From Polyangiales bacterium (GTDB taxonomy: Bacteria > Myxococcota_A > Polyangia > Polyangiales > JADJQN01): a DNA stretch of 64,000 nucleotides. Made by a program: the position numbers and the translations under genes. The notes beneath the pieces were generated by a model. It saw only the letters and a list, made by a program, of their open reading frames with translations. It ran no database searches and was not told where the DNA came from. Within the stretch, counting starts at the first letter, position 1. Each line of letters begins with the position of its first letter. Location: NCBI GenBank assembly GCA_964202905.1, contig CAXNJO010000004.1:192001-256000 (forward strand), written 5' to 3'. This document shows positions 1 through 64,000 of this stretch, piece by piece.

Positions 1-1153
1 CGAGCACGAGCGCATCGGCCCCTTGGGCAGCGGCGTAGTGGTCGTCCGCGAGCTCGATGCGGTCACCGTACCGCTCGCGCGCCGGGCCCGCGGCCTCCGG
101 ATCGTGCGCGGAGACGGTCGCGCCCGCCTCGAGGAGGGCGTCGATCAGCGCGAGGCTCGGCGACTCGCGGATGTCGTCCGTGCGCGGCTTGAACGCGATG
201 CCCCACACGGCGACGCGCTGGCCGCGGAGGTCGCCGAGATGCGCCCGCAGTTTCTGGAAGAGCACGGTCTTCTGCCGCCGGTTCACCTTGTCGGTGACGT
301 CGGCGAGTTCGAGCTCCACGCCATGCTCGCGCGCCGTGTGCACCAGCGCAGTCACGTCCTTCGGGAAGCAGGAGCCCCCGTAGCCGGGGCCGCTGTAGAG
401 GAACTTGCCGCCGATCCGCGCGTCGCTGCCGACGCCGATGCGCACGCTGTGCACGTCCGCGCCGACCTTGTCGCAGAGACCCGCGATCTCGTTCATGAAC
501 GAGATGCGCATCGCGAGCATCGTGTTCGCGACGTACTTCGTGAGTTCGGCGCTCGTGGGGTCCATCCACACGAGGCGATCGCGGTCGAGGCAGAGCGGAT
601 GGTAGAGGCGCGCCATGATGTCGCGCGCGAAGGTGTCGTCGGCGTCGACGCCGACCACGATGCGGTCCGGCCGGAGGAAGTCGTTGACCGCGTCGCCCTC
701 CTTGAGGAACTCGGGGTTGGAGACGACGTGCACCTTGTGCCGCGCCCCGGCGACGATCGCCTTGAGCCGGGCGTTGGTGCCGACGGGGACGGTGCTCTTC
801 GCGACGAGGACGACCTCGCGCTCCGCGCGCTCCGCGACGAGCCGCGCGACGGCCTCGACCGCGCTGAGGTCGGCGCCGCCATCCGGGCGCGGCGGGGTGC
901 CCACGCCGATGAAGATGACGTGCGCGGAGGCGATCGCGGCGCCGACGTCCGAGGAGAACGTGAGCCGCTTTCCCTTCACGTTCCGCGCGACGAGGTCCTC
1001 GAGACCGGGCTCGAAGATCGGGATCTCCCCGGCCCGGAGCCGCTCGATCTTGTTCGCGTCGATGTCGGCGCAGACGACCTCGTTGCCCGTCTCGGCGAAG
1101 CCCGGACCCGATACGAGCCCGACGTAGCCAGACCCCACCATGCAGATGCGCAT
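1..1153 (-). CDS. ugd: UDP-glucose/GDP-mannose 6-dehydrogenase (3' end outside window)
   Basis: Manual translation from ATG 1153: MRICMVGSGYVGLV...IPIFEPGL...IFIGVGTP...KSTVPVGT...SNPEFLKEG...GYGGSCFPKD...AFKPRTDDIRESP. Not in the ORF track because it is truncated. Confidence 0.95.
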   Translation of the reverse strand, partial: MRICMVGSGYVGLVSGPGFAETGNEVVCADIDANKIERLRAGEIPIFEPGLEDLVARNVKGKRLTFSSDVGAAIASAHVIFIGVGTPPRPDGGADLSAVEAVARLVAERAEREVVLVAKSTVPVGTNARLKAIVAGARHKVHVVSNPEFLKEGDAVNDFLRPDRIVVGVDADDTFARDIMARLYHPLCLDRDRLVWMDPTSAELTKYVANTMLAMRISFMNEIAGLCDKVGADVHSVRIGVGSDARIGGKFLYSGPGYGGSCFPKDVTALVHTAREHGVELELADVTDKVNRRQKTVLFQKLRAHLGDLRGQRVAVWGIAFKPRTDDIRESPSLALIDALLEAGATVSAHDPEAAGPARERYGDRIELADDHYAAAQGADALVL

Positions 1154-1315
1154 CGACGTTCCCTCGTTGCTCGACGCCCGCGACCCGGCGCGCGGCCGGA
1201 GGCGTAGCGATGTTTGACGCTCGCGGCAACGGATGCGCGCCACCCGCCGACCCACGTCGCGCATCCCGCCTCGGACGCGTCGACCCCCGCGTCGGCGCCT
1301 GCGGCGCCGCTCAGT

Positions 1316-2095
1316 TCAGCCCGCGCCCACCCATTTGCACATGACGACGGTGACGTTGTCAGGTCCGCCGTTCGCGTTCGCGCGCTCGATGAGCCGGCTG
1401 CATGCGGCCCGGAGCTCAGGGGTCGTGCGGAGGACTTCGGCGATCTCCTCGTCGGAGACCGGACCGCTCAGCCCATCTGAACAAAGCATGTAGATGTCGC
1501 CGGGCCTCGGCGGGTCGACGATGGTGTCGACCTTCACCGAGTCCTTCATCCCGAGGGCCCGAACGATCACGTTCTTGTGCGGGAAGTTGGCGATCTCCTC
1601 TTCGGAGAGGCGCTTCATCTTGATGTAGTCGTTGAGCAGCGAGTGATCCTCGGTCAGCTGCTCGAGCTTGCCGTCACGCCAGCGGTACACGCGGCTGTCG
1701 CCGACGTGGCCGACGAGCACGCCGTCGTCGACGACGAGCATCGCCACGAGCGTGGTGCCCATCCCGCGCTGCTTGGCGTCGCGCTGGGCGCTCTCGAAGA
1801 TGCGCAGGTTCGCGAGTTTGACGCCCGTGATCAGGCGGTTTTCCTCGTAGCCTCGCGCTTTGTCCATCTTGTAGGGCCAGGTGCCCTCCGGATCGGCGCT
1901 CGTCGCTCGGAAGAAGTCGCGCAGGGTGTCGATCGCCATCTGGCTCGCCACCTCGCCGGACGCATGTCCGCCCATCCCGTCGGCCACGACGTACAGCTTC
2001 TCATCCTCGAGGACGGCGAAGTTGTCCTCGTTGTGGTTACGCTTCATGCCGACGTTGGTTTCGCCGGCTGCGAGGACACGCGCGTTCGAGCTCAC
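1316..2095 (-). CDS. PP2C/Stp1 family Ser/Thr protein phosphatase
   Basis: KRNHNED, VVADGMGGHASGEVAS, GMGTT, HVGDSRVY, LCSDGL and GGPDNVT motifs; GGAGG SD upstream. Confidence 0.95.
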   Translation of the reverse strand: MSSNARVLAAGETNVGMKRNHNEDNFAVLEDEKLYVVADGMGGHASGEVASQMAIDTLRDFFRATSADPEGTWPYKMDKARGYEENRLITGVKLANLRIFESAQRDAKQRGMGTTLVAMLVVDDGVLVGHVGDSRVYRWRDGKLEQLTEDHSLLNDYIKMKRLSEEEIANFPHKNVIVRALGMKDSVKVDTIVDPPRPGDIYMLCSDGLSGPVSDEEIAEVLRTTPELRAACSRLIERANANGGPDNVTVVMCKWVGAG

Positions 2096-2153
2096 GGCCG
2101 AAAAACCTCCAGAATCACGGGGCCCTCAAGCTACCCCGGCGCACGGGCGTTCG

Positions 2154-3149
2154 TCAAACGCCGCGAGCGGGGACGTCGATCACGCGCACGCGGGGACCGA
2201 CGCGCAGGCGCAGCGGGCCGTTCACCTCGATGAGGTCGCCGTCCACCATCGCGCGGACGGCCGCGCCGGGCTGCGTCGGCCTGATCGTCGCGTCCCGCAC
2301 GAGCGCGTCGGCCGCAAGACCTGCGGGCAACGGTCGCCCTCGGTGGATCCGGGGAAGCATCCGGAGCGCCTGCGTCGCGCTCGCCCCGAGCGCGAGCAGG
2401 TGAAAGGCGTCGGCGCGCTCGAACGCTCGGCAAAAAGGGCGAAAACCGAGTCCCACCTGATCGACGGTGCCGGCCGCGACGGTGAGGTAGGGGCCGCTCC
2501 CCCAGGGCGTACCGTCCACGTCGAGCTCGAGCGACTCCCGCGCGACGAGGCGCGCGGCGAGCGGGCCGCGCACGACGATCGACCCCGCGATGCGCGCGAG
2601 CGTTCGGGCAGCGGTCCCCGGTGAGGGGTCGGGGCCGGCGGCGTAGTACTCGTCGAGGAAGCTGCGAAACACGCCCGTCCCGAACAGGAAGCCGAGGCGG
2701 CCGGCGACGTCGATCGTGGCGCGCTCGTGGAACGAGAGCGCCTCACCGTCGCGGGCAGCACGGACGAGGCGGCGGAGCAGCACGTCCGGGGCGAGACGCG
2801 GCACGCCGAGCGCATCGGCCACGGTGTTCATGGTCCCGGCGCGCAAGAGCGCGAGCGCCGGAAGCGCCTGCTCGCCGTAGGCCCGCGCGAAGCCGGTGAG
2901 CGTCACGGTGTTGCTCCCGTCGCCGCCCGCCACGGCCAGCACCGCGATGCGGGCTTCGCGGAATTCGAGGGCGATATCGTTGAGTTCCGCGAGGTCGCGG
3001 GCCTCGCGCACGAGCGCGTGCGTGCCCGCGGCCGCCCGCAGGCGCGCGAGGACCTGCGGATCGCGCCGCAGCGAGCGGGCCCGGGGGTTCACGACGACGC
3101 CGAGGGTCGGGCGCGTGGGGTCGAGCGTGATCGACGCGGCGTCGGGCAT
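2154..3149 (-). CDS. Diacylglycerol/lipid kinase family protein
   Basis: VVVNP, AGGDGS, AGTMNTVA and VDGD motifs; start moved to ATG 3149 within the long ORF. Confidence 0.85.
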   Translation of the reverse strand: MPDAASITLDPTRPTLGVVVNPRARSLRRDPQVLARLRAAAGTHALVREARDLAELNDIALEFREARIAVLAVAGGDGSNTVTLTGFARAYGEQALPALALLRAGTMNTVADALGVPRLAPDVLLRRLVRAARDGEALSFHERATIDVAGRLGFLFGTGVFRSFLDEYYAAGPDPSPGTAARTLARIAGSIVVRGPLAARLVARESLELDVDGTPWGSGPYLTVAAGTVDQVGLGFRPFCRAFERADAFHLLALGASATQALRMLPRIHRGRPLPAGLAADALVRDATIRPTQPGAAVRAMVDGDLIEVNGPLRLRVGPRVRVIDVPARGV

Positions 3150-3187
3150 CGGCAGGCGGCGGACCCTATCACCGGCGCGCCGAAGTG

Positions 3188-3216
3188 TTGACCCTCCCCG
3201 CAGGGACGCGTAGCCA
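3188..3216 (+). promoter_or_regulatory. Putative sigma70 promoter TTGACC-N17-TAGCCA, 6 nt before ATG 3223
   Basis: Hexamers and spacing read directly; no SD present. Confidence 0.45.
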
Positions 3217-3222
3217 TGCTCC

Positions 3223-4200
3223 ATGCGCGCGATGCTGTTCGCGGCGGGGCTGGGGACCCGACTGCGCCCGCTCACCGACGAGCGACCGAAGCCGACGGTA
3301 CCCGTCGCCAACCGGCCGCTCGCCGCGCTCGCGCTCGCGCACCTCGCGCACGCCGGCGTGCGGCGCGTCGTCGTCAACACCCACCACCTCGGTGCGGAAC
3401 TTCCCGGCCTGCTCGCGCCGCACACGCCGCCGGGGCTCGACGTCCGATACGTCCACGAGGCACGCCTGCTCGGGACGGGCGGCGGACTGCGGCACGCGGC
3501 ACGGGCGCTCCTCGTGGGCGCCGACGACGACGAACTCGTCGTGGTGATGAACGGGGACGTCGTGTTCGCGCCCGATCTGGCGCGCGCCATCGCGCACCAC
3601 CGCGCGATCGACGCGATCGCGACGATGATCGTGCGCGCGACGCCGGGCAGCGACGGACATGGCGCCGTCGAGATCGACGTGCGCAGCGGACGCGTCGGGC
3701 GTCTCCACCAGCGACCGGTGGCGGCGCCGCCCGGCCTCGTGCCGGTGACCTTCACCGGGGTGCACGTGTTGTCGCGGCGGGCGTTCGCGGATCTGCCGGA
3801 AGAGGGCTGCATCGCGCGCGCCGCGTACCGCCGCTGGATCGACACGGGCGAGCGCGTGGGCGCGGTGCTCGACGAGTCCCCGTGGCGTGATCTCGGCACG
3901 CTGCGGGAGTACCTGGACGGCAATCTCGACCTCGCGTCGGGCGCCCTGCGCTCCCCCTATGTGGGGGTGGGGGCGGCGGGCTCCCTCATCGCCGCGGGGG
4001 TGCGCATCCACGCGAGCGCGTCCCTCCAGCGCTGCGTCGTCGGCGCGGGGGCCGTCGTCGGACCAGGCGTCCGGCTCGAGGGCGTGGTCGTCTGGGACGG
4101 AGCCTGCGTGATGCGCGACGCGCGGGACGCCGTCGTCACGCCGCGCGGCGTCGTGGACCTCGCGGACGCCGGGCTTGCGGCGGCGGCCTCGAGCGGCTAG
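3223..4200 (+). CDS. NDP-sugar pyrophosphorylase (mannose-1-phosphate guanylyltransferase-like) with C-terminal left-handed beta-helix
   Basis: AAGLGTRLRPLTDERPKP, LGTGGG, VMNGD, WRDLGT; hexapeptide-like tail. Confidence 0.9.
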   Translation: MRAMLFAAGLGTRLRPLTDERPKPTVPVANRPLAALALAHLAHAGVRRVVVNTHHLGAELPGLLAPHTPPGLDVRYVHEARLLGTGGGLRHAARALLVGADDDELVVVMNGDVVFAPDLARAIAHHRAIDAIATMIVRATPGSDGHGAVEIDVRSGRVGRLHQRPVAAPPGLVPVTFTGVHVLSRRAFADLPEEGCIARAAYRRWIDTGERVGAVLDESPWRDLGTLREYLDGNLDLASGALRSPYVGVGAAGSLIAAGVRIHASASLQRCVVGAGAVVGPGVRLEGVVVWDGACVMRDARDAVVTPRGVVDLADAGLAAAASSG

Positions 4201-4209
4201 CGAACCGGG

Positions 4210-4926
4210 ATGTCCGACGACACGGAGGCGCTGCGGCGCGCGCTGGTCGCCTACGCCGAGTGGGAGACCTTGATCGGTGGAGATGGCTGGCCCGCCGTCG
4301 ACCCGGCGTCGCGCACGCTCCGCTCGGCGGCACGGCTCGGGGCACCGGACGCCGAAGTGCCCGCGGACCGGCGCAAGACGCTCCTCGCGCTCGCGGAACA
4401 AGCGGCCTCCTGCACACGTTGCGCGCTTCACGCGGGCCGCGGATCGAGCGTGTTCGCGCGCGGCGACGAGGGCGCACGGGTCGTGTTCGTCGGGCCCGCG
4501 CCCGGCCGCGCCGAGGAGGCGAGCGGCGCGCCGATCGCCGGCGAAGCCGGCGCGCTGCTCGATCGGATGATCACGGCGATGGGCCTCACGCCCGAGTCCG
4601 TGTACATCTGCAGCGTCGTGAAGTGCGCGCTGCCCGATCCGCATGCGCTCGTCGCGGAGGCCCGCGAGGCGTGCGCTCCGTTTCTCGCGGCGCAGCTCGA
4701 GGCCGTCGGACCCGAGGTGATCGTGGCCCTCGGCGAGGACGCGGCCCAAGCGCTCGGGGACGCGAGCGCCGGACCGGGCGCGTGGCGCGGTGCGTGGACG
4801 GAATGGCGCGGGATCCCCGTCATGGCGACGCACGCGCCAAGCGAGGTCATCGAGACGCCCGCGTTGCGGCGCCCTGTCTGGGACGACCTGCAGGCGGTCA
4901 TGGCGCACCTCGGCCTGCGTCGGTAG
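4210..4926 (+). CDS. Uracil-DNA glycosylase family 4-like protein, degenerate active site
   Basis: CTRCALH, VFVGPAPG, VVKC, CAPFL, IVALG and THAPS segments. Confidence 0.85.
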   Translation: MSDDTEALRRALVAYAEWETLIGGDGWPAVDPASRTLRSAARLGAPDAEVPADRRKTLLALAEQAASCTRCALHAGRGSSVFARGDEGARVVFVGPAPGRAEEASGAPIAGEAGALLDRMITAMGLTPESVYICSVVKCALPDPHALVAEAREACAPFLAAQLEAVGPEVIVALGEDAAQALGDASAGPGAWRGAWTEWRGIPVMATHAPSEVIETPALRRPVWDDLQAVMAHLGLRR

Positions 4927-4959
4927 CCAAATCGCGGACGCGGACGCACAGTCCCCGCG

Positions 4960-6534
4960 ATGCCGCGCGCGACCGACGACGACGACCTGCTGCCCGGACT
5001 TCCGCCTCCCGATGGCGACGACGAAGAGAGCGCACCCCTCGCCGGTCTCGACGAGCCGGACGAGCCGGACGGCGACGAATCCGTGGGCCTCGACACGACG
5101 GTCGGCGTCGACGCGGACGACGACGGACTCGACGTGGATCCCGACGAGTCTGCGACCTGGACGGCGGACGGTGACGACACGCCGGAACTCGACGATGGCG
5201 GTGAGGACTTCGGCGAGGAGGAGAGCGGCTGGACGGACGACGCGGGCACGGCCGTCGACGACGACGACGCGCTCTCCGGGGACGACGAGCCCGAGTTGGC
5301 CCCCTTGTCGGCAGACCGCGGCGAGGAGGGCGTGGATGAGCCGCCCGCCCGCAACGCGGACGACGACGACGACGCGGGCGACGACCTGCCGCCGAACGAT
5401 CGGCGCGACGCGGCCGAGGACGACGCCGACGATCTCGACCTCGCCGAGGAGGGGGAAGCCGGGCTCGACGAAGGCGTCGCGCCCGAGCACGGCGACCCGC
5501 TCCCGTCGCCGGGCTTCGACCCCGAGTCGGGGGACGTGCGCGTCACCCTCCATCACCTCGGTCCCGCGGATGACGCGCTGACGTGCGTCGTCGTGCGCGG
5601 CGAAGAGGTGCTGGCGGGGGGAACCGCGGGTTTGTATCACGCACGACTCGGCACCTCGCTGGCGTTGCGAATCGTCGATCCGGACGGAGAAGGGGTGACC
5701 TCACTCGCTCTCGAACAGGACGGTGCGGGGCGTATCGCAGTCGGTACACGGCTCGCGGGGGTGCGGATCTCGCGAGATGGCGGAATCACTTTTGAGCCCG
5801 CCAACGGTTGGCAGCGGCGATCGGGGGATGTCGAGGTCGCGCTTTACGTGGCCGGCGAAGCGCACCCCGACGGCACCCGCCTCTGGGCGCGGACGCGCTC
5901 GGGGGCGCTCTATCGGAGCGAGGCTTTCGGGGACGACTGGGTGGGGCCGCTCCTGCTCGGCGGGGCCCGCGGTATCGCTGTCGATACAGGCGGGGGAGGG
6001 GTGCTCGCGCTCACCACGGCCCGCGGTACAGCGCAGCTCGCGCGCTCCACGGATGGCGGCGCGCGCTGGATCATGCGTGATGCGCCCCCGGATCCGGCAG
6101 GCGCCGGTGGCGTCGGGGAGACGCCTTCACTGGCCGTGCTCGGGACGGCGATCACCCTCGCGTACCCCGGGGACCCTGAGGGGCCGCGCCTCTCGATGGA
6201 CGGCGGCGTGACCTGGTCGAGCCTGCCCGAGCTCCGCGGCGCAGGCCCGCTCGCGCTCGCGCAGGAGGACGGCGAGGTCGTTCTCTACGCGGGCGTGTTC
6301 TTCGCGGGCGCCGATCGCGGCGTCGTCGTGCGGCGCGGCGCCGATGGACGCACGACGTTGCTGCTCGAGGTCGCCGCCGAGCGTCGGGCGCGCGTGATCG
6401 AGGCGCTCGGCGATCCGGAGGGCGACAACCGCGTGCTCGCGCTCGACGTGCGCGTGGATGCGTCGGTGACGCGGGTGTTCGCGGCAACGGGCGCGGGTTT
6501 GTTTCGGCTGACGCGCGTCCGGCCGGGACGCTGA
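4960..6534 (+). CDS. Hypothetical protein: about 190-aa Asp/Glu-rich N-terminus plus BNR/Asp-box beta-propeller
   Basis: Asp-boxes SRDGGITF, STDGGARW, SMDGGVTW; no signal peptide. Confidence 0.75.
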   Translation: MPRATDDDDLLPGLPPPDGDDEESAPLAGLDEPDEPDGDESVGLDTTVGVDADDDGLDVDPDESATWTADGDDTPELDDGGEDFGEEESGWTDDAGTAVDDDDALSGDDEPELAPLSADRGEEGVDEPPARNADDDDDAGDDLPPNDRRDAAEDDADDLDLAEEGEAGLDEGVAPEHGDPLPSPGFDPESGDVRVTLHHLGPADDALTCVVVRGEEVLAGGTAGLYHARLGTSLALRIVDPDGEGVTSLALEQDGAGRIAVGTRLAGVRISRDGGITFEPANGWQRRSGDVEVALYVAGEAHPDGTRLWARTRSGALYRSEAFGDDWVGPLLLGGARGIAVDTGGGGVLALTTARGTAQLARSTDGGARWIMRDAPPDPAGAGGVGETPSLAVLGTAITLAYPGDPEGPRLSMDGGVTWSSLPELRGAGPLALAQEDGEVVLYAGVFFAGADRGVVVRRGADGRTTLLLEVAAERRARVIEALGDPEGDNRVLALDVRVDASVTRVFAATGAGLFRLTRVRPGR

Positions 6535-6547
6535 GGCGCGCGGCACG

Positions 6548-8323
6548 ATGGGGGCACCCGCGAACGAGTGGCTCGACGCGCTCCGCGCAGGCACGGGGGC
6601 GGGCGACGTGCCGCTGCTCCGCCGCGGCCTCGGGCTGGCGGAGGATGCCGGAGACCTCGAGCTCGCCCGCGCGCTCGTCGCGGCCGCGTCGAATGCGGCG
6701 CTCGCGGGGATCGCCTCCGACGGACCGGCGACCGGCAACGTGGCGACGCGCGCGGAGGTCGTGTCGCCGCTCGCGGACGCGTCCTTCCTCGGTCGCCTCG
6801 GGGCGCTCGCGGGCGACCACGAGCGGCACACCGGCGTGCAGGCGATCGCAGACGTCCGCACCTTGGTCGCGGTGATGCACGCGGGCTCACTGCGCGTGCG
6901 CCGCGCGGCCGTGCGACGCCTCGTGCAGCTCGTCGGCGACCACGCGAAAGAGCGGCACGCGGACGAGCGCCGCTTCGTCATCGAGGCGCTCGGGGCGAGT
7001 CGCGACGTCGAGATCGTCTACGAGGTCTCCGAGGCGCTCGCGGCGCTTCCCGGTGCGGCCGGGCGAGCGGAGCGCGCGGCGCGCGAGGCGTTCGGCGCCG
7101 CGGTGGCGTCAGCGGAGCGCATCACGGCGCGTTTCTGGGAAGGCGAGACGCCGGACGACGCGTTCGGGGACCTCACGGGCGACGAGCGTGCGCTGCTCCT
7201 GATGCGCGTGCGCGACCTGCCCGATCCGCTCGTGGACCACTTGTGCGCCGTGATCGAAGGGGCCGACGGGGTCACGTCGATCGAGGCGCGCCGCGCCCTC
7301 GTCGCGGCCCTGCGGCACGCGGGCGATCCGCGCCTCGTTCCATCCCTCGGCGCCGCGCTGGCCGGCACGGACGCGTCGCTCGCGGTCGAGGCGGCGCGCG
7401 CGCTCCGACGCATCGACGACGCACGCGGCCTGCCGCTGCTGCGCATGGCCTTCGAGCGCAGCGTGGCGGAGACGTCGCGCGTCGTGCTCGCGGGCGCCCT
7501 CGGAGAGCACGGAGAGGCGCTCGGCGCGCCCTGGGTGCGCGGCCTCGTCGCCGTCCCGGACGAAGCGAGCCTGCCGGGCGTGCTCGAAGCCCTCGAGACG
7601 CTGGGGCGCCCGGAGGACGTCGAGCGCGTGGTCGTCTGGCTCGGGCACGCCGACGCACGCCTCGTCGCCTCCGCCGTGCGCACCCTCGGCTGTATCGGCG
7701 ACGCGCGCGCGCTCTTGGCGCTCGAGTCGCTCCGCACGCAGCCCGCGCACCTCGCGCTGCGCGCCGAGGTCGATACCGCCCTCGCGGCCGTGCGCGCGCG
7801 AATGGAGCTTCGCGGCGAAGAGGCGCCCCGCGCGGAGGTCTCGCGCGATGCGGCGGAGGCCGCCGCCGCGGCGGCGCGCTCGGCAGCGTCGAGCGACCCA
7901 GCCGTGGTGCGGATGCGGGCCGGCTGGGATGTGTTCGTCGGACACCTTCTCCTCGCGGCGCGGGCGACCGTGCGTGCCGTCGCGCGCTTCGAGGGGGCGG
8001 CCGCACGTCGACCGGGGTGGGCGGTGCCGCTGCTCGCGATCGGCACGACCTACGCAGGCTGCGGGGAGATCGCGCAGGCGATCGCCGCATTCCGCAGGGC
8101 GATCGCCGCCGATAGGGCCGCGATCGAGCGGCGCCCGCTCGCGGTCCGATCGCTCGCGCGCTGCTTCCTGGCACGCGCGGACGAGCTCGAGCGCGATGGC
8201 CGCACCGACATCGCCCGCGGTCTGCTCGCCGAACTCGGCGCCCTCGATCTGCGGCTCGCGGAGTCTTCCATGCGCTTCGAGGTGGGGCGTCGGCACGAGG
8301 CCCTCCGCAGGGAGGCGCCGTGA
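6548..8323 (+). CDS. HEAT-repeat protein with C-terminal TPR-like helices
   Basis: Repeats of the type AARALRRIDDARGLPLL and AVRTLGCIGDARALLAL; TPR-like AQAIAAFRRAIAAD. Confidence 0.75.
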   Translation: MGAPANEWLDALRAGTGAGDVPLLRRGLGLAEDAGDLELARALVAAASNAALAGIASDGPATGNVATRAEVVSPLADASFLGRLGALAGDHERHTGVQAIADVRTLVAVMHAGSLRVRRAAVRRLVQLVGDHAKERHADERRFVIEALGASRDVEIVYEVSEALAALPGAAGRAERAAREAFGAAVASAERITARFWEGETPDDAFGDLTGDERALLLMRVRDLPDPLVDHLCAVIEGADGVTSIEARRALVAALRHAGDPRLVPSLGAALAGTDASLAVEAARALRRIDDARGLPLLRMAFERSVAETSRVVLAGALGEHGEALGAPWVRGLVAVPDEASLPGVLEALETLGRPEDVERVVVWLGHADARLVASAVRTLGCIGDARALLALESLRTQPAHLALRAEVDTALAAVRARMELRGEEAPRAEVSRDAAEAAAAAARSAASSDPAVVRMRAGWDVFVGHLLLAARATVRAVARFEGAAARRPGWAVPLLAIGTTYAGCGEIAQAIAAFRRAIAADRAAIERRPLAVRSLARCFLARADELERDGRTDIARGLLAELGALDLRLAESSMRFEVGRRHEALRREAP

Positions 8324-9645
8324 GCGCGGACGCGGGACGACCCGCGGTTCGTCGCGTGCTCGTCGAGGCAGGCGAGGGCGTCCGACGCGCGACGCTCGAT
8401 GTCGTCACCGGCGCCGATGACGCTGCGCTCGTCTCGGTCGCCGCTGGCGGCGCGCGCGTCCGCGTCGTGTGCAGCTGCGGGGGCGCGCCGACGTGCGCGC
8501 ACGCGCGCTTCGCGCTCGACTGGCTCGATGCGGACGCCGCGCGCGGACCGTTGGATGCCGCGAACCGGCCTCCCGTCGCGGGCACGGGGGCCGTCGAGAC
8601 GGGGGGCATCCGCGGCCCGGAGACGCAGCGACCTCCCGGGAAGGAGACGCTGCGCCCCCCCGCGGGGCATGCGCGCGCCACCGGTCTCGCCACCGCCCTC
8701 GACGATCTGGTGACCACCGTCGTGCGCGCAGGCGTCGATGCGGCCGCAGGGACGCCTAGCCTCGACGAGGCGATCCGGCGCGTCGTCGCTGCAGCCCCGG
8801 CACCTCTGCCGGCGTCCGTCGGTCGCGTGACGGGGCGGCTCGTCGAGGCCCTCGTGGCCCGTGACGCGGGGTGCGTCGCACGACTTTGTCACGGCCTCGC
8901 AGGCTTCGCCGACGCGCTCCGACGGGGCGACGCTGCGGCCGCCTACGCGTGGCTCGGTGCAGCGGGTGCGGCGGCCCTCGATCCGGCGCTGCGGAGTGCG
9001 CCGGACGCCGAGCCCCACGTTCCGGGAAGCGCGCGCCTCGTCGACGTGCGCCTCGTCGAGGTTGCGCGAGAGTGGGTCTCGACGCTCGACCGTGCGGGCC
9101 TCGAGCGGCGCTACCTCGCGGCACCTTCCACGGGGATGGTGTACCGCGAGGAGCGCGTGCGCGGACAGGCGGCGCCGTCTCTGGGGCCGTGTCCCCGTGT
9201 CCTCGACGTCGCGCTCGCCGAGGTCGAACCAGGGCCGGCACCGCAGCGCGTGCACCTCCTCCAGTACGAGGTCGCGCTGACGGGAGCCCCGGAGACCTTC
9301 ACCCATGTCGTGGAAGAGGGGCTCCGCGGGTTCGCCGGCCTCCGTTCGGCGTTCCGCGCGGCGGTCGCGGCGTCCCCCGCGCTCGCGGAGCCCTTCGTCG
9401 GCGTCCAACCGCGCACCGTCGAGCGCGCCGACGGGCGCGTGTTCCTCGTCGATGGCGACGGCGTGCGGCTCCCGCTCGCCGCCGAGCCTCCTGCGGCTGC
9501 CGATGCGCTGCTTGCCCTCGACGCGGGAGCGCCGCCACGACTCGTCTACGGCCGCCTTCTCACGGAGCGGGGCAGCCTCGCGCTCGCGCCGCTCAGCGCC
9601 ATCGTCGGGCCGCGCGAGCACATGCGGCTGCGCCGGCTCGCGTAG
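8320..9645 (+). CDS. SWIM zinc-finger protein
   Basis: CSCGGAPTCAH (CxC-x5-CxH); GTGA overlap with the upstream gene. Confidence 0.7.
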   Translation: MSADAGRPAVRRVLVEAGEGVRRATLDVVTGADDAALVSVAAGGARVRVVCSCGGAPTCAHARFALDWLDADAARGPLDAANRPPVAGTGAVETGGIRGPETQRPPGKETLRPPAGHARATGLATALDDLVTTVVRAGVDAAAGTPSLDEAIRRVVAAAPAPLPASVGRVTGRLVEALVARDAGCVARLCHGLAGFADALRRGDAAAAYAWLGAAGAAALDPALRSAPDAEPHVPGSARLVDVRLVEVAREWVSTLDRAGLERRYLAAPSTGMVYREERVRGQAAPSLGPCPRVLDVALAEVEPGPAPQRVHLLQYEVALTGAPETFTHVVEEGLRGFAGLRSAFRAAVAASPALAEPFVGVQPRTVERADGRVFLVDGDGVRLPLAAEPPAAADALLALDAGAPPRLVYGRLLTERGSLALAPLSAIVGPREHMRLRRLA

Positions 9646-9655
9646 CGCGCGCTTC

Positions 9656-9684
9656 TTGACCCCCGCGGGCCGGTTGGCCACTCT
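9656..9684 (+). promoter_or_regulatory. Putative sigma70 promoter TTGACC-N17-CACTCT, 6 nt before ATG 9691
   Basis: Read directly; no SD present. Confidence 0.5.
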
Positions 9685-9690
9685 GCGCGA

Positions 9691-10098
9691 ATGTCCGATC
9701 GGAAGGTACGCATTCTCGTCGCGAAGCCGGGCCTCGACGGCCACGACCGAGGGGCCAAGGTCGTCGCGCGTGCGCTCCGCGACGCGGGCTTCGAGGTCAT
9801 CTACACGGGCTTGCACCAGACCCCGGAGATGATCGCCGCCGCCGCCGTCCAGGAGGACGTCGACGCGGTCGGCCTGTCGATCATGTCGGGCGCGCACAAC
9901 ACGCTTTTCCCGGCGGTCGTCGATGCGCTCCGCGCGCGCGGGGCCAACGACGTCGTCGTCTTCGGCGGCGGGATCATCCCGGACGAGGACTTCCCCCGCC
10001 TCGAGCAGGCCGGTGTCACCGGGATCTTCACGCCCGGTACGCCGCTCGCGGACATCGTGCGCTGGGTCGGTGAGCGCGTGCCGACGCGGGCGATCTGA
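9691..10098 (+). CDS. Cobalamin-binding subunit of methylmalonyl-CoA mutase-like enzyme
   Basis: [10 protein letters not shown] (DxHxxG), [22 protein letters not shown]. Confidence 0.95.
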
Positions 10099-10218
10099 CC
10101 CCCGGGCCCCGGCGCCTCGCGCGACCTGAGACGCGCGGACGCAGGTCGGTCGCGTGAGCGAGCACCGCGGCGCCGCGAACCGCTTGACGGACGGCCGCGC
10201 GGCTGAGAAACCCCGCGG

Positions 10219-11361
10219 ATGCACTTCGAGCTATCCGAGACGCACCGCAGCATCCGCGACACCGCCCGAGATTTCGCCACCCGGGAGGTCGCCCCCCACG
10301 CCGCGCGCTGGGACAAGGAAGAGCGCTTCCCCGCGGAGATCATGCCCGCCCTCGGCGCGCTCGGCTTCCTCGGCATCCGCATCCCGGAGGACTACGGCGG
10401 CTCCGGGCTCGACACGCTGGCCTACGCCATCATCGTCGAGGAGATCGCGCGCGCAGACGGCTCGCTGGCGCTGACGGTCGCGTCCCACAACGGGCTCGGC
10501 TCGTCGCATCTCTTCACGTTTGGCTCCGAAACCCTGAAGCGGAAGTACGTGCCGCGCCTCGCATCGGGAGAGATCCTCGGCGCCTGGGCCCTCACCGAGC
10601 CCGGCTCGGGGTCCGATGCGGCCGCGCTCGCGACGCGCGCGGTGCGCAGCGGCGACGGCTGGATCATCAACGGCACCAAGATGTTCATCACGCAGGGCTC
10701 GGTCGGCGGCCTGTGCGTGGTGCTCGCGGCGACGTCCCCGGAGAAGAAGCAGCGGGGCATCACCGCCTTCGCCGTCGAGATGGGCACGCCCGGCTTCCGC
10801 GCCTCGAAACACCTCGAAAAGATGGGCATGCGCTCGTCCGACACGGTCGAACTCTCGCTCGAGGACGTGTACGTCCCCGACACGATGCGCATCGGCGAGG
10901 TCGACGGCGGCTTCATCGACACCCTCCAGATCCTCGACCGGGGACGCGTGTCGATCGCGGCGCTCGCGCTCGGACTCGGGGAAGGCGCGCTCGCCGCGGC
11001 CCTGAAGTACGCCAAGGACCGCACCGCGTTCGGCCAACCGATCGCGAACTTTCAGGCGATCCAGTGGATGATCGCGGACGCGCGCACGGAGCTCGACGCG
11101 GCGCGCCTGCTCACGTACCGCGCGGCGGTGCTCGCGGACGGCGGCCAGCGCTACTCCACCGAGGCGTCGATGGCGAAGCTCTACGCGAGCGAGGCCGCGT
11201 CCCGCGCCTGCAACAGCGCCCTGCAGATCCACGGCGGCTACGGGTACACGCGCGAGTTCCCCGTCGAGCGCCACCTGCGCGACGCCAAGCTCTGCGAGAT
11301 CGGCGAGGGCACCAGCGAGGTGCAGCGGATGATCATCGCGCGCAACGTCCTCGGCGCCTAG
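10219..11361 (+). CDS. Acyl-CoA dehydrogenase
   Basis: [41 protein letters not shown]. Confidence 0.95.
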
Positions 11362-11406
11362 CGCCGGCTGCGGCCAACGCCTCGCGCGGCGACGCGGACG
11401 CCTCCC

Positions 11407-12054
11407 CTAGGGTCTCCCGCGGCCTCGGCGGCGCGGGCGCCCGCTTGGCCCGTTGCCGCGCACCAACACCTCGACGCGCACGTCCACCACACCGCGCGCG
11501 AGGGCGCCGAGTCGCGTCGCCGCGGCGCGCGACAGATCGACGATGCGCGCCGCATCGCCGAAGGGCCCGCGGTCGTTCACGCGCACCACCACGCTCCGCG
11601 CGTCGTCCCCCGGGCGCACGACCCGCAGCACCGTGCCGAAGGGGAGGGTGCGGTGCGCGCAGGTGTAGGCCTGCGGATCGTAGGGTTCGCCCGTGGCCGT
11701 CGGGCGCCCCGCGAGGCCGTCGTGGTAGTAGCTCGCGCGCCCTGTGAGGACCTCGAGCACGGGCGTGCCACGGTGCGCGGCGTCGAGCGGGTTGTCGCGC
11801 AACCCCGCCACGCTCGTGCCCGCGACGGGGAGCGTCCCTGCGCGGACGAGGGCGGCGTCCGCGGCGGAGAGCGCCGGAGGCGGTGGCTCCGGGGCCTCCT
11901 CGAGGCGGTCCGGCGGCGCCGTCCCGGCACGCACGAGCATGCGCGCGCGCTCGTCGGCGGATCCCCCCCCGCGCACCCCGGTCCCCGCGCACCCCGCGAG
12001 CGCCGCGGCACGACGAGGAGGAGCAACCGCGCAGCACGCAAACTCACTGGCCAT
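11407..12054 (-). CDS. rlpA: RlpA-family septal ring lytic transglycosylase (DPBB)
   Basis: GRASYY, TATGEPYD, CAHRTLPFGT, VRVNDRGPF, IVDLSRAAA; possible lipobox LAGC. Confidence 0.9.
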   Translation of the reverse strand: MASEFACCAVAPPRRAAALAGCAGTGVRGGGSADERARMLVRAGTAPPDRLEEAPEPPPPALSAADAALVRAGTLPVAGTSVAGLRDNPLDAAHRGTPVLEVLTGRASYYHDGLAGRPTATGEPYDPQAYTCAHRTLPFGTVLRVVRPGDDARSVVVRVNDRGPFGDAARIVDLSRAAATRLGALARGVVDVRVEVLVRGNGPSGRPRRRGRGRP

Positions 12055-13645
12055 GCCCGGGCGCGATCAACATGCGCCGGTACGTCGGGTAGTGGAACTG
12101 GTCGCTGTGCTCGTGGTTGTGGCACTGCACGCAGACCGTCTCGGGGACGTCGACGCGCGCGACCGGCACGCCCCCGTCCGCCGCGTGCGCGCTGCCGGGC
12201 CCGTGACACGTCTCGCAGCCGACGTCGACGAGTCCCTCGTGGTGCGTCACGGTCGACCCGCCGGGCTGGTTGTAGCCGGTGACGTGGCAACCGACGCAGC
12301 TCAGGTTGTACTCCTTGTGCAGGCCCGTGAGCGTCGCGTAGGCGCGCCCGTGCGGGGTCGTTCGCCACCACGTGTACTCCGCGGCGTGGCAACTTCGGCA
12401 CGTCTCGGCGCCCACGTAGTGCGGCTGTCCCGGTGCGGGGGGGCGCGGCAGCAGGCCGGCGAACGCGACCTTGTTGTGCGTGTTCACGCGCTCGTCGTAG
12501 CGGTCGACGAGGCGCGCGATCTGCGGCTCGCCGCGCACTTCGGGCCCCAGCTCGACGAAGCGCGCGGCGAAGGCGTTTCCGGTCGTCGTCGGCCGCGTCC
12601 GGAGCGACTCCCGCTCGCGCTCCATCGTGTCGAGGCGCGCGCGCTGCGCGTCGAGATCCGCTTGCGGGTGGCCGCTGCGCGCCCACTCCGTCAGGCGCGC
12701 CCGCAGCGCGGCGATCGACTCCGCGAGACGCGCACGCTCGCGCGTCCGTGTCCACGCGCCGATGTCCGAATAAGGCCCTGCGCCGCGACGGAACACGTCG
12801 ACCACGAGGAGCCCGTGCCCCTGGCGCGCGGCGTTCAGCGTGATGGTGTCTCCGGCGCGGGACGGGACCACTGGCTCGCCCTCCGCGAGCCCGCCCTCGA
12901 CGAGGAAGTCGAGGCCCGGCGTCCCCGTCGCGACGGTGCGCGCGCTCCGCCGCGAGGCGCGCGCGAGCCCGATCACCACGTCGGCCCCCGCGGCCCGCAG
13001 CCGCGCAGCCTCGGTCTGCGCGGCCGCCCGCAAATCCCCGTTCGCCGCGATCCCTTCGGGAATGGCGCCGTTCGGCGCCTCGGGCTCGCTCACCCCGAAC
13101 ACACCGACCTTGAGCGGGCCGAGCGCAAGGAGCACCGGCTCCGCGTGCAGCGGCGCCCCGTCGAACTGAAGATTTGCGGCGAGGAGCGGGAAGCGCGCAG
13201 CCCCCGCGAGGCGACGGAGCGTCGGGACGCCCTGCCGGGCATCGAGCGGCCCCGCGGTGGCGGCGGCGAGGCCGAGGCGCGAGAGGACTTCGACGAGGGT
13301 CTCTGCCTTCCAGCCTTCCTGTGCGCTCGCGTCCGCGCCGCGCACGCTGTGCTCGAGGCCGTCGAACAGGAGATCGCCCGCGTGGACGAAGAGCGTGGGC
13401 GTCCCATCCGCGCGCGCCTCCGCGAGCGCGGTGGCCAGCTTGTCGATCCCGCCGAGCGGGCGCCGCTGGCAGCCACACGGCTCGAGATAGCCCTCGAGAT
13501 CGGTCGCAACCACGAGGCGGAAGGTCGGCCGCGGAAGCCCCTGATCCGTGGGTTCAGGCGGTTCGCCGCCTCCCGTGGAGCCCGACCCGCCGCTGCACGC
13601 GACGAGACAAGCGAGCACGAGCGCGAAGGTGCGCATGCGGAACAT
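12044..13645 (-). CDS. Lipoprotein: UshA/5'-nucleotidase-like domain fused to tetraheme cytochrome c554-like domain
   Basis: Lipobox LVAC; GYLEPCGC; heme motifs CRSCH, CVGCH, CETCH, CVQCH; start 13645 or 13636. Confidence 0.85.
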   Translation of the reverse strand: MFRMRTFALVLACLVACSGGSGSTGGGEPPEPTDQGLPRPTFRLVVATDLEGYLEPCGCQRRPLGGIDKLATALAEARADGTPTLFVHAGDLLFDGLEHSVRGADASAQEGWKAETLVEVLSRLGLAAATAGPLDARQGVPTLRRLAGAARFPLLAANLQFDGAPLHAEPVLLALGPLKVGVFGVSEPEAPNGAIPEGIAANGDLRAAAQTEAARLRAAGADVVIGLARASRRSARTVATGTPGLDFLVEGGLAEGEPVVPSRAGDTITLNAARQGHGLLVVDVFRRGAGPYSDIGAWTRTRERARLAESIAALRARLTEWARSGHPQADLDAQRARLDTMERERESLRTRPTTTGNAFAARFVELGPEVRGEPQIARLVDRYDERVNTHNKVAFAGLLPRPPAPGQPHYVGAETCRSCHAAEYTWWRTTPHGRAYATLTGLHKEYNLSCVGCHVTGYNQPGGSTVTHHEGLVDVGCETCHGPGSAHAADGGVPVARVDVPETVCVQCHNHEHSDQFHYPTYRRMLIAPGHGQ

Positions 13646-13714
13646 CGACGCTGTTGTAGCATCGCGCGCGGCGCGCCCACTCCGTCCCCGACGCCCCCGC
13701 ATCCGCCCTCGCGC

Positions 13715-13743
13715 TTGACGAGCCCGCCCGGCGCGGATACCTT
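13715..13743 (+). promoter_or_regulatory. Putative sigma70 promoter of rpsP operon, TTGACG-N17-TACCTT
   Basis: Near-consensus hexamers with 17-nt spacer. Confidence 0.65.
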
Positions 13744-13836
13744 CCGCCACCCTCCGCACGGGCACCGTCCGCGCGGGCTCCGATTGGCAGTCGCGGTGTC
13801 GCCTCCCGGCACCGCCCGCAGACAGAGGCACTCTCG

Positions 13837-14094
13837 ATGGTCAAGGTCCGCCTGGCGCGCTTCGGTGCGAAGAAGCACCCCTACTACCACATCGTCGTCA
13901 CCGACTCGGACAACCGCCGGGACGGCCGTTTCCTCGAGGAAATCGGCAAGTACGACCCCTCGAAGCCGCCGACGGCCGCCACCCTCGACGAGACGCGCCT
14001 CGCGTACTGGGTCGGCAAGGGCGCCCAGGTGTCCGTCACCGTGTCGCGCGTCGTCCGCCTGAAGAAGGCCGCGACCGCCGCGGCCGCGGGCTGA
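13837..14094 (+). CDS. rpsP: 30S ribosomal protein S16
   Basis: MVKVRLARFGAKKHPYYHIVV...RDGRFLEEIGKYDP. Confidence 0.98.
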   Translation: MVKVRLARFGAKKHPYYHIVVTDSDNRRDGRFLEEIGKYDPSKPPTAATLDETRLAYWVGKGAQVSVTVSRVVRLKKAATAAAAG

Positions 14095-14105
14095 GGCTCT
14101 CCGCG

Positions 14106-14345
14106 ATGGAGCAGATGAAAGACCTCGTCTCGTATCTGGCGCGCTCCCTCGTGGACGAGCCGGAGGCGGTCGAGGTCGTCGCCATCGAGGGCGACCACTC
14201 CATCGTCATCGAGCTCACGGTCGCGCCGGACGATCTAGGCAAGGTCATCGGCAAGGAGGGCCGCACCGCGCGCGCCATCCGCACCTTGCTCGCCGCGACC
14301 TCCGCCAAGCAGCGCAAGCGCGCCGTCCTCGACATCCTCGAGTAG
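14106..14345 (+). CDS. khpA: KH-domain RNA-binding protein
   Basis: DLGKVIGKEGRTARAIRT; conserved position after rpsP. Confidence 0.95.
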   Translation: MEQMKDLVSYLARSLVDEPEAVEVVAIEGDHSIVIELTVAPDDLGKVIGKEGRTARAIRTLLAATSAKQRKRAVLDILE

Positions 14346-14375
14346 ACGGCGCCCGCGCCCGCAGGCCCGGCATTC

Positions 14376-15017
14376 ATGGACAAGAATCCCCCGTCGAAGG
14401 CGGAGGTCCCGCCCGCGTCCGAGGCGCTGGTCACGGTGGGCGTCATCGCGCGCGCGCACGGCCTACGCGGCGAGGTGCGCTGTCACCCGTTGAACCCCGG
14501 GTCCACGCTGCTCGCGGCGCAGCGTTCGCTCGTGTTGCGTGCCGCCGGCGGCGGCCCCGTGCGCACCCTGCGGGTGATTCGCTCCCGGCCTGAGCGGGGT
14601 GCGGTGCTGGCGCTCCTCGAGGGCATCGACACCCGGGAGGCCGCCGAGGCGCTCCGCGGCCTCGAGGTCTGCGTGCCACGCAGCGCCTTCCCCGAGCCCC
14701 GCGCCGACGAGTGGTACGTCGTCGACCTCATCGGACTCGCTGCGCGCACGCCCGAGGGCACGCCGCTCGGCGACGTCGTCGATGTCGTGCAGTACCCGAC
14801 GATCGACTGCCTCCGCGTCCGCAGCGCCGACGGAATACGCGAAGTCCCGATGATCGAGCCGTATTTCCTCGCGGCAGACGTCGCCGGCGGGCACGTCACG
14901 CTCGGGACGCTCGAGGAGCTCGAGGTCGAGGCGCCGCGCGCGCCCCGCGCGAAATCTTCTGGAGCCAGCAAACCCGCCGCGCGGCCTGCGGTGGACGACG
15001 ACGGCCCGCGGGAGTAG
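14376..15017 (+). CDS. rimM: Ribosome maturation factor RimM
   Basis: VGVIARAHGLRGEV, EAAEALRG, EWYVVDLIG; synteny. Confidence 0.95.
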   Translation: MDKNPPSKAEVPPASEALVTVGVIARAHGLRGEVRCHPLNPGSTLLAAQRSLVLRAAGGGPVRTLRVIRSRPERGAVLALLEGIDTREAAEALRGLEVCVPRSAFPEPRADEWYVVDLIGLAARTPEGTPLGDVVDVVQYPTIDCLRVRSADGIREVPMIEPYFLAADVAGGHVTLGTLEELEVEAPRAPRAKSSGASKPAARPAVDDDGPRE

Positions 15018-15021
15018 CAGC

Positions 15022-15834
15022 GTGCGCTTCGACGTCGTCACGCTGTTCCCCGAGCTTTTCGGGCCCTTCCTCGAGCTTGCACTGGTCGGCAAGGCCGCAC
15101 GGGCCGGGACGATCCGCGTGCGCTTCCAGTCGCCGCGCGACTTCGGCGTCGACAAGCACGGCAGCACCGACGACACCCCGTACGGAGGCGGGCACGGGAT
15201 GGTCATGCGCCCGGGGCCGATCGTCGACGCCCTCGAGACGCTCGACGCGTCACGCGCTCCCGACGAAGCGCGTGCGCATCGCGTGCTCTTGAGCCCTCAG
15301 GGGGCGCCGTTCACGCAGGCGACCGCCCGCCGGTTCGCCCGGCTCTGCTCCGGCGATGACGGCGGCGCAGGCGTGGGGAAGGGCGCGCTCGCCCTCGTGT
15401 GTGGCCGCTACGAGGGCTTCGACGAGCGCGTCCGCGCCTTCGTCGATGAGGAGATCTCCGTGGGAGACTTCGTGATGACCGGCGGCGAGGTCGCCGCGAT
15501 GTGCGTCATCGAGGCGACGGCGCGCCTCGTCCCCGGGGTCCTCGGGAACCTCGCGTCGACGGACGACGAGTCGCACGCCGACGGGTTGCTCGAGTACCCG
15601 CAGTACACGCGGCCGCCCGAGTTCCGTGGGATGCCCGTGCCGGCCATCCTGCTCTCCGGCGACCACGCCAAGATCGCCCGCTGGCGCCGCGACGAGTCGC
15701 TGCGGCGCACGCACACGCGTCGTCCCGACCTGTGGCGCGCGGCCGCTGCGACGGAGGACGAGCGCGCGCGGATCGAGGGACGCGAGCCCCCGCCGCCCCC
15801 ACCTGGCCGACGTCGCGCGCGGAGGTCCCCGTGA
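15022..15834 (+). CDS. trmD: tRNA (guanine37-N1)-methyltransferase
   Basis: TLFPE, DDTPYGGGHGMVM, CGRYEGFDER, LLEYPQYTRP, LLSGDHAKI. Confidence 0.98.
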   Translation: MRFDVVTLFPELFGPFLELALVGKAARAGTIRVRFQSPRDFGVDKHGSTDDTPYGGGHGMVMRPGPIVDALETLDASRAPDEARAHRVLLSPQGAPFTQATARRFARLCSGDDGGAGVGKGALALVCGRYEGFDERVRAFVDEEISVGDFVMTGGEVAAMCVIEATARLVPGVLGNLASTDDESHADGLLEYPQYTRPPEFRGMPVPAILLSGDHAKIARWRRDESLRRTHTRRPDLWRAAAATEDERARIEGREPPPPPPGRRRARRSP

Positions 15835-16397
15835 GCGCCCCGGCCGTCTACAGCGCGCTCGTTCACTTCCCGGTTCGCGATCGCGCCGGGGACGCGGTCG
15901 CGAGCGCCGTGACCAACATCGACGTCCACGATCTCGCCCGCTCGGCGCGGACGTACGGGCTCCGCGGCTTCTACGTCGTCACGCCGATCACCGCACAACG
16001 GGCGATCGTCGCGCGCATCCTCGAACATTGGGAGAGCCCGGGCGGCGTCCGTCGCATGCCGGAGCGCGGGCAGGCGCTCTCCATCTGCGAATCCGCCGCC
16101 TCGGTCGACGAGGTCCTCGCGCGGATCGCCGAGCGCGAGGGCGCGCCTCCGCGCATCGTCACCACGAGCGCCCGGCGGGACGAGGGCAGGCCCGTGCACT
16201 CCTACGAGGAAGAGCGTGCTGCGATGTCGGCGGCGGGGCGCCCGACCCTCATCCTCTTCGGGACCGGGCACGGGCTTCACCCGGCGCTCGTCGCGCGTTC
16301 GGAGGCCCTCCTCGCGCCGATCCGCCCGGGCTCCTACAACCACCTGAGCGTGCGGGCCGCCGCCGCGATCACGCTCGACCGTCTGTTCGGCGACTAG
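15831..16397 (+). CDS. TrmD-associated SPOUT RNA methyltransferase (stand-alone)
   Basis: ALVHFPV, TNIDVHDLAR, LILFGTGHGL, YNHLSVRAAAAITLDRL; GTG overlaps the trmD stop. Confidence 0.9.
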   Translation: MSAPAVYSALVHFPVRDRAGDAVASAVTNIDVHDLARSARTYGLRGFYVVTPITAQRAIVARILEHWESPGGVRRMPERGQALSICESAASVDEVLARIAEREGAPPRIVTTSARRDEGRPVHSYEEERAAMSAAGRPTLILFGTGHGLHPALVARSEALLAPIRPGSYNHLSVRAAAAITLDRLFGD

Positions 16398-16409
16398 GCG
16401 GGTCGTCGG

Positions 16410-16874
16410 CTAGACGGCCGCCCCCGCGATCGCCGACAAGGCCTTCTGCACGTCGGCGACGTGCCGACCGATCAACAGCTCGTGGTGAAACACGCCGCGA
16501 ACGAGGCCGTCCGGCGCGATGACGTAGGTGACGCGCCGCACGCCGAGGCCGAACGCCCGCGTCGCCTGGAAACGTTTCGCCAGCGCGCCAGCCGGATCCG
16601 CGATGAGCGTGAAGGGCAGGCCGTGCTTGTCCGCGAAGCGCTTGTGCGAGGCCTCGTCGTCGACGCTGACACCCACGATCGTCGCGCCCCGCGCGTCGAG
16701 GTCCGCGAAGGCGTCGCGGAAGTTGCACGCCTCGATCGTGCAACCGGGCGTGAAGTCGCGCGGGTAGAAGTAGAGGACCACGGGGCCCCTCGCCAGGAGC
16801 GCATGGGAGTCGACCTCTCGCCCGTCCTGGTCACGACCGCTGAATTCGGGGGCTTTCTCGCCGACCTGGAGCAT
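16410..16874 (-). CDS. bcp: Peroxiredoxin BCP/PrxQ
   Basis: [16 protein letters not shown]; start at ATG 16874. Confidence 0.92.
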
Positions 16875-16968
16875 GGGACGGAGTTGGGTCCGGCCACGAC
16901 GCTGCGCAAGGCGTGCCCCGGCAAGCCCCGCGCGGGGCATCCGCGAGCGCGCAATCGAAGCCCGCGCG

Positions 16969-16995
16969 TTGACGCCTCGGGAGGTGCGTGATAAT
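16969..16995 (+). promoter_or_regulatory. Possible rplS promoter TTGACG...GATAAT
   Basis: Both hexamers present but the spacer is only 15 nt. Confidence 0.35.
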
Positions 16996-17055
16996 TCTCC
17001 GCCCCTTCCCGCGAGAGGCTGTCAGTCCCTCTCCCGCTTCCGGAGTGAGAACGTC

Positions 17056-17439
17056 ATGGGTAGCAGCGTCCCCCAGATCGAAGCCATCGAGCGTGCGCAG
17101 TTCCGCCAGCTCCCCGAGTTCCGCGTCGGTGACACCATCAAGGTGCACTACCGCATCCGCGAGGGAGAGAAGGAGCGCATCCAGATCTTCCAGGGGCTGG
17201 TGATCCGCAAGTCGCGCGGCGGCGTCGGCACCACCTTCTGCGTCCGCAAGGTGAGCTACAGCGTCGGGGTCGAGCGCGTCTTCCCGCTCCACTCGCCCCG
17301 CATCGAGACGATCGAGGTCACCAGCCGCGGCCGCGTCCGTCGCTCGCGCCTCTACTATCTTCGCGACCTCGAGGGCAAGAAGGCCCGCCTCAAGGAGCGC
17401 GCCGCCCCGACGGCACAGGCTGTCGCCGCCGCGACCTGA
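17056..17439 (+). CDS. rplS: 50S ribosomal protein L19
   Basis: [41 protein letters not shown]. Confidence 0.98.
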
Positions 17440-17463
17440 GCGACAGGTCGGCCCGATGGAATG

Positions 17464-17500
17464 CGAGGCGGGTCCCCCCGGGGGCTCGCCTCGTTTCGTT
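17464..17500 (+). terminator. Rho-independent terminator after rplS
   Basis: Stem CGAGGCGGGTCCC/GGGGCTCGCCTCG (two G-U pairs) followed by TTTCGTT. Confidence 0.7.
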
Positions 17501-17647
17501 GGTATGCCGCCAAGTCGCGGCGAAGGAGCGCCACAGCGTCTGCCCGCTGCGGCGCGAAACCCGGCGAGAACGACACCCACGAGCGACGCTCTCCGGCCGC
17601 CGTGCAGCGCTGACGCCGCACCGCACATCCGGCTGGCGCGCCGCGTC

Positions 17648-18451
17648 CTAGCCGAGCACGCGCAGCAATTCGTTGAGCGAGCCGGTGCGGTAGCCCGCGA
17701 GGTCGAGCGTGACGAACGTGTACCCGACGCGCTTCCCGACCGCGACGATGGCGTCGCGCTGCATGAAGGCGCTCTCGAGCTCGGCACGCGAGACCTCGAT
17801 GCGCGCCAGCTCGCCGTGGTGCCGGACGCGCACCTGACGCAGACCGAGATCTTTGAGAGCGTCCTCGAGCGCGCCGATCTGTGCGAGACGTTCGCGCGTG
17901 ACGGGCGTGCCGTAGGGGATGCGCGAGCTCAGGCATGCCGAGGCCGGCTTGTCCCAGACGTCCATGCCGAGCGAGCGCGCGAGCTCGCGCACCTCGGCCT
18001 TGCTCAACCCCGCCTCGACGAGCGGGCTGCGCACCCCGGCCTCACGCGCCGCCTCGAGACCGGGGCGGTAGTCACCGAGGTCGTCCGTGTTCGTGCCGTT
18101 GACGACCACCGCGAGGCCGAGCGTCTCGCGCTGGCGGGCCGTCGTCCGGTAGAGCTCGGACTTGCAGAAAAAGCAGCGATTCTGAGGGTTTGCCGCGTAG
18201 TTTGGGTCGCTCAGCTCGTCGGTGGCGACGACGACGTGCCGCGCGCCGAGCGCCTGCGCGATCCGCTCGGCGTCGAGGCGTTCGCGTTCGGGCAGCGAGG
18301 GGCTCACGGCGGTGAGGCCGACGGCCCGCTCGCCGAGCACGTCCGTCGCCACCTTCAGCACGAAGGCGCTGTCGAGACCGCCGCTGTACGCGACGAGGAC
18401 CGAGCCCATCTCGGAGACGATCTGTCGGAGTTGCGCGAGCTTGTCGGACAT
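17648..18451 (-). CDS. larE: LarE-family PP-loop ATP-dependent sulfur transferase (CxxC...C type)
   Basis: AYSGGLDS, RCFFCK, NGTNTDDLGDYRPG, WDKPASACLSSRIPYG, LDLAGYRTGSLN. Confidence 0.92.
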   Translation of the reverse strand: MSDKLAQLRQIVSEMGSVLVAYSGGLDSAFVLKVATDVLGERAVGLTAVSPSLPERERLDAERIAQALGARHVVVATDELSDPNYAANPQNRCFFCKSELYRTTARQRETLGLAVVVNGTNTDDLGDYRPGLEAAREAGVRSPLVEAGLSKAEVRELARSLGMDVWDKPASACLSSRIPYGTPVTRERLAQIGALEDALKDLGLRQVRVRHHGELARIEVSRAELESAFMQRDAIVAVGKRVGYTFVTLDLAGYRTGSLNELLRVLG

Positions 18452-18517
18452 GGGCCGCGCTTCTAGCGCCCGGCCTCCGGCGCGACAAGCCAGCCTGCTC
18501 GGACTGCGCGCACGCGT

Positions 18518-18859
18518 TCAGAGCGAGGGGATGAACGGTGCCTTGCCGGTCGAGGGGGTCTCGTAGGTCTTCTCGCTGCCATCTCGCAGGCGGATCTTCC
18601 AGAGCGTCTTGTGCTTCATCGCGCGGCCCTTGAGTTTCACGCCGCGCACCACGACGCTCGCCGGGAGCTGCATGTGAATGGCCTGCGTGGGGCAGACCTT
18701 GACGCACGCCGCGCAGTCCCAGCACTCGCGGTTGTCGCGGATCGCGGCCTTGCCGTTGGCCTTCAGGATCATGAGATCGCCGGGGCAATCGCGGACGCAC
18801 ATGGGCTCTTCCGCCGTCCCGCAGCCGTTGCACGCGCGCTCGTCGACGAAGATTCCCAT
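18518..18859 (-). CDS. aprB: Adenylylsulfate reductase beta subunit-like 2x[4Fe-4S] ferredoxin
   Basis: CNGCGTAEEPMCVRDCP and ECWDCAACVKVCP; TGATG coupling to aprA. Confidence 0.85.
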   Translation of the reverse strand: MGIFVDERACNGCGTAEEPMCVRDCPGDLMILKANGKAAIRDNRECWDCAACVKVCPTQAIHMQLPASVVVRGVKLKGRAMKHKTLWKIRLRDGSEKTYETPSTGKAPFIPSL

Positions 18860-20616
18860 CAGCCTTCTCCTCGCTGCACCACGCCCACGCCATCCGTCAG
18901 CGAGGGCAGCACGACCGCGAGCGGCGTCCGCACGACGGGGCGCTCGAGGACCTCGATGCGGCCATCGCGGGCACGCCGCGTGTTCACGAAGACCGTCCAG
19001 CGCGCGTCGTCGCGCTCCGGGTAGTCGAGGCGCTCCTGGTAGCAGTGCCAGCGCGTCTCGCGGCGGTGGAGCATGTGTTCGACGAGCACGCGCGCGACGG
19101 TCACGCGCTCAATCACCTCGTGACAGAGCATGAGCGCGTGCGGCTCGTCGGCGCGGAGGGCGGAGACCTCCTGTTCGAGCCGCTCGAGGTGCAGGCGCGC
19201 GATCTTCAGCTCGCCCTCGCTCGTGCCGTAGCCGACCCCGATGCCGCCGGCGTACTCGTCCATGATCTTCTGGAGGCGCTCTTCGAGGTCGGTGCACGAG
19301 AGGCCCTCGCTGTCCTCGAGGGGCGCGAAGACGCGGTCGCGCTCGGCGAGCACATCTTCTTCGTCGAGCTCGGGCGCCGCCGTCTGCGAACGCGCGTGCG
19401 CGATCATGTCGCGCACCGCGAGCACGGCCTCGGCCCACGCGCCGGAGGCATACTTCTTCGGCACGCCGCCCGCGACGTCGCCCGCGGCCCAGAGACCTTC
19501 GAGCGTGGTGCGGCGGCGCTCGTCGACCCAGTAGCCGCTGAGCCCGTGGCCGCCGACGACGAGCGGCTCGCCGCCCGTGATCTCGACGGGCGCCATCTCG
19601 CCACCGTGCTTCGCGTAGTAGGCCTCGTCGCTCATGATCATCGCGGCGGGCGGGGCCATCGAGAGATAGCTGCGGATGGTGCCCTCGAGCCGACGCGGGT
19701 TGACGCCGCCGAGGTCGAGATAGCAGGGCCCGCGGCCCGCGCGGCGCTCGAGCAGCGTCGCGTAGAGGCGGTCCTGCGTCGTCATGCGCTTTCCGCCGAG
19801 GTGCGCGTAGTACTTCTCGAGGTACTTCTCGCCGCGCGCGTTGATCTGATCGGCCTCGAGCCACTGCGCGATCTCGCCCGTCGGCGCGATGGCGTCCTTG
19901 ATGCGCAGCGGGATGAAGCGGTACTCGAACGACGTGAGCTCCGCGCCCGCGCGGAAGCCCATCGCGAGCCCGGCGCCCGTGTTGTAGGGCGAATACCACA
20001 TGCGGTGCGCGGCCATGCCCGGGTTGGAGGGGCGGTAGAGGCCGGCGGCGCCGCCCGTGCAGACGAGCACGGCCTTCGCCGCGACCGCCACGAAGCGACC
20101 GGTGCGCACGTGGAAGGCGTAGGCGCCGACGACGCGCCCGCGCCGCGTCGCGAGGCCCGTCACGTTCATGCGATTCAACACGCGCACGCCCGAGGCCTCG
20201 ACGCGCTTCGCGAGGATCGGCTTGATGCGCTCGCCGAAGATCTTCACCGACGCGCGCCCGCGCTTCACGGCGCGGCCGTGCTCGTCGCGCGCGATGGGCA
20301 GGCCCCACGCCTCGACGCGGTGCGACTGCTCGTTGAGCTCACGCGCCATCGAGAGCACGAGATCGTCGCGCACGACGCCGAAGGTGTCGCGCTGCACGTA
20401 GCGCAGGAACGACTCGGGCGTCTCGCCCTCGGTGAGATAGGCGTTGAGCGCGCTGATGCCCGCGGCGAGGCAGCCCGAGCGCTGGATGTGCGCTTTCTCG
20501 AGCAGCACGACGTCGAGGCCCGGGTCGCGCTCCTTCGCCTCGACGGCCGCGACGCAGCCGGCCGCGCCACCGCCGATCACGAGCAGATCGCACTGGAGGG
20601 ACTCGATGTCGATCAC
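18859..20616 (-). CDS. aprA: Adenylylsulfate reductase alpha subunit (FAD), clostridial/assimilatory-like
   Basis: GGGAAG FAD motif, RSGCLAAGISALNAY, MWYSPYNTGAG, FEYRFIPLRIKD, RRETRW; GAGGAG SD. Confidence 0.88.
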   Translation of the reverse strand: MIDIESLQCDLLVIGGGAAGCVAAVEAKERDPGLDVVLLEKAHIQRSGCLAAGISALNAYLTEGETPESFLRYVQRDTFGVVRDDLVLSMARELNEQSHRVEAWGLPIARDEHGRAVKRGRASVKIFGERIKPILAKRVEASGVRVLNRMNVTGLATRRGRVVGAYAFHVRTGRFVAVAAKAVLVCTGGAAGLYRPSNPGMAAHRMWYSPYNTGAGLAMGFRAGAELTSFEYRFIPLRIKDAIAPTGEIAQWLEADQINARGEKYLEKYYAHLGGKRMTTQDRLYATLLERRAGRGPCYLDLGGVNPRRLEGTIRSYLSMAPPAAMIMSDEAYYAKHGGEMAPVEITGGEPLVVGGHGLSGYWVDERRRTTLEGLWAAGDVAGGVPKKYASGAWAEAVLAVRDMIAHARSQTAAPELDEEDVLAERDRVFAPLEDSEGLSCTDLEERLQKIMDEYAGGIGVGYGTSEGELKIARLHLERLEQEVSALRADEPHALMLCHEVIERVTVARVLVEHMLHRRETRWHCYQERLDYPERDDARWTVFVNTRRARDGRIEVLERPVVRTPLAVVLPSLTDGVGVVQRGEG

Positions 20617-20629
20617 GCGTGCTCCTCGT

Positions 20630-21139
20630 TCACTCGACGCGCAGCGCGCCCTCGCGGAAGTCGTTCGTGCCCGGCACGTGCACCCAGAGCTTGCGGTCGA
20701 CGGCGCGCCCCTCGATGACGCTCACGACGAGGAACGCGCACGGCCACATCAGGGTGCCGTCGCTCGCGAAGGTGGCCGCGTCCTCCTTCGAGAAATAGGC
20801 GCCCGCGTCGCAGTGCGAGTGATAGATGACCTTGATCGGGCGGCCGCTCGCCTCGCCCGCCTCGAAGGCGCGCGCAGCCCGCAACTCGTTGATCTTGAAG
20901 TACATCCGGCTCGTCCGCGGGAAGCGTTCCGGGTCGAGCGCGTGGTAGCGGTCGGCCTCGTTGCGCTCGCGCACGCCCGCGTCGAGGCGCCCGGGATCGC
21001 CCGCAGGCCCGGAGAGGAAACCGCACGCCTCGCTCGGGTACTCGGCGACGGCGTGGGCCTCGACGTCCGCGAGGACCGTGGCGTCGATGGCGAGGTCACC
21101 GCGGATCCAGGCGCGCTCGCCCGTCTGCTCACCACTCAT
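20630..21139 (-). CDS. JAMM/MPN+ metalloprotease (Mec-like CysO-Cys peptidase)
   Basis: YPSEACG plus HSHCDAGAYFSKED (HxH-x7-S-x2-D). Confidence 0.9.
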   Translation of the reverse strand: MSGEQTGERAWIRGDLAIDATVLADVEAHAVAEYPSEACGFLSGPAGDPGRLDAGVRERNEADRYHALDPERFPRTSRMYFKINELRAARAFEAGEASGRPIKVIYHSHCDAGAYFSKEDAATFASDGTLMWPCAFLVVSVIEGRAVDRKLWVHVPGTNDFREGALRVE

Positions 21140-22073
21140 GGTGTTTCTCCCAGCGCCGCGGCGCGAAGTAGCGGTCCCCGCGATCGCACGCGATCGCCAC
21201 GATGCAGCCCGTCTCGCCGCGCGCCGCGAGGCGCCTCGCGAGCACGAGCGCGCCGTACGCATTCGCGCCCGTCGAGTGGCCGACGTGCAGGCCCTCATCG
21301 GCCGCGATGCGCTCGGCCATGTCCCAGCCGTCCTCGGTGCCGACGCGCAGGATCTCGTCGGGCACGCTCGCGTCGTAGATCGCCGGCACGATCGACGAGG
21401 CCATGTGCTTGAGCCCCTCGAGTCCGTGGAGCGCCTCCGCGGGCTCGACGGCCACGCACATGATCGGACGCGTGTGCTCCTTCAGGCGGCGCGTCGTGCC
21501 CATGATCGTGCCCGTCGTGCCGATCCCCGCGACGAAGTGCGTGACCTCGTCGCCGACCTGCTCGAGGATCTCGCGGCCCGTGCCGAGGTAGTGCGCGAGC
21601 GGGTTCGACGGGTTGGAGTACTGGTCGGGGTAGAAGTACTTGTCCGGGTCGCGCGCGACGATCTCGCGGCAGTGGCGGATGGCGCCGTCCGAGCCCTCCA
21701 TCGGGTCGGAGAAGATGAGCTCCGTGCCGTAGGCGCGCGTGATGTTCTTCCGCGCCTGGGAGACGTTCGCGGGCATCACGAGCGCGATGCGGTAACCGAG
21801 GGCCGCGCCGAAGAGCGAGTACGCGACGCCGGTGTTGCCGCTCGTCGAGTCGATGAGGGTGCGGTCCCGCGTGAGGCGCCCCTCGGCGATGGCATCCTGC
21901 ATCATGCGCAGCGCAGGGCGGTCCTTCACGGAGCCGCCCGGGTTCATGTACTCGAGCTTCAGGTAGAGCTTCACGCCGGGCGCCTCGCGCCCCACGTGGC
22001 GCAGCCGCACGAGGGGCGTGTTGCCCACGGCCTCCACGACGGAGTCCAGCCGGCGATCGAAGCGCTGGGTCAC
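21129..22073 (-). CDS. cysM: PLP-dependent cysteine synthase family protein (CysM-like, probably carrier-dependent)
   Basis: VGNTPLV, NPGGSVKDR, STSGNTG, DQYSNPSN, GIGTTGT, LEGLK; next to carrier and JAMM genes. Confidence 0.88.
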   Translation of the reverse strand: MTQRFDRRLDSVVEAVGNTPLVRLRHVGREAPGVKLYLKLEYMNPGGSVKDRPALRMMQDAIAEGRLTRDRTLIDSTSGNTGVAYSLFGAALGYRIALVMPANVSQARKNITRAYGTELIFSDPMEGSDGAIRHCREIVARDPDKYFYPDQYSNPSNPLAHYLGTGREILEQVGDEVTHFVAGIGTTGTIMGTTRRLKEHTRPIMCVAVEPAEALHGLEGLKHMASSIVPAIYDASVPDEILRVGTEDGWDMAERIAADEGLHVGHSTGANAYGALVLARRLAARGETGCIVAIACDRGDRYFAPRRWEKHHEW

Positions 22074-22083
22074 GGCCGCGGCC

Positions 22084-22413
22084 TCACCCTTCCTCGACGT
22101 CGAGGCGCAGCCCCGCCGGCCAGCGGCCCAGGCTGCCGACGCCGCTCAGCGCCTTGATCGTCTCGACCGCCGCGAACGCGCCGAGGAGCGCCGCGGCGGC
22201 CTCGCGCAGCCGCGGGTCCGCGACGAGGTCCGCCGGTGTCGCGCCCGGTTCGGAGATCGCTGGCCCCGCTGCATCGAAGGTGGTCCCGGCCCGCGCGAGG
22301 TAGCTGCGCGCGGTCTCGTCGGACGGCGCGCATGGCCGCGCGTCGCAGAGAGCGCGCTGCGCGGACTCGCCGAGCACCTGCACCTGCCGGACGAAGCGCC
22401 GCGGATCGCCCAC
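22084..22413 (-). CDS. Small degenerate MoeB/ThiF paralog (pseudo-E1), 109 aa
   Basis: RFVRQVQVLGESAQRAL, ARSYLARAG and GAFAAVETIKALSGVG resemble MoeB segments; no GxGxxG; GTG start 1 nt after the carrier stop. Confidence 0.65.
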   Translation of the reverse strand: MGDPRRFVRQVQVLGESAQRALCDARPCAPSDETARSYLARAGTTFDAAGPAISEPGATPADLVADPRLREAAAALLGAFAAVETIKALSGVGSLGRWPAGLRLDVEEG

Positions 22414-22414
22414 G

Positions 22415-22688
22415 TCAGCCCCCGGCGATCGCGGGGACGATGGAGAGCGACTCGCTATCCTTGAGGATGGTGTCGAGGTTGTCGAGGAAGCGGATGTCCT
22501 CGTCGTTCGCATAGAGGTTGACGAAGCGGCGCACGCCTTTTTCGTCGCAGAGGCGGTCCTTGAGGCCCGGGTGCGCGGCGCTCGAGCGCGTCGATGATCG
22601 CGCGCACGGTGCCGGCGGCGACCTCGACCTCGTCCTTACCCTGCGTGAGCGTGCGGAGCGGCGTGGGGATGCGAACGATCACGGACAT
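22415..22688 (-). pseudogene. cysO: MoaD/CysO ubiquitin-like sulfur carrier with a 1-nt insertion (possibly assembly error)
   Basis: [17 protein letters not shown]...DALE, then after removing one base near 22581: [54 protein letters not shown]; 274 nt = 91 codons + 1. Confidence 0.9.
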
Positions 22689-22737
22689 CGGGTTTCTCCT
22701 GGGAATGCGGGGTCGAAAGGGGGGAGGCTGCGCGGGT

Positions 22738-23496
22738 TCAGGCGCAGTCGGGCACGCGGTAGTCGTCAAGCGAGAGCGCAGGGACGCGGCCCGCGCAGAG
22801 GGGGCAATCGGCGCGGCGGCGCAGGCGGGTCCGACGCACCGCGCCGCGCAGGCCGTCATAGCGCCAGAGCACGCCCGCGGCGTGTGTGTCGCCAGCCGCG
22901 AGGCGGAGGGCGAGGACGGCCTCGAGCGCGCCGAGCACGCCGACGACCGGGCCGATGACGCCGGCCTCCGCGCACGTCTCGGGGGGCGCGGCCTGGCCTC
23001 CCTGCGCGGCGAGGCGGGCAGGGAGGTCCTCGAAGACGCAGCGGAGACACGCGCTCACGCCGGGCACGCTGGCGAGCGCCCAGCCCGCCCAGCGCACGCA
23101 CCCCGCCTGCACGGCAGCGACGCGCGCGCGGGCGCAGGCGTCGGCGACGAGGAACTTCGTCGCGAAGTTGTCCGCGCCCTCGACGACGAGATCGACATCG
23201 GCGAGCAGCGCGAGCGCACGATCGGGCGTGAAGCGCGCCTCGACGCCCTGCACCGCGACGCCCGAGGCCGCCGCCTCCGCGAGGGCGCGCAGCCGCGCCA
23301 CGGCCCGCGCGACCTTCGGCGCGCCGACGTCGGCTTCGTCGAACAGCGTTTGCCGGTGGAGGTTCGAGCGCTCGACGACGTCGTCGTCAACGACCGTCAG
23401 CGCCGCGATGCCCGGCGCGCACGCGAGCAGGTGAAGCGCGGGTGCGCCGAGGCCCCCCGCGCCGACCACCAGCACGCGCGCGCCGCGGGCGCTCAC
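22738..23496 (-). CDS. HesA/MoeB/ThiF family adenylyltransferase lacking the N-terminal RYxRQ segment
   Basis: VLVVGAGGLG, SNLHRQ, CLRC, TCAEAGVIGP, CPLC; GTG overlaps the cysK stop; no rhodanese domain. Confidence 0.9.
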   Translation of the reverse strand: MSARGARVLVVGAGGLGAPALHLLACAPGIAALTVVDDDVVERSNLHRQTLFDEADVGAPKVARAVARLRALAEAAASGVAVQGVEARFTPDRALALLADVDLVVEGADNFATKFLVADACARARVAAVQAGCVRWAGWALASVPGVSACLRCVFEDLPARLAAQGGQAAPPETCAEAGVIGPVVGVLGALEAVLALRLAAGDTHAAGVLWRYDGLRGAVRRTRLRRRADCPLCAGRVPALSLDDYRVPDCA

Positions 23497-24434
23497 GCCG
23501 GGGGGCTCCGGAAGTAGGTGTCGAGGCTGAAGTAGCGCTCCCCCGTGTCGCAGAGCACGCAGACGACGTTCTTGCCGGGGCCGAGCTCCCGCGCGAGCGC
23601 CAGGGCGACGACGACGTTCGCGCCCGCGCTGATGCCGACGAGCAACCCTTCCTCGCGGGCGAGACGCTCCTTCATCGCGTAGGCCTCGCGATCGCCGACC
23701 GTGCGGATCTCGTCGACGACGCCCCGATCGAAGTTGTCGGGTACGAAGCCGGCGCCGATGCCCTGGATTTTCGTGGGCCCGGGCTCGCCGCCGCTCAGCA
23801 CGGGGCTCTGCGCGGGCTCGACGGCGACGATGCGCGTGCCGGGGCGCTCGGCCCGCAGCACGCGCCCGACGCCGCTGATGGTGCCGCCCGTTCCGACGGC
23901 CGCGACGAAGGCGTCGAGGGAGTCGTCGGCGAAGCGCTCGAGCAGCTCGCGCGCCGTCGTCTCGGCGTGGCGCGCCGGGTTCGCGGGGTTCGAGAACTGC
24001 ATCGGCATGAACGCGCCCCGCTGCGCGACGAGCTCTTCGGCCGCCTCGATCGCGCCCTCCATCACGCGCTCGGCCGGCGTGAGGATGATCTCGGCGCCGT
24101 ACGCCTCGAGCAGCGCGCGCCGCTCGAGCGACATGCTCTCCGGCATCGCGAGCGCGAGTTTGTAACCCTTGACCGCGCAGGCGAGGGCGAGTCCGATGCC
24201 GGTGTTGCCGCTCGTCGGCTCGACGACCAGTTGCCCGGGTCGGAGCGTCCCCGCGCGCTCGGCGGCCTCGATCATCGCGAGCCCGACGCGGTCCTTGACG
24301 GAGCCGCCCGGGTTGAACTGCTCGGCCTTGCCCCACACCGTCGCGCAGCCTTCTTCGACGACGCGACGCAGCCGGATCACGGGCGTGGCACCCACGAGAT
24401 CCAGCACGCTCTCGACGACTTGTGCGCTCCCCAT
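23493..24434 (-). CDS. cysK: Cysteine synthase A
   Basis: NPGGSVKDR, EPTSGNTGIGLA, MPESMSLERR, QFSNPAN, KIQGIGAGF, DTGERY. Confidence 0.95.
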   Translation of the reverse strand: MGSAQVVESVLDLVGATPVIRLRRVVEEGCATVWGKAEQFNPGGSVKDRVGLAMIEAAERAGTLRPGQLVVEPTSGNTGIGLALACAVKGYKLALAMPESMSLERRALLEAYGAEIILTPAERVMEGAIEAAEELVAQRGAFMPMQFSNPANPARHAETTARELLERFADDSLDAFVAAVGTGGTISGVGRVLRAERPGTRIVAVEPAQSPVLSGGEPGPTKIQGIGAGFVPDNFDRGVVDEIRTVGDREAYAMKERLAREEGLLVGISAGANVVVALALARELGPGKNVVCVLCDTGERYFSLDTYFRSPPA

Positions 24435-24449
24435 GCGGCCTCCGCAGCG

Positions 24450-24911
24450 TCAGATGACGTACACGTATTGGCCCGCGCCCCGCCGCCGCAGGCCGAGCGC
24501 CTCGCCGCGCTCGACGAGCTGGGCGAACGTGACCGCGTCGAGCGCCGCGTCGATGCGCTCGCCGACCTCGCGGAACGCCTGCTCGGTCACGCCGAGGCTC
24601 GTCGGATCGACGGCGTCGCCGATCTCTCCGGACTCCGGGGAGGCGAGGTCGATGGGCCCCTCGAGCGCACGGACGACATCACCGAGCGTGAGCGCCTCCG
24701 GCTCGCGCGCGAGCTGGTAGCCCCCGCGGGGACCGCGCTTCGAGGTCACGATCCCCGCACGCTTGAGGTCTTGGAAGATCTGCTCGAGGAAGCGGGCCGG
24801 GATGTCCTGGCGCTCGGCGATGTCCTTGATCTGCGTGGCCTTTCCGTCGTTGTGGAAGGCGACGTCGAACACCGCGCGGACCCCGTATCGACCCTTGCTC
24901 GAGAGCTTCAC
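24450..24911 (-). CDS. Rrf2-family regulator, CymR-like (no Cys, ends YVYVI)
   Basis: MKLSSKGRYG, FLEQI, SKRGPRGGYQLAR, LEGP. Confidence 0.92.
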   Translation of the reverse strand: MKLSSKGRYGVRAVFDVAFHNDGKATQIKDIAERQDIPARFLEQIFQDLKRAGIVTSKRGPRGGYQLAREPEALTLGDVVRALEGPIDLASPESGEIGDAVDPTSLGVTEQAFREVGERIDAALDAVTFAQLVERGEALGLRRRGAGQYVYVI

Positions 24912-24948
24912 GCCACCCCATCGCGCTGCGATGTGCAGCGCGGTGAAG

Positions 24949-24978
24949 AATGTGCACTTACCCTATCGGGTTTGTCAA
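24949..24978 (-). promoter_or_regulatory. Putative promoter of the sulfur operon (TTGACA-N18-CACATT) with imperfect palindrome ACCCGATAGGGT in the spacer
   Basis: Perfect -35 at 24973-24978; palindrome at 24960-24971 is a candidate Rrf2 operator. Confidence 0.5.
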
Positions 24979-25007
24979 CAACGAACTCGATGACCCGCGT
25001 GCGGGTG

Positions 25008-25679
25008 TCAGAGCCCGATCGAGCCCTCGATCATCACCGTCCCGAAGAGCCCCTGCTGCGTGATCGTGGTGTCGTCGCGCGGCCCCGTTTCGCGGCCGTC
25101 GTTCGACGCGGAGGTGAAGGCCCAGCCCCACTCGGTGCCGATGGCGAGCCCTTCCACGATCTGGCCACGGATGCCGACGGCGAGGTTCACGCCGAACGCG
25201 CTCGTTTCGTCGGTCTCCACGATGGTCGTCATCGCACGGCGGCGAATTTCGACGGTCGCCGCGCTGATCGGCGCAAAGCTGAACCAGCCGCCCGCGTAGA
25301 GCGACGCGGGGCCGGCCCGGAGCACGTCGAAGAAGACCATCGGCGAGAGCGTGAAGTAGCTCTGCGACACGGAGTCGAAGTCGTCGCAGGTGTCTTCGCA
25401 GGTGGTCACGTCCACGCTCCCGAAGCCGAGACCGAGGCCGACGAAGAGCCTCCCGTCGAGGAGGCGCACGCCCGGCGTGGCGTACGGCGTGATGCTGCGC
25501 AGCTGGCCCAGGACGTCCGTCGGCACCGTATACGCCATGGCGTCGAGGCGGCCCTGGAGGGCCAGCTGGACCCCGCTCCGGCGCGGAGCCGGCGGCGCAG
25601 CGGCGTCCTGGGCAGAGACCGTCGCCGAAAAGAGTAGGGCCGTGAGCAGCGTGGCCGCGAGCGTGGACAGGAGACGCAT
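25008..25679 (-). CDS. Exported protein, probable outer-membrane beta-barrel
   Basis: Signal peptide ending VSA-Q, alternating amphipathic strands, GGAGG SD. Confidence 0.65.
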   Translation of the reverse strand: MRLLSTLAATLLTALLFSATVSAQDAAAPPAPRRSGVQLALQGRLDAMAYTVPTDVLGQLRSITPYATPGVRLLDGRLFVGLGLGFGSVDVTTCEDTCDDFDSVSQSYFTLSPMVFFDVLRAGPASLYAGGWFSFAPISAATVEIRRRAMTTIVETDETSAFGVNLAVGIRGQIVEGLAIGTEWGWAFTSASNDGRETGPRDDTTITQQGLFGTVMIEGSIGL

Positions 25680-25771
25680 GATCGGATCCTCCAAGCTGCG
25701 CACCATAACAGCAGATGCTTTCCACGCGAGCGGGAGCGGAGTAGGGTCCGGCCGCGGAAGGGAGCGCCGGG

Positions 25772-27577
25772 ATGCGCGTGTGCGAGTCGTGTCGGTCGCG
25801 CTTCAAGGACGGCGCGACGGTGTGCCCGCTCGACGGCGGGCGCCTGCTCGAGCTCCCCGATCCGCTGATCGGGCGGACGATCTCCGGGCGCTACACCGTG
25901 CTCGAGAAGCTCGGCGCAGGCGGTATGGGCACCGTCTACCGCGGGCGGCACGACGTCTTCGAGCGCGACCTCGCGCTGAAGTTCCTCGCGCCCGAGCTCG
26001 CGCACGACGCGGTCAGCCGCGCGCGCTTCCTGCGGGAGGCGCGCGCCGCCAACCGCATCCAGCACGAGCACATCATCGAGGTCACGGACTTCGGCGAGAC
26101 CGACGACGGCCTCGTCTACCTCGTGATGGAGTACCTCGACGGATGCCCGCTCTCGCGCGCCATCGCCGAGGGGCCCATGCCGGTCTCGCGCGTCCTGCCG
26201 ATCACGATCCAGCTCGCCTCGGCGATCGCGCGCGCGCACGAGTTCGACGTCATCCACCGCGACATCAAGCCGGACAACGTCTACCTCGTCGATCGGGACA
26301 ACGACCCCGACTTCGTGAAGGTCCTCGATTTCGGCATCGCCCACATGAAGGGCGATCTCCGGCTCACGGCGACGGGCACGGTGTTCGGAACGCCCGAGTA
26401 CATCGCGCCGGAGCAGGCGCGCGGCGCGCCGCTGACGCACGCCGTCGACCTCTACGCCGTCGGCTGCGTCTTCTTCGAGATGGTGACCGGGCGGCTGCCG
26501 TTCCGCGGGAGCACGCCCGAACTGATCGTCAAACACATCCGCGAGGCCCCGCCCCGCCCCTCCTCGCTCGTCGCGGAACTCCCGCCCCTCGTCGATGAGA
26601 TCGCGCTGCGTCTCCTCGCGAAGGACCCCGCCGCGCGCCACCGCGACGGCTACCACCTCCTCGACGATCTACGGCGCCTGCAGCGCGCCTTGGCGCCGGC
26701 ATCGAGCCGTGTGCCCGCCACGCCTCCGCGCCGTGCCTACGCGGGGATCATGCCCGCGGTGTCCATCGATGCGGCGTCGATGCGGCCCGCTGCGGCACAG
26801 CTGCCCACGACGCGCGCGCACCTGACGCTCGACGCGGCGCACTGGTGGTCCGAGCGCGCGACGTTGCTGCGCACGCTGGTCCAGCAGGCGCACCCGCGCG
26901 GCGACATGCCCGAGTGGCTCGGTCGTGCCGTCGCGGAGGTCGAGGCGGACGCGGCGACGCTCGCGCATCACCGAAGGAACCTCGCTCACCTCGCGCAGCG
27001 GAGCGCGGAGACGGAGCAGCGAGCCCGCGAGACGCGGCTGCGCATCGGGCGTGCGCTCGACGAACTCGTGAGCGACGAATCGCGCGCCGCCCGCGCGCTC
27101 CGGGAGTTCGAGAGCCGCGCAGAGGGCACACACAGCCGGCTGTCGGACGTCGAGCGTCCACTCGCGGAATCCTGGGAGTCCCTGCGCCGCGCGCAGGCGG
27201 GCAACGCCGCGATCTCGGTCGAGCTCGCGAATGCCCTCCGCGAGACGGGCGCGCTCGCGTCAGCGTGGCTCGAACTCGCCCGCGCCGATCACGCGGTCGC
27301 CCGTGAGCTCGCCGAGCGGCGCCGAGAGCGCGAAGACCTCGGGTTCCAGGTCGCGCAACTCAAGGGCCGCCTCGGCGCGATCCAGGCGGAGGCCGAGCAC
27401 GAGCTCGGGACGTTGCGCGCCGAGAGCGCACGCCTCGACTCGGCGTCCACGGCGTTGGGCGATGCGCTCGCCCGCCAAGCGACGCCCATCGTCCAGCACC
27501 TCGTCCAGTGGCCCGCGCTGCGCGCGGCGCTCTCGTTCGGCGGCACGCAGCCTGGCAGGACCGCCGCCGCGCGTTGA
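25772..27577 (+). CDS. Ser/Thr protein kinase with N-terminal Zn-ribbon-like segment and C-terminal coiled coil
   Basis: CESC...CPLDG; GAGGMG, ALK, HRDIKPDN, DFG, GTPEYIAPE; no TM segment seen. Confidence 0.95.
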   Translation: MRVCESCRSRFKDGATVCPLDGGRLLELPDPLIGRTISGRYTVLEKLGAGGMGTVYRGRHDVFERDLALKFLAPELAHDAVSRARFLREARAANRIQHEHIIEVTDFGETDDGLVYLVMEYLDGCPLSRAIAEGPMPVSRVLPITIQLASAIARAHEFDVIHRDIKPDNVYLVDRDNDPDFVKVLDFGIAHMKGDLRLTATGTVFGTPEYIAPEQARGAPLTHAVDLYAVGCVFFEMVTGRLPFRGSTPELIVKHIREAPPRPSSLVAELPPLVDEIALRLLAKDPAARHRDGYHLLDDLRRLQRALAPASSRVPATPPRRAYAGIMPAVSIDAASMRPAAAQLPTTRAHLTLDAAHWWSERATLLRTLVQQAHPRGDMPEWLGRAVAEVEADAATLAHHRRNLAHLAQRSAETEQRARETRLRIGRALDELVSDESRAARALREFESRAEGTHSRLSDVERPLAESWESLRRAQAGNAAISVELANALRETGALASAWLELARADHAVARELAERRREREDLGFQVAQLKGRLGAIQAEAEHELGTLRAESARLDSASTALGDALARQATPIVQHLVQWPALRAALSFGGTQPGRTAAAR

Positions 27578-27614
27578 TCGCGCGCGACGACTCTGGTAAC
27601 TCGTGCTGGTCCCG

Positions 27615-28166
27615 ATGTACGCACCCTACCGGCTGCGCCCACTGGTGCTGGCTGCCTCGCTGGTCGGCGCTCTCGCGGCCTGCGAGGCAGCGCCCGCGCG
27701 GGGGCGCTCGGCCATGCGTGAGGCGCCGCGCGCGGCGGAGCTCCGTTCGACCGTCGTGCAGGAGGCGCTGCGCACCGCGGGGCAGGTGTTGCGGACGCGC
27801 GGTTTCGCGCCGGTCGGAGACGAGCAGCGCGGCTTCGTCGTGACGCGTGGCGCGCTCGTGCAGGCGCAGCCGATGCGGAGCGGCAGCTGCTACGTCGCGA
27901 TCGGGGCGGGGTCGGCCGCGCTGACGTCGATCGACCTGACGTTGCACGACAGCGACGGAGCGCCCGTCGCCGAGGCCGCGCGACCGAGCGGCGCACGCCC
28001 GGCGCTGCGCTTCTGCCCTCCGCAGTCAGGCACGTTCTACCTCGCGGCCCGGGCGGTCAACGGGAGCGGGATCGTCGCGCTCCGCTCCTTCGAGGGGCCC
28101 GGCGGGCTCGAGGTGCGGGTCGACGACGTGTTCGGCGCGCCCGCGCAGGTCGGCGACGCGCAGTGA
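27615..28166 (+). CDS. Lipoprotein with one PPC-like Cys-flanked domain
   Basis: Lipobox LAAC; CYVAIGAG...IDLTLHDSDG...LRFCP; start 27603 or 27615. Confidence 0.75.
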   Translation: MYAPYRLRPLVLAASLVGALAACEAAPARGRSAMREAPRAAELRSTVVQEALRTAGQVLRTRGFAPVGDEQRGFVVTRGALVQAQPMRSGSCYVAIGAGSAALTSIDLTLHDSDGAPVAEAARPSGARPALRFCPPQSGTFYLAARAVNGSGIVALRSFEGPGGLEVRVDDVFGAPAQVGDAQ

Positions 28167-29890
28167 GCGTGACCCGCTCCGCGCGCGGCGTGTGGCAAAG
28201 CGCACCGCTCGCGGGGCTAGCCGTCGCGACCCTCCTCGGCTGCGGGCCCGAAGCGCCGACCGACCGGACGCCCGCGCCGCGCTCGTCGCTGCCCGCCGCG
28301 CCGGGGCCGATCGACGCGCTTACCCGACGTTTCTCGCGCCTGCGGCAGCGCCTCGCCGAGCGCGGGGAGGCACCTGCGTCCGGGCCTGCGCGCTGGTTCG
28401 TGCTCGAGGGCGAGGGGATCGAGGCGCCGCTGGACCTGCCGACGGATCGTTGCAGCACCCTCGTCGCGCTCGGGGGGGGCGGCCTGCGCGACCTGCGGCT
28501 CGCGCTCTACGACGGCGAGGGGCGCGAGATCGCCGTCGATGCGATCCCGGGGGAGGGCGCGCTCGTGCACGTGTGCCCGAGCAGCGACGCCGCGGCCCCG
28601 GCGTCGGACCACGCGCCGTATCACCTCGTCGCGACGAGTGAATCCGGTGCAGGTGCGCTCCTCGTCGCCGGATTCACGATCGACGCCGGGACGAGGCCGC
28701 GTTTCGACGGCGTCTTCGACGGACTCCTCGCGCCGCGGGTAGAGCGGGTCGTCGTCGAGGCGCGGCTGGCGCGCGCGCGGGAGCCGCTCGTCGCGCGGGG
28801 GCTCGTGCCGGAGTCGGCGCCCACGCTGGGGACGCTCGTCGAGGGCGGCACGCTCCGTCGCACCGAGGAGCTCTCGCCGGACCATTGCTACACGGTGGTC
28901 GCAGCCGCGACGGACGACCTCGTCGATGCCGACCTCTTCGTGTACGACCCGCAAGGTGCTGAGATCGCGCGCGAAATCGGCCGCGACGCGGCGCCCGCGC
29001 TCCAATTCTGCCCGCTCGAAGCGGGGCTCCACACGATCGAGGCCCGCGCCTTCGCCGGCTCGGGCGGGGTCGGACTCGAGCTGCTCCGAGGCCCGGCGCA
29101 GGTCGCCGCCTCCACCCCGGTGACCGACGCGTCGGACGAGCCCCCGGATGCCCGCAGCGCAGGGCTCGAGGACGCGGACATCGCCCCGGCGGCGGCGCTC
29201 GAACCCGTGCTCGCCTCGCTCACCGCGCGCGGCTACGGGCGGGCGACCCGCGTCGAAGGAGACGGCGCGATCGCCCCCGGCGACGAACGCACGCATGCCC
29301 TCGTCGCGCCCGCCGGCTGCGTCGTCGTGCTCGGCGCAGGCTCCGGGCGCGGTGCCGACCTCGACCTCACGCTCACCGATGCGCGGGGCGCGCCGCTGGC
29401 GCGCGACACCAGCGTCCAGACGGTCGCGCGGGCCGCGTTTTGTCAGCCAGGAGCGGGAACGGTCCACGCTACGGTGAAGGCCTACGGCCGGGCGGGGCAG
29501 TACGCGCTCGCGATGGTGTCCGCGCCGCGCGGCATCGGGACGCCCCAGGCCCTCCGTCTCGATGAGGCCCGCGCCTCGTTCGTCGGCCGCGGCTACCGCA
29601 GCGCGTCGACCAGCGCGATCACGCTGGCGCAGGGAGACCGACGCGCACTGCCGTTCAGCGTCCGCGGCGGGACGTGCGCGGCGCTCGCCGTCGCCGGCGA
29701 GCCCGGCCTCACCGACATCGACCTCTTCCTCCGTGACGCCGACGGGCGCCTGCTCGTCCGCGACTCGGGTCCGGCGCCGTTCGCGAGCGTGTCCCGATGC
29801 GCCGCCGGCGACGAGACGCTGCACGTCGAGGTCGTCGCGTACCGCGGCAGCGGGAGCGTCGCCGTCGAACGCCTCGAGGCAGAGCCATGA
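28163..29890 (+). CDS. Lipoprotein with four PPC-like Cys-flanked domains
   Basis: Lipobox LLGC; four DxDLxLxDxxG-type repeats; GTGA coupling. Confidence 0.78.
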   Translation: MSVTRSARGVWQSAPLAGLAVATLLGCGPEAPTDRTPAPRSSLPAAPGPIDALTRRFSRLRQRLAERGEAPASGPARWFVLEGEGIEAPLDLPTDRCSTLVALGGGGLRDLRLALYDGEGREIAVDAIPGEGALVHVCPSSDAAAPASDHAPYHLVATSESGAGALLVAGFTIDAGTRPRFDGVFDGLLAPRVERVVVEARLARAREPLVARGLVPESAPTLGTLVEGGTLRRTEELSPDHCYTVVAAATDDLVDADLFVYDPQGAEIAREIGRDAAPALQFCPLEAGLHTIEARAFAGSGGVGLELLRGPAQVAASTPVTDASDEPPDARSAGLEDADIAPAAALEPVLASLTARGYGRATRVEGDGAIAPGDERTHALVAPAGCVVVLGAGSGRGADLDLTLTDARGAPLARDTSVQTVARAAFCQPGAGTVHATVKAYGRAGQYALAMVSAPRGIGTPQALRLDEARASFVGRGYRSASTSAITLAQGDRRALPFSVRGGTCAALAVAGEPGLTDIDLFLRDADGRLLVRDSGPAPFASVSRCAAGDETLHVEVVAYRGSGSVAVERLEAEP

Positions 29891-31158
29891 GCCCGCAGGC
29901 GCGTCGACTCGCCGCGCTCGCCCTCTCGCTGATCGCGGGCGGCATCGCGTCGCGCGGCCGCGCCGACACCCTGACCACCGCGACCGACCCGCTCGGCGCC
30001 TGCATCGACGGCGCGCTCGCCGGCCTCGTCGCGCGCCCCGTCGCGGGCGTGTTCCTCGACGCGCCGGCGTCGAGGTCGCTCCCGATTCATCTCGAAGCAA
30101 CCGGATGTATTGGGTTTCTCGGCATCGGCCCCGAGCGCGTCCGGGGACTCGATCTCGGTCTGTACACCCCGTCGGGAACCCTGCTGGTGGCCGACGCGCC
30201 GCGCGACGGTCATCCCTACCTGCGCTTCTGCGGGGCAGCGGGGGTCGACCTGATCCTCGTCGTGCACGTCCGGACGGGGCGGGGCGAGGTCCGCGTGATG
30301 CGCATCGAGGACGCCCCTCCGGCGTTGGTCGATCTCGAGACGCGCCTCGATGCCTGCGCGATGCCGATCAGCGGCCTCCCGAGCACGCCCCCCGAACTCA
30401 GCCCCCCGCTTCCGGAGCGGCCGCTGACCGAGCAGCTCGGCGAAGCCGGCGCGCCCGACCGCGCCCTCGGCCGCGAGCCACTCGGCCCGCCCCTCACCGC
30501 GACGCTCGCAGAACATGCGTCCGTGCGACGGCCGCTCGAGCTCGGCGCCGCGGGTTGCTATGTCGTCGTCGGCCTCGGTGAAGGCGCGATCCATGCGCTC
30601 GGGCTCGGCCTCGACGACCCGGCGGGTCGAGGTGTCGCGGCGACGCTGGTGCGCGAACGCGCGGCGCGCCTCGAATTCTGCGTGCCCGCGCCGGGCCGGT
30701 GCGCGCTCCGGGTCCACGCAACGTCGGGACACGGCGAAGTCGGCGCGCAGCTCTTTCGCGTCCGGGAGCCTGAGGTGGAGCGCCCCGCGGGGCTCGAAGG
30801 CGGGGCCCGCGTGCGGTACGCGGAGGTCGCCGCGGTCTTGGCCAGGCGGGATCTGCCGGCCCGCCCGCTCGGCTGGGTGCAACTCGAGCCGGGCGAGGAG
30901 TTGCGGGTCCCCGTGCGCGTCGGGGGCGGCGCGTGTGTCGGCATCGCGGTGGTGCTGGCGGACTCGCCATCGACCGGCGGCGTCGAACTCGCGGTCGAGG
31001 GCGCGGACCAGCGCGTGCTCGCGTTCGGCACCGGGCAGGCGCCGGCGGGGTTCCTCTACGTCTGCGCCGAGCGGGACGAGCGCCTCCGCGTCCTCGCGCG
31101 GGCGTCCGGGACGGGGACGACGCGGGCCCTGCTCGTCGTGGGGGGGGGGGCGCCGTGA
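29887..31158 (+). CDS. Exported protein with three PPC-like Cys-flanked domains
   Basis: Signal-like MSPQARRLAALALSLIAGG; three repeats; ATGA coupling. Confidence 0.75.
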   Translation: MSPQARRLAALALSLIAGGIASRGRADTLTTATDPLGACIDGALAGLVARPVAGVFLDAPASRSLPIHLEATGCIGFLGIGPERVRGLDLGLYTPSGTLLVADAPRDGHPYLRFCGAAGVDLILVVHVRTGRGEVRVMRIEDAPPALVDLETRLDACAMPISGLPSTPPELSPPLPERPLTEQLGEAGAPDRALGREPLGPPLTATLAEHASVRRPLELGAAGCYVVVGLGEGAIHALGLGLDDPAGRGVAATLVRERAARLEFCVPAPGRCALRVHATSGHGEVGAQLFRVREPEVERPAGLEGGARVRYAEVAAVLARRDLPARPLGWVQLEPGEELRVPVRVGGGACVGIAVVLADSPSTGGVELAVEGADQRVLAFGTGQAPAGFLYVCAERDERLRVLARASGTGTTRALLVVGGGAP

Positions 31159-32843
31159 GGCCGCATGCGGCGACGCTCGCGTTACTTCTCGCCGCGTGCG
31201 GTGCCCCCGCCCGCGCGCCGGTCGTCGCGCCCGCGGTGCAAAGCCCCCCCGCCCGCGTGCCGGACACGCTCGACGCGCGCAGCGAGGCGCTCGTGCAACG
31301 GCTCCGGGAAGCGGGCGGCTCGGGTCCGGTCGACAGGGCGCGTGGCTTTCTCGCTGAGCGCGAGCGCGCCACGCACGACGTGACGGTGCCCGCGGGTCAG
31401 TGCGCCACACTCACCGTGCTCGCCTCGCCGGGGCTGCGCGACATCGACGCCGCGCTCTTCACGCGCGAGGGCGACCCACTCGCCACGGACACCGCGCAGG
31501 ACCCGCACCCGACCGTGCAGGTCTGCGCCGCGCGCGCCGCGCCGCGCCGCGCCGCGCTCGTCCTGGTGGCGTACGCCGGCGCGGGCGCCTACACGCTCTC
31601 GAGTTTCACGAGTCCCCGCGCGGCGCTCCCCGCCCTCGCGCTCGCGGTCGGCGGCACCCCCGGCCGCGCGCCCGACCCGGACGACACGCACGGGGGCGAT
31701 GCGCGGCTGCGCGAGCTCACGTCCGGCGCGTTGCGTCGTGGCTTCGCGCCGCGCGGCCCAGTCCGCGACGTCTCCCTCGTCGCCGGGCAGCGCGTGTGGC
31801 TGCCAGTCCCGCTGGAGGCGGGCGCATGTGTTCTCGTGGCCGCCCTCTCCGGGGACGCGTCGTTCGACGTCGATGCCGCGCTCCTCGACGCAGACGGTGC
31901 GGAGCTCGCGCGCGACGTCGGCACCGGGCGGGACGCGCGTCTTCAGCTTTGCGCGGCGCAGACCGCCGACCTGACGCTGGTGCTCACCGCGGCGCATGGC
32001 GACGGCACCGCGCAGACCGCGGTGTTCGTCGGGCCGGCGAGCCGCGTCGGCGGCGAGGGGGCGCTCTGGCTCGGTCGCTCGGCCACGCGACACGCACCGA
32101 CGAATTCTCTCGTCGATCCGGACGGATGCGACGCGCCCACGCGCCTCTCGCTGGCCCGCGCGGCGGGGGACGGATTCGCGGCGCAGGCGACCCCACGCTG
32201 TGCGCCTCTCGCGCGGGGCGAGGCGCGCCGCGTGGCGGTCCACGTCGAGGGCGGCGTGTGTGCTCGGTTCGAGGCAGTGGCGTCTCCCGGCATCGCGCGC
32301 GCCCACGTCGCGCTGACCCGCGACGGCGCGCCACTCGTCGAGCACACCGGCCGCGGCCTCGCCGACCCCGCGATCGTCCACGTCTGCAGCGCAGCGCCGC
32401 TCGACCTCGAGGCGTCCGTCGTCGCGCGGGCCGGAAGCGGCGCGATCGGCTTGCTGGTCGCGACGCGCCGGCGTGCCAGCGAGACCGCGCTCTCGCCCGA
32501 CGCGGAGGCCTCGCTGCTGGACGAGCGCGCCCGCGTCGAGGCCGGCGGCGCCACACTGGGCGGGACGCGCGAGGGCCGCTGCGCACCCGCGGCGCCCCTC
32601 GCGATCGACATCGCCGCGGGCACTTGCACGCGCGCCGCGTTCGTCGCCGCGGAGGGCGCACCCGTCGAACTCCGCGCGATACGGGGCGGCGACGTCGTCG
32701 GCCGCGACGTCGGGCCCGCCCCCCACGTCGGGCATTGCGCCCCGCCGGGCGCGCCGCGGCGCGTCGAGGTGCGTTGCACCCCCGTCGAGGGCAGCGGCGC
32801 CCCCGGCCACTGGGCCCTGTCCACGCGAACCCCCGGCCACTGA
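31155..32843 (+). CDS. Lipoprotein with four PPC-like Cys-flanked domains
   Basis: Lipobox LAAC; four repeats; GTGA coupling. Confidence 0.75.
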   Translation: MRPHAATLALLLAACGAPARAPVVAPAVQSPPARVPDTLDARSEALVQRLREAGGSGPVDRARGFLAERERATHDVTVPAGQCATLTVLASPGLRDIDAALFTREGDPLATDTAQDPHPTVQVCAARAAPRRAALVLVAYAGAGAYTLSSFTSPRAALPALALAVGGTPGRAPDPDDTHGGDARLRELTSGALRRGFAPRGPVRDVSLVAGQRVWLPVPLEAGACVLVAALSGDASFDVDAALLDADGAELARDVGTGRDARLQLCAAQTADLTLVLTAAHGDGTAQTAVFVGPASRVGGEGALWLGRSATRHAPTNSLVDPDGCDAPTRLSLARAAGDGFAAQATPRCAPLARGEARRVAVHVEGGVCARFEAVASPGIARAHVALTRDGAPLVEHTGRGLADPAIVHVCSAAPLDLEASVVARAGSGAIGLLVATRRRASETALSPDAEASLLDERARVEAGGATLGGTREGRCAPAAPLAIDIAAGTCTRAAFVAAEGAPVELRAIRGGDVVGRDVGPAPHVGHCAPPGAPRRVEVRCTPVEGSGAPGHWALSTRTPGH

Positions 32844-32891
32844 GCGGATCTCGCGGCAGCCGCGGCGACGCCGCGAACGCCGGGCCACCCG

Positions 32892-33422
32892 CTACGGACC
32901 GCCCTGGCCGCGCACGTACGCGACGAAATCCGCGACGTCGCGCCCGAGGCGCCCCTCGGCGTGATGAGCGCTGCGGCGCCCGTCCTGCGCGTCCGCGACG
33001 CCCGGATAGAAGCGATAGGCCCGCTCGTCGAGGAGCAGCACCTGCGCCCGCGTGTCCTCGCCGGCCCCAGGGAGGATCTGCAACTCGAGCGTCGTCGGCG
33101 CGGGGGGGAGCTCGGCGACGTCCTCGCGGTCCTGACGCGTCACGTACTCGACCCCGAACGTGCCGCCGCCGAGGCGGACGTCGACGCGCATCCGCTCGGC
33201 GCCACCGACATCGACCTCCCAGCCCGGGCCCGCCGCGATCCCCTCGTGCTGGAGGGTCTCGGCGATGACCTCGAGCGCGCGCGCCTCGCCGAGGTCGTGC
33301 GGACGCGCGGGCGGCACGTGACCGGGCGGGGCGCCCCCGCAACCCACAGCGACCACCGACAGCAGCAGCAGGAGCCGGCGAGCCAGAAGAGATGCGCGGC
33401 GAAGGCGGGCGAGGTCGGTCAT
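32892..33422 (-). CDS. Hypothetical lipoprotein
   Basis: MTDLARLRR...LLSVVAVGC lipobox; ATGA overlap with the upstream gene. Confidence 0.7.
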   Translation of the reverse strand: MTDLARLRRASLLARRLLLLLSVVAVGCGGAPPGHVPPARPHDLGEARALEVIAETLQHEGIAAGPGWEVDVGGAERMRVDVRLGGGTFGVEYVTRQDREDVAELPPAPTTLELQILPGAGEDTRAQVLLLDERAYRFYPGVADAQDGRRSAHHAEGRLGRDVADFVAYVRGQGGP

Positions 33423-34015
33423 TCGAGGGTGATGGGGTAGCTGGCGGTGAGGGTGGGGCCGTCGAACGAGGGGAACGTGACGCCCCGCGCCGCGGCCCGG
33501 AGGCACTCCCCGGACTCCCCACCGACGACGGCGCGCGGCCCCGAGAGGTTCACCGCAGACACACGACCCGTGCCGGCGATCTGCAGGCCGAGCGAGAGCC
33601 GGCCCGTCACAGGCGAGTCCCCGGCGACGAGGAGCAGGCACCGGCGGATTCGCGGCATCGCCCCCTCGAAGGCGCGCTCGATCTGCGCGCCGGTGAGTTG
33701 CGCCTCGCCCCCGGATGCGCCGACGTCGAGGGTCCGAGTGCCGGGCTCCGCGAGCTCGTCGCCCGTGAGAATCTCCTCGTCACCGCCCGCCGCTGCGGGC
33801 GCCGCGTGTTCGCCCTCCGCGCCGCCGCGCCGCCCGCCCCGGCGACGTCGCGTCCCGCCGGCCGGCAGACCGGCATCCGGGGCGGTGTCAGCGGCGACCA
33901 CCTCCACGGGCACCGGCGGCGCTTCGGCGGGCGCGAAGTCACCGAAGACATAGAGCGCCGCCGCGCCCCCCCAGAGCAGCGAAGCGGTCGCGAAGCCGGC
34001 GAGGAACTTCTCCAC
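33419..34015 (-). CDS. Membrane-anchored protein with AgmX/PglI (TonB_C-like) C-terminal domain
   Basis: N-terminal TM, flexible linker, IRRC...GRLSLGLQIAGTGRV...ECL...FPSF...SYPITL. Confidence 0.7.
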   Translation of the reverse strand: MEKFLAGFATASLLWGGAAALYVFGDFAPAEAPPVPVEVVAADTAPDAGLPAGGTRRRRGGRRGGAEGEHAAPAAAGGDEEILTGDELAEPGTRTLDVGASGGEAQLTGAQIERAFEGAMPRIRRCLLLVAGDSPVTGRLSLGLQIAGTGRVSAVNLSGPRAVVGGESGECLRAAARGVTFPSFDGPTLTASYPITLE

Positions 34016-34067
34016 GGGTGCGCCATATACCACGCCCGCACCGCCCCCCCGGGCCGCGCGGCACGTC

Positions 34068-34096
34068 TTGACCGCCCCGTGCCACTCCTTTACCGT
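34068..34096 (+). promoter_or_regulatory. Putative sigma70 promoter TTGACC-N17-TACCGT
   Basis: Read directly, 9 nt before GTG 34106. Confidence 0.55.
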
Positions 34097-34105
34097 CCAT
34101 GCCCC

Positions 34106-34786
34106 GTGAGACTTTTCCCTCGCTCCTTCTCGTCGGCGCTCCTGCGGCTCGTGGCGCTGGCGCTCCTCGCGTCGCCTGCTGCCCTCGCTGCGCCCGGCGT
34201 CGCCGCGGCCCAACTCGACGACGAGCGCCCCCCGGGCGTCGGCGAAGGCGAGGACGACGCCCGCGAGGACGAAGGTCCGGCCCCCGTCACCATGCCGCTG
34301 CGCATCCTCGTGAGCGCAGGCGCGGGCTCGACGCTCCGGATCATCAACGACCTGTCGCTCTCTCAGGAGCGACTCGGGCCGTCGTTCCTCGACGTGGCGG
34401 GCTCGGTCGTGTTCCCCGGCGCCGGGCTCCTGCGGCACGGCGTGACGCTGGCCATCTCGACGAACCTCAACGGCGAGGGCCCCCCGCCGCCCGACGACAA
34501 CGGCATCGACCCGATCACGCAGTGGACGCTCACGCCCTCTTACCTCGCGTACCTGCGCTTCGGCGACGACGTCGTCCTCAGCGGTCGCGCGGGCGTCAAC
34601 CTCACGGTCGCCACGTACTTCGTGCCTGGCCTCGAACTCTCGGCGGGCGCCACCTACCTCTTCACCGCGGGGCTGGGTGCCTACGCGGAGCTCTCCGCGA
34701 ACCTCGCCTTCGGTGTCGCGAGCGAGCCGTCCCCGACCGCGAGCGTGGAAGTCGGCCTGATGATCGATTACGAGGTGCTCCCTTGA
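34106..34786 (+). CDS. Exported protein, probable outer-membrane beta-barrel
   Basis: Signal peptide, amphipathic strands, ends GLMIDYEVLP. Confidence 0.65.
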   Translation: MRLFPRSFSSALLRLVALALLASPAALAAPGVAAAQLDDERPPGVGEGEDDAREDEGPAPVTMPLRILVSAGAGSTLRIINDLSLSQERLGPSFLDVAGSVVFPGAGLLRHGVTLAISTNLNGEGPPPPDDNGIDPITQWTLTPSYLAYLRFGDDVVLSGRAGVNLTVATYFVPGLELSAGATYLFTAGLGAYAELSANLAFGVASEPSPTASVEVGLMIDYEVLP

Positions 34787-35316
34787 CCCCGACGACCCTC
34801 CGCCGCGCACTCGCGGGTGCGCTCCTCCTCCTCGGCCTCGGCGGTCCGTCGCCGGGCGCGGTCGGCTCCTGCGGCGGCGAACTCAGCACCGTCGACGCGG
34901 TGCAATTCTGCGCGAACCGACGCGTCGCCGAGTGCAACCGCGGCCGCGCCCGCGGCGACGCGCAGGCCGCCCCGCCGACGCCCTGCGCCGATGACCCCGC
35001 GACGCCCGAAAACGAGGCCGACCCCACCATCTGCAACTGGCGCTACTGCCTCGAGCAGGTCCCCAGCCGCTGCAGCATGGCGAGTTGGGCGGGTTGCAAC
35101 CCGCCCCCGAGCCAGGCCGTCGCTGAAGCCTGCCTGCTCGCGCTGACGAGTTTCGACCGTCTCGCGCAGCCCACGGCCGAGCTCGCCGAGTGCAACATCG
35201 AGGTCATCTGTCCGAGCGGTGCCGGCCTCTCGGAGGCGCTCGTCGAGGACGACGCGTCCTCCAACGCCCCCGACGCGGGCGACCTCGAGACGTCCGATTC
35301 CCTCGAGGTGCCCTGA
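34783..35316 (+). CDS. Cys-rich exported hypothetical protein
   Basis: Hydrophobic N-terminus, many Cys; TTGA overlap; start inferred. Confidence 0.6.
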   Translation: MTPTTLRRALAGALLLLGLGGPSPGAVGSCGGELSTVDAVQFCANRRVAECNRGRARGDAQAAPPTPCADDPATPENEADPTICNWRYCLEQVPSRCSMASWAGCNPPPSQAVAEACLLALTSFDRLAQPTAELAECNIEVICPSGAGLSEALVEDDASSNAPDAGDLETSDSLEVP

Positions 35317-36734
35317 TGTTCCGCAGCTCCTCTTCCGTTCGCCAGCGCGCGCTCTCCCTCGTCCTCGGAGGCTCCCTCCTCGCGGCCAGCGGCTGCGCGG
35401 TACTGGCGGGCAAGTCCGAGTACGCCGCGTACAGGGCCGTACGCACCGCGGGCGACGACCAGTCCCGCCTCCTCGCCGAGCAGGCATACATGGAGGCGAA
35501 CCCCAATGGCCAATGGTCGAAGCAGGTCCAGGCGCACCGCGTCGAGGCCGAACCCGGGGTCTGGGAGGCGGGGAAGGGGACGCGCGACGGCCTCGAGTTC
35601 TACCTCGCGGCCTTCCCGGACGGCCCGCACGTCACGCAGGCGCGCCCACGGCTCGCGGCGCTGATGACCGTCCACGGCCGCCGCGAAGACGAAGACGCAC
35701 GGCGCCGCGCGATCGAGGCCCAGCGACGGGTCCAGCAAGAAGAGCAGCGCCGCACGTGGACCACACGCGCCGTCTCCTATTGGACGCGGACGCTCATCGG
35801 CCTGCAGGGTTGGGGCTCTCCCATCTCGGAGGTCGCGCAGGCCAACCCCTCGTTTTCGCGCGCGTTCGGCGAAAACCCGCCTCCGCGCTGCAACGCCGAC
35901 GAGTGCGTGAAATTCTACCGGAACACGTACGCCATCCCGGTGCCCGGAGCGACGCGCATCGACCGCGCCATCGAGTTCGTCCTTCGCTTGAAGATGCCCG
36001 GCGGCAACGTGGACCGCGTCGAACTTCTCCTGCCGAACAAGGGTTTCTCGCGCTGGTTCGAGATGGAGAACCGCACGATTGTCACCGACGAGGACCCGAC
36101 CCAGCGCCAACAGGCCATCGACTGGGTCCTCGAGCGCCTCGCGCCCGTTCTCGGCGAGGCCGGCGCGGCCCAGCCCACAGAGGGCATCAGCGTCGATACG
36201 CTTGCGCCGCTCGGGTTCTCCTCGACGGGCGAGGCGACTGGCACCGGCACCCCTGGCTCCGGCGGTGCCGACGCGGCTGACGAGCCCGCCGCGACTCCGG
36301 CCGCGACGCAGGAGGCGGCCTCCGCCGCCCCCGCCCCCGCGCCCGCAGCGCCCCAAGAGTCGGCCCCCACGCCCGGCACGGACGCCCCCCCCCTGGCGGG
36401 GGCTTCGGTGGACGATCTTCTCGCGCGTCATGGCGGCACCAACGCTGCGCCTCCCGCAGCCTCGGCGGCGCCCGCCGAACCTGCCGCTCCCGCTGCGGTC
36501 GAAGCGCCCGTCGCCCCGCGTGCGGTGCGCATCTTCACGACGTCGAGTTTGCGCGTCGTGGTGTTCGCGGCCGCCGATGACGACTACGGCACCGCTTGGG
36601 ACGGTGTGTTCATCGAACGCAACCGCCCCGCGCCGCCCCCCGCGGTCGCCCCCACCGCGCCGCGCCGCCCGGGCGCGTCCCCGGGTGTCCGGTCCGGACC
36701 GCGTCCGGCCGGTCGCCCCAACCCGACCCCCTGA
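35316..36734 (+). CDS. Hypothetical lipoprotein with Ala/Pro-rich insertion
   Basis: Lipobox ASGC; YLAAFPDGPH-type motif; TGATG coupling. Confidence 0.75.
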   Translation: MFRSSSSVRQRALSLVLGGSLLAASGCAVLAGKSEYAAYRAVRTAGDDQSRLLAEQAYMEANPNGQWSKQVQAHRVEAEPGVWEAGKGTRDGLEFYLAAFPDGPHVTQARPRLAALMTVHGRREDEDARRRAIEAQRRVQQEEQRRTWTTRAVSYWTRTLIGLQGWGSPISEVAQANPSFSRAFGENPPPRCNADECVKFYRNTYAIPVPGATRIDRAIEFVLRLKMPGGNVDRVELLLPNKGFSRWFEMENRTIVTDEDPTQRQQAIDWVLERLAPVLGEAGAAQPTEGISVDTLAPLGFSSTGEATGTGTPGSGGADAADEPAATPAATQEAASAAPAPAPAAPQESAPTPGTDAPPLAGASVDDLLARHGGTNAAPPAASAAPAEPAAPAAVEAPVAPRAVRIFTTSSLRVVVFAAADDDYGTAWDGVFIERNRPAPPPAVAPTAPRRPGASPGVRSGPRPAGRPNPTP

Positions 36735-36859
36735 CGTCGCGCCGAGGCTGTCGGCCCTTCCGCGCACCGGTGCGCGCCCGCGCGCGTCGGCAGCCCGCCG
36801 CGACCGTTGCTCCCTCCCGACCCACCAGCCCCGGCGCCCAGCGCCGGTCCGAGGCTCCA

Positions 36860-38323
36860 TTGCGACCGCCCTCGACCCGCACGCTCGTCCGGATCTCCAT
36901 CGCGGCCGCACTCCAACTGCTCGCGTGCGGTGGCGACGACGACCGGCCGCCCCCCGGCGTGCCCGATCTCGGGCCCCCGCCGCCGCCGGCCGCGTTCGCG
37001 AGCCCGAACGTCGCCTACGAGGGGCAGCAGCGGTTCCTGACGACGATCACCGCCCCGGGGCTCGACCTCACCGACGCCATCGTGAGCGCGGTCGATCCGA
37101 TGGGGCCACTCGAAGTGATCGAGGCCCGCTGCACCGCCGCGCGCTGTGGCGTTCACCTCCGCGTGCGTGACACGCGGAGCAACGCCGAGGTCCCCGACCC
37201 CGTTCCAGCGCCAATCAGCAACCGCAATGAATTCGTTGAGTTGCGCATCGAATCGCAGATCCGACGAGCGGTCGTGACGGTCTGGCCCACGCAGCAATTG
37301 AACGGCGCGGGGATGGCCTCGCTTCGGGACTCGCTTCTCGCGTCGGGCGGTACCGTCGACGCGACCGGGTCGTACGTCGGGGCGCCCATCGGCGGGCCCA
37401 TCCGCTGGTTCTCGATGGGCCCGCTGCGTTTCGCGGGCACGCTCGACGTGTCCGGGCCCGGCGCGCTCGCGCGGGTCGGCGGCGGCGCGGGCGGCGCGCC
37501 CGGATCGGCAGGCGCTGGACCCGGCGGGGGCGCCCCCGGCGTCGGTGGCGCAGGCGGCGGTGGAGGCGGCCATGCCAGCGCGGGCATCGCGGGCACGGGC
37601 GCGGACGGTACCCCGGCGGGTGGCGGCGCAGGCGGGGCCGCCTACGGCGCAGCGAGTGCCGCGTGCCTCGAAGACGTGCGCACGACCGTGTGCGGCGGGT
37701 CCGGCGGAGGGGGCGCGACGGGCGAGGGGGGCGCCGGGGGAGGGAGTTTCCTGATCGTGTCCCTCGAGGCGCTCGACCTCAGCGGCGCGACGCTCCTGTC
37801 GCGGGGCGGCGCCGGCTCGGGCGGCGGCGGCGGCGGAAGCGGCGGCAACCTCCTGGTCGCCGCACCGTCGTGGACGCCTCCCGCGATGCTCGACGCGTCG
37901 GGTGGTTTGGGAGACGGGCCGGGCGGTGCCGGAGCCTCCGGCAACGTCCGCATCGATGTCGGGACAGGCGAAGGCTGGCCCGGTGCGTTCGCCGGTCCGC
38001 GCCTCGACCCGGCGAGCGCACCGCTTTTCGGCGGCGCGACCGTCACGCTCCGTGGCGTGGCGGGCGCCGGCCACACCGTCCACGTTGAGCGACACGACGA
38101 CGGCCGCCGCGTGAGCGCGACCGCTGGGAGCGACGGTGTGTTCTCGCTCGATGTCCCGCTTGCCGAGGGCGGCAATCGCCTGCGTATCATCGAGGACACG
38201 GACGCCGGCCCCGTGCGCGGCTGGATTGGGAACGCCTTCGAATTCGGCACCGGCGCGCGCTGCGTGACCGCATCGGTCTGCGTGCCCATCGGCGCATTCG
38301 TCGACATCCTTCGCGTCGAGTAG
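36860..38323 (+). CDS. Glycine-rich lipoprotein with C-terminal Ig-like segment
   Basis: Lipobox LLAC; long GGxGG repeats; VTLRG...FSLDVPLAEGGNRL; TTG start inferred. Confidence 0.65.
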   Translation: MRPPSTRTLVRISIAAALQLLACGGDDDRPPPGVPDLGPPPPPAAFASPNVAYEGQQRFLTTITAPGLDLTDAIVSAVDPMGPLEVIEARCTAARCGVHLRVRDTRSNAEVPDPVPAPISNRNEFVELRIESQIRRAVVTVWPTQQLNGAGMASLRDSLLASGGTVDATGSYVGAPIGGPIRWFSMGPLRFAGTLDVSGPGALARVGGGAGGAPGSAGAGPGGGAPGVGGAGGGGGGHASAGIAGTGADGTPAGGGAGGAAYGAASAACLEDVRTTVCGGSGGGGATGEGGAGGGSFLIVSLEALDLSGATLLSRGGAGSGGGGGGSGGNLLVAAPSWTPPAMLDASGGLGDGPGGAGASGNVRIDVGTGEGWPGAFAGPRLDPASAPLFGGATVTLRGVAGAGHTVHVERHDDGRRVSATAGSDGVFSLDVPLAEGGNRLRIIEDTDAGPVRGWIGNAFEFGTGARCVTASVCVPIGAFVDILRVE

Positions 38324-38423
38324 CACTGCCAGATTACGTTGGAGTCTCGTGGCCTTGCGCCGCGAACGGAAGACGCGCTCGCTCCTCGTACGTGGGGCGC
38401 GGGGGGTGGTCCGCACACCGCGC

Positions 38424-38468
38424 TTGACGACCCGGAAGTGCGCCCGCATAACTTCAAATAGTTTTGAA
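38424..38468 (+). promoter_or_regulatory. Putative promoter TTGACG-N17-CATAAC followed by inverted repeat TTCAAA-N4-TTTGAA (candidate operator)
   Basis: AT-rich palindrome at 38453-38468 overlapping the likely transcription start. Confidence 0.6.
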
Positions 38469-38506
38469 CGAACGATCGTGGCCAGGCGATCGCGAAAGGC
38501 TCTTTC

Positions 38507-39544
38507 ATGACGCCCGCCGTGCAACTGGAGGCGCTAGAGCGCGCCGCGACCGCCGATCCGAGCACGGGCACCGCGACACGCGCGAACCTCGCTGAGGTGA
38601 GCGCCATTCTCGGCGAGGCGCTCCCGGCGCTCGAGGCCGCGATCGCCCTTGCGACGCGCGGTTCGGCGCCGCTCGATCTCGCCGCGCGCAACCTGGTGAC
38701 AGCGGGCGGCAAACGCGTCCGACCCATGACCACGCTCCTCGCGGCGGCGGCCTGTGGTGGCGACCCGGTCCGCGCGTTGCCATTCGCGACGGCGGCCGAG
38801 TTGGTGCATTCGGCGACGCTGCTCCACGACGACGTCATCGACGAGGGCGAGGAGCGCCGCGGTCGTCCGGCGTCGCGCGTCGTGTTCGGGAATCTCGTCT
38901 CCGTCCTCGCGGGCGACCTGCTGCTGACGCGCGCCATCGAGCTGGTCGACGCGGCGGCCGTCCCGGATGTCATGCGTGACCTGCTCGCGACGCTGCATGC
39001 CCTCATCGCAGGCGAGGTCGCGCAGATGCAGGCCCGGCACCGCGAGGATCTGGGCATCGACGGCTACCTGCAGATCGTCCAAGGCAAGACGGCATCGCTC
39101 TTCGGCTTCGCTTGCCGGGCGGGTGCGCGGTCCGCGGGGATCAGCGGAGATCGCGTCGCGGGACTCGGCCGCTTCGGCGAGAACGTCGGGATCGCGTTTC
39201 AGGTGATCGACGACGTGCTTGACCTCGACGGGGATCCGGAGCGCGTCGGCAAGCGCCTCGGCGCAGACCTCGCGGAGGGCAAGACGACGCTGCCGCTCGC
39301 GTTCGCGCTGATGGAGGATCCCTCACGGCTGCGCGTCTTGTTGCCGGCCGCGCGCGCGGGCGACCGGGACGCGGCGCGCGCGGTGGCGATGCTGCCCGGG
39401 GTCCGCCGGGGCTGCCAGCGGGCGCGCGAGTACGCTGGCGGCCGCACAGCCAGCGCGCTCGCTGAGATTTCCCACCTGCCGCCGACGCGTGCGCGAGGGC
39501 TGCTCGAGGCGCTCGTGCACGAGCTCGTCGGGCGCCGGGCCTGA
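38507..39544 (+). CDS. Polyprenyl diphosphate synthase (IspB/HepT-like)
   Basis: GGKRVRP, LLHDDVID, GKTASLF, FQVIDDVLD, EGKTTLP. Confidence 0.93.
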   Translation: MTPAVQLEALERAATADPSTGTATRANLAEVSAILGEALPALEAAIALATRGSAPLDLAARNLVTAGGKRVRPMTTLLAAAACGGDPVRALPFATAAELVHSATLLHDDVIDEGEERRGRPASRVVFGNLVSVLAGDLLLTRAIELVDAAAVPDVMRDLLATLHALIAGEVAQMQARHREDLGIDGYLQIVQGKTASLFGFACRAGARSAGISGDRVAGLGRFGENVGIAFQVIDDVLDLDGDPERVGKRLGADLAEGKTTLPLAFALMEDPSRLRVLLPAARAGDRDAARAVAMLPGVRRGCQRAREYAGGRTASALAEISHLPPTRARGLLEALVHELVGRRA

Positions 39545-39556
39545 GGAGCGCGGCCC

Positions 39557-40168
39557 GTGACGCCGGAACCGCCCGACCCATCCGAGCACTCGAGAGCGCT
39601 GGCCGCGAACAGCGCGCTCTCCGCGGTGCCCGACGCGCTCCGCGCGAGCGAGGCCGCCGTCAGCGACGCCATCGGGCGACTCATGCAGTTCTGGGGCTTC
39701 AAACGCAACATGGGGCGCGTCTGGGCGGTGCTCTACATGAGCGAGCGGCCGCTCACGGCCCAGGATCTGCGAGAGCGCCTCCAACTCTCGACCGGCGCCG
39801 TGTCCATGACCGTCGCCGAGTTGCTGCGCTGGGGCGTGGTGAAGAAGCTCTGGGTCCAAGGAGAGCGACGCGAGCACTTCGCGGCCGAGGGGAACCTCTG
39901 GAAGATGATCTCCCGGGTTTTGAGGGAGCGAGAGCAGGCGGAGATCCTCGAGACCATCGCCGCCATGGAGGACGCGCTCCGCGCGATCGATGCGCACACG
40001 CGGTCGAGCGATCCCACGGTGCGGGCGCGTGCGCTCGTGCAGCGGGAGCGCATCGGCCAGTTGCTCGACCTCGCACGGCTCGGCCGACAGTTGCTCGACG
40101 CGCTCGTCTCGACGGCACGTCTCGACGCGAGCGCGCTCACGAGGTTTCTGCTCGGCGGCAGCCGCTGA
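39557..40168 (+). CDS. GbsR/MarR-type transcriptional regulator
   Basis: WGFKRNMGRVWAVLYMSERPLT...LSTGAVSM...WGVV...GERREHF. Confidence 0.85.
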   Translation: MTPEPPDPSEHSRALAANSALSAVPDALRASEAAVSDAIGRLMQFWGFKRNMGRVWAVLYMSERPLTAQDLRERLQLSTGAVSMTVAELLRWGVVKKLWVQGERREHFAAEGNLWKMISRVLREREQAEILETIAAMEDALRAIDAHTRSSDPTVRARALVQRERIGQLLDLARLGRQLLDALVSTARLDASALTRFLLGGSR

Positions 40169-40199
40169 CACACGCCCCGCGCCGTCCGCTCGGTTCGCG

Positions 40200-40227
40200 A
40201 GTTGACATAATCTATCTTATGCGAAGT
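40200..40227 (-). other. XerC/XerD dif recombination site
   Basis: Minus strand ACTTCGCATAA-GATAGA-TTATGTCAACT; 11-6-11 layout like E. coli dif GGTGCGCATAA-TGTATA-TTATGTTAAAT; intergenic between convergent genes. Confidence 0.88.
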
Positions 40228-40345
40228 GAACCATCGAGCCGCGGGGGGGGTGGTGAAACCCGCACCGCGGCCTGAGGCTCGCCACAAGATCCGGGAAGAA
40301 TTCGGTTTCCAGTGTGCGCGTGGTTCGCGCGGCGCGGGGACGCCG

Positions 40346-41533
40346 TCAGTCGAGCGCGAACGCGAACAGGCTGCCGCCGTTGCTCACGACGAAGCCGAGA
40401 TTCCCGGAGATCGCGCACTCGGCCGTGAAGCCATGGCCGGACTCGATGCGCGACAGTTCGGCGCCCGTCTCGAGGGACAACGCTAGGAAGCCGCCGAGAT
40501 TCTCGCCGACGAGCACCACGCCACGCTCGACCCGCGCCGTCCCGGGCGCCCCGCGGTGGATCTTGCGGCGCCACCGCGCGTGGCGCTCCCGCATGTCGAA
40601 CCGTACGACGCCGGCGTCGGCCGACGACAAGATCAGCGTGTCGTCTCCCGCCGCCACGATGGACACGACCCCGGTTTGCTCGGCTTCCTTCGCGAGGACG
40701 CTCCCGCTCCCCAATGCGAGTTCGTAGAGCCCCCCCGAGAACGACGCGATCCACAGCCGATCGCCGACGACGACGGGCGTCGTGTCGACGTCCACGAAGC
40801 GTGTCGCGGTCTCCTCCGACTCCTCGAGGTCGAGGGCCGTGTCACGTTCCCAAGTGACCTGGCCACTCGCCGCGTCGAGCGCCACGACGACGCCGTCCGT
40901 GAATCCGGCGAAGATCCGCCCCTCGTGCAGGACGAGCCCAGAGTGTCCCGTCAGCGAGAACCCCGACGGCGCGTCGCGTTGGTAGCGCCAGAGTTCCTCG
41001 CCACGCGCGCGCGACAGCGCAACGATCGCGTCGCTCGCCGTGATCACGAACACCGCGTCGGTCGAGAGCGCCGGCGTCGACCGGACCGGTCCCCCCACCG
41101 AACGCTGCCAACGTTCGGCCCCGTCCGCGCTCTGGAGCGCCGTGAGTACGCCCTCGGCGTTGCCGACGTAGAGTTCGCCGGCGGCGCCATCGATGGCGGG
41201 CTGGCTCTCGATCGCGCCGCCGCACTCGTGGCGCCAGAGCTTGCGGCCCGCGGGCGTGAGCGCCCAGAGGCTGCCGGCCGACGAGCCCACGTAGACGCGT
41301 CCGCGCAGGGGATCCAGCCCTGCGACCGCACGTTCGACGGGCTGGTACGAGCCGCCGAAGTCCGCCGTCAGGCGCTCGGTCCAGCGCACGTGCACCGGGC
41401 CCGGCTGGACGCGCACGCGCGGCGTACCACCGATCCAGTCGGCCTCGCCCACACCGAGACCAGCCCCGCAGCCGCTCGCCACGCCGAGCCCGAGGGCGGC
41501 CGCGAAGGCCGCGGCCGTGCGGGCGCGCTTCAC
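40346..41533 (-). CDS. bamB: PQQ-like beta-propeller lipoprotein, BamB-like
   Basis: Lipobox ASGC; repeats such as ALDAASGQVTW; FVDVDTTP; follows yfgM-like gene. Confidence 0.8.
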   Translation of the reverse strand: MKRARTAAAFAAALGLGVASGCGAGLGVGEADWIGGTPRVRVQPGPVHVRWTERLTADFGGSYQPVERAVAGLDPLRGRVYVGSSAGSLWALTPAGRKLWRHECGGAIESQPAIDGAAGELYVGNAEGVLTALQSADGAERWQRSVGGPVRSTPALSTDAVFVITASDAIVALSRARGEELWRYQRDAPSGFSLTGHSGLVLHEGRIFAGFTDGVVVALDAASGQVTWERDTALDLEESEETATRFVDVDTTPVVVGDRLWIASFSGGLYELALGSGSVLAKEAEQTGVVSIVAAGDDTLILSSADAGVVRFDMRERHARWRRKIHRGAPGTARVERGVVLVGENLGGFLALSLETGAELSRIESGHGFTAECAISGNLGFVVSNGGSLFAFALD

Positions 41534-42660
41534 TCCGCCGCGCCCGAAGGCGCCGCGCCGCCCCGGCTTTTCTGCAGGTTCCGCAGGATCTCTTGGATCT
41601 GCTCGGGAGTCACGTTCGAGGGGCCGCCCTCGCCGCCGAGTTGGATCCCGCCGGGACCGAACATCGTGCCGCCGTTGAGCCCCTCGGTGGGACGCTGCAC
41701 GAGCGAAGAATCGAGCTCGGCGAGACGGAGTTCAGCCTGGGTGAGCACGTACGGCGACAGGTCCTCCGGGTCGCCGTCGTCGTTGGCGCGGAGCCGCTGG
41801 ACGAGTTCCTTGAGGAGATCCTTGGCGCGGCTATCGTCACCCGTGCGGAGGTGCATCCGCGCGAGGTGGTAGTCGGCGAGGTCCTTGTGGCCCCCCTCGC
41901 CCGTGCGCGCCAGGGACTGGAACTTCTCGATGGCCTTCCGCGGTTCGTTCTCGGCTTCGAAGCTGAACGCGATGCCCTCGAAGGCCCGGGCGGAGACGGA
42001 CGCGTTGCCGCTCCCCTCGCGGATCGCCTTCTCGTAGGCCGCGCGCGCCTCACCGGGCTTGCCGAGGTCTAGGAGCGCCCTCGCCTCGCCGAGCCGCGCC
42101 CACACCGCGGCGTCGGTACCCGCGTGTGCACTCGTCACCTTGCGGAAGAGGGACAGCGCCTTCTCCGCGCGGGCGGTGGTCGTCGGGAAGGTCTCCCGAT
42201 CGGGCGCGTTCTCCGGGGGCGCCGGCGCGTCGGCGGCACGGATCTCGGCGTTCGCGGCGTCGAGCGCTTCGCCGAGCGCCAGCGACGCCTGCTCGGCCGA
42301 GCGGTGGCCCCACGTGGACCAGCCGATGAATCCGGCGATCACGACGACCACGGCGGCGAGGACGCCGTACGCGATCTTGCGGTTTTCTTCGAACCAAGTC
42401 GCCATGGTCGCGGCGCGGGCCTCGGCCTGCTGTTCGACCTCGTCCGCCTTCGTCTTCCCGCGCTTCGCGGCCTTGGCCGCCGCTTTGGCCGCCCGCTGCG
42501 CGGCGAGGCGGGCGCCGGGACTGGGCACGTTGGCGCCCTTGCCCGCATCCGGCGCGGACTCTTCCGGCGCAGCGTCGCGCACCGTCGGCGCCTCGTCGGC
42601 GTTGGCCGGGCCCGAGGCCTCGTTCGCTGCGTCGTCCCGGTTCTCTTCGTCGTTCGACAA
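41530..42660 (-). CDS. YfgM-like membrane-anchored TPR protein
   Basis: WFEENRK plus single TM plus TPR helices; TTG start with AGGAG SD; conserved yfgM-bamB order. Confidence 0.8.
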   Translation of the reverse strand: MSNDEENRDDAANEASGPANADEAPTVRDAAPEESAPDAGKGANVPSPGARLAAQRAAKAAAKAAKRGKTKADEVEQQAEARAATMATWFEENRKIAYGVLAAVVVVIAGFIGWSTWGHRSAEQASLALGEALDAANAEIRAADAPAPPENAPDRETFPTTTARAEKALSLFRKVTSAHAGTDAAVWARLGEARALLDLGKPGEARAAYEKAIREGSGNASVSARAFEGIAFSFEAENEPRKAIEKFQSLARTGEGGHKDLADYHLARMHLRTGDDSRAKDLLKELVQRLRANDDGDPEDLSPYVLTQAELRLAELDSSLVQRPTEGLNGGTMFGPGGIQLGGEGGPSNVTPEQIQEILRNLQKSRGGAAPSGAAE

Positions 42661-42740
42661 GGCGGAATCTCCTGCACTTCTGGACACTTGCCAGCGAAAT
42701 GCGCGACGCCGAGCGCGCAAGGCGCCGCGCGGGGCGACCG

Positions 42741-42768
42741 ACTATACCCGCGCCCCCTCGCGAGTCAA
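42741..42768 (-). promoter_or_regulatory. Putative promoter TTGACT-N16-TATAGT for yfgM-bamB
   Basis: Near-consensus hexamers. Confidence 0.6.
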
Positions 42769-42805
42769 CGCATGCGCGGCGCGGGCCGTGGTATGCCCGC
42801 CGACA

Positions 42806-43372
42806 ATGGTCCGTCGCGCCCCCGCGTCCTCACCGAGCCCGTCTCGCCTCGCCGCGCGCTTCGCCGGCGCGGTCGGTGGAGCGTGCGCCCTCGCCGTCGC
42901 CGTCCCCGCCGCTGCCTACGAAGACCAGCTGACGATCGAGGGCGGCGTGGGTTACGCGCACGCCTTCCGCTCCGACGTGCCATCCGGAGCCTCGTTCGGG
43001 CTTGCAGCATCGGTCGGCCTCGATGATGTGTGGACGATCAAGGCGTCCTTTGCGTACGGGGTTCACCCCGCAGGTCCGGCGCAGCACGTATTCGTCGGCG
43101 GAGCAGAGCTGATCTACGTCGTGGACGTGCTCGAGATCGTGCCGTACTTCGGGGCGGGGCTCGACGCGCTCGGCGCGGTGCGCGGCGCCGACCGCAGCCT
43201 CGACCTCGCCGCGCACCTGGTGTTCGGCGCCGACTACTTGTTGTCGCGCAGCGTCTTCGTCGGTGTGGAAGTCCGCCCGCACCTGCTGGTGACACAGCTC
43301 GCCGCAAACGACGAGCGCGCCCCGTTGTACGTCACAGCCCTCGCGCGTGTCGGACTCGTTTTCGACCTCTGA
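42806..43372 (+). CDS. Outer-membrane beta-barrel (OmpA-like 8-strand) protein
   Basis: Signal peptide, VPYFGAG, terminal GLVFDL. Confidence 0.75.
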   Translation: MVRRAPASSPSPSRLAARFAGAVGGACALAVAVPAAAYEDQLTIEGGVGYAHAFRSDVPSGASFGLAASVGLDDVWTIKASFAYGVHPAGPAQHVFVGGAELIYVVDVLEIVPYFGAGLDALGAVRGADRSLDLAAHLVFGADYLLSRSVFVGVEVRPHLLVTQLAANDERAPLYVTALARVGLVFDL

Positions 43373-43499
43373 CGCGATCGCCGCGACAAGCTCGCTCGCG
43401 CACCCAGCACACGCGCCGCGAGGCTGCAACGCGGAGACGCCGCGCGCAGGGCCGACTCGAGCGCCAGCGCGCGCGGCGTGTCCCGGGTGGGTGACACGT

Positions 43500-44747
43500 T
43501 CAGGGGCAGGTCAGTCCGCCGACGTCCGCCTCGTCGCGCAGGCGCAGCGTCCACCGCCCGAAATTCGGCACCAGCACGCCCGTCAGCGTGGGCACGGTCG
43601 TCGAGCCCATCGCGAGGCTCGTGAAGTGGTCGCGCACGCAGCGCGTCGTGGGGAAGTTCGAGACGAGCACGTCGAGCTCGACGGTCGGCGCGGCCGCGAG
43701 GAAGGCCGAGTAGCGCGAGAACATCCCGTCCGCCGTCGCGCGGATCTGGACGTTCTCGACGGTGAGAAGTGCACCCTCGAGGGCGACCGAACGGGCGCCG
43801 GGGGCGCCACCCGCTGCCGCGACGTCGCCGAGCGCGACGACGGTGCCCGCGGGCGCGGTGCCAGGAGCTCCGCGCACGATCGTCGCGGTGCCGCCGAGGA
43901 AAATGTTGGACTGCTCGAAGTCCGTGCAGGCGCCGGGGGGCGCGCCCGCGGGGCCGGCGCAAAACTCGTTGTACGTCGCGTTGTCGATCGACGTGACGAC
44001 GTCGCCGGGCTCGAACGCGTCACTGATCTTGCCCACGGGCAGGTCGAAGCAGCTCATGCCCGCAGGCAGCGTGATCAGTTCCTGCACCTGGATGGCCGTG
44101 AAGTCGCCGCTCACCGCGGCGCCCACCCAGATCGCGAACCGGCACGACCCCGAGGACGGCATCGCCGAGCCCACGAGCACGCGCGAGGAGAGCGCGACCA
44201 TCCCCGACTGGTCAACGGAGACGCGCGTGCCCGGGGCCGGGTGCATCGCGTCGGCCCGATTCTGCAACTGCGCGATCGTGGACGTCGTGGCGGGCATGAC
44301 GTAGCAGGCCGTGCCCATCGGGCAGTCGGAGCGGAAATCGCAGCAGGCGAAGTCGTTGCAATCGAAGAAGCGATTGCCGTCGTTGTCGCAGCCGTCGCTG
44401 CACTGCGCGAGCGAGGTCTCTGGGCTCATGGTCGCGCACGGCGTGACCGGGCCGGCGTCCGGGCGCGGCGTACCGCAAGCGGTGCCGGCGGGGCAGTCCG
44501 AGCGGACGCTGCAACACGCAAAGTCGTCACAATCGACGAAGGCGTTGCCGTTGTTGTCGCAGCCATCGCTGCAGAGCGCGACGGTGTCCTCCGTCGGCGT
44601 CGTGGTGCACATCGTGCCGAAGTCGACCCGCGCGGCGTCCGTGGGGACGACGCCCGCGTCGGTGAAGCGAGGCTCGTCGCGGACACAGGCACCGAGCGTG
44701 AGCGCCGCGAAGAGCGCGATACGGAAAGACGAAGGAACTGACGACAT
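43500..44747 (-). CDS. Cys-rich repeat lipoprotein with C-terminal beta-rich (OB-like) domains
   Basis: Lipobox LGAC; two copies of CSDGCDNxGNxFxDCxDFACC...SDCPxGTAC. Confidence 0.75.
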   Translation of the reverse strand: MSSVPSSFRIALFAALTLGACVRDEPRFTDAGVVPTDAARVDFGTMCTTTPTEDTVALCSDGCDNNGNAFVDCDDFACCSVRSDCPAGTACGTPRPDAGPVTPCATMSPETSLAQCSDGCDNDGNRFFDCNDFACCDFRSDCPMGTACYVMPATTSTIAQLQNRADAMHPAPGTRVSVDQSGMVALSSRVLVGSAMPSSGSCRFAIWVGAAVSGDFTAIQVQELITLPAGMSCFDLPVGKISDAFEPGDVVTSIDNATYNEFCAGPAGAPPGACTDFEQSNIFLGGTATIVRGAPGTAPAGTVVALGDVAAAGGAPGARSVALEGALLTVENVQIRATADGMFSRYSAFLAAAPTVELDVLVSNFPTTRCVRDHFTSLAMGSTTVPTLTGVLVPNFGRWTLRLRDEADVGGLTCP

Positions 44748-44852
44748 GGAAGTTCTCCCCGGGCCGCGGGCCCGCCGGCCGGGAATAGCCGTGGCGCGTC
44801 GGGCACGCAAGCAGCGCCGGGGCCACGTTAGCGTGACGGGGGGCCGGGAGGG

Positions 44853-45239
44853 TCAACGCGCGGGGGGCACGACGGCACGGACGTACGGGGCGATCCGCGC
44901 GAGCGTGCGCGGGCCGATTCCCCGGACTCGGGCGAGCTCGGCCACCGAACGGAAAGGACCGCTCACCGCGCGCTCGGCGACGATGCGAGCCGCGAGCGCC
45001 GGACCGATCCACGGCAGCAGTTCCAACTCGGCCGCGGACGCCGCGTTCAACTCGAGGCGCTCCCCGCGCCGCAGCGCTGCGGCCCCTGCACTCTCGTGGA
45101 TGACCTCCACCGGGGCGCGCACCACGTCGGGCGTTGGGCCCACGCGTGTCGCAAGCCCCACGAGCGCGAGCATCGCGCCCATCGCGCCCGCGGCCGCGCG
45201 CGGCGCCGACCTCCGCCCTGCCCTGGCGTCCCGCAGCAC
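44853..45239 (-). CDS. ComEA-like helix-hairpin-helix DNA-binding protein
   Basis: LNAASAAELELLPWIGPALAARIV...GPFRSVAELARVRGIG; start uncertain. Confidence 0.85.
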   Translation of the reverse strand: MLRDARAGRRSAPRAAAGAMGAMLALVGLATRVGPTPDVVRAPVEVIHESAGAAALRRGERLELNAASAAELELLPWIGPALAARIVAERAVSGPFRSVAELARVRGIGPRTLARIAPYVRAVVPPAR

Positions 45240-45311
45240 GCGCCCGTCATCGCGCGGCAGCCAGCGGGGTTTCCGCCATCCCGCGCGGGCGTCCCCCGAG
45301 GGCGCGCGCGA

Positions 45312-46544
45312 TCAGGGCGTGGAAGGCGCCGCAGCACCGAGGCCGAAGCCGTCGTGCAGCACGCGCACCGCGAGCTCGTGGTACTTCGCGGCGATGAGGC
45401 AGGAGACCTTGATCTCGCTCGTCGAGATCGCCTCGATGTTGATGCCCTCGCTCGCGAGCAGACGGAACATCCGTGACGCCACGCCCGCGTGGCTGCGCAT
45501 GCCGAGCCCGACGATGCTGACCTTCGCGATCTGATCGTCGGAGATCACCTCGCGCGCGCCGATGTCCTGCGCGATGCGCGCGGCGATCTCGCACGCCTTC
45601 AGCGCGTCCGTCTTCGTCACCGTGAAGGTGAGGTCCGTCGTGCGCTCGGCCGAGACGTTCTGGATGATCATGTCGACGCTGATGTTCGCGTCGGCGAGCG
45701 GCTCGAACACGCGCGCGACGACACCGGGGACGTCCGGGACGTGTCGGATCGTGACCTTCGTCTCGTTGCGGTCGCTCGTCACGCCCGCGACGACGACGGC
45801 TTCGAAGGACTTGTCCTCGCCGACGACCCACGTCCCCGGCAGATCGTTGAAACTCGAGCGCACGTGCACCGGGACCCCGTACTTCATCGCGACCTCCACA
45901 CTGCGGATCTGCAAGACCTTGGCGCCGAGCGACGCGAGTTCGAGCATCTCCTCGTAGCTGATGCGGTCGACTTTGCGGGCGCTCGGACAGACGTTCGGGT
46001 CCGCAGTGTAGACCCCATCGACGTCCGTGTAGATCTCGCACGCGTCGGCCTTGATCGCGGCGGCGATCGCGACCGCCGTCGTGTCGGACCCGCCGCGCCC
46101 GAGCGTCGTGATGCTGCCATCGTCGTCGATGCCCTGAAAACCGGCGATCACTGCGACCTGCCCCTGCTCGAGCGTCTTGGTCAGCGTGCTCGCGTCAATG
46201 GCCTTGATGCGTGCCTTCGTGAACGCGCTGTCGGTGAGGATGCGGACCTGATGGCCGAGCAGCGATCGCGCCGGAACACCCAGGTCGGAGAGCGCGATCG
46301 CGAGCAGCGCGCTCGTGACCTGCTCGCCCGTCGCCGCGAGCGCGTCGAGTTCGCGCTCGATCGGACGCGCAGCCATCTCCCGCCCGAGGCCGAGCAGACG
46401 GTTGGTCTCCCCGCTCATCGCGGAGACGACGACGGCGACGGAGTGGCCCGCGGCGCGCGCGGCGGCGACCCGGCGCGCGACGGTGCGGAGTCGTTCGGGG
46501 TTCGCGACGCTCGTGCCGCCGAACTTCTGGACGATGAGGCTCAT
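45312..46544 (-). CDS. lysC: Aspartate kinase
   Basis: [33 protein letters not shown], two ACT domains. Confidence 0.97.
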
Positions 46545-46594
46545 GGCGTGCGGGGTTTGGGGGACGGGAGGGGCCGAATCAAGAGAGAAGCGCG

Positions 46595-47107
46595 TCAGGG
46601 GCGCTCGGTGCGCTCGCGCGGCGCAGGATCTGCCGGTGCCTCGGCATCCGTGTCCGGCGACGACGGCTCCGGGGCCGCGGGCGAGCGGTTCACGGGGCGT
46701 CGCTCGCTCGGGAGCACCGAGGGCGGGGCCGGCGTCGGTTCGCCGAAGTCGTCGACGAGTTTGCGCGCGAGACGGTCGAGAATCATTCGCTCGACGTAGC
46801 TCGGCATCGCGGGGATCTGGACGACCACTTTGACTCCGTCGCGCCCTTCAACGCGCGTCGGAACGAGCTCGACCGAGCCTGGGTGCCGGCGCGTGCCGTC
46901 GACGTACTCGAACGTGAAGTAACCGACCTCGGCGTCGCGATCACCGAGCGGGCACCCGAGATCGATTCGAACGAGCCGGAGGCTCGTGTTCCAGACCTTG
47001 TCGCGCGGATACGCGTATTCGTTGGTCGTTCGCGCCGCGGCCGTGTCGACCGGGACGAGGAGCGAGAGCGCGACCAGGAGCGTCGCAGAGACCAGACGGA
47101 GCCGCAT
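46595..47107 (-). CDS. Exported hypothetical protein
   Basis: Signal peptide [25 protein letters not shown]; Pro-rich tail. Confidence 0.7.
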
Positions 47108-47172
47108 GTTTCCGAAGCTAGTCGAGTGCCCGGCGACGGACCAAGTTCCTGCGCGACGCTCGACACCGCGTC

Positions 47173-48231
47173 TCAGCGCGTCGACATCAGGTCGCCAAAG
47201 CGGATCTTCATCGCGTAGAGCGGAACGATGCCCGCGACGCAGATGAACACGGCCTGGATGCCGTAGAGCAAGAAGATGTAGACAGCCCCGTGCGTCGCGA
47301 CGACGTCCTCCGGGAAGTAGAGTTTGAGGGCCGCGACCACGGCGAGTTGGAAATTGCCGAAGAGTCCGGGGCCCGCCGGGAGGAGGATCCCGATGGCGAG
47401 GATGCCCATGATTGCGACGGCGTGTCCGAAGCCCATCGGCAGTCCGCATCCCCACGCGAGCAGCCACATCCCGAGCGCGTTCAGGGACCAGTAGACGAGC
47501 GTCTCGCCGAGGAACGCAGCGCCGAGGCGCGCGTCGCCGATCGAGCGGATCCCCTCGGCGACACCGTCGAGTTTCGCCGCGAGCACCGACGCGAAGCGCT
47601 TCGAGACGAGGCCGACCGTCCGGGCGACGAGAGCCGTCGCGAGCTTGCGCTGCCAGAGGAAACACGCGAGCCCGACGAGCGCGCCCGTGAAGACCGTGAG
47701 CGCGAGCATCCCGTATGCGGGCACGTGCCGCGCGAGCTCGTCGCGGGTGTCGAGGTGCGGCAGCGCGAACACGGCGTAGGCGACGCACAAGCTGGTCACG
47801 AGCCCGTCGAGCACGCGCTCCACCGCGATCGTGCCGAAGCCGACGCTGATCGGGATTCCCTCGCGCATCTTGCTGAGCGCCGGCCGAGCGAGCTCGCCGA
47901 GCCGTAGCGGCATCACGAAGATCGCGAAGAAACCGATCCAGTTGAGGCCGATCACCTCGCGGAGCGGGACGGGCTTGATCGGGGCGACGAGGAAACGCCA
48001 CCGGCTCGCGCGCACCCACGTGGTCGCGAAGAGCACGACGACGTAGGCGGGGACCGTCCACCAGACCACGCCCGCGAAGGCCGAGGCAGGCGGAACGAGC
48101 GGGACGCCCCCGCGCGCGACGAGCCAAGCGAAGAGTGCGCCGAGCACGAGCGAGACGAGGAGTTTCGGCAGCACACGCCGCGCAAGCGACGGCCCGGGGG
48201 GCGGGCCTTCGGACGTGGTGGCGTCGATCAC
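47173..48231 (-). CDS. Lysylphosphatidylglycerol synthase TM / flippase-like membrane protein
   Basis: RASRWRFL, MPLRLGELAR, AVERVLD, PAGPGLFG; multiple TM segments. Confidence 0.88.
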   Translation of the reverse strand: MIDATTSEGPPPGPSLARRVLPKLLVSLVLGALFAWLVARGGVPLVPPASAFAGVVWWTVPAYVVVLFATTWVRASRWRFLVAPIKPVPLREVIGLNWIGFFAIFVMPLRLGELARPALSKMREGIPISVGFGTIAVERVLDGLVTSLCVAYAVFALPHLDTRDELARHVPAYGMLALTVFTGALVGLACFLWQRKLATALVARTVGLVSKRFASVLAAKLDGVAEGIRSIGDARLGAAFLGETLVYWSLNALGMWLLAWGCGLPMGFGHAVAIMGILAIGILLPAGPGLFGNFQLAVVAALKLYFPEDVVATHGAVYIFLLYGIQAVFICVAGIVPLYAMKIRFGDLMSTR

Positions 48232-48959
48232 GCGTCGATGCTCCCGGCGAGGATGCTGGCGGGGCCGTCGACCAGCAGTTCGCGCGCCTCGTCCTCGCCG
48301 ACGATCCGCTCGAGACGCGCGATCGCGTCGGCCACGAGCGCGACGTCCTGCGGCTTGTGCGAGTCGCTGCAGGCCGCGTAGTAGGCGCCCTCGTCGAGCA
48401 TCCGCTCAGCCGCACGCTTGGGGGCGCTCCCGTAGCGGCCGGTCAGCGACATGAGGTCGAGCAGCGCGATCGCGCCCATGTCGAGCAGGCGCTCGATGGG
48501 CTGGGTGCGGGCGAAGAGCGGCGCGTAGCGCTCGGGGTGCGCGATGACCGGCGTGACGCCCTTGCGCTGCATGGCGAAGAAGCGATCCTCGACGCGCGGG
48601 AGATGCTCCGGCGGGAACTCGATGAGCGCCGCGAAACCGCCCGGGTACGGCAGAATCTCACCCGCGACGAAGAGCCCCCAGAACACGTCGTCGCACCAAT
48701 GCTCGGCGGCGAGCCCGGTGCGGGGAAGCGTGCCCGCTGCCGCGCGGAACTCGGGCGACGCGAGCAAGGTGTCGTAGGCGCCTCGGAGCCCCGGCGCGCG
48801 GTTCTCGAACATGGCTGTCCGGATGTGGGGCGTCGCGACGACGTGATCGAAGCCGACGCGGTGCAGCCCGGCGAGCAGCGCGATCCCGTCGGCGACGGTA
48901 CGGACACCGTCGTCGATCGCCGGCAGGTAGTGGCAGTGCAAGTCGATGTAGCCCTTCAC
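48228..48959 (-). CDS. CpsB/CapC (YwqE-like) PHP-family protein-tyrosine phosphatase
   Basis: IDLHCHYLPAIDDG, VATPH, IAHPERY, SDSH; GTG start 48959. Confidence 0.92.
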   Translation of the reverse strand: MKGYIDLHCHYLPAIDDGVRTVADGIALLAGLHRVGFDHVVATPHIRTAMFENRAPGLRGAYDTLLASPEFRAAAGTLPRTGLAAEHWCDDVFWGLFVAGEILPYPGGFAALIEFPPEHLPRVEDRFFAMQRKGVTPVIAHPERYAPLFARTQPIERLLDMGAIALLDLMSLTGRYGSAPKRAAERMLDEGAYYAACSDSHKPQDVALVADAIARLERIVGEDEARELLVDGPASILAGSIDA

Positions 48960-50371
48960 GCGCCACCCTTCCCAGCGCCGTCGCGGGCCTTGCCCTGCTC
49001 TCCCGGGCCGATCTCGTCGATCAACGCGAGGAGCGCGTCGTGGTCGTTGAGCGTGGGCTCCTCGAGCACGCGCTCGAGGATCTGCTCGAGCACCTCGCCG
49101 ACGCGCCGGCTCGGGCGGATCGCGAGGCGTGCCATCACGTCCGCGCCGCTGACGGCGAGGTCGCGCGTCGAGAGGGCGCTCCCCGACGCGACGACGGCCT
49201 CGATTCGCCGCTGCAACTCCACCAATCCCTCGAGCTCGGCCTCGACCGACCGGCCCTTGCCGAGGGCATCCGCCCGCGCGAGACGAATCAGGTCCCCGAC
49301 GCGATCCGGGCCGACGCGCTTCAGGAACCGGCGCACGGCGGCGTCGCTCCACGCGTCCGAATAGCAGACGAGATGGTGTCGGATCAGGTGCACGACGCGG
49401 TCGCGCTCGTCGTTGCTGAAGCGGAACGCGCGGAGCCAGGCGTCGGCCATGTCTGCGCCGACGGTCTCGTGGTTGTAGAAGGTGTAGTCCTGCGTCTTCT
49501 CGCCGAGCGCGCGCGTCCGCGGCTTGCCGACGTCGTGCAGCAGGCCGGCGAGGCGGAGCACGGGGTCGCCGTCGAGCGCGTCGAGCGTCTCGAGGGAGTG
49601 GCCCCAGACGTCGAACGCGTGCCACTTGTTCTGCACGCAGCCGATCTGCGCGGCGAGCTCCGGGTACGTGACCCCGAGGATCCCCGTCGACGCCATCACG
49701 CGGAAGGCACGCGAGGGCCGCCGCGCCTTCATCGTCTTCAGCCACTCGTCGCGGACGCGCTCCGGAGAGACCTTACGGAAGGTGTCGAGCGTCGCGGGGA
49801 TCGCCGCCGCCGTCTCCTCGTCGAGTTCGAACTCGAGCGTCGCGACGAAGCGCGCGGCGCGCAGCACGCGGAGTCCGTCCTCCGCGAAACGCTCGCGCGC
49901 GCTGCCCACGGCGCGCAGCACCCGGCGGCCCATGTCCTCGCGCCCGCCGAAGGGATCGACGAGGCGATCGTCGAGCGGATCGTAGGCGATCGCGTTCACG
50001 GTGAAGTCGCGGCGCGCGAGGTCCTGCTCGATGTCGTCGACGAAGTGGACGGAGTCGGGGCGGCGGCCGTCGGTGTACGCCCCCTCCCCGCGCAGCGTCG
50101 TCACCTCGTAGTGCGCGCCGTCGAGCAGCACCGTGACCGTGCCGTGCTCGATGCCGGTGGGGATGACGCGCTTGAACGTGCGCTGCACCTGCTCGGGCAG
50201 GGCCGACGTGCACACGTCCCAATCGCTCACGTTGCGGCCCGCGAGGAGGTCACGCAGGCAACCTCCGACGATCCATGCGCGGTGTCCCGCGTCACGGAGG
50301 CGGCGGCAGAGCGCGATCACGGGCTGCGGGATGCGCCCCGCGGGAATGTCGACGTGCGTCACGGGGATCAC
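48956..50371 (-). CDS. cca: Class II tRNA nucleotidyltransferase with HD domain
   Basis: VGGCLRD, DWD, RRDFTVNA, EDGLRVLRAARF, LLHDVGK; flexible loop present. Confidence 0.92.
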   Translation of the reverse strand: MIPVTHVDIPAGRIPQPVIALCRRLRDAGHRAWIVGGCLRDLLAGRNVSDWDVCTSALPEQVQRTFKRVIPTGIEHGTVTVLLDGAHYEVTTLRGEGAYTDGRRPDSVHFVDDIEQDLARRDFTVNAIAYDPLDDRLVDPFGGREDMGRRVLRAVGSARERFAEDGLRVLRAARFVATLEFELDEETAAAIPATLDTFRKVSPERVRDEWLKTMKARRPSRAFRVMASTGILGVTYPELAAQIGCVQNKWHAFDVWGHSLETLDALDGDPVLRLAGLLHDVGKPRTRALGEKTQDYTFYNHETVGADMADAWLRAFRFSNDERDRVVHLIRHHLVCYSDAWSDAAVRRFLKRVGPDRVGDLIRLARADALGKGRSVEAELEGLVELQRRIEAVVASGSALSTRDLAVSGADVMARLAIRPSRRVGEVLEQILERVLEEPTLNDHDALLALIDEIGPGEQGKARDGAGKGGA

Positions 50372-50445
50372 CGTCAGCGGGAGGGAGGGCGCGATGGGGT
50401 ACTACGAGCGCCGCGCGCAGGCCAGCGGGCGCGCCCGCTGCGCGT

Positions 50446-53127
50446 TCACGGCGCCAGGGGCGGCGCGGTGCCCGGGTCGGTCTTCTCGCCCGGCAGCGGC
50501 GTCGCGATGAGCCCATCCGCGCTCTTCAAGCGCTCGTCGATGGCGGCGGCCCGCGCGTCGAGCGCGTCGGCGGCGGCATGCCCCTCTTGTGAATCCCCGC
50601 TCCCCTGCCGCAGCAAAGCCGCGTACGCGCGGCAACCATGCGCGAGCTCGAGGTCGTTGCCGAGCTCCTCGAAGAGCGCGATCGAGCGCTCGAACGCGGC
50701 GCGCGCCTGCTGGTGCTCCTCGCCTCCCCAGCCTGCGGCCGCGCCGATCTCGCCGAGCGTGCGGAGCGCGACGCCGAGGAAGGGCTTGCTGCGCGCCTGC
50801 TCGAAGAGCGCGATGCTGCGCCCGATGTAGTCGCGCGCCGCCGAGAGCTCGTGGGAGAGCATGTGCGCCTTGGCGAGGCCGCGCAGGATCTCGCCCTCGA
50901 GAATCCGGTCCCCGAGCGTCGCGGAGATCTCCTCCGCCTGCTGCAGCCCCCGGATCGCGTCCTCCGGGCGGCCGAGCCTGTAATGTGCCTGCCCGAGGTT
51001 CGTGAGGATCACCGCCTGCCGCATGCGGTCGCCGACCTCGCGCGCGAGCTCGAGCGCCTCCGTCCACAGCGCGAGGGCGAGCTCGTGCTCGCCGTTCTGC
51101 TCGCGGATGTCGCCGAGGTTGTTCAGGGTCTGCGAGATACCTGGGCGATCGCCGATCTCGCGGCGGAGGATGAGCGCCTCGTTGTAGGCCTCGAGGGCCT
51201 CGCTGAAGCGGCCGCTGTCCTGGTAGACGAGGCCGAGGTTGTTGAGCGAGAGCGCGAGCGAGCGCGCGTCACCGAGCTCGCGGCGAAGCTCGAGGCCCTG
51301 TCGCATGAACCGCTCGGCGACCTCGTAGGCGCCGCGCATCCAGTGCACCTTGCCGACGTCGTCGACGGTGGACGCGACGCCGCGCTTGTCGCCCGCCGCG
51401 TCGAAGAGCGCGTGCGCCGTCCCGAGGTGGCGCATCGCCTCTTCGAGCTGACCGATCGCGCGGTAGAGACGGCCGATGCGGTTGTGGGCGGCGCCACCCT
51501 TGCTCTTCAGATCGAGGCGGTACGCGATCACCAGCATCTGACGGAAGCTCGCGAGCGCGTCGTCGTTGCGGCCGGCGAGCTGGAGCACGTCCCCGTGGTG
51601 ATGCAGCGCGTCGAGGCGCTGCGGGACATCCTCCTCACCGATCAGCGCAAGTCCCTTGCCATAATATTCGGCGGCCTTCGCGTTCGCGTAGCGCGACCGC
51701 GCGCGGTCGGCCGCCATGAGGAAGTAGTGACCAGCCTTGCGCCGCGCGCCGCCCGCCTCGAAGTGCCCGGCGAGCACCTCGCACTGCTCCTCCGCGCTCT
51801 CGGCGAGGCGGAACTCGAGCCACTCGGCGACGACCATGTGATAGCGGCGGATCTGCGCTCGGCTCGTGAGGCGATGCAGCGTCTCGCGCTCGAGGTTGTG
51901 CTTGAAGGCGAACTCCGTGTCGCCGGGCACCGACGAGTCGGGGAGTTCGAGCACGTATTCGCGGTCCTCGAGGCCGCTCAGGAGATCGCGGAAGTGGAGC
52001 GCGACGTCCTCCGCGCCGCCCCACAGCGAGGGCGTGGGCCTGTCGATCCGCGCGAGCGCGACGAGCGCGCCGAGCCAGAAGACGCCGCCCATCGTCGCGG
52101 CCATCTCGAGCACCTGGCGCTCCGACGCCTCGAGCGCGGCGATGCGCGCGCTGATGGCGTCCTCGACGGTGAGCGGGAGCTGCGCATCGTCGAGCTTCGA
52201 GAGATCGACCGCCCAGGTGCCATCGCCGCGCGGCACGACGGTGCCGCTCGAGAGGAACGTGCGCACCATCTGCTCGAGTAGGTACGGGCTGCCCCCGGCC
52301 ATCTCCACGCCCGCGTCGATGAGCTCTTGCGGAGGCTCGCCCGTCGGGGCGAGCAGGCGGTGCATGAGCCCCGCGGCGTCGTCGGGGCCGAGCGGACCGA
52401 GGTCGAGCTTCACGTGCGCGGCGCCCCCGGCACCGAGCCACTCGGGCTGCCGCGCGAGGAGCTCGGGCCGCGCGACGTGCACGAGGAGAATCGGGGCGGC
52501 CGTCATGGCGGTCGTCAGGTAGGAGACGAGCTCGAGCGTGTCGTCCGTCGCCCAGTGCAGGTCCTCGAAGGTGAGGATCAGCGGGTGGTTCTCGGCGTCG
52601 ACCTCGAAGAAGCGTCGCAGCACGGCCCGCGAGATCTTGCTGAACTGCTCCGGGTCGTCCTCGACCGCCCGGATGAATGGCGATTCAGGGAACCGCAGGT
52701 CGAGGAACGCGCCGAGGAAATGGAGGAACTCCGTGACGCGGCGATCGCTGAGCGTCTCGCTCACCTTCTGGCGGAATTGCTCGCGCGTGGTCTCTGGATC
52801 GCCGCCCTCGATGACGCCGAAGCGACCTTTCAGGATGCGCTGCACGACGCTGAACGGCGGGCCGTTCTCACGGCACGTCCCACGGAAGGCGCGGACGTGC
52901 CGGTCGCGGTCGCGCACGCGAGCGAGGAACTCGTGCACGAGGCGCGTCTTGCCGATGCCCGCGCTGCCGAGGATCGTGACGACCTGGGGCGTCTTGGTGG
53001 CGAGCGCGCGCGCGAGGGCCTCGTCGAGCTCGCGGAGCTCGAGGCCGCGGCCGACGAGCGGCGCACGCAGCGTGGTGGAGGACGGGGAGGCGGGCGAACG
53101 CAGCAGACCGGATTGCGAGGAGGGCAT
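50446..53127 (-). CDS. STAND-type AAA ATPase with C-terminal TPR array
   Basis: LVGRGLEL, GSAGIGKTRL, FEDLHWA, GGSPY, FKHNL; repeated LNNLG TPRs; no N-terminal effector domain. Confidence 0.9.
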   Translation of the reverse strand: MPSSQSGLLRSPASPSSTTLRAPLVGRGLELRELDEALARALATKTPQVVTILGSAGIGKTRLVHEFLARVRDRDRHVRAFRGTCRENGPPFSVVQRILKGRFGVIEGGDPETTREQFRQKVSETLSDRRVTEFLHFLGAFLDLRFPESPFIRAVEDDPEQFSKISRAVLRRFFEVDAENHPLILTFEDLHWATDDTLELVSYLTTAMTAAPILLVHVARPELLARQPEWLGAGGAAHVKLDLGPLGPDDAAGLMHRLLAPTGEPPQELIDAGVEMAGGSPYLLEQMVRTFLSSGTVVPRGDGTWAVDLSKLDDAQLPLTVEDAISARIAALEASERQVLEMAATMGGVFWLGALVALARIDRPTPSLWGGAEDVALHFRDLLSGLEDREYVLELPDSSVPGDTEFAFKHNLERETLHRLTSRAQIRRYHMVVAEWLEFRLAESAEEQCEVLAGHFEAGGARRKAGHYFLMAADRARSRYANAKAAEYYGKGLALIGEEDVPQRLDALHHHGDVLQLAGRNDDALASFRQMLVIAYRLDLKSKGGAAHNRIGRLYRAIGQLEEAMRHLGTAHALFDAAGDKRGVASTVDDVGKVHWMRGAYEVAERFMRQGLELRRELGDARSLALSLNNLGLVYQDSGRFSEALEAYNEALILRREIGDRPGISQTLNNLGDIREQNGEHELALALWTEALELAREVGDRMRQAVILTNLGQAHYRLGRPEDAIRGLQQAEEISATLGDRILEGEILRGLAKAHMLSHELSAARDYIGRSIALFEQARSKPFLGVALRTLGEIGAAAGWGGEEHQQARAAFERSIALFEELGNDLELAHGCRAYAALLRQGSGDSQEGHAAADALDARAAAIDERLKSADGLIATPLPGEKTDPGTAPPLAP

Positions 53128-53254
53128 GCGGGTGCGCCAAGTTATCCGACAGGCGCGCACATCACAACTCCGCGCGCCCGTCGCGCCCGTCTCTCGGCGC
53201 AGGAGGCGGCGCTCCCTTGCGTCGTCAGGCGCTCTCGGGGGAACATGCCGCGCG

Positions 53255-54574
53255 ATGCGCCGCACGCGCCAGCTTGGCCGCTACCACATCACCGAGCGCA
53301 TCGCCTTCGGTGGCATGGCCGAGCTGTTCCGCGGCTTCACGTTCGAGGCCGACGGCTACCGTCGCGACGTCGCGATCAAGAAGGTCCTCCCGCACTTCAC
53401 GGAGGATCGGCAGTTCATCGACATGCTCACCGACGAGTACCGGCTCGTCAGCTACCTCCGGCATCCGAACATCGCCGAGGTCTACGAGCTCGCGAAGGTC
53501 GACGACACGATCCTCATCTCGATGGAGTTCGTGGACGGCAAGGACCTCCGCACCGTCGTCGAGAAGGACAAGGCGCGCGGCGGCGGCGTGCTCGAGGCGG
53601 ACGACTGCGCGTACGTCATCGCGCGCGCGCTCGACGGGCTGCACCACGCGCACGCGGCGGTCGACGTCGAGGGGCACCCGCTGCGTCTCGTCCACCGCGA
53701 CTTCAGTCCGTCGAACATCCTCGTCGCCTACGACGGACACGTGAAGATCTGCGACTTCGGCATCGCCAAGGCCACGCACAACAAGGTCCAGACGAAGACG
53801 GGGATCATCAAGGGCAAGGTCAAGTACATGTCCCCCGAGCAGGCGTTTGGCCGCAAGCTCGACGGACGCAGCGACGTGTTCAGCGCCGGGAGCGTCCTCT
53901 ACGAGCTGCTCTGCGGGCAGGCGCCGTTCACCGCGCCCACCGAAGTCGACCTCATCTTCACCGTGCGCGACGCGGCCCCGCGTCCCCTCCGCGACGTCGA
54001 GCCGCGCATCCCGCAGCGGCTCGCGGCGATCGTCGAGCGCGCGATGGTGCGCTCGCGCAGCGGCCGCTTCCAGACGGCGCTCGAGTTCCGGGACGCGCTC
54101 CTCGATTGGCTGCTCGCGGCGGCGCCGCAGTACCGCCGGACGAAGCTCGCGCGCGTCATGAAGCGCTTGTTCGCCCAGGAGATCGAGGCCGAACTGCGGG
54201 CGATGGAGGACTACGTCCTCGACCTCGACGCGCCGACGGATCTCGGCAGGAACCTCATCGCCGACGTACTCGGTCCGGACGCGCCCTTCTCGCGCTTCAG
54301 CCCGAGTCCGTCGCGGATCGTCGAGCCCGTCGCGCCCCCCCCCGCCGCGGACGACGAGGACGAATCTTCGCTGCCGCCTCCGCCGGACGAGGACCCGCTG
54401 CACCTCGCGCGCACCGAGATCCTCGATGTCTCGTCGCCTGGTGAGCCGCGCCGCAAGCGCGCTGCGCGGGGCCCGCTCGGGTCGGCCAACGGGACGCGCC
54501 CCCTCGCGCGGGCGCCGGACCCGATCCACGACGAGAAGACCAACGTCGGACCGAAACCTCCGCGCCTGCGGTGA
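53255..54574 (+). CDS. Ser/Thr protein kinase
   Basis: AFGGMAELF, VAIK, HRDFSPSN, DFG, KGKVKYMSPEQ; no TM segment seen. Confidence 0.95.
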   Translation: MRRTRQLGRYHITERIAFGGMAELFRGFTFEADGYRRDVAIKKVLPHFTEDRQFIDMLTDEYRLVSYLRHPNIAEVYELAKVDDTILISMEFVDGKDLRTVVEKDKARGGGVLEADDCAYVIARALDGLHHAHAAVDVEGHPLRLVHRDFSPSNILVAYDGHVKICDFGIAKATHNKVQTKTGIIKGKVKYMSPEQAFGRKLDGRSDVFSAGSVLYELLCGQAPFTAPTEVDLIFTVRDAAPRPLRDVEPRIPQRLAAIVERAMVRSRSGRFQTALEFRDALLDWLLAAAPQYRRTKLARVMKRLFAQEIEAELRAMEDYVLDLDAPTDLGRNLIADVLGPDAPFSRFSPSPSRIVEPVAPPPAADDEDESSLPPPPDEDPLHLARTEILDVSSPGEPRRKRAARGPLGSANGTRPLARAPDPIHDEKTNVGPKPPRLR

Positions 54575-54583
54575 GCCCCGCGC

Positions 54584-55165
54584 TCAGTTCTCGCGGACGA
54601 TGCGCCGCGGCTGGTTCGCGGGGGCTGTGCGGCGACTGGTGACGAGGAAGCGGACGCGCGTCGTCACGGCCTCCGTCGCAGGGGAGAGATGCCAGTGCGC
54701 GGCGACTGCGCCGTCGTCGGCTTGATACCACTTCAGGAAGAGGACGAAGTCGGCCGAGAGAAGGCGCGTCTGGTTGCGATCGACGCTGCTGTAGCCGCCG
54801 TCGCTCTCCATGCTGACGAGGTCGATGTCGGTGACGGCGCCGAAGAGGGCCCCGCCCGCCTCGATGTCGAGCCGATACGAGGGCCCGACGTCCGGGATGC
54901 GTGTGGCTTGCGCGGAGTTCACCCGGACCAGGACGATGGCGTCGGCGCTGCCGACCCGTGCCTGGAGCTCATCCGCCCACGTGCGGCGCCATTGACCCGC
55001 GAGGATCTCCGGGTCGTCGACGAAGTCCACGCCATGGTCGAAGACACGGACATCGGCAGCGGTCATGGGCGACGTCACGCGAATGGGCGCTGCGGACGCG
55101 CCGCAAGCCATGAGCGCGAGTCCGAAGAGCGCGAGCAGCAGCGTGAACCGGCGGAAGCGAAGCAT
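54584..55165 (-). CDS. Hypothetical lipoprotein
   Basis: MLRFRRFTLLLALFGLALMAC lipobox. Confidence 0.7.
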   Translation of the reverse strand: MLRFRRFTLLLALFGLALMACGASAAPIRVTSPMTAADVRVFDHGVDFVDDPEILAGQWRRTWADELQARVGSADAIVLVRVNSAQATRIPDVGPSYRLDIEAGGALFGAVTDIDLVSMESDGGYSSVDRNQTRLLSADFVLFLKWYQADDGAVAAHWHLSPATEAVTTRVRFLVTSRRTAPANQPRRIVREN

Positions 55166-55248
55166 CAGCGCGGCAGGATACCCGCTCGCCCCGCGCGGGC
55201 AATGGCCTCGCCAGCCGGTCCCCGCCCGCGAAGGGGAGACGACGGCGC

Positions 55249-56301
55249 TCAGCCCGGCGCGCAAAGACCGCGCCACAACGCCACGAGATCCGGCGCGAGC
55301 GGCGCCTCGAACGCGATCGGGAGACCCGTCCGCGGGTGGTCGAAGCCGAGCCGATGCGCGTGGAGCGCATGGCGTTCGTGCCCGAGGCGCGCGAGCAACT
55401 CCGGGGTCATCCCCGTCTCGATGTGCTCATAGAACACGGCCTCGCGCTCGGGGCCGTACAGTTTGTCCCCCACGATCGGGTGGCCGATGGCGGAGAGGTG
55501 CACGCGAAGCTGGTGCTGGCGCCCCGTGCGGGGGTGCAGCGCCACGAGCGTGTGCGCCGGCCCGCGCGCGACGACCTCGTAGCCCGTCTCGGCCCGCGCG
55601 CCTTCGCTGCCGTCGTCGCGGATCTCCATCAGCAGGTGCAGGCCCTCGCGGACGGGGGAGATCGGCAGCGTGATGTCGCCGCGCTCGGCGGCGAGCGCGC
55701 CGCGGACGATCGCGAGGTAGCTCTTGCGAACCCGACGCCCCTCGAAGGCGTTCTTCAGCACGCGCTCGTCGTCGATCGTCTTCGCGCACGCGAGCACGCC
55801 GCTCGTCTCGCGGTCGAGGCGGTGCGCGATCCGCGGCGTGCGATCGCCATACCGTGCGCGGAGGACGTACGTGAGCGTGTTGCGGTGGTACGTCGCCGTC
55901 GGGTGGACGGGCAGGCCGGCGGGCTTGTCGAGCACGAAGAGGGCGTCGTCCTCGTACAACAAGCCGTATTCCGTTGGGGCGTCCGGCTCCGTGAACCCGG
56001 CACGGACGAGCAGGACGGTCTCGCCTTCGCGCACGATGTCGCTCGGACGCCGCCGCGTCCCATCGGCGCGGCGCCCGGCCTCGCGTACGATCGCCTGCGC
56101 GCGCGTGCGAGAGAGCCGCGGGATGCGCGTCTGGATGAAGCGATCGAGACGGAGGCCCGCGTGCTCCCGCGGGACCGGGAAGCTGAGGAGAATCGCGTCC
56201 GGCGGCGAACCGGGCGGGAGGCGCAGCTGCGGCCCGGTTCGCGCCGAGGTCGGCGGGGCCACCGCGACGGCCGGAGGCAGGGCCGCTGCGGGAGTGGGCA
56301 T
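55249..56301 (-). CDS. RluA/RluD-family pseudouridine synthase
   Basis: RLDRFI, DKPAGLPVHP, HRLDRETSG, TGRQHQLRVH, IVGDKLYG; start uncertain. Confidence 0.92.
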   Translation of the reverse strand: MPTPAAALPPAVAVAPPTSARTGPQLRLPPGSPPDAILLSFPVPREHAGLRLDRFIQTRIPRLSRTRAQAIVREAGRRADGTRRRPSDIVREGETVLLVRAGFTEPDAPTEYGLLYEDDALFVLDKPAGLPVHPTATYHRNTLTYVLRARYGDRTPRIAHRLDRETSGVLACAKTIDDERVLKNAFEGRRVRKSYLAIVRGALAAERGDITLPISPVREGLHLLMEIRDDGSEGARAETGYEVVARGPAHTLVALHPRTGRQHQLRVHLSAIGHPIVGDKLYGPEREAVFYEHIETGMTPELLARLGHERHALHAHRLGFDHPRTGLPIAFEAPLAPDLVALWRGLCAPG

Positions 56302-56497
56302 GCCGGGTGCGACAATATCGGCGGAGACAGTATCGACGGCGATACCCGCGGCGCCGTGCCCGACAGGAAGCTCGACGGAAGCACGACCACCCGCGAAGCG
56401 TGACGCGTCACGCTCGGCGGGTGGGGGGGATGAACTCATCGCGAAGGCGACGAGGCCGTCGGGGGGACGCGGGCGGCACCCCCCTGACGGACCAGGC

Positions 56498-56689
56498 TCA
56501 GGCTGCCTTGACGACGGCGCCGGAGCGGATGCACCGGGTGCACGCGCGGAGCTTCTGCGCCCGACCGTCCTTGAGGACACGCACGGACTGCAGGTTGGGC
56601 TGCTGCCACTTGCGGGTCTTGATGTTGGAGTGGCTGACCTTGTGGGCCTTGAGCCGGATCTTGCTGCAGTAATCGCACGCGAATGCCAT
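56498..56689 (-). CDS. rpmB: 50S ribosomal protein L28 (Zn-ribbon form)
   Basis: CDYC...VSHSNIKTRKWQQPNLQ...CTRC. Confidence 0.97.
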   Translation of the reverse strand: MAFACDYCSKIRLKAHKVSHSNIKTRKWQQPNLQSVRVLKDGRAQKLRACTRCIRSGAVVKAA

Positions 56690-56747
56690 GACGTCCCTCG
56701 GGATGAAGGGCGCCGTTTAGCAGAGCCTCTCGGCGGCCGCAAGCGCG

Positions 56748-59700
56748 GTGGCGACGCGGCGGGGCCCTTCGACGCGTCGCGCCGCACGCCGTCGACGCTT
56801 CCGCTGCTACGCTCGGCTGGCGAAACACGGAGACTCTCCCCTGCGCGACACCCACCCGCCCCACCCCGCGCCCCCGCACGCGACGACCGCTGGACGCGTG
56901 GTCGTGGTCGGGCTCGTCGCGATCGTGCTCGGCCTCGGCTTGCTCGCCACGCAGCTCGGTCGGCGCTCGCCCGAGCGTGTCCGCGACGCGACGACGGCGC
57001 GGCACGACGCCGGGTTGGCCGCGCCTTCGCCGGGGGGCGCGCTCACGATCAGGGTGACCGCACGGCCGAGGACGGACGCCACGGACGGCGACGGCGCGGA
57101 CGCCGCCCAGCCCGACGCGGACGGGCGCACAGGCGGCGGTCGCGCGGACGGCGATGCCGCCGGGGCGCCCATCGGGGACGCGGAGGTCCTCGCCCTCGAC
57201 GGCGCGGGCCGCACCGTCGCCGTCGCGCGGACGGATGCGTCCGGGCGCGCCCGCCTCGCGCCGCTCCCGGACGGAACGTTCACGCTCGTCGTCGCACGGG
57301 CGTCCTTCGCCCGCGCCGTGCGCGTCGCGCGGGTCGCGGGCGGCGTCGGCGAGGCGCGGGTGACGCTGGGACCGGGCGCGACGTTGTCGGGGCAGGTCGT
57401 CGACGAGGAGGGCGCGGCCGTGGCGGAGGCGCGCCTCTCGTCGTGGCCCGACGACGCCTCGCTCGACGCGCCGGAGACGCAGGCCCCCGCGACGCGGCCC
57501 TGGACGGTGCGAGCGGACCGGGCAGGCGGTTTCACCTTCGATACGCTCGCGCCGGGCGGTGCGGTGCGCGTGGAGGCCTCCGCGCCCGGCTTCGAGACGG
57601 CGACGCGACGCGCGGTGCTGCTCCGCGCGGGCGCCCCTGCGCTGCGCCTCGTGTTGCGGCGGACCGGGCGCATCGCCGGCCGGGTGCGCGGCCCCGATGG
57701 GGCCAACGTGCAGTCGACCATCGTGCTCGCGGGGAGCGGCGTCTGGCCGCCGCGATCCGTGGAGACGGACGCCTCGGGCGCGTACCAGATCGACGGCGTG
57801 CCGGGCGGCGTCTACGAGGTGCGCGCGCGGCATGGCGGGCTCGTCGCGACGCCGCGGGAGGGGCTCCTGCTCGCGCCGGGCGGTGCGCTCGTCGCCGATC
57901 TCGAGCTGGCCGTCGGCGCGACGCTCCGGGTGGAGGTGCGCGACGCCGATGCCGAGGCGCCCCTCGAGGGGGCCGAGATCGTCGTGACGGAGGACGCGCT
58001 CGCCTTCGCACCGCGGGCGGCGCGGTCCGGGCGCGATGGGACGCTCGCGGTGGAGGGGCTCCGCGCGATCGCGCACCGCTGTGCCGTTCAGGCGGCGGGC
58101 TACGTATCGCTCGTCGCCGAGGCGTGCGCGCCGGGGGATGCGCCGGTCCGCTTCGCGCTGCGGCGCGCGGCCGAGATCCGCGGCGTCGTCGTGGACGCGC
58201 TGGGCGCGCCGATCCGCGGCGCACAGGTCGAGGTCGGCGGCACGACGGACTCGGGCGCGTCCGTCGCCATGTCCTCGAGATCGCTCGCGTTCCGGGCGGC
58301 GCTGTTCGAGGCCCAGCGCGCAGGGCCTCCCCCGCTCCGCCCCGCCGGGGAGCTCGGCGTCACGCTCGGCGGCGTGCCGCCCATCCCGATCGTCGCGACG
58401 GTCCTCGGTACGCACGGGCCGGATGCGCGGACGACGGGGAGCGGCACGTCGGGCGGGGACGGTGGCGTCGAGGCCGCAGACGACGCGGTCACGATGGGCT
58501 TCGGCACCGACGCGGAGGGACGTTTCCGCATCGCGGGCGTGCCCCCGGGGCGCATCACGCTGGTCGCCCGGCACCTCGCGTACGCGCCGGGCTTCACGCC
58601 GCCGCGCGTCGTCGTCGCCGGCGCGCGCATCGAGGACGTCCGCATCGTGCTCCCGGAGGGCGGCACCGTGGACGGGCGCGTGACCGACGCGCGCGGCTTC
58701 CCGATCGAGGCGATCCGCGTCGAGTTGATGGTGCCCGGGGAGCCCGCGCCGCGCGGGTTGCTCGCGGGCGCGGACGGGCGCTTCGAGTTCCGCGGCGTGG
58801 TCGGGGAGGTCGTCCTGACGGCGTTTCCGCCGGGCGCGCCGCCCGTCCGGACGAGCGTGCGCGTGTTCTCCGGGGCGGTCGCGCCCGTCACCCTCGCGCT
58901 CGAGGGCGAGCTTCGCGCGCTGCGCGGGCGGGTCGTCGATGCCCGCGGCTTCCCCATCGCCGGCGCCCGCGTCCGGGTGCGCTCGCTCCGCTCGCGGACG
59001 CCGTTCGCGCAGACGACCGAGAGCGGCGACGACGGCACCTGGTCGATCGAGGGGATGCCGCTGCCGCCCTGGTCGCTCGAGGCGGATCACACGGATTACG
59101 CGCTCACGCGGCTGGCCGAGGTGGACGACGCGGCGCGCGAGCTGCGCGTGATGCTCGCGCCGTGCGCTGCGGTGCGCGGCGTGGTCACGGACTCCCTCTC
59201 CGGTGCGGGGTTGCGCGGCGCACGGGTGCGCCTGCGCGGTGCGGCGGGCTCCTTCGAGGCGGACACGCAGACCGACGGCGCGTGGGATGTCCTGCGCGTC
59301 CCCGCCGGTGCGTACGGCGTGCAGGCCGATCACGCCTCCTACGTGACGGGCACAGCCGAGATCGTCGTCGCGGAGCGCGGCCGCACGCTCGCCGACGTCG
59401 AAGGCGTCGCGCTCGCGCTGGTGCCCGGGGGCGCGCTCCGCGGCGAGGTCGTCGATGCGCTCGGCGCGCCGGTCTCGGGCGCGGAGGTCACCGCGGGACC
59501 GGCGGGCGTGCCGCCCGACTGGACCCGCGCGGCGCGCACGGATCCGCGCGGCGGCTTCGTGCTCCGCGGCGTCCCGGCCGGCGACGCATGGCCGTGCGCG
59601 CGGCACCCCGCAGCCGGCGAAACACTGGCGCGGTACCCCGCGCGCGTGCGGGTCGGCGAGGAGACGCCCGGCCTCGTGCTGCGGCTCCCGGAGCGCTTCG

Positions 59701-59753
59701 ACAAGGCGCGGGGCGACGCCCGCCTCGCCGCGGATCCGGCCGGCACGCGCTGA
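56748..59753 (+). CDS. Membrane-anchored protein with tandem carboxypeptidase-regulatory-like beta-sandwich repeats
   Basis: N-terminal TM; many GxVxDxxGxPIxGAxV...TDxxGxF repeats; true start probably later (about 56841-56900). Confidence 0.85.
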   Translation: MATRRGPSTRRAARRRRFRCYARLAKHGDSPLRDTHPPHPAPPHATTAGRVVVVGLVAIVLGLGLLATQLGRRSPERVRDATTARHDAGLAAPSPGGALTIRVTARPRTDATDGDGADAAQPDADGRTGGGRADGDAAGAPIGDAEVLALDGAGRTVAVARTDASGRARLAPLPDGTFTLVVARASFARAVRVARVAGGVGEARVTLGPGATLSGQVVDEEGAAVAEARLSSWPDDASLDAPETQAPATRPWTVRADRAGGFTFDTLAPGGAVRVEASAPGFETATRRAVLLRAGAPALRLVLRRTGRIAGRVRGPDGANVQSTIVLAGSGVWPPRSVETDASGAYQIDGVPGGVYEVRARHGGLVATPREGLLLAPGGALVADLELAVGATLRVEVRDADAEAPLEGAEIVVTEDALAFAPRAARSGRDGTLAVEGLRAIAHRCAVQAAGYVSLVAEACAPGDAPVRFALRRAAEIRGVVVDALGAPIRGAQVEVGGTTDSGASVAMSSRSLAFRAALFEAQRAGPPPLRPAGELGVTLGGVPPIPIVATVLGTHGPDARTTGSGTSGGDGGVEAADDAVTMGFGTDAEGRFRIAGVPPGRITLVARHLAYAPGFTPPRVVVAGARIEDVRIVLPEGGTVDGRVTDARGFPIEAIRVELMVPGEPAPRGLLAGADGRFEFRGVVGEVVLTAFPPGAPPVRTSVRVFSGAVAPVTLALEGELRALRGRVVDARGFPIAGARVRVRSLRSRTPFAQTTESGDDGTWSIEGMPLPPWSLEADHTDYALTRLAEVDDAARELRVMLAPCAAVRGVVTDSLSGAGLRGARVRLRGAAGSFEADTQTDGAWDVLRVPAGAYGVQADHASYVTGTAEIVVAERGRTLADVEGVALALVPGGALRGEVVDALGAPVSGAEVTAGPAGVPPDWTRAARTDPRGGFVLRGVPAGDAWPCARHPAAGETLARYPARVRVGEETPGLVLRLPERFDKARGDARLAADPAGTR

Positions 59754-59780
59754 ACGGCGCGCGGCGCTATCATGCGGCCG

Positions 59781-61394
59781 ATGCGCGGCCCGATGGGGAA
59801 GGTCTACCTGCTCGGCGCCGGTCCCGGGGACCCCGAGCTCATCACGGCGCGCGCGCTGCGACGCCTCGGCGAGTGCGACGTCGTGCTCTACGACGCCCTC
59901 GTGCACCCCGACCTCCTCGCGCACGCGCGTCCGGGCGCCGAGCTCGTCTTCGTCGGCAAGCGCGCGGGCGCGCCGAGCGAGCGGCAGGCGAACATCCACG
60001 CGCGGATGGTACGCGAGGCCCGGGCCGGCCGGATCGTCGGCCGGCTGAAGGGCGGCGACCCGTTCATGTTCGGGCGCGGCTCCGAGGAGGCCGAGCACCT
60101 CGCCGACGCGGGCATCCCCTTCGAGGTCGTGCCGGGCGTGACGTCACCGCTCGCCGTCTGCGCCTACGCGGGTATTTCGCTCACGCACCGCGAGGCCTCG
60201 AGCAGCGTCGCCTTCCTCACGGCGACCGAGCACCCCGACAAGCCCGAGAGCGCCCACGACTGGTCGAAGCTCGCGACCGCCACGCAGACGCTCGTGATCT
60301 TCATGGGCATGCGGCACCTCGAGCGCACGATGGCGCGCCTCGTCGCGCACGGCCGCGACCCGGACGAGCCCGCGGCCGTGTTCGAGTGGGCGTCGCTGCC
60401 GCGCCAACGCAGCCTGGTCGGCACCGTGGGCACGATCGCGCAGATCGCGCGCGAGGCAGGGGCTGGGCTGCCGGCGCTCACCGTCGTCGGCGAGGTCGTG
60501 CGGCTGCGCGAGCGGCTGCGCTGGTACGACGTGCAGCCGCTCTTCGGCAAGCGCGTGCTCGTGACGCGCCCCGCCGGGCAGGAGCGCGGCTTCGCGCAGC
60601 GCCTCCGCGACGCGGGGGCTGAGCCGGTCGCGCTGCCGACGATCCGCATCGAGCCTCCCGAGGACGCGGCCGCGCTCCGGCGCGCGGTGCACGAGGCCGC
60701 GCGCTACGACGCGCTGGTCTTCACGAGCGCGAACGGCGTCACCCGCTTCTTCGAGGCGCTCGCGGCGGAGGGCGGCGACGCCCGGTGGCTGGGGCGCGGT
60801 CTCGTCGCGGCGATCGGCCCCGCGACGGCCGAGGCGCTCGCGGTTTACGGCGTGCGTGCCGACGTCGTGCCTGCCGAATACCGCGGCGAGGCAGCGGCCG
60901 ACAGCCTGATCGCCGCGCTCGGCGAACGTGTGCGGGGCGCACACATCCTCGTGCCGCGCGCAGCCGTCGCGCGCGAAGTGCTCCCCGAGCGTCTCGCCGC
61001 GGCGGGCGCGCAGGTCGACGTCGTCGCGGCCTACCGCACCATCGGCCCCCGCGACGAGGACGCCCATGCGATCCGCGAAGCGCTCGCCGCCGGCACGCTC
61101 GACGTCGTGGCGTTCACGTCGTCCTCGACCGTCGAGCAGCTGCTCGCCGCGCTCGGCCCCGAGGCGCAGGCGCGACTCGCCCATGTGACGCTGGCGTCGA
61201 TCGGGCCAATCACGACCCGCACCGCCGAAGCGCACGGATTGCGTGTCGCGGTGACCGCGAGCGAGTACACCACTGCCGGGCTCGTCGACGCGCTCGAGGC
61301 GCACTTCGCCGCCGCCCGCTCCGACGCCGCCTCACGAGACGCCAACCGCTCCGATGCGCCGTCACACGACGCCTTCCCGCACGACGCCGACTGA
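59781..61394 (+). CDS. cobA: Uroporphyrinogen-III C-methyltransferase / uroporphyrinogen-III synthase fusion
   Basis: GAGPGDPELIT, RLKGGDPFMFGRG, FTSANGV, FTSSSTV, SIGPIT; start 59772, 59781 or 59793. Confidence 0.95.
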   Translation: MRGPMGKVYLLGAGPGDPELITARALRRLGECDVVLYDALVHPDLLAHARPGAELVFVGKRAGAPSERQANIHARMVREARAGRIVGRLKGGDPFMFGRGSEEAEHLADAGIPFEVVPGVTSPLAVCAYAGISLTHREASSSVAFLTATEHPDKPESAHDWSKLATATQTLVIFMGMRHLERTMARLVAHGRDPDEPAAVFEWASLPRQRSLVGTVGTIAQIAREAGAGLPALTVVGEVVRLRERLRWYDVQPLFGKRVLVTRPAGQERGFAQRLRDAGAEPVALPTIRIEPPEDAAALRRAVHEAARYDALVFTSANGVTRFFEALAAEGGDARWLGRGLVAAIGPATAEALAVYGVRADVVPAEYRGEAAADSLIAALGERVRGAHILVPRAAVAREVLPERLAAAGAQVDVVAAYRTIGPRDEDAHAIREALAAGTLDVVAFTSSSTVEQLLAALGPEAQARLAHVTLASIGPITTRTAEAHGLRVAVTASEYTTAGLVDALEAHFAAARSDAASRDANRSDAPSHDAFPHDAD

Positions 61395-61406
61395 CCCGGA
61401 GGACTG

Positions 61407-62801
<1,395 letters not shown>

Positions 62802-62835
62802 GCCGCCCGCGCCGCCGCCCGGGCCGCCCGAGATC

Positions 62836-63291
62836 GTGCTGCGCCTCGACGTCCGCGCCGAGCGCGCCGATGCGTCTCTGCGCCTCGCGGGGGCCGTCGT
62901 CTGCGGGCTCGGCGCGCTCACGATCGCGGCGCTCGAACCGACGCTCGTGGGCTGGGTCGTGGTGCTCGTCGCGAGCCTCGCGTCGGTCGGGTGGGCTGCG
63001 TCGTACGCGGGCGCGCGGCGCCGCACGTCGGTGCCCATCCGGTACACGCTGACGCTCGGCGCAGACGCGCTCGCGCTCTGCGAGGCGGGGCGTGTGGAGA
63101 CGCTGCGATGGGAGGCCGTGCGCGCGGTCGACGTGGACGAGGACCGCCTCGTCGTGCGCGTGCACCGGCGGGAGGGCGGCGCGCCGCTCGTGCTCGAGCC
63201 GCGCTACGAGGGCGTCAGCGTCTACGCGCTCGCCGAGCTCGTCGGCGCCCGTGTTTGCCCCGCGGCTTCCCAAACGGGGCCCGCGCCCTAG
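62836..63291 (+). CDS. Hypothetical membrane protein (2 TM plus PH-like tail)
   Basis: Two hydrophobic segments; start uncertain. Confidence 0.55.
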   Translation: MLRLDVRAERADASLRLAGAVVCGLGALTIAALEPTLVGWVVVLVASLASVGWAASYAGARRRTSVPIRYTLTLGADALALCEAGRVETLRWEAVRAVDVDEDRLVVRVHRREGGAPLVLEPRYEGVSVYALAELVGARVCPAASQTGPAP

Positions 63292-63316
63292 AATGCCCCC
63301 CTTCGCGGAGAACACG

Positions 63317-63637
63317 ATGGCGACTCGCTGGGAGAACGACTCGGGGATCGTCACCGAGAAGAAGACGGGCACCCGGACGCGGCGCCCGCCGCTCTACAAG
63401 GTGCTGATGCACAACGACCACTACACGACGCGCGAGTTCGTGGTCGACGTGCTGCACACCGTCTTCCACAAGTCCGAGGCGGAGGCCGTGCAGGTCATGA
63501 TGCACGTCCACCTGCATGGCGTCGGGCTCGCGGGCATCTACCCGTTCGAGGTCGCGGAGACCAAGATCAAGACCGTCGAGCGCTTGTCGCGGGAATACGA
63601 GTTCCCGCTGCAACTGACGATGGAACCGGAGGACTGA
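63317..63637 (+). CDS. clpS: ATP-dependent Clp protease adaptor ClpS
   Basis: PPLYKVLMHNDHYTTREFVV...MMHVH...EVAETK...FPL; GGAG SD. Confidence 0.95.
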   Translation: MATRWENDSGIVTEKKTGTRTRRPPLYKVLMHNDHYTTREFVVDVLHTVFHKSEAEAVQVMMHVHLHGVGLAGIYPFEVAETKIKTVERLSREYEFPLQLTMEPED

Positions 63638-63640
63638 TCC

Positions 63641-64000
63641 GTGCCGAGCCCGATCCTCGCCAAAGAGCTGCAAGCCGCCCTCCGCACCGCCTTCGACGAG
63701 GCGACGCGGCTGCGGCACGAGTACGTGACGCTCGAGCACCTGCTGCTCGCGCTGCTCCGCGACCCGCGCGCGGGCAAGGCGATCCGCGCGTGCGGCGCGA
63801 ACGTGCCGCGCCTCCGCAAGGAGCTCGAGGCCTTCCTCACCGAGAGCCTCCCTCCCGTTCCGGAGGGCGTGGACGTCTCCCCGCAGACGACGGTCTCCGT
63901 CGAGCGCGTCCTGCAGCGTGCGGCCATCCACGTCATGTCGTCCGACCAGCAGCTGATCGACGGCGGCAGCGTGCTCGTGCAGATGTTCAAAGAGGAGCAG
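63641..64000 (+). CDS. clpA: ATP-dependent Clp protease ATPase ClpA (5' part)
   Basis: RHEYVTLEHLLLAL...CGANV...VERVLQRAAIHV; follows clpS; runs off the window. Confidence 0.92.
   Translation, partial: MPSPILAKELQAALRTAFDEATRLRHEYVTLEHLLLALLRDPRAGKAIRACGANVPRLRKELEAFLTESLPPVPEGVDVSPQTTVSVERVLQRAAIHVMSSDQQLIDGGSVLVQMFKEEQ

Follow-up and report, generated by a model that had tools for sequence, protein, structure and literature searches.

We consider it likely that the genes described here form an operon, conserved in Polyangiales-type Myxococcota, that links the reduction of assimilated sulfate to cysteine synthesis by two routes and employs an E1 enzyme made of two proteins. In this carrier-activating E1, catalysis appears to reside in one subunit, assisted by a small helper protein that had no name before and is here called orfX. 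The locus lies in a 64-kb window (the whole stretch of DNA analysed, from a Polyangiales bacterium), and all ten co-directional genes are carried on the minus strand, from 24911 down to 17648, in the order listed here below their upstream motif.

24965..24981, minus strand: -35 hexamer resembling TTGACA with CCGAT after it, probable promoter and operator for Rrf2 (from conservation)
24450..24911, minus strand: Rrf2-family transcription factor, 153 aa (Pfam Rrf2, 127.7 bits)
23493..24434, minus strand: CysK, O-acetylserine sulfhydrylase A (TIGR01139 cysK, 401.1 bits; cut-off 350.95)
22738..23496, minus strand: catalytic E1, ThiF/MoeB-type adenylyltransferase, 252 aa (Pfam ThiF, 178 bits)
22415..22688, minus strand: CysO/ThiS-like sulfur-carrier gene, ending in AIAGG (Pfam ThiS, 31.5 bits, C-terminal part)
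22084..22413, minus strand: orfX, 109-aa degenerate mini-ThiF (family profile; the window member has no match in Pfam or NCBIfam)
21129..22073, minus strand: CysM-like PLP-dependent cysteine synthase (Pfam PALP, 211 bits)
20630..21139, minus strand: JAMM/Prok-JAB metalloprotease, Mec+/HcyD-like (Pfam Prok-JAB, 53.9 bits; cut-off 25)
18859..20616, minus strand: AprA-like alpha (FAD) subunit, assimilatory (P)APS reductase (NF005331, 716.7; cut-off 557)
18518..18859, minus strand: AprB-like beta (2x[4Fe-4S]) subunit, short form, 113 aa (PDB 8a8o_C, E 2.5e-20)
17648..18451, minus strand: LarE-family ATP-dependent sulfur transferase (TIGR00268, 329.3; cut-off 150)

Gene content, conservation and regulation

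The junctions are gaps of 15 nt (Rrf2/CysK), 49 nt (E1/carrier), 1 nt (carrier/orfX), 10 nt (orfX/CysM-like) and 13 nt (JAMM/AprA-like) and overlaps of 4 nt (CysK/E1), 11 nt (CysM-like/JAMM) and 1 nt (AprA-like/AprB-like), with 66 nt between the AprB-like gene and LarE, and the ten genes are presumably co-transcribed. These computed coordinates agree with a preliminary description of the same DNA, as does our finding no sat, cysDN, sulfite reductase, rhodanese or desulfurase gene within the locus. The rplS gene lies downstream in convergent orientation, and upstream come genes for an outer-membrane-barrel-like protein and a Ser/Thr kinase.

The same gene order was found again in 28 species-level genomes of Myxococcota, and the arrangement is therefore not due to chance. 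The closest relatives of the locus are in Polyangiales, Sandaracinaceae and 'Myxococcales' MAGs, which bears out its earlier assignment to a myxobacterium. All 28 loci have JAMM and CysM genes ahead of AprA, and among the loci that can be judged the carrier is present in all 26, AprB in all 24 and CysK in all 23, with E1 in 22 of 25 and Rrf2 in 20 of 22; aprAB is thus co-conserved with the carrier genes, as had been proposed. LarE is an accessory member of the cluster, following AprB in just 10 of 21 judgeable loci. Because LarC and a LarB-like AIRC gene sit side by side elsewhere in the genome, LarE probably serves nickel-pincer cofactor synthesis and not the carrier, as an add-on that probably acts with the products of these distant genes.

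The Rrf2 protein contains no cysteine residues. It misses the CymR equivalog cut-off (93.7 vs 195 bits), and its score against IscR is slightly higher but again under the cut-off for that family, such that the CymR half of the CymR-CysK label originally applied to this pair needs correction. The upstream motif can be aligned by eye in all 21 regions compared (the window and 20 relatives), and its exact-pattern match in the genome, at C4:216965-216981, is this same site; a consensus promoter scan found none. Judging from its conservation, the motif is a probable promoter and operator from which the cysteine-free regulator beside CysK would control the operon, and this regulator may sense cysteine, as earlier proposed.

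The sulfur carrier and its two-part E1

The E1 covers just positions 20-237 of the Pfam ThiF profile and aligns only with residues 29-246 of E. coli ThiF and 30-248 of MoeB, so that the N-terminal arginine-finger segment is missing; it also has no rhodanese domain. In all 20 relatives the protein starts 5-25 residues ahead of GxGGLG, and two cysteine pairs (C150/C153 and C231/C234) as well as C175 are invariant.

The segment absent from E1 has a counterpart in orfX, a gene that the preliminary description counted but left unidentified, the split in the E1 being overlooked. In 23 relatives it occupies the place between carrier and CysM, and 472 homologues are found in the database, nearly all of them annotated as 'hypothetical'. 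Its family profile (A2) matches ThiF residues 3-77 (E 5e-9) and 199-218 and MoeB residues 4-94 and 199-220, and Pfam ThiF still recognises 3 of 22 family members, with a best E of 1.7e-22. The arginine-finger motif, (R)YxR(Q/H), is kept, as is the helix of the dimer interface, and the invariant Arg is aligned with ThiF Arg11, which like MoeB Arg14 is described as an arginine finger acting in trans (PMC13139853). Foldseek returned no significant match to the orfX model (best E 0.74), the weak top rows being nearly all E1-family chains.

Structure prediction places the two proteins together. The E1-orfX complex scores 0.90, a mark that 116 of 157 solved complexes reached, against 2 of 215 mismatched pairs, while the best of three controls scores 0.00; this prediction used our own alignments and may pass through likeness to solved ThiF/MoeB homodimers. 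The runs share at least 95% of contacts, and the pLDDT of the partner is 88 or more. The model brings orfX residues 3, 5-10 and 12-14 into contact with E1 residues 43-48, the SNLHRQ nucleotide motif, and orfX helix 64-87 packs against E1 helix 178-201. We propose that orfX is a non-catalytic E1 subunit, predicted to bind E1: a degenerate ThiF paralogue that would join its partner via the canonical ThiF/MoeB dimer interface and provide the missing arginine in trans.

The carrier itself ends in AIAGG followed by a stop codon, as first reported, and in 26 of 26 relatives it is a single frame of 90-100 aa. In 15 of these 26 it has 1-10 residues beyond the GG, and the JAMM protease would therefore be needed for carrier maturation in those species; the earlier statement that it is not needed does not extend to them. 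In the window assembly the gene is frameshifted by one base, which had been overlooked: the break lies at about 22580, and the first 36-37 codons are in a different frame from the last 52-54.

This frameshift could mean that the carrier gene is a pseudogene and the carrier branch dead here, leaving a locus that provides CysK and the sulfate-reduction step only, and it is true that the extra base is missing from only 3.6 of 7.45 depth in run X1. Such a loss is nonetheless very unlikely, as the contigs of two runs (X1 and X2), although of low depth (2.8-3.6) and from a single study, omit at 22580 exactly the letter whose removal gives back a 90-aa frame, the flanking genes are all intact, and the gene is uninterrupted in every relative. 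Could orfX be the dispensable component, a decaying and functionless remnant of a duplicated ThiF beside a truncated E1 that forms a homodimer with no arginine finger? The finger is reported as non-essential in ThiF and MoeB and as absent from TcdA, and E1 might accordingly work without orfX, which is also poorly conserved overall (32% mean column identity) and, in the window copy, has no Pfam match. A remnant would scarcely be expected, however, to retain an open frame of 107-151 aa across 23 species-level loci and in hundreds of database proteins, to hold invariant the Arg together with a number of Gly, Leu, Tyr and Ala residues, to be missing from all three loci that have lost E1, and to have a confident predicted fold (pLDDT 88.9) and interface. 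We therefore regard decay as unlikely and favor a functional two-part E1.

Sulfate reduction and cysteine synthesis

The AprA-like protein scores only 340 against the dissimilatory aprA family TIGR02061 (cut-off 641.75) and matches the alpha subunit of a PAPS reductase (8a8o_A) with 630 bits, compared with 300 bits for the dissimilatory AprA structures 1jnr and 2fja. Similarly, the AprB-like protein falls short of TIGR02060 (71.2; cut-off 135.65) and has as its top PDB match the 104-aa beta subunit of the same PAPS reductase (8a8o_C). That enzyme, from Methanothermococcus thermolithotrophicus, is about 55% identical to the window AprA-like protein, as estimated by eye on the aligned sequences, and is reported to have 0.114 U/mg with PAPS and 0.007 with APS, its specificity being attributed to loop 104-123 (PMC10322725). 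In an alignment to 8a8o_A this loop is almost identical in the window protein, and G105, L106, P107, D111, E112, R119, G120, R121, S123 and K125 are invariant over 15 myxobacterial homologues. Because the proteins are closest to a characterised PAPS reductase and not to dissimilatory APS reductase, their likely substrate is PAPS, with APS less likely, and the APS reduction originally ascribed to AprAB is not what its nearest characterised relative would suggest.

An inventory of the same genome outside the locus revealed CysD-CysN, a stand-alone APS kinase, a fusion of rhodanese with MoeB and one sulfite reductase of the ferredoxin type, which make the route of sulfur less mysterious than when it was called unexplained from the locus genes, where these functions are indeed absent. 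Neither Sat nor CysH was found in this genome, a PAPS_reduct search matching CysD alone, and there was no match to a second, DsrAB-like sulfite reductase. A CysH-like gene is present in two of five relatives examined, and the AprAB-like enzyme is thus not a simple CysH replacement everywhere.

The CysM-like protein lies under both NCBIfam cysM cut-offs (TIGR01138, 328.3; cut-off 394.2), with E. coli CysM (232 bits) and M. tuberculosis CysM (218 bits) as its best PDB matches. It adjoins the JAMM gene in 28 of 28 relatives, and from this neighbourhood we propose that it is a carrier-thiocarboxylate-dependent enzyme. The JAMM protein matches PDB 2kcq, a Mov34/MPN family protein, and contains an E...HSHx7SxxD motif, read by eye.

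The likely scheme is that CysDN and APS kinase, encoded outside the operon, form APS and PAPS, that PAPS is then reduced to sulfite by the operon's own AprAB-like enzyme, a flavo-iron-sulfur protein, and that the sulfite reductase encoded elsewhere carries sulfite to sulfide, which CysK would combine with O-acetylserine to give cysteine. In parallel, E1 would adenylate the GG terminus of the carrier, which a presumed sulfur donor would convert to a thiocarboxylate; the CysM-like enzyme would condense this with activated serine, and the JAMM protease would free cysteine from the carrier, trimming the C-terminal tail as well in those species that have one.

The AprAB-like enzyme might instead reduce APS directly, as a ferredoxin-type stand-in for the missing CysH, with APS kinase used only for sulfation. 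The NCBIfam label of NF005331, adenylyl-sulfate reductase alpha, the lack of CysH and of a kinase fused to CysN in this genome, and the low APS activity that the M. thermolithotrophicus enzyme is reported to retain (PMC10322725) all lend this some weight. It is the less probable course by a good measure, since the sole characterised member favours PAPS about 16-fold, the specificity loop is kept, the genome has a stand-alone APS kinase, and in Clostridium and Natroniella an APS kinase gene is immediately upstream of the aprA-like gene. As for the carrier, best NCBIfam matches of the carrier, E1 and JAMM proteins include SAMP1, SAMP-activating E1 and desampylase, and related Firmicutes clusters have an O-acetylhomoserine-sulfhydrylase-type gene in place of CysM, so that one might think of another thio-product (homocysteine or a thio-cofactor) or of SAMP-like protein conjugates. 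We give little credence to either, as the SAMP-type scores are all far under their cut-offs, genes resembling E2 or E3 are absent, the PLP enzyme beside JAMM belongs to the CysK/CysM family at every one of the 28 loci, and the operon opens with CysK and a regulator; cysteine remains the preferred product.

Relationship to known systems

A literature search gave no paper describing this gene combination, consistent with the earlier view that it is probably undescribed. Its parts resemble several known systems. With Wolinella, the comparison is to a methionine pathway (HcyS/HcyF/HcyD/MetY/Sir), and with Bacillus subtilis to the CymR-CysK regulatory pair, in which respect an Rrf2-family regulator lacking cluster-ligand cysteines beside cysK at the head of an operon is alike, but the regulator here is under the CymR cut-off and slightly nearer IscR, and its operator motif is defined by conservation alone. 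The Mycobacterium tuberculosis (Mtb) CysO/MoeZ(R)/CysM/Mec+ pathway similarly unites in one cluster a GG-ended ThiS-like carrier, the ThiF-family enzyme that activates it, a PLP enzyme of CysM type and a JAMM hydrolase. According to a review, MtbCysM uses thiocarboxylated CysO and O-phosphoserine, and the Mtb-type system is unique to actinobacteria. The present host, by contrast, belongs to the Myxococcota, its E1 is N-terminally truncated, lacks a rhodanese domain and has a separate mini-ThiF partner, its CysM-like protein is no nearer to the Mtb enzyme than to that of E. coli, and the cluster is extended by CysK, a regulator of the Rrf2 family and a reductase for PAPS/APS.

Clusters in Firmicutes do, as previously stated, join aprAB-like genes to ThiF, ThiS, JAB, ATP sulfurylase and sulfite reductase, and in Clostridium, Natroniella, Halanaerobium and a Bacillota MAG we find the reductase linked to genes for carrier, E1 and JAB. 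Unlike the myxobacterial locus, the Firmicutes and archaeal loci include Sat or CysDN, APS kinase and a sulfite reductase (often TusA-fused), encode a full-length ThiF (profile positions 1-237) and often have an O-acetylhomoserine-sulfhydrylase-type gene. Using tblastn with the window proteins, JAMM, orfX and LarE were found in none of 50 such loci; a Pfam scan of six of these did detect Prok-JAB genes, though more divergent ones, in four, and the orfX profile matches only the full-length ThiF genes.

The best structural-database match of both reductase subunits, the M. thermolithotrophicus PAPS reductase (PDB 8A8O), shares the short beta subunit and the conserved loop residues, but is an archaeal enzyme in another gene context; the available portion of Jespersen and Wagner 2023 (PMC10322725) does not discuss myxobacterial homologues.

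The pairing of an inactive ThiF-like partner with an active subunit recalls SAE1-SAE2, APPBP1-UBA3 and yeast Tcd1-Tcd2, in the last of which the Tcd1 arginine finger is described as completing the Tcd2 active site (PMC13139853), and the orfX profile has weak matches to SAE1 residues 8-49 and 11-52 (E 0.4-0.6). In contrast to these heteromeric E1s, orfX is bacterial and, at just 107-151 aa, amounts to a remnant and not to a complete domain, and it is found in a sulfur-carrier biosynthetic operon with no E2 or conjugation machinery. While the parts of the locus are thus familiar from sulfur-carrier and sulfate-assimilation clusters, the main new point is the apparent two-part E1 with orfX.

Organization and conservation of the gene cluster

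Because the window has a G+C content of about 72%, genes were located by third-position G+C and open frames and then assigned by family searches, giving ten genes:

24911-24450, minus strand: Rrf2
24434-23493, minus strand: CysK
23496-22738, minus strand: ThiF-type E1
22688-22415, minus strand: ThiS/CysO-like carrier
22413-22084, minus strand: orfX, an unnamed 109-aa ORF
22073-21129, minus strand: CysM-like PLP enzyme
21139-20630, minus strand: Prok-JAB/JAMM protease
20616-18859, minus strand: AprA-like flavoprotein
18859-18518, minus strand: AprB-like ferredoxin subunit
18451-17648, minus strand: LarE

The gene junctions are those of the preliminary description, with genes overlapping or separated by at most 15 nt apart from the 49 nt located 5′ of the carrier gene; LarE is preceded by 66 nt. 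The end of the putative operon is convergent with rplS (ribosomal protein L19; 16873-17439, plus strand), and its upstream neighbour is an outer-membrane-barrel-like gene, from which a Ser/Thr protein kinase gene (25772-27577, plus strand) diverges. A consensus scan for transcription signals returned no promoters and two plus-strand terminator-like sites, the number expected by chance, and an Rfam search of 16500-26000 found no riboswitch and no other RNA family. All 21 upstream regions examined share a conserved motif 5′ of the operon, in which a TTGACA-like hexamer precedes CCGAT. Genome-wide, the 17-letter IUPAC form of this motif has seven exact matches including the locus itself, none of them beside cysDN, cysC or sir, and with one mismatch there are 120 matches versus 39 for a reversed control, a comparison that is uninformative.

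Homologues of the AprA-like protein number in the thousands, and those nearest to it, at 70-98% identity, carry the names of Polyangiales, Myxococcales or Myxococcota MAG proteins. A genome scan using one genome per species yielded 78 loci with 10-kb flanks; AprA is at least 65% identical in 28 of these, all with Myxococcota-type titles. Gene presence in the 28 loci was scored by tblastn with the window proteins, taking as denominators those loci with enough flank to judge. JAMM and CysM are present in 28 of 28, the carrier in 26 of 26, AprB in 24 of 24 and CysK in 23 of 23, so that aprAB is co-conserved with the carrier genes; the E1 is present in 22 of 25 (absent from loci L005, L007 and L010), Rrf2 in 20 of 22 (absent from L010 and L028), and LarE in only 10 of 21. 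The segment from Rrf2 to AprB thus forms the stable core of the cluster, and LarE is an accessory member.

CysK passes its equivalog, and the JAMM protein scores 53.9 bits against Pfam Prok-JAB (cut-off 25), its E...HxHx7Sx2D motif being intact when the translation is inspected by eye. The CysM-like enzyme scores 328.3 bits against TIGR01138 (cut-off 394.2) and 329.7 against the cysKM subfamily (cut-off 344.15), and is equally similar to the CysM proteins of Escherichia coli (232 bits) and Mycobacterium tuberculosis (218 bits); it is placed, putatively, in the carrier route because its gene invariably adjoins that of JAMM. The Rrf2 protein had been read as the cysteine-sensing regulator CymR, but it scores 93.7 bits against the CymR equivalog NF047409, below the cut-off of 195; it lacks cysteine, passes the superfamily cut-off only, and reaches 102 of the 207 bits required for IscR.

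The carrier belongs to the ThiS/CysO type, with Pfam ThiS matching its C-terminal part, which ends in AIAGG followed by the stop codon. Its N-terminal 36-37 codons lie in a different frame from this C-terminal part, the switch occurring at about position 22580 (22575-22585, minus strand). Without the base at 22580 the two frames become one gene of 90 codons, and a single carrier frame of 90-100 aa is seen in all 26 related loci. When Logan contigs from four metagenome runs on lake water are compared with the locus, the letter at 22580 is absent from one contig of each of two runs, X1 (depth 3.6 of 7.45) and X2 (depth 2.8 of 2.8). With contigs lacking the extra base and relatives that are all single-framed, a programmed frameshift was rejected; we read the interruption as an assembly error or a minor variant, noting that the contig depths are low and that X1 and X2 come from one study, possibly the source of the assembly itself.

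The preliminary description proposed that the JAMM protease is not needed for carrier maturation. This holds for the carrier of the window, which ends at GG, but it does not extend to the clade, as the carrier ends at GG in 11 of the 26 relatives and continues for 1-10 further residues in the other 15. It is these tails that make JAMM, judged from the carrier sequences, a probable maturase as well in the species concerned.

An AprAB-like reductase and the sulfur supply

The AprA-like protein matches NCBIfam NF005331 with 716.7 bits (cut-off 557), whereas the dissimilatory equivalogs are not reached by either subunit (TIGR02061 for aprA, 340.4 versus 641.75 bits; TIGR02060 for aprB, 71.2 versus 135.65 bits). 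The closest solved structure for the alpha subunit is 8a8o_A, a chain of the PAPS reductase of Methanothermococcus thermolithotrophicus (630 bits, E 2.7e-188, residues 3-561), with Archaeoglobus AprA scoring only 300 bits, and the best structural match for the beta subunit is chain 8a8o_C of the same enzyme. The available text on this enzyme (Jespersen and Wagner 2023, PMC10322725) reports that it has the architecture of dissimilatory APS reductases, acts on PAPS at 0.114 U/mg and on APS at 0.007 U/mg with no reverse reaction, and owes its PAPS specificity, in its authors' view, to the loop 104-123. In the alignment to 8a8o_A the window protein reproduces this loop almost unchanged, and among 15 myxobacterial homologues the loop is invariant.

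The genome of the window (5.68 Mb, 19 contigs, 94.5% complete) encodes CysD-CysN and a stand-alone APS kinase. A NIR_SIR search recovers one protein, a 762-aa sulfite reductase of the ferredoxin/assimilatory type without a TusA domain; Sat was not found in this 94.5% complete assembly, and since a PAPS_reduct-domain search identifies CysD alone, no CysH was found either. With this inventory the AprAB-like enzyme is thus the sole candidate found for the sulfite-forming step, and its conserved loop, together with the presence of APS kinase in this genome and beside related aprA genes, suggests that PAPS is most likely its substrate. A dissimilatory AprAB was considered and rejected on the two equivalog scores and on the lack of a DsrAB-like second NIR_SIR protein in the genome. 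Replacement of CysH is not universal, however: among five relatives searched, two have CysD-like proteins only, two have both CysD-like and CysH-like proteins, and one has neither. Judged by sequence, the products of myxobacterial 'aprA' genes look like assimilatory PAPS reductases, and such genes, annotated as adenylylsulfate reductase, could be miscounted as dissimilatory sulfur-cycle markers in metagenome surveys. One X1 contig (depth 4.74 of 9.01) lacks a single letter at each of positions 20197 and 20201 within the AprA-like gene, which may reflect strain variation or an error in the contig.

How sulfur reaches the carrier had been described as unexplained, with neither rhodanese nor desulfurase in the locus. 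Their absence is borne out, but there are candidates elsewhere in the genome. The segment at 266087-267331 of the same contig, about 50 kb from the locus and about 10 kb past the window end, encodes a 390-aa protein with an N-terminal rhodanese domain and a full-length ThiF/MoeB domain, making it a possible sulfur donor. Alternatively, sulfide is reportedly the direct donor in the in vitro reconstitution of the mycobacterial pathway, and by analogy sulfide from the sulfite reductase is a plausible direct donor here. The invariant Cys175 of the E1 aligns at the position of the ThiF crossover-loop cysteine and may share its role.

LarE is a third conceivable donor. It is a well-supported family member (TIGR00268, 329.3 bits, above the cut-off of 150) that adjoins the cluster, but it is present in only 10 of the 21 loci, and larB-larC are encoded elsewhere in the genome: on a second contig, C2, positions 151727-153525 contain LarC (417 bits) with an AIRC/LarB-like gene directly upstream and no LarE. 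We have therefore down-weighted this role; LarE probably completes, from its place next to the sulfur-assimilation genes, the three-gene set for making the nickel-pincer cofactor. LarA, searched for by its Lar_N domain, was not found in the genome, which may encode a nickel-pincer-dependent enzyme other than LarA.

A truncated E1 and its putative partner orfX

The 252-aa E1 scores 178 bits against Pfam ThiF, but the match begins only at profile position 19-20, and the protein aligns with residues 29-246 of E. coli ThiF and 30-248 of MoeB. The family hallmarks are retained, with GxGxxG, SNLxRQ and the zinc-binding cysteine pairs all present and G12, G14, G15, N45, R48, Q49, C150, C153, C231 and C234 invariant. 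It is not of the MoeZ type, having no rhodanese match and scoring 119 bits against NF005902 (cut-off 647). In the 20 relatives examined the E1 gene likewise starts 5-25 codons before GxGGLG, straight after the CysK stop codon, and we therefore consider the N-terminal RYxRQ arginine-finger segment, on these alignments, to be missing throughout the clade; the motif sits on orfX instead.

By itself the window orfX has no Pfam or NCBIfam match, but an ORF of 107-151 aa occupies its place in relatives. A 22-sequence alignment of the family shows an N-terminal (R)YAR(H/Q)LLLPEIGxxGQERL segment, the vestige of a strand-helix-strand and, at the C terminus, a GAFAAVEAIK helix, with one arginine invariant. 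The profile of this alignment matches residues 3-77 (E 5e-9) and, further on, 199-218 of E. coli ThiF, residues 4-94 and 199-220 of MoeB, and Uba4; in the match to ThiF, Arg11 is the counterpart of the invariant arginine. Three of the 22 members still score with Pfam ThiF (best E 1.7e-22), that of locus L028 being by eye the most complete. In a profile search of six-frame translations, 23 loci have orfX in the interval from the carrier to CysM, and outside the clade the profile matches full-length ThiF genes only. There are 472 orfX homologues in the protein database at E ≤ 0.001, and the best 120 of these are nearly all unnamed or 'hypothetical', with a precomputed ThiF domain in two of the 120. 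The 390-aa rhodanese-ThiF protein has its own RYARH...GEKGQAKL N-terminus resembling the orfX consensus, and on this likeness could possibly represent the ancestor of orfX.

The loci without orfX are exactly the three without E1. These three Polyangiales genomes (L005, L007 and L010) have kept Rrf2/CysK-carrier-CysM-JAMM-AprAB, and another E1 presumably serves them.

Structure prediction is consistent with the pairing of the two proteins. The E1-orfX complex scores 0.90 and the best of three controls 0.00, and the mark used is attained by 116 of 157 solved complexes and by 2 of 215 mismatched pairs; the runs agree in at least 95% of contacts, with a partner pLDDT of at least 88. In the model, the orfX C-terminal helix (64-87) packs against E1 helix 178-201, and E1 residues 43-48, the SNLHRQ nucleotide-binding motif, are touched by orfX residues 3, 5-10 and 12-14, including the invariant arginine. 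This modelled geometry is that of the ThiF/MoeB dimer, and the pass may therefore reflect likeness to solved homodimers rather than proving binding. OrfX alone has a confident predicted fold (pLDDT 88.9), for which a Foldseek search of the PDB gave no match at E ≤ 0.001, the weak top-ranking hits being nearly all E1-family chains.

The accessible text of PMC13139853 describes ThiF Arg11 and MoeB Arg14 as arginine fingers donated by the neighbouring dimer subunit and not essential for catalysis, and reports that in the yeast Tcd1-Tcd2 heterodimer the finger comes from the degenerate partner. We think it reasonably probable that a duplicated E1 was sub-functionalised here, one copy keeping catalysis and losing the finger, the other retaining little beyond the finger and the interface. 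The fuller scenario, for which we consider the chances evenly balanced, is that an asymmetric heteromeric E1 arose in myxobacteria separately from those of eukaryotes, composed of a finger-less active subunit and of orfX as a minimal inactive adenylation domain of about 110-150 aa, reduced to the finger, the dimer helix and a vestigial piece of the Rossmann fold; this E1 would have one active site and be dedicated to a CysO-type carrier, with the CysO route, described as actinobacteria-specific, wired directly to an AprAB of the PAPS-reductase type. If so, the E1-orfX pair would be a natural intermediate between homodimeric MoeB/ThiF and heterodimeric E1s and a simple bacterial model for how asymmetric E1s arise from symmetric ThiF/MoeB dimers, and a function would be given to several hundred small 'hypothetical' proteins.

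Relationship to known sulfur-assimilation systems

The other 50 of the 78 loci, whose AprA is 38-60% identical, are from Clostridium, Halanaerobiales, Heliobacteria, Leptotrichia, Melainabacteria and Hydrothermarchaeales; searches with the window proteins found AprA-AprB in these but not the CysM-JAMM pair. Pfam annotation of six of the 50 shows full sulfate-assimilation operons with Sat or CysD-CysN, a sulfite reductase (often TusA-fused), full-length ThiF and JAB, and variable ThiS, in agreement with the clostridial linkage of aprAB to ThiF, JAB and sulfate assimilation cited in the preliminary description. In Clostridium moutaii and Natroniella an APS kinase gene lies directly upstream of aprA. 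Because clusters of the Firmicutes type already show such linkage, it is no novelty in itself, but its myxobacterial form is distinct.

Several gene fusions were seen among these loci. Sulfite reductases with a C-terminal TusA adjoin ThiF and JAB genes in three Firmicutes loci (L030:1354-3687, L037:4489-6819 and L051:6225-8618), Sat is fused to TusA in L029, and in the Halanaerobium locus L051 a single gene straight after aprB (12117-13139) encodes an N-terminal ThiS fused to a full-length ThiF.

The available text of a 2022 review describes the carrier-using CysM system as unique to actinobacteria; here a putative carrier-thiocarboxylate route to cysteine appears in a large clade of environmental Myxococcota, in one putative operon with a sulfite-generating step. 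The proposal that this combination is probably undescribed stands up as far as open-access text extends, which yielded no account of this cluster and none of a two-part sulfur-carrier E1 in bacteria. In its predicted workings the locus resembles the mycobacterial CysO/MoeZ/CysM/Mec+ pathway with a sulfate-reduction step joined to it. The operon logic is thus familiar, and we rate as its new elements the probable PAPS-reductase identity of the Myxococcota 'AprAB' and, above all, the E1-orfX pair.

Follow-up and report, generated by a model that had tools for sequence, protein, structure and literature searches.

The question raised by this locus is how a ThiF/MoeB-type adenylyltransferase might complete its ATP site when its own chain lacks the N-terminal RYxRQ segment. 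E. coli ThiF and MoeB form symmetric homodimers, with the RYxRQ of each protomer given to the other, and the available text of PMC13139853 describes ThiF Arg 11 and MoeB Arg 14 as an arginine finger contributed by the neighbouring subunit. In the 64,000-nucleotide stretch of a Polyangiales genome analysed here (the window), the segment is instead carried by a separate, reduced protein of 109 residues, and this protein and the truncated ThiF probably constitute a two-gene, asymmetric bacterial E1.

Both genes belong to a conserved cluster encoded entirely on the minus strand, in the order Rrf2 regulator, CysK, N-truncated ThiF, CysO-like carrier, 109-residue ORF, CysM-like enzyme and JAMM peptidase (Table 1). 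The cluster is of the CysO-CysM-Mec+ type, since a carrier with a GG terminus is found in one operon with a CysM-like PLP enzyme and with a JAMM peptidase, although the CysM-like protein scores under the respective equivalog and subfamily cut-offs for both NCBIfam cysM (328 bits, cut-off 394) and cysKM (330 bits). The mycobacterial-type CysO-CysM-Mec+ systems, operon types 4c/4d in the accessible part of Iyer et al. 2006 (PMC1779556), likewise combine a ThiS/MoaD-like carrier, a cysteine synthase and a JAB peptidase in one operon, but have their E1 either joined to a rhodanese domain or encoded elsewhere.

Table 1. Coordinates of the clustered genes within the window and the evidence for each assignment.
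Feature	Position	Strand	Evidence
Rrf2-family transcription regulator, at the head of the cluster	24450..24911	-	Pfam Rrf2 127.7 bits, cut-off 30; syntenic in related loci
CysK-type cysteine synthase	23493..24434	-	NCBIfam TIGR01139 cysK 401 bits, cut-off 351; Pfam PALP; TGA overlaps ThiF GTG
N-truncated ThiF/MoeB-type adenylyltransferase, 252 aa, proposed active subunit	22738..23496	-	Pfam ThiF 178 bits
CysO/SAMP1-like sulfur-carrier protein, C-terminus AIAGG	22415..22688	-	Pfam ThiS and NCBIfam SAMP1 matches to C-terminal part
Putative mini pseudo-E1, 109 aa	22084..22413	-	Sequence, conservation, profile match to ThiF/Uba4/MoeB, fold, predicted complex, codon-position pattern
CysM-like PLP-dependent cysteine synthase	21129..22073	-	Pfam PALP 211 bits
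JAMM/Mec+-type metallopeptidase	20630..21139	-	Pfam Prok-JAB 53 bits, cut-off 25; ATG overlaps cysM end

In the window an extra base at about 22580 shifts the frame of the carrier gene, a feature absent from the first-pass annotation of this DNA. Contigs from three public sequencing runs (two studies) lack the extra base at 22580 and the carriers of relatives are intact (approximately 90 residues), so that the reading of the operon as a pseudogene, prompted by the frameshift, was rejected. The organism is an uncultured environmental relative of the myxobacteria that occurs in lake water, and no RNA data set stood among the 20 sequencing runs listed for this DNA.

The start of the truncated ThiF is as the first-pass annotation had described it. 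The GTG codon (23496-23494) overlaps the cysK TGA (23495-23493), the chain passes almost directly from the start codon into RVLVVGAGGLG, and no RYxRQ segment is found either in the protein or in the in-frame sequence upstream. The Pfam ThiF match begins at profile position 20 of 238, and alignment begins at residue 29 of E. coli ThiF and residue 30 of MoeB. By family match and by its catalytic motifs (P-loop, SNLHRQ, Asp and CxxC) the 252-residue enzyme is a member of the ThiF/MoeB family; it lacks the arginine-finger segment of that family, which is likewise missing from the operon ThiF of relatives. The invariant columns of a 17-sequence alignment (A3) include the Gly-rich loop, R48/Q49, K61, D109, C150/C153 and C231, and the adenylation domain, the Zn motif and the type of carrier are common to this enzyme and the E. 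coli ThiF-ThiS and MoeB-MoaD systems. A full-length rhodanese-MoeB protein with RYARH, matching Pfam positions 1-238, is encoded in the same genome and serves as an internal control. No rhodanese domain was detected in the operon ThiF by Pfam scan, and the sulfur donor must therefore come from elsewhere.

The 109-residue ORF, referred to here as the mini pseudo-E1, begins with a GTG codon one base past the TGA of the carrier gene. It contains RFVRQVQVLGESAQRAL, ARSYLARAG and GAFAAVETIKALSGVG, the three stretches to which attention had originally been drawn, and has no Gly-rich loop, SNLxRQ or CxxC, motifs that are equally absent from an alignment of 28 sequences. The parts that it keeps are the N-terminal helices with an invariant arginine (R8 in the numbering of P0001, or R9 if the start codon is counted), a first Rossmann element in degenerate form (YLxRAG) and, as dimer helix, GAFAAVETIK. 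The resemblance to MoeB that had been claimed from motifs was recovered by profile search: the mini profile (A1), run against PDB sequences, finds the N-terminal regions of E. coli ThiF (1zfn, E 5.4e-6), Uba4 (3.7e-5) and MoeB (1jw9, 6e-5), with both the N-terminus and the dimer helix of the E. coli enzymes represented. In the alignment with 1zfn, residues 2-67 of the query correspond to ThiF 3-67 and a second stretch, 89-109, to ThiF 198-218, and the invariant arginine falls on the R of the ThiF RYSRQ motif, Arg 11.

The predicted fold of the mini pseudo-E1 (AF2; pLDDT 91, pTM 0.82) may be that of the same superfamily. In VIA-align the best matches to the model are MoeB (Z 7.3, rmsd 3.2 Å, 103 aa), APPBP1 (7.1), SAE1 (6.9) and ThiF (6.6), values near 7 and below 8 that are middling; the central sheet is missing. 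The aligned span covers 103 of the 108 residues, and the first 36 rows all belong to the E1 superfamily, the next row having a Z of 3.0. Other comparisons were negative: a Foldseek search of the PDB with the model gave nothing at E≤0.001 (E values of 0.4 or more), Pfam PF00899 gave no match to P0001 at E≤1 and hence none at its curated cut-off, and none of 12 representatives of the mini family exceeded that cut-off, three of them giving sub-threshold matches of 12-15 bits. One database homolog carries a precomputed PF00899 label. Scans of Pfam and NCBIfam assigned the protein to no family; the single weak match, to DUF7793 (15 bits against a cut-off of 26), was taken as noise. The expectation that gene callers would label such a protein hypothetical holds for the public annotation, and among 10 clusters of distant homologs the annotation is 'hypothetical protein', with one 'predicted trehalose synthase'. 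Judged by its sequence, the 109-residue protein is a relative of the ThiF/MoeB family and not a working member, since the nucleotide loop, the SNLxRQ/Asp motifs and the Zn-binding CxxC are all absent.

The 109-residue protein has no Pfam family and many spurious ORFs arise in GC-rich DNA, as would be expected if the frame were open by chance or were the functionless, decaying remnant of a duplicated ThiF. This possibility is exceedingly unlikely and is already contradicted by the conservation seen among homologous sequences. The small gene occupies the same position in related Polyangiales and Myxococcota genomes, and its sequence, length class and position are kept across many genera, including a lower-GC genome of 2.7 Mb. 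Ten positions (R8, G14, L21, Y37, L38, R40, G42, G77, A81 and V82) are invariant in the 28 aligned homologs, and the confident model (pLDDT 91) also argues against a functionless frame. In two close pairs of mini genes, most of the changes affect the third base of the codon (4/5/16 and 8/9/25 for the first, second and third positions), with 15:8 and 20:15 synonymous to nonsynonymous codon changes. Furthermore, a profile search of 1.84 billion representative sequences yielded 258 cluster representatives at E≤1e-10, the best 150 of which are all 93-210 residues long; fused or longer forms (278-2000 aa) were not found at E≤1e-8 among 8000 scored candidates, which is weak evidence. Retention of position and sequence in many genomes, together with the PDB profile matches (E 5e-6 to 6e-5), places the ORF far beyond chance, which bears out the observation that first drew attention to the locus, and on these comparisons it is a real, constrained gene. 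The N-terminal motif is at its most degenerate in the copies of the window and of its congener (RFVRQVQV-LGESAQ, where the consensus is RYARQLLLPEIGEAGQ), which counts against a pseudo-E1 that supplies this segment. On two contigs of the congener, G001, no stop codon and no cysM separate the small ORF from the JAMM gene, and the frame is continuous.

Also relevant is the distribution of the gene across genomes, for which the first-pass annotation had proposed that N-truncated ThiF and the small gene should occur together. Among 41 related genomes, the small gene is found in all 26 in which the operon ThiF lacks RYxRQ, and no full-coverage match to it is found in the 15 that have no such ThiF. 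The Pfam ThiF match starts at position 9-25 in 24 of the 26 truncated enzymes and at position 4 or 5 in the remaining two, of which one (G017) was read by eye for the absence of RYxRQ and the other (G014) was counted by the start of the Pfam match alone. In 24 of the 26 genomes the small gene lies 400-1100 bp downstream of ThiF on the same contig and strand; in G019 it lies in the same locus as ThiF (E 2.7e-4), and in G003 it is on a different contig. A further 20 loci, picked by hand and thus not a random sample, gave an ORF bearing RYxRQ after the carrier in 9 of 10 operons that contain ThiF and in none of 9 operons that do not. In view of both comparisons (26/26 versus 0/15 and 9/10 versus 0/9), the gain and loss of ThiF and of the small gene are coupled, despite the carrier gene that lies between them. 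The coupling has an exception in a single family (G240, G300, G285 and G369, from two genera), in which all four genomes have an N-truncated operon ThiF and no pseudo-E1 anywhere in the genome at E≤1, nor at the G240 locus with the search filters off; a truncated ThiF can therefore exist without such a partner.

This distribution bears directly on the proposal that the small protein is an adaptor for some other partner, bridging the operon ThiF to the JAMM peptidase, to CysM or to the rhodanese-MoeB protein as a possible sulfur donor, and does not complete the ThiF site. The family that dispenses with the small gene is consistent with such a function, as are the continuous frame of small ORF and JAMM gene in G001 and the need of an operon ThiF devoid of a rhodanese domain for sulfur from another source. 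The small gene nevertheless follows the presence of ThiF and not that of JAMM or CysM: it is missing from all nine ThiF-less operons that hold carrier, CysM and JAMM, and in G035 it stands directly after ThiF where, with the queries used, no carrier, CysM or JAMM was found nearby. An adaptor is accordingly considered improbable.

Structure prediction of ThiF with the small protein and ATP, a check that the first-pass annotation had suggested with the carrier as third component, gave an ipSAE of 0.91 in each of three runs, compared with 0.00 for the best of three controls. Of 157 solved complexes 116 attain the mark used for ipSAE, as do 2 of 215 mismatched pairs, a calibration from which the present conditions (own alignments and co-folded ATP) depart. 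Contact agreement between the runs is at least 97%, and the pLDDT of the partner is 90. The predicted interface is pseudo-two-fold and is formed by a helix of the small protein (residues 63-86) against ThiF 175-206, with symmetric contact pairs ThiF 187/mini 78, 190/75, 183/82 and 194/71 when mini G77 is aligned to ThiF G189. In the same models, residues 2-13 of the small protein, the segment with the invariant arginine, contact the RSNLHRQT stretch of ThiF (residues 43-50), residues 4-9 being among those in contact. The score is a measure of likeness and not of binding, and it may reflect a memory of solved ThiF/MoeB homodimers in the model.

The location of the predicted interface is open to other readings. 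The helix that the small protein would occupy is the one that would make the ThiF homodimer, so that a protein devoid of all catalytic motifs could act as a negative regulator, competing with ThiF homodimerization and keeping the enzyme in a one-site state of lower activity. We regard this as very unlikely for a protein whose translation is coupled within a biosynthetic operon, where its gene keeps a fixed place and begins 1 nt past the stop of the carrier, and that carries exactly the segment missing from ThiF; known inactive E1 halves, moreover, are activating partners.

A second reading accepts the heterodimer but gives the small protein a mainly structural role, as a cap over the hydrophobic dimer helix that would stabilize or solubilize a ThiF devoid of its N-terminal helices, with the arginine adding little to catalysis. 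According to the available text of PMC13139853, the arginine finger of ThiF/MoeB and of yeast Tcd1 is not essential, and Tcd1 is needed to keep its partner Tcd2 stable and soluble; the supply of an arginine may therefore not be the key role of the small protein. In addition, the helix-helix pairs and not the N-terminus are the predicted contacts of lowest error, and mini-specific invariants such as R40 of YLxRAG fall in the list of interface residues. Set against a purely structural cap is the arginine of the RQ/RH motif, which is invariant in 28 of 28 sequences while adjacent positions vary, and which is retained both in the most reduced minis and in the divergent G019, G035 and G323 types. 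We therefore consider the cap fairly unlikely.

We favour, with a probability of roughly 0.6, the explanation that a catalytically dead and much-reduced ThiF/MoeB paralog replaces the second protomer and supplies the arginine-bearing helices to the N-truncated ThiF, giving a 1:1 heterodimer for adenylation of the carrier. The complementarity of the two proteins, proposed in the first-pass annotation, is supported by the profile match, the predicted complex and the co-occurrence data, and the alignments show the division of labour expected of an asymmetric E1, with working ATP-site motifs kept in ThiF and absent from the small protein, whose arginine, aligned with ThiF Arg 11, is invariant in every one of the 28 minis. 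The observations comprise homology, conserved sequence, synteny, co-occurrence and a small protein that has lost the catalytic motifs; the heterodimer itself is a prediction of structural modelling. In the proposed arrangement the small protein would substitute for the second ThiF protomer that a homodimer normally has, pairing through the conserved late helix about the pseudo-two-fold axis, and its N-terminal helices, with the equivalent of ThiF Arg 11 and MoeB Arg 14, would be laid on the phosphate-binding SNLHRQ stretch of ThiF. Contact between this arginine and ATP, the 1:1 stoichiometry and a need for the partner in activity or stability are inferred. The resulting heterodimer would offer a single complete ATP site and a single site for the carrier. 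By adenylating the CysO-like carrier it would feed a thiocarboxylate-dependent synthesis of cysteine by the CysM-like enzyme, with the JAMM peptidase releasing or processing the carrier.

The proposed pair is similar to the eukaryotic heterodimers SAE1-UBA2 and NAE1/APPBP1-UBA3, in which a subunit with an inactive adenylation domain is combined with an active one to give a single ATP site per dimer. In these heterodimeric E1s it is the inactive half that supplies the arginine. Compared with the inactive subunits of the eukaryotic enzymes, which exceed 300 residues, the mini pseudo-E1 is very small (109 residues, and about 100-235 in relatives), and unlike the eukaryotic E1s the ThiF-mini pair has no catalytic-Cys domain, UFD or E2 transfer, its substrate being a sulfur carrier for cysteine synthesis. 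The donation of the arginine by the inactive half is reported for NAE1-like enzymes in the portion of PMC10557695 available to us, which also describes the closest bacterial parallel, BilD, the E1 of the Bil antiviral ubiquitination system. BilD is a pseudo-dimer of inactive and active adenylation halves whose single active site is completed by Arg 9 of the inactive half, but it is a single chain in which the halves are of full size and a CYS domain is present, and it functions with an E2 in phage defence (PMC10557695). The ThiF-mini pair, in contrast, is encoded by two genes with the carrier gene between them, has a minimal inactive half and belongs to a metabolic operon. Apart from BilD, all known bacterial E1-like proteins form homodimers, according to the same portion of PMC10557695. 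A further parallel is the yeast tRNA ct6A dehydratase Tcd1-Tcd2, a ThiF-family heterodimer in which inactive Tcd1 gives the finger Arg 59 to active Tcd2, whose stability depends on Tcd1; each Tcd subunit is of full length and has a C-terminal domain, and the enzyme is eukaryotic and mitochondrial with a tRNA substrate (PMC13139853, available text). A truncated E1 with a small partner is not mentioned in the accessible part of PMC1779556, and full-text literature searches found no truncated ThiF with a small partner described; the study of the E1-like superfamily by Burroughs et al. 2009 may bear on this point.

Longer versions of the inactive partner indicate how it could have arisen. At the position of the mini gene, G421 encodes a 229-residue inactive ThiF paralog that passes the Pfam ThiF cut-off (40.7 bits) and is 30% identical over 256 columns (E 1e-17) to the MoeB domain of the MoeZ-like rhodanese-MoeB protein of the present genome, and the pseudo-E1 versions of G275 and G122 are approximately 150 residues long. 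Simple gene fission, in which the mini would be the cut-off N-terminus of ThiF, was rejected because the mini also contains a degenerate first Rossmann element of its own and duplicates the dimer helix, which ThiF has retained. E1 enzymes are thought to have begun as symmetric ThiF/MoeB-like homodimers and to have become asymmetric later, in eukaryotes. We place at about even odds the wider proposal that Myxococcota evolved, independently of eukaryotes and of Bil, an asymmetric E1 that is encoded by two genes and acts on a metabolic sulfur carrier, in which the dead protomer would have shrunk stepwise from ~230 to ~150 to ~110 residues, down to a core of arginine-finger helices and dimer helix, leaving living intermediates between a homodimer and an obligate one-site heterodimer.

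If the proposal is correct, ordinary sulfur metabolism would offer an example of E1 asymmetry that is natural, split over two genes, small and tractable. Relatives that span the range from full-length to minimal inactive partners would allow the role of the inactive half (finger, stability or one-site control) to be tested. Furthermore, several hundred small 'hypothetical' proteins would gain a name, and the annotation of CysO-type cysteine operons would be improved.

The locus had been proposed to encode an asymmetric bacterial E1, in which an N-truncated ThiF is paired with a catalytically dead small partner that supplies the arginine finger. The seven genes of the operon are tightly packed on the minus strand, with stops and starts that overlap or nearly abut, and the adenylyl-sulfate reductase gene next to JAMM gives the locus the appearance of a sulfur-assimilation island. 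A 601-aa ORF (window 25772-27577, plus strand) has an N-terminal part resembling a Ser/Thr protein kinase domain, as judged by eye from the translation.

Coordinates (window) of the operon genes and the adjoining reductase gene
Feature	Position	Strand	Remark
Rrf2 regulator	24450-24911	-	
CysK cysteine synthase	23493-24434	-	
ThiF-family adenylyltransferase	22738-23496	-	
CysO/SAMP1-like sulfur carrier	22415-22688	-	C-terminus AIAGG
109-aa ORF	22084-22413	-	
CysM-like PLP enzyme	21129-22073	-	
JAMM peptidase	20630-21139	-	
Adenylyl-sulfate reductase alpha subunit (NF005331)	18859-20616	-	717 bits (cut-off 557); directly 3' of JAMM gene

As the first-pass annotation had stated, the start of the ThiF gene overlaps the cysK stop, its GTG sharing bases with the cysK TGA, and the product lacks RYxRQ, the N-terminal segment that carries the finger. 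Only six residues precede RVLVVGAGGLG, the Pfam ThiF match runs from position 20 of 238, and the alignments begin at residue 29 of E. coli ThiF and residue 30 of MoeB; given this late start, about 28 N-terminal residues bearing RYxRQ are gone. The truncation is specific to the operon copy, since a full-length rhodanese-MoeB enzyme of the same genome contains RYARH and matches Pfam positions 1-238. This housekeeping E1, a fusion of an N-terminal rhodanese with a full-length MoeB domain (G000:C4:266156-266866, locus L035, outside the window), might donate sulfur to the carrier or serve as its alternative activator. At another locus (L015:1889-2944, from a MAG), ThiF and carrier are read through in a single open frame, uninterrupted by a stop, and may be fused.

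The carrier gene reads in two frames in the window, and the carriers of relatives, about 90 aa long, are intact. In three public runs from two studies, the contigs each have one base fewer at 22580 and are otherwise identical, and when the gene is read without that base (frameshift region 22575-22585) its product matches those of relatives. The frameshift is best explained as a surplus base of this assembly, and decay of the operon is rejected on that reading and from the intact carriers of relatives. The window carrier terminates exactly at GG; those of many relatives (L005, L006, L009, L010, L016-L024) extend one to four residues further (e.g. GGS, GGAAR, GGSWHG), which would fit processing by the JAMM peptidase.

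The 109-aa ORF, which starts with a GTG one base past the carrier stop, is a genuine, conserved gene with ThiF/MoeB kinship. Its sequence contains the three MoeB-like stretches quoted in the first-pass annotation and lacks a Gly-rich loop, SNLxRQ and CxxC. A search of 41 related genomes with one sequence placed a small ORF in the same slot in relatives; in an alignment of 28 sequences ten columns are invariant (R8, G14, L21, Y37, L38, R40, G42, G77, A81, V82) and the N-terminal consensus is RRRYARQLLLxEIGExGQERL, against which the motif of the window's own protein is degenerate, a point that counts against the proposed E1. Changes between close pairs fall mainly in the third codon position (positions 1/2/3: 4/5/16 and 8/9/25), with synonymous:nonsynonymous codon changes of 15:8 and 20:15. 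Searched against 1.84 billion representatives, the family profile returned 2004 proteins at E<=0.001, of which 258 reach E<=1e-10 and 31 reach E<=1e-30; the top 150 all measure 93-210 aa. A second database yielded 322 proteins at E<=1e-5, and 'hypothetical protein', the label foreseen for this gene, accounts for nearly all names given among the best 120 of them; none of 12 family representatives passed a Pfam cut-off. A contig of the public run X1 has C for A at window 22323, which would turn Ser30 of the small protein (P0001 numbering) to Ala in a variable loop. In a genome of the same genus (G001; L002:3-512 (-), L013:3001-3504, L014:460-1233), the ORF stays open through to the JAMM gene in the same frame on two contigs, where neither a stop nor cysM intervenes; the two could be naturally fused, or translation could restart internally.

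The suspected kinship with ThiF/MoeB was recovered by profile search (E. coli ThiF, E 5.4e-6; Uba4, 3.7e-5; MoeB, 6e-5), with the N-termini matched and a second matched stretch corresponding to the late helix. The invariant Arg aligns onto ThiF Arg11, which the available text of one study describes, together with MoeB Arg14, as an arginine finger donated by the neighbouring subunit (PMC13139853). The AlphaFold model of the small protein is of high confidence (pLDDT 91, pTM 0.82) and mostly helical; Foldseek gave no significant match to it, and the 36 top rows in VIA-align are all E1-superfamily chains (Z: MoeB 7.3, APPBP1 7.1, MccB 7.1, SAE1 6.9, ThiF 6.6), with about 100 of the 108 residues aligned in each; below them, Z drops to 3.0 in the following row.

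Co-occurrence was assessed by cross-tabulating a Pfam ThiF search and the small-protein profile search over the same 41 relatives, whose kinship makes them non-independent, so that counts are given without statistics. An operon-type ThiF is found in 26, with matches starting at profile position 9-25 in 24 and at 4-5 in G017, where RYxRQ is absent by eye, and G014, classed by match start alone. In 24 of the 26 the small gene is found downstream, 400-1100 bp away, with contig and strand shared; in G019 a divergent copy sits between carrier and JAMM genes (by eye, and E 2.7e-4 with filters off), and in the fragmented assembly G003 it is on a separate contig with carrier and cysM. The profile search found no small gene in the 15 relatives that have no operon-type ThiF, its matches there being the N-terminal parts of roughly 400-aa housekeeping enzymes and two short partial ones (a 366-aa frame in G004, a contig end in G023). 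The anticipated association (26/26 versus 0/15) argues that ThiF and the small gene are gained and lost together, despite the carrier gene between them; an intact full-length ThiF/MoeB match is present in 38 of the 41. Among 20 further loci at CysO-like carriers across the phylum, hand-picked (several for a nearby profile match) and thus not random, the small gene is absent from all nine ThiF-less operons (rrf2-cysK-carrier-cysM-JAMM or variants; carrier-to-cysM gap 16-78 bp, computed for eight), and an RYxRQ-bearing ORF directly follows the carrier in nine of ten operons with truncated ThiF. Counting against the proposal is one family (G240, G300, G285, G369) with a truncated operon ThiF, yet no partner found genome-wide at E<=1; the G240 locus (L095) has no room for one.

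Modelled with ATP from alignments of 17 rows (ThiF) and 28 rows (small protein), the predicted complex agreed with the proposed pairing, with an ipSAE of 0.91 in each of three runs versus 0.00 for the best of three controls. Among solved complexes 116 of 157 attain the ipSAE mark, against 2 of 215 mismatched pairs; our own alignments and the accompanying ligand depart from this calibration, and a pass can reflect solved relatives that the model has memorised. The runs share at least 97% of contacts (partner pLDDT 90), and those of lowest predicted error join ThiF 183-194 to small-protein residues 71-82. As G77 of the small protein equals ThiF G189 in the alignment, contact 187/78 mirrors 190/75 and contact 183/82 mirrors 194/71 (ThiF/small protein); in the model, the small protein occupies the place of a second ThiF protomer, and its residues 2-13, including the invariant Arg, touch ThiF 43-50 (RSNLHRQT). 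A heterodimer of the two proteins is the likeliest arrangement. Against an essential finger, the available text of the same study reports that the finger of ThiF/MoeB is non-essential and that R59A in the finger of yeast Tcd1 has little effect (PMC13139853); the predicted heterodimer may owe its value to the finger, to stability or to one-site control.

The proposed architecture has counterparts in SAE1-UBA2 and NAE1-UBA3, yeast Tcd1-Tcd2 (PMC13139853, available text) and BilD, described in the accessible part of its report as one chain with an inactive and an active half, Arg9 coming from the former (PMC10557695). Compared with these systems, the present pair is encoded by two genes, belongs to a metabolic sulfur-carrier operon and has a minimal inactive half. 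The accessible portion of Iyer et al. 2006 (PMC1779556) lists operon types with an E1 fused to rhodanese, or with none, and mentions no pair of truncated E1 and small partner; our literature search found no published description of a truncated ThiF with such a partner.

Partner length differs between genomes. Most examples from the window's order have 100-130 aa, the first strand-helix-strand is more recognisable in G019, G035 and G323, and partners of about 150 aa in G275 and G122 retain part of the second Rossmann element. These two genomes have an extra small ORF (...KRVYLT.PA.L.REP...; L086 ~3810-4090 (-) and L087 ~3815-4065 (+), respectively) between carrier and pseudo-E1, which may resemble a NIL-type domain. 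In G421 the partner is a 229-aa ThiF paralog that keeps RYARQ, has neither Gly-rich loop nor SNLxRQ, shows 30% identity over 256 columns with the MoeB domain of this genome's rhodanese-MoeB, and has a C-terminal half above the Pfam ThiF cut-off. Judged from these sequences, the range of partner sizes matches the pattern expected of an inactive protomer decaying in steps.
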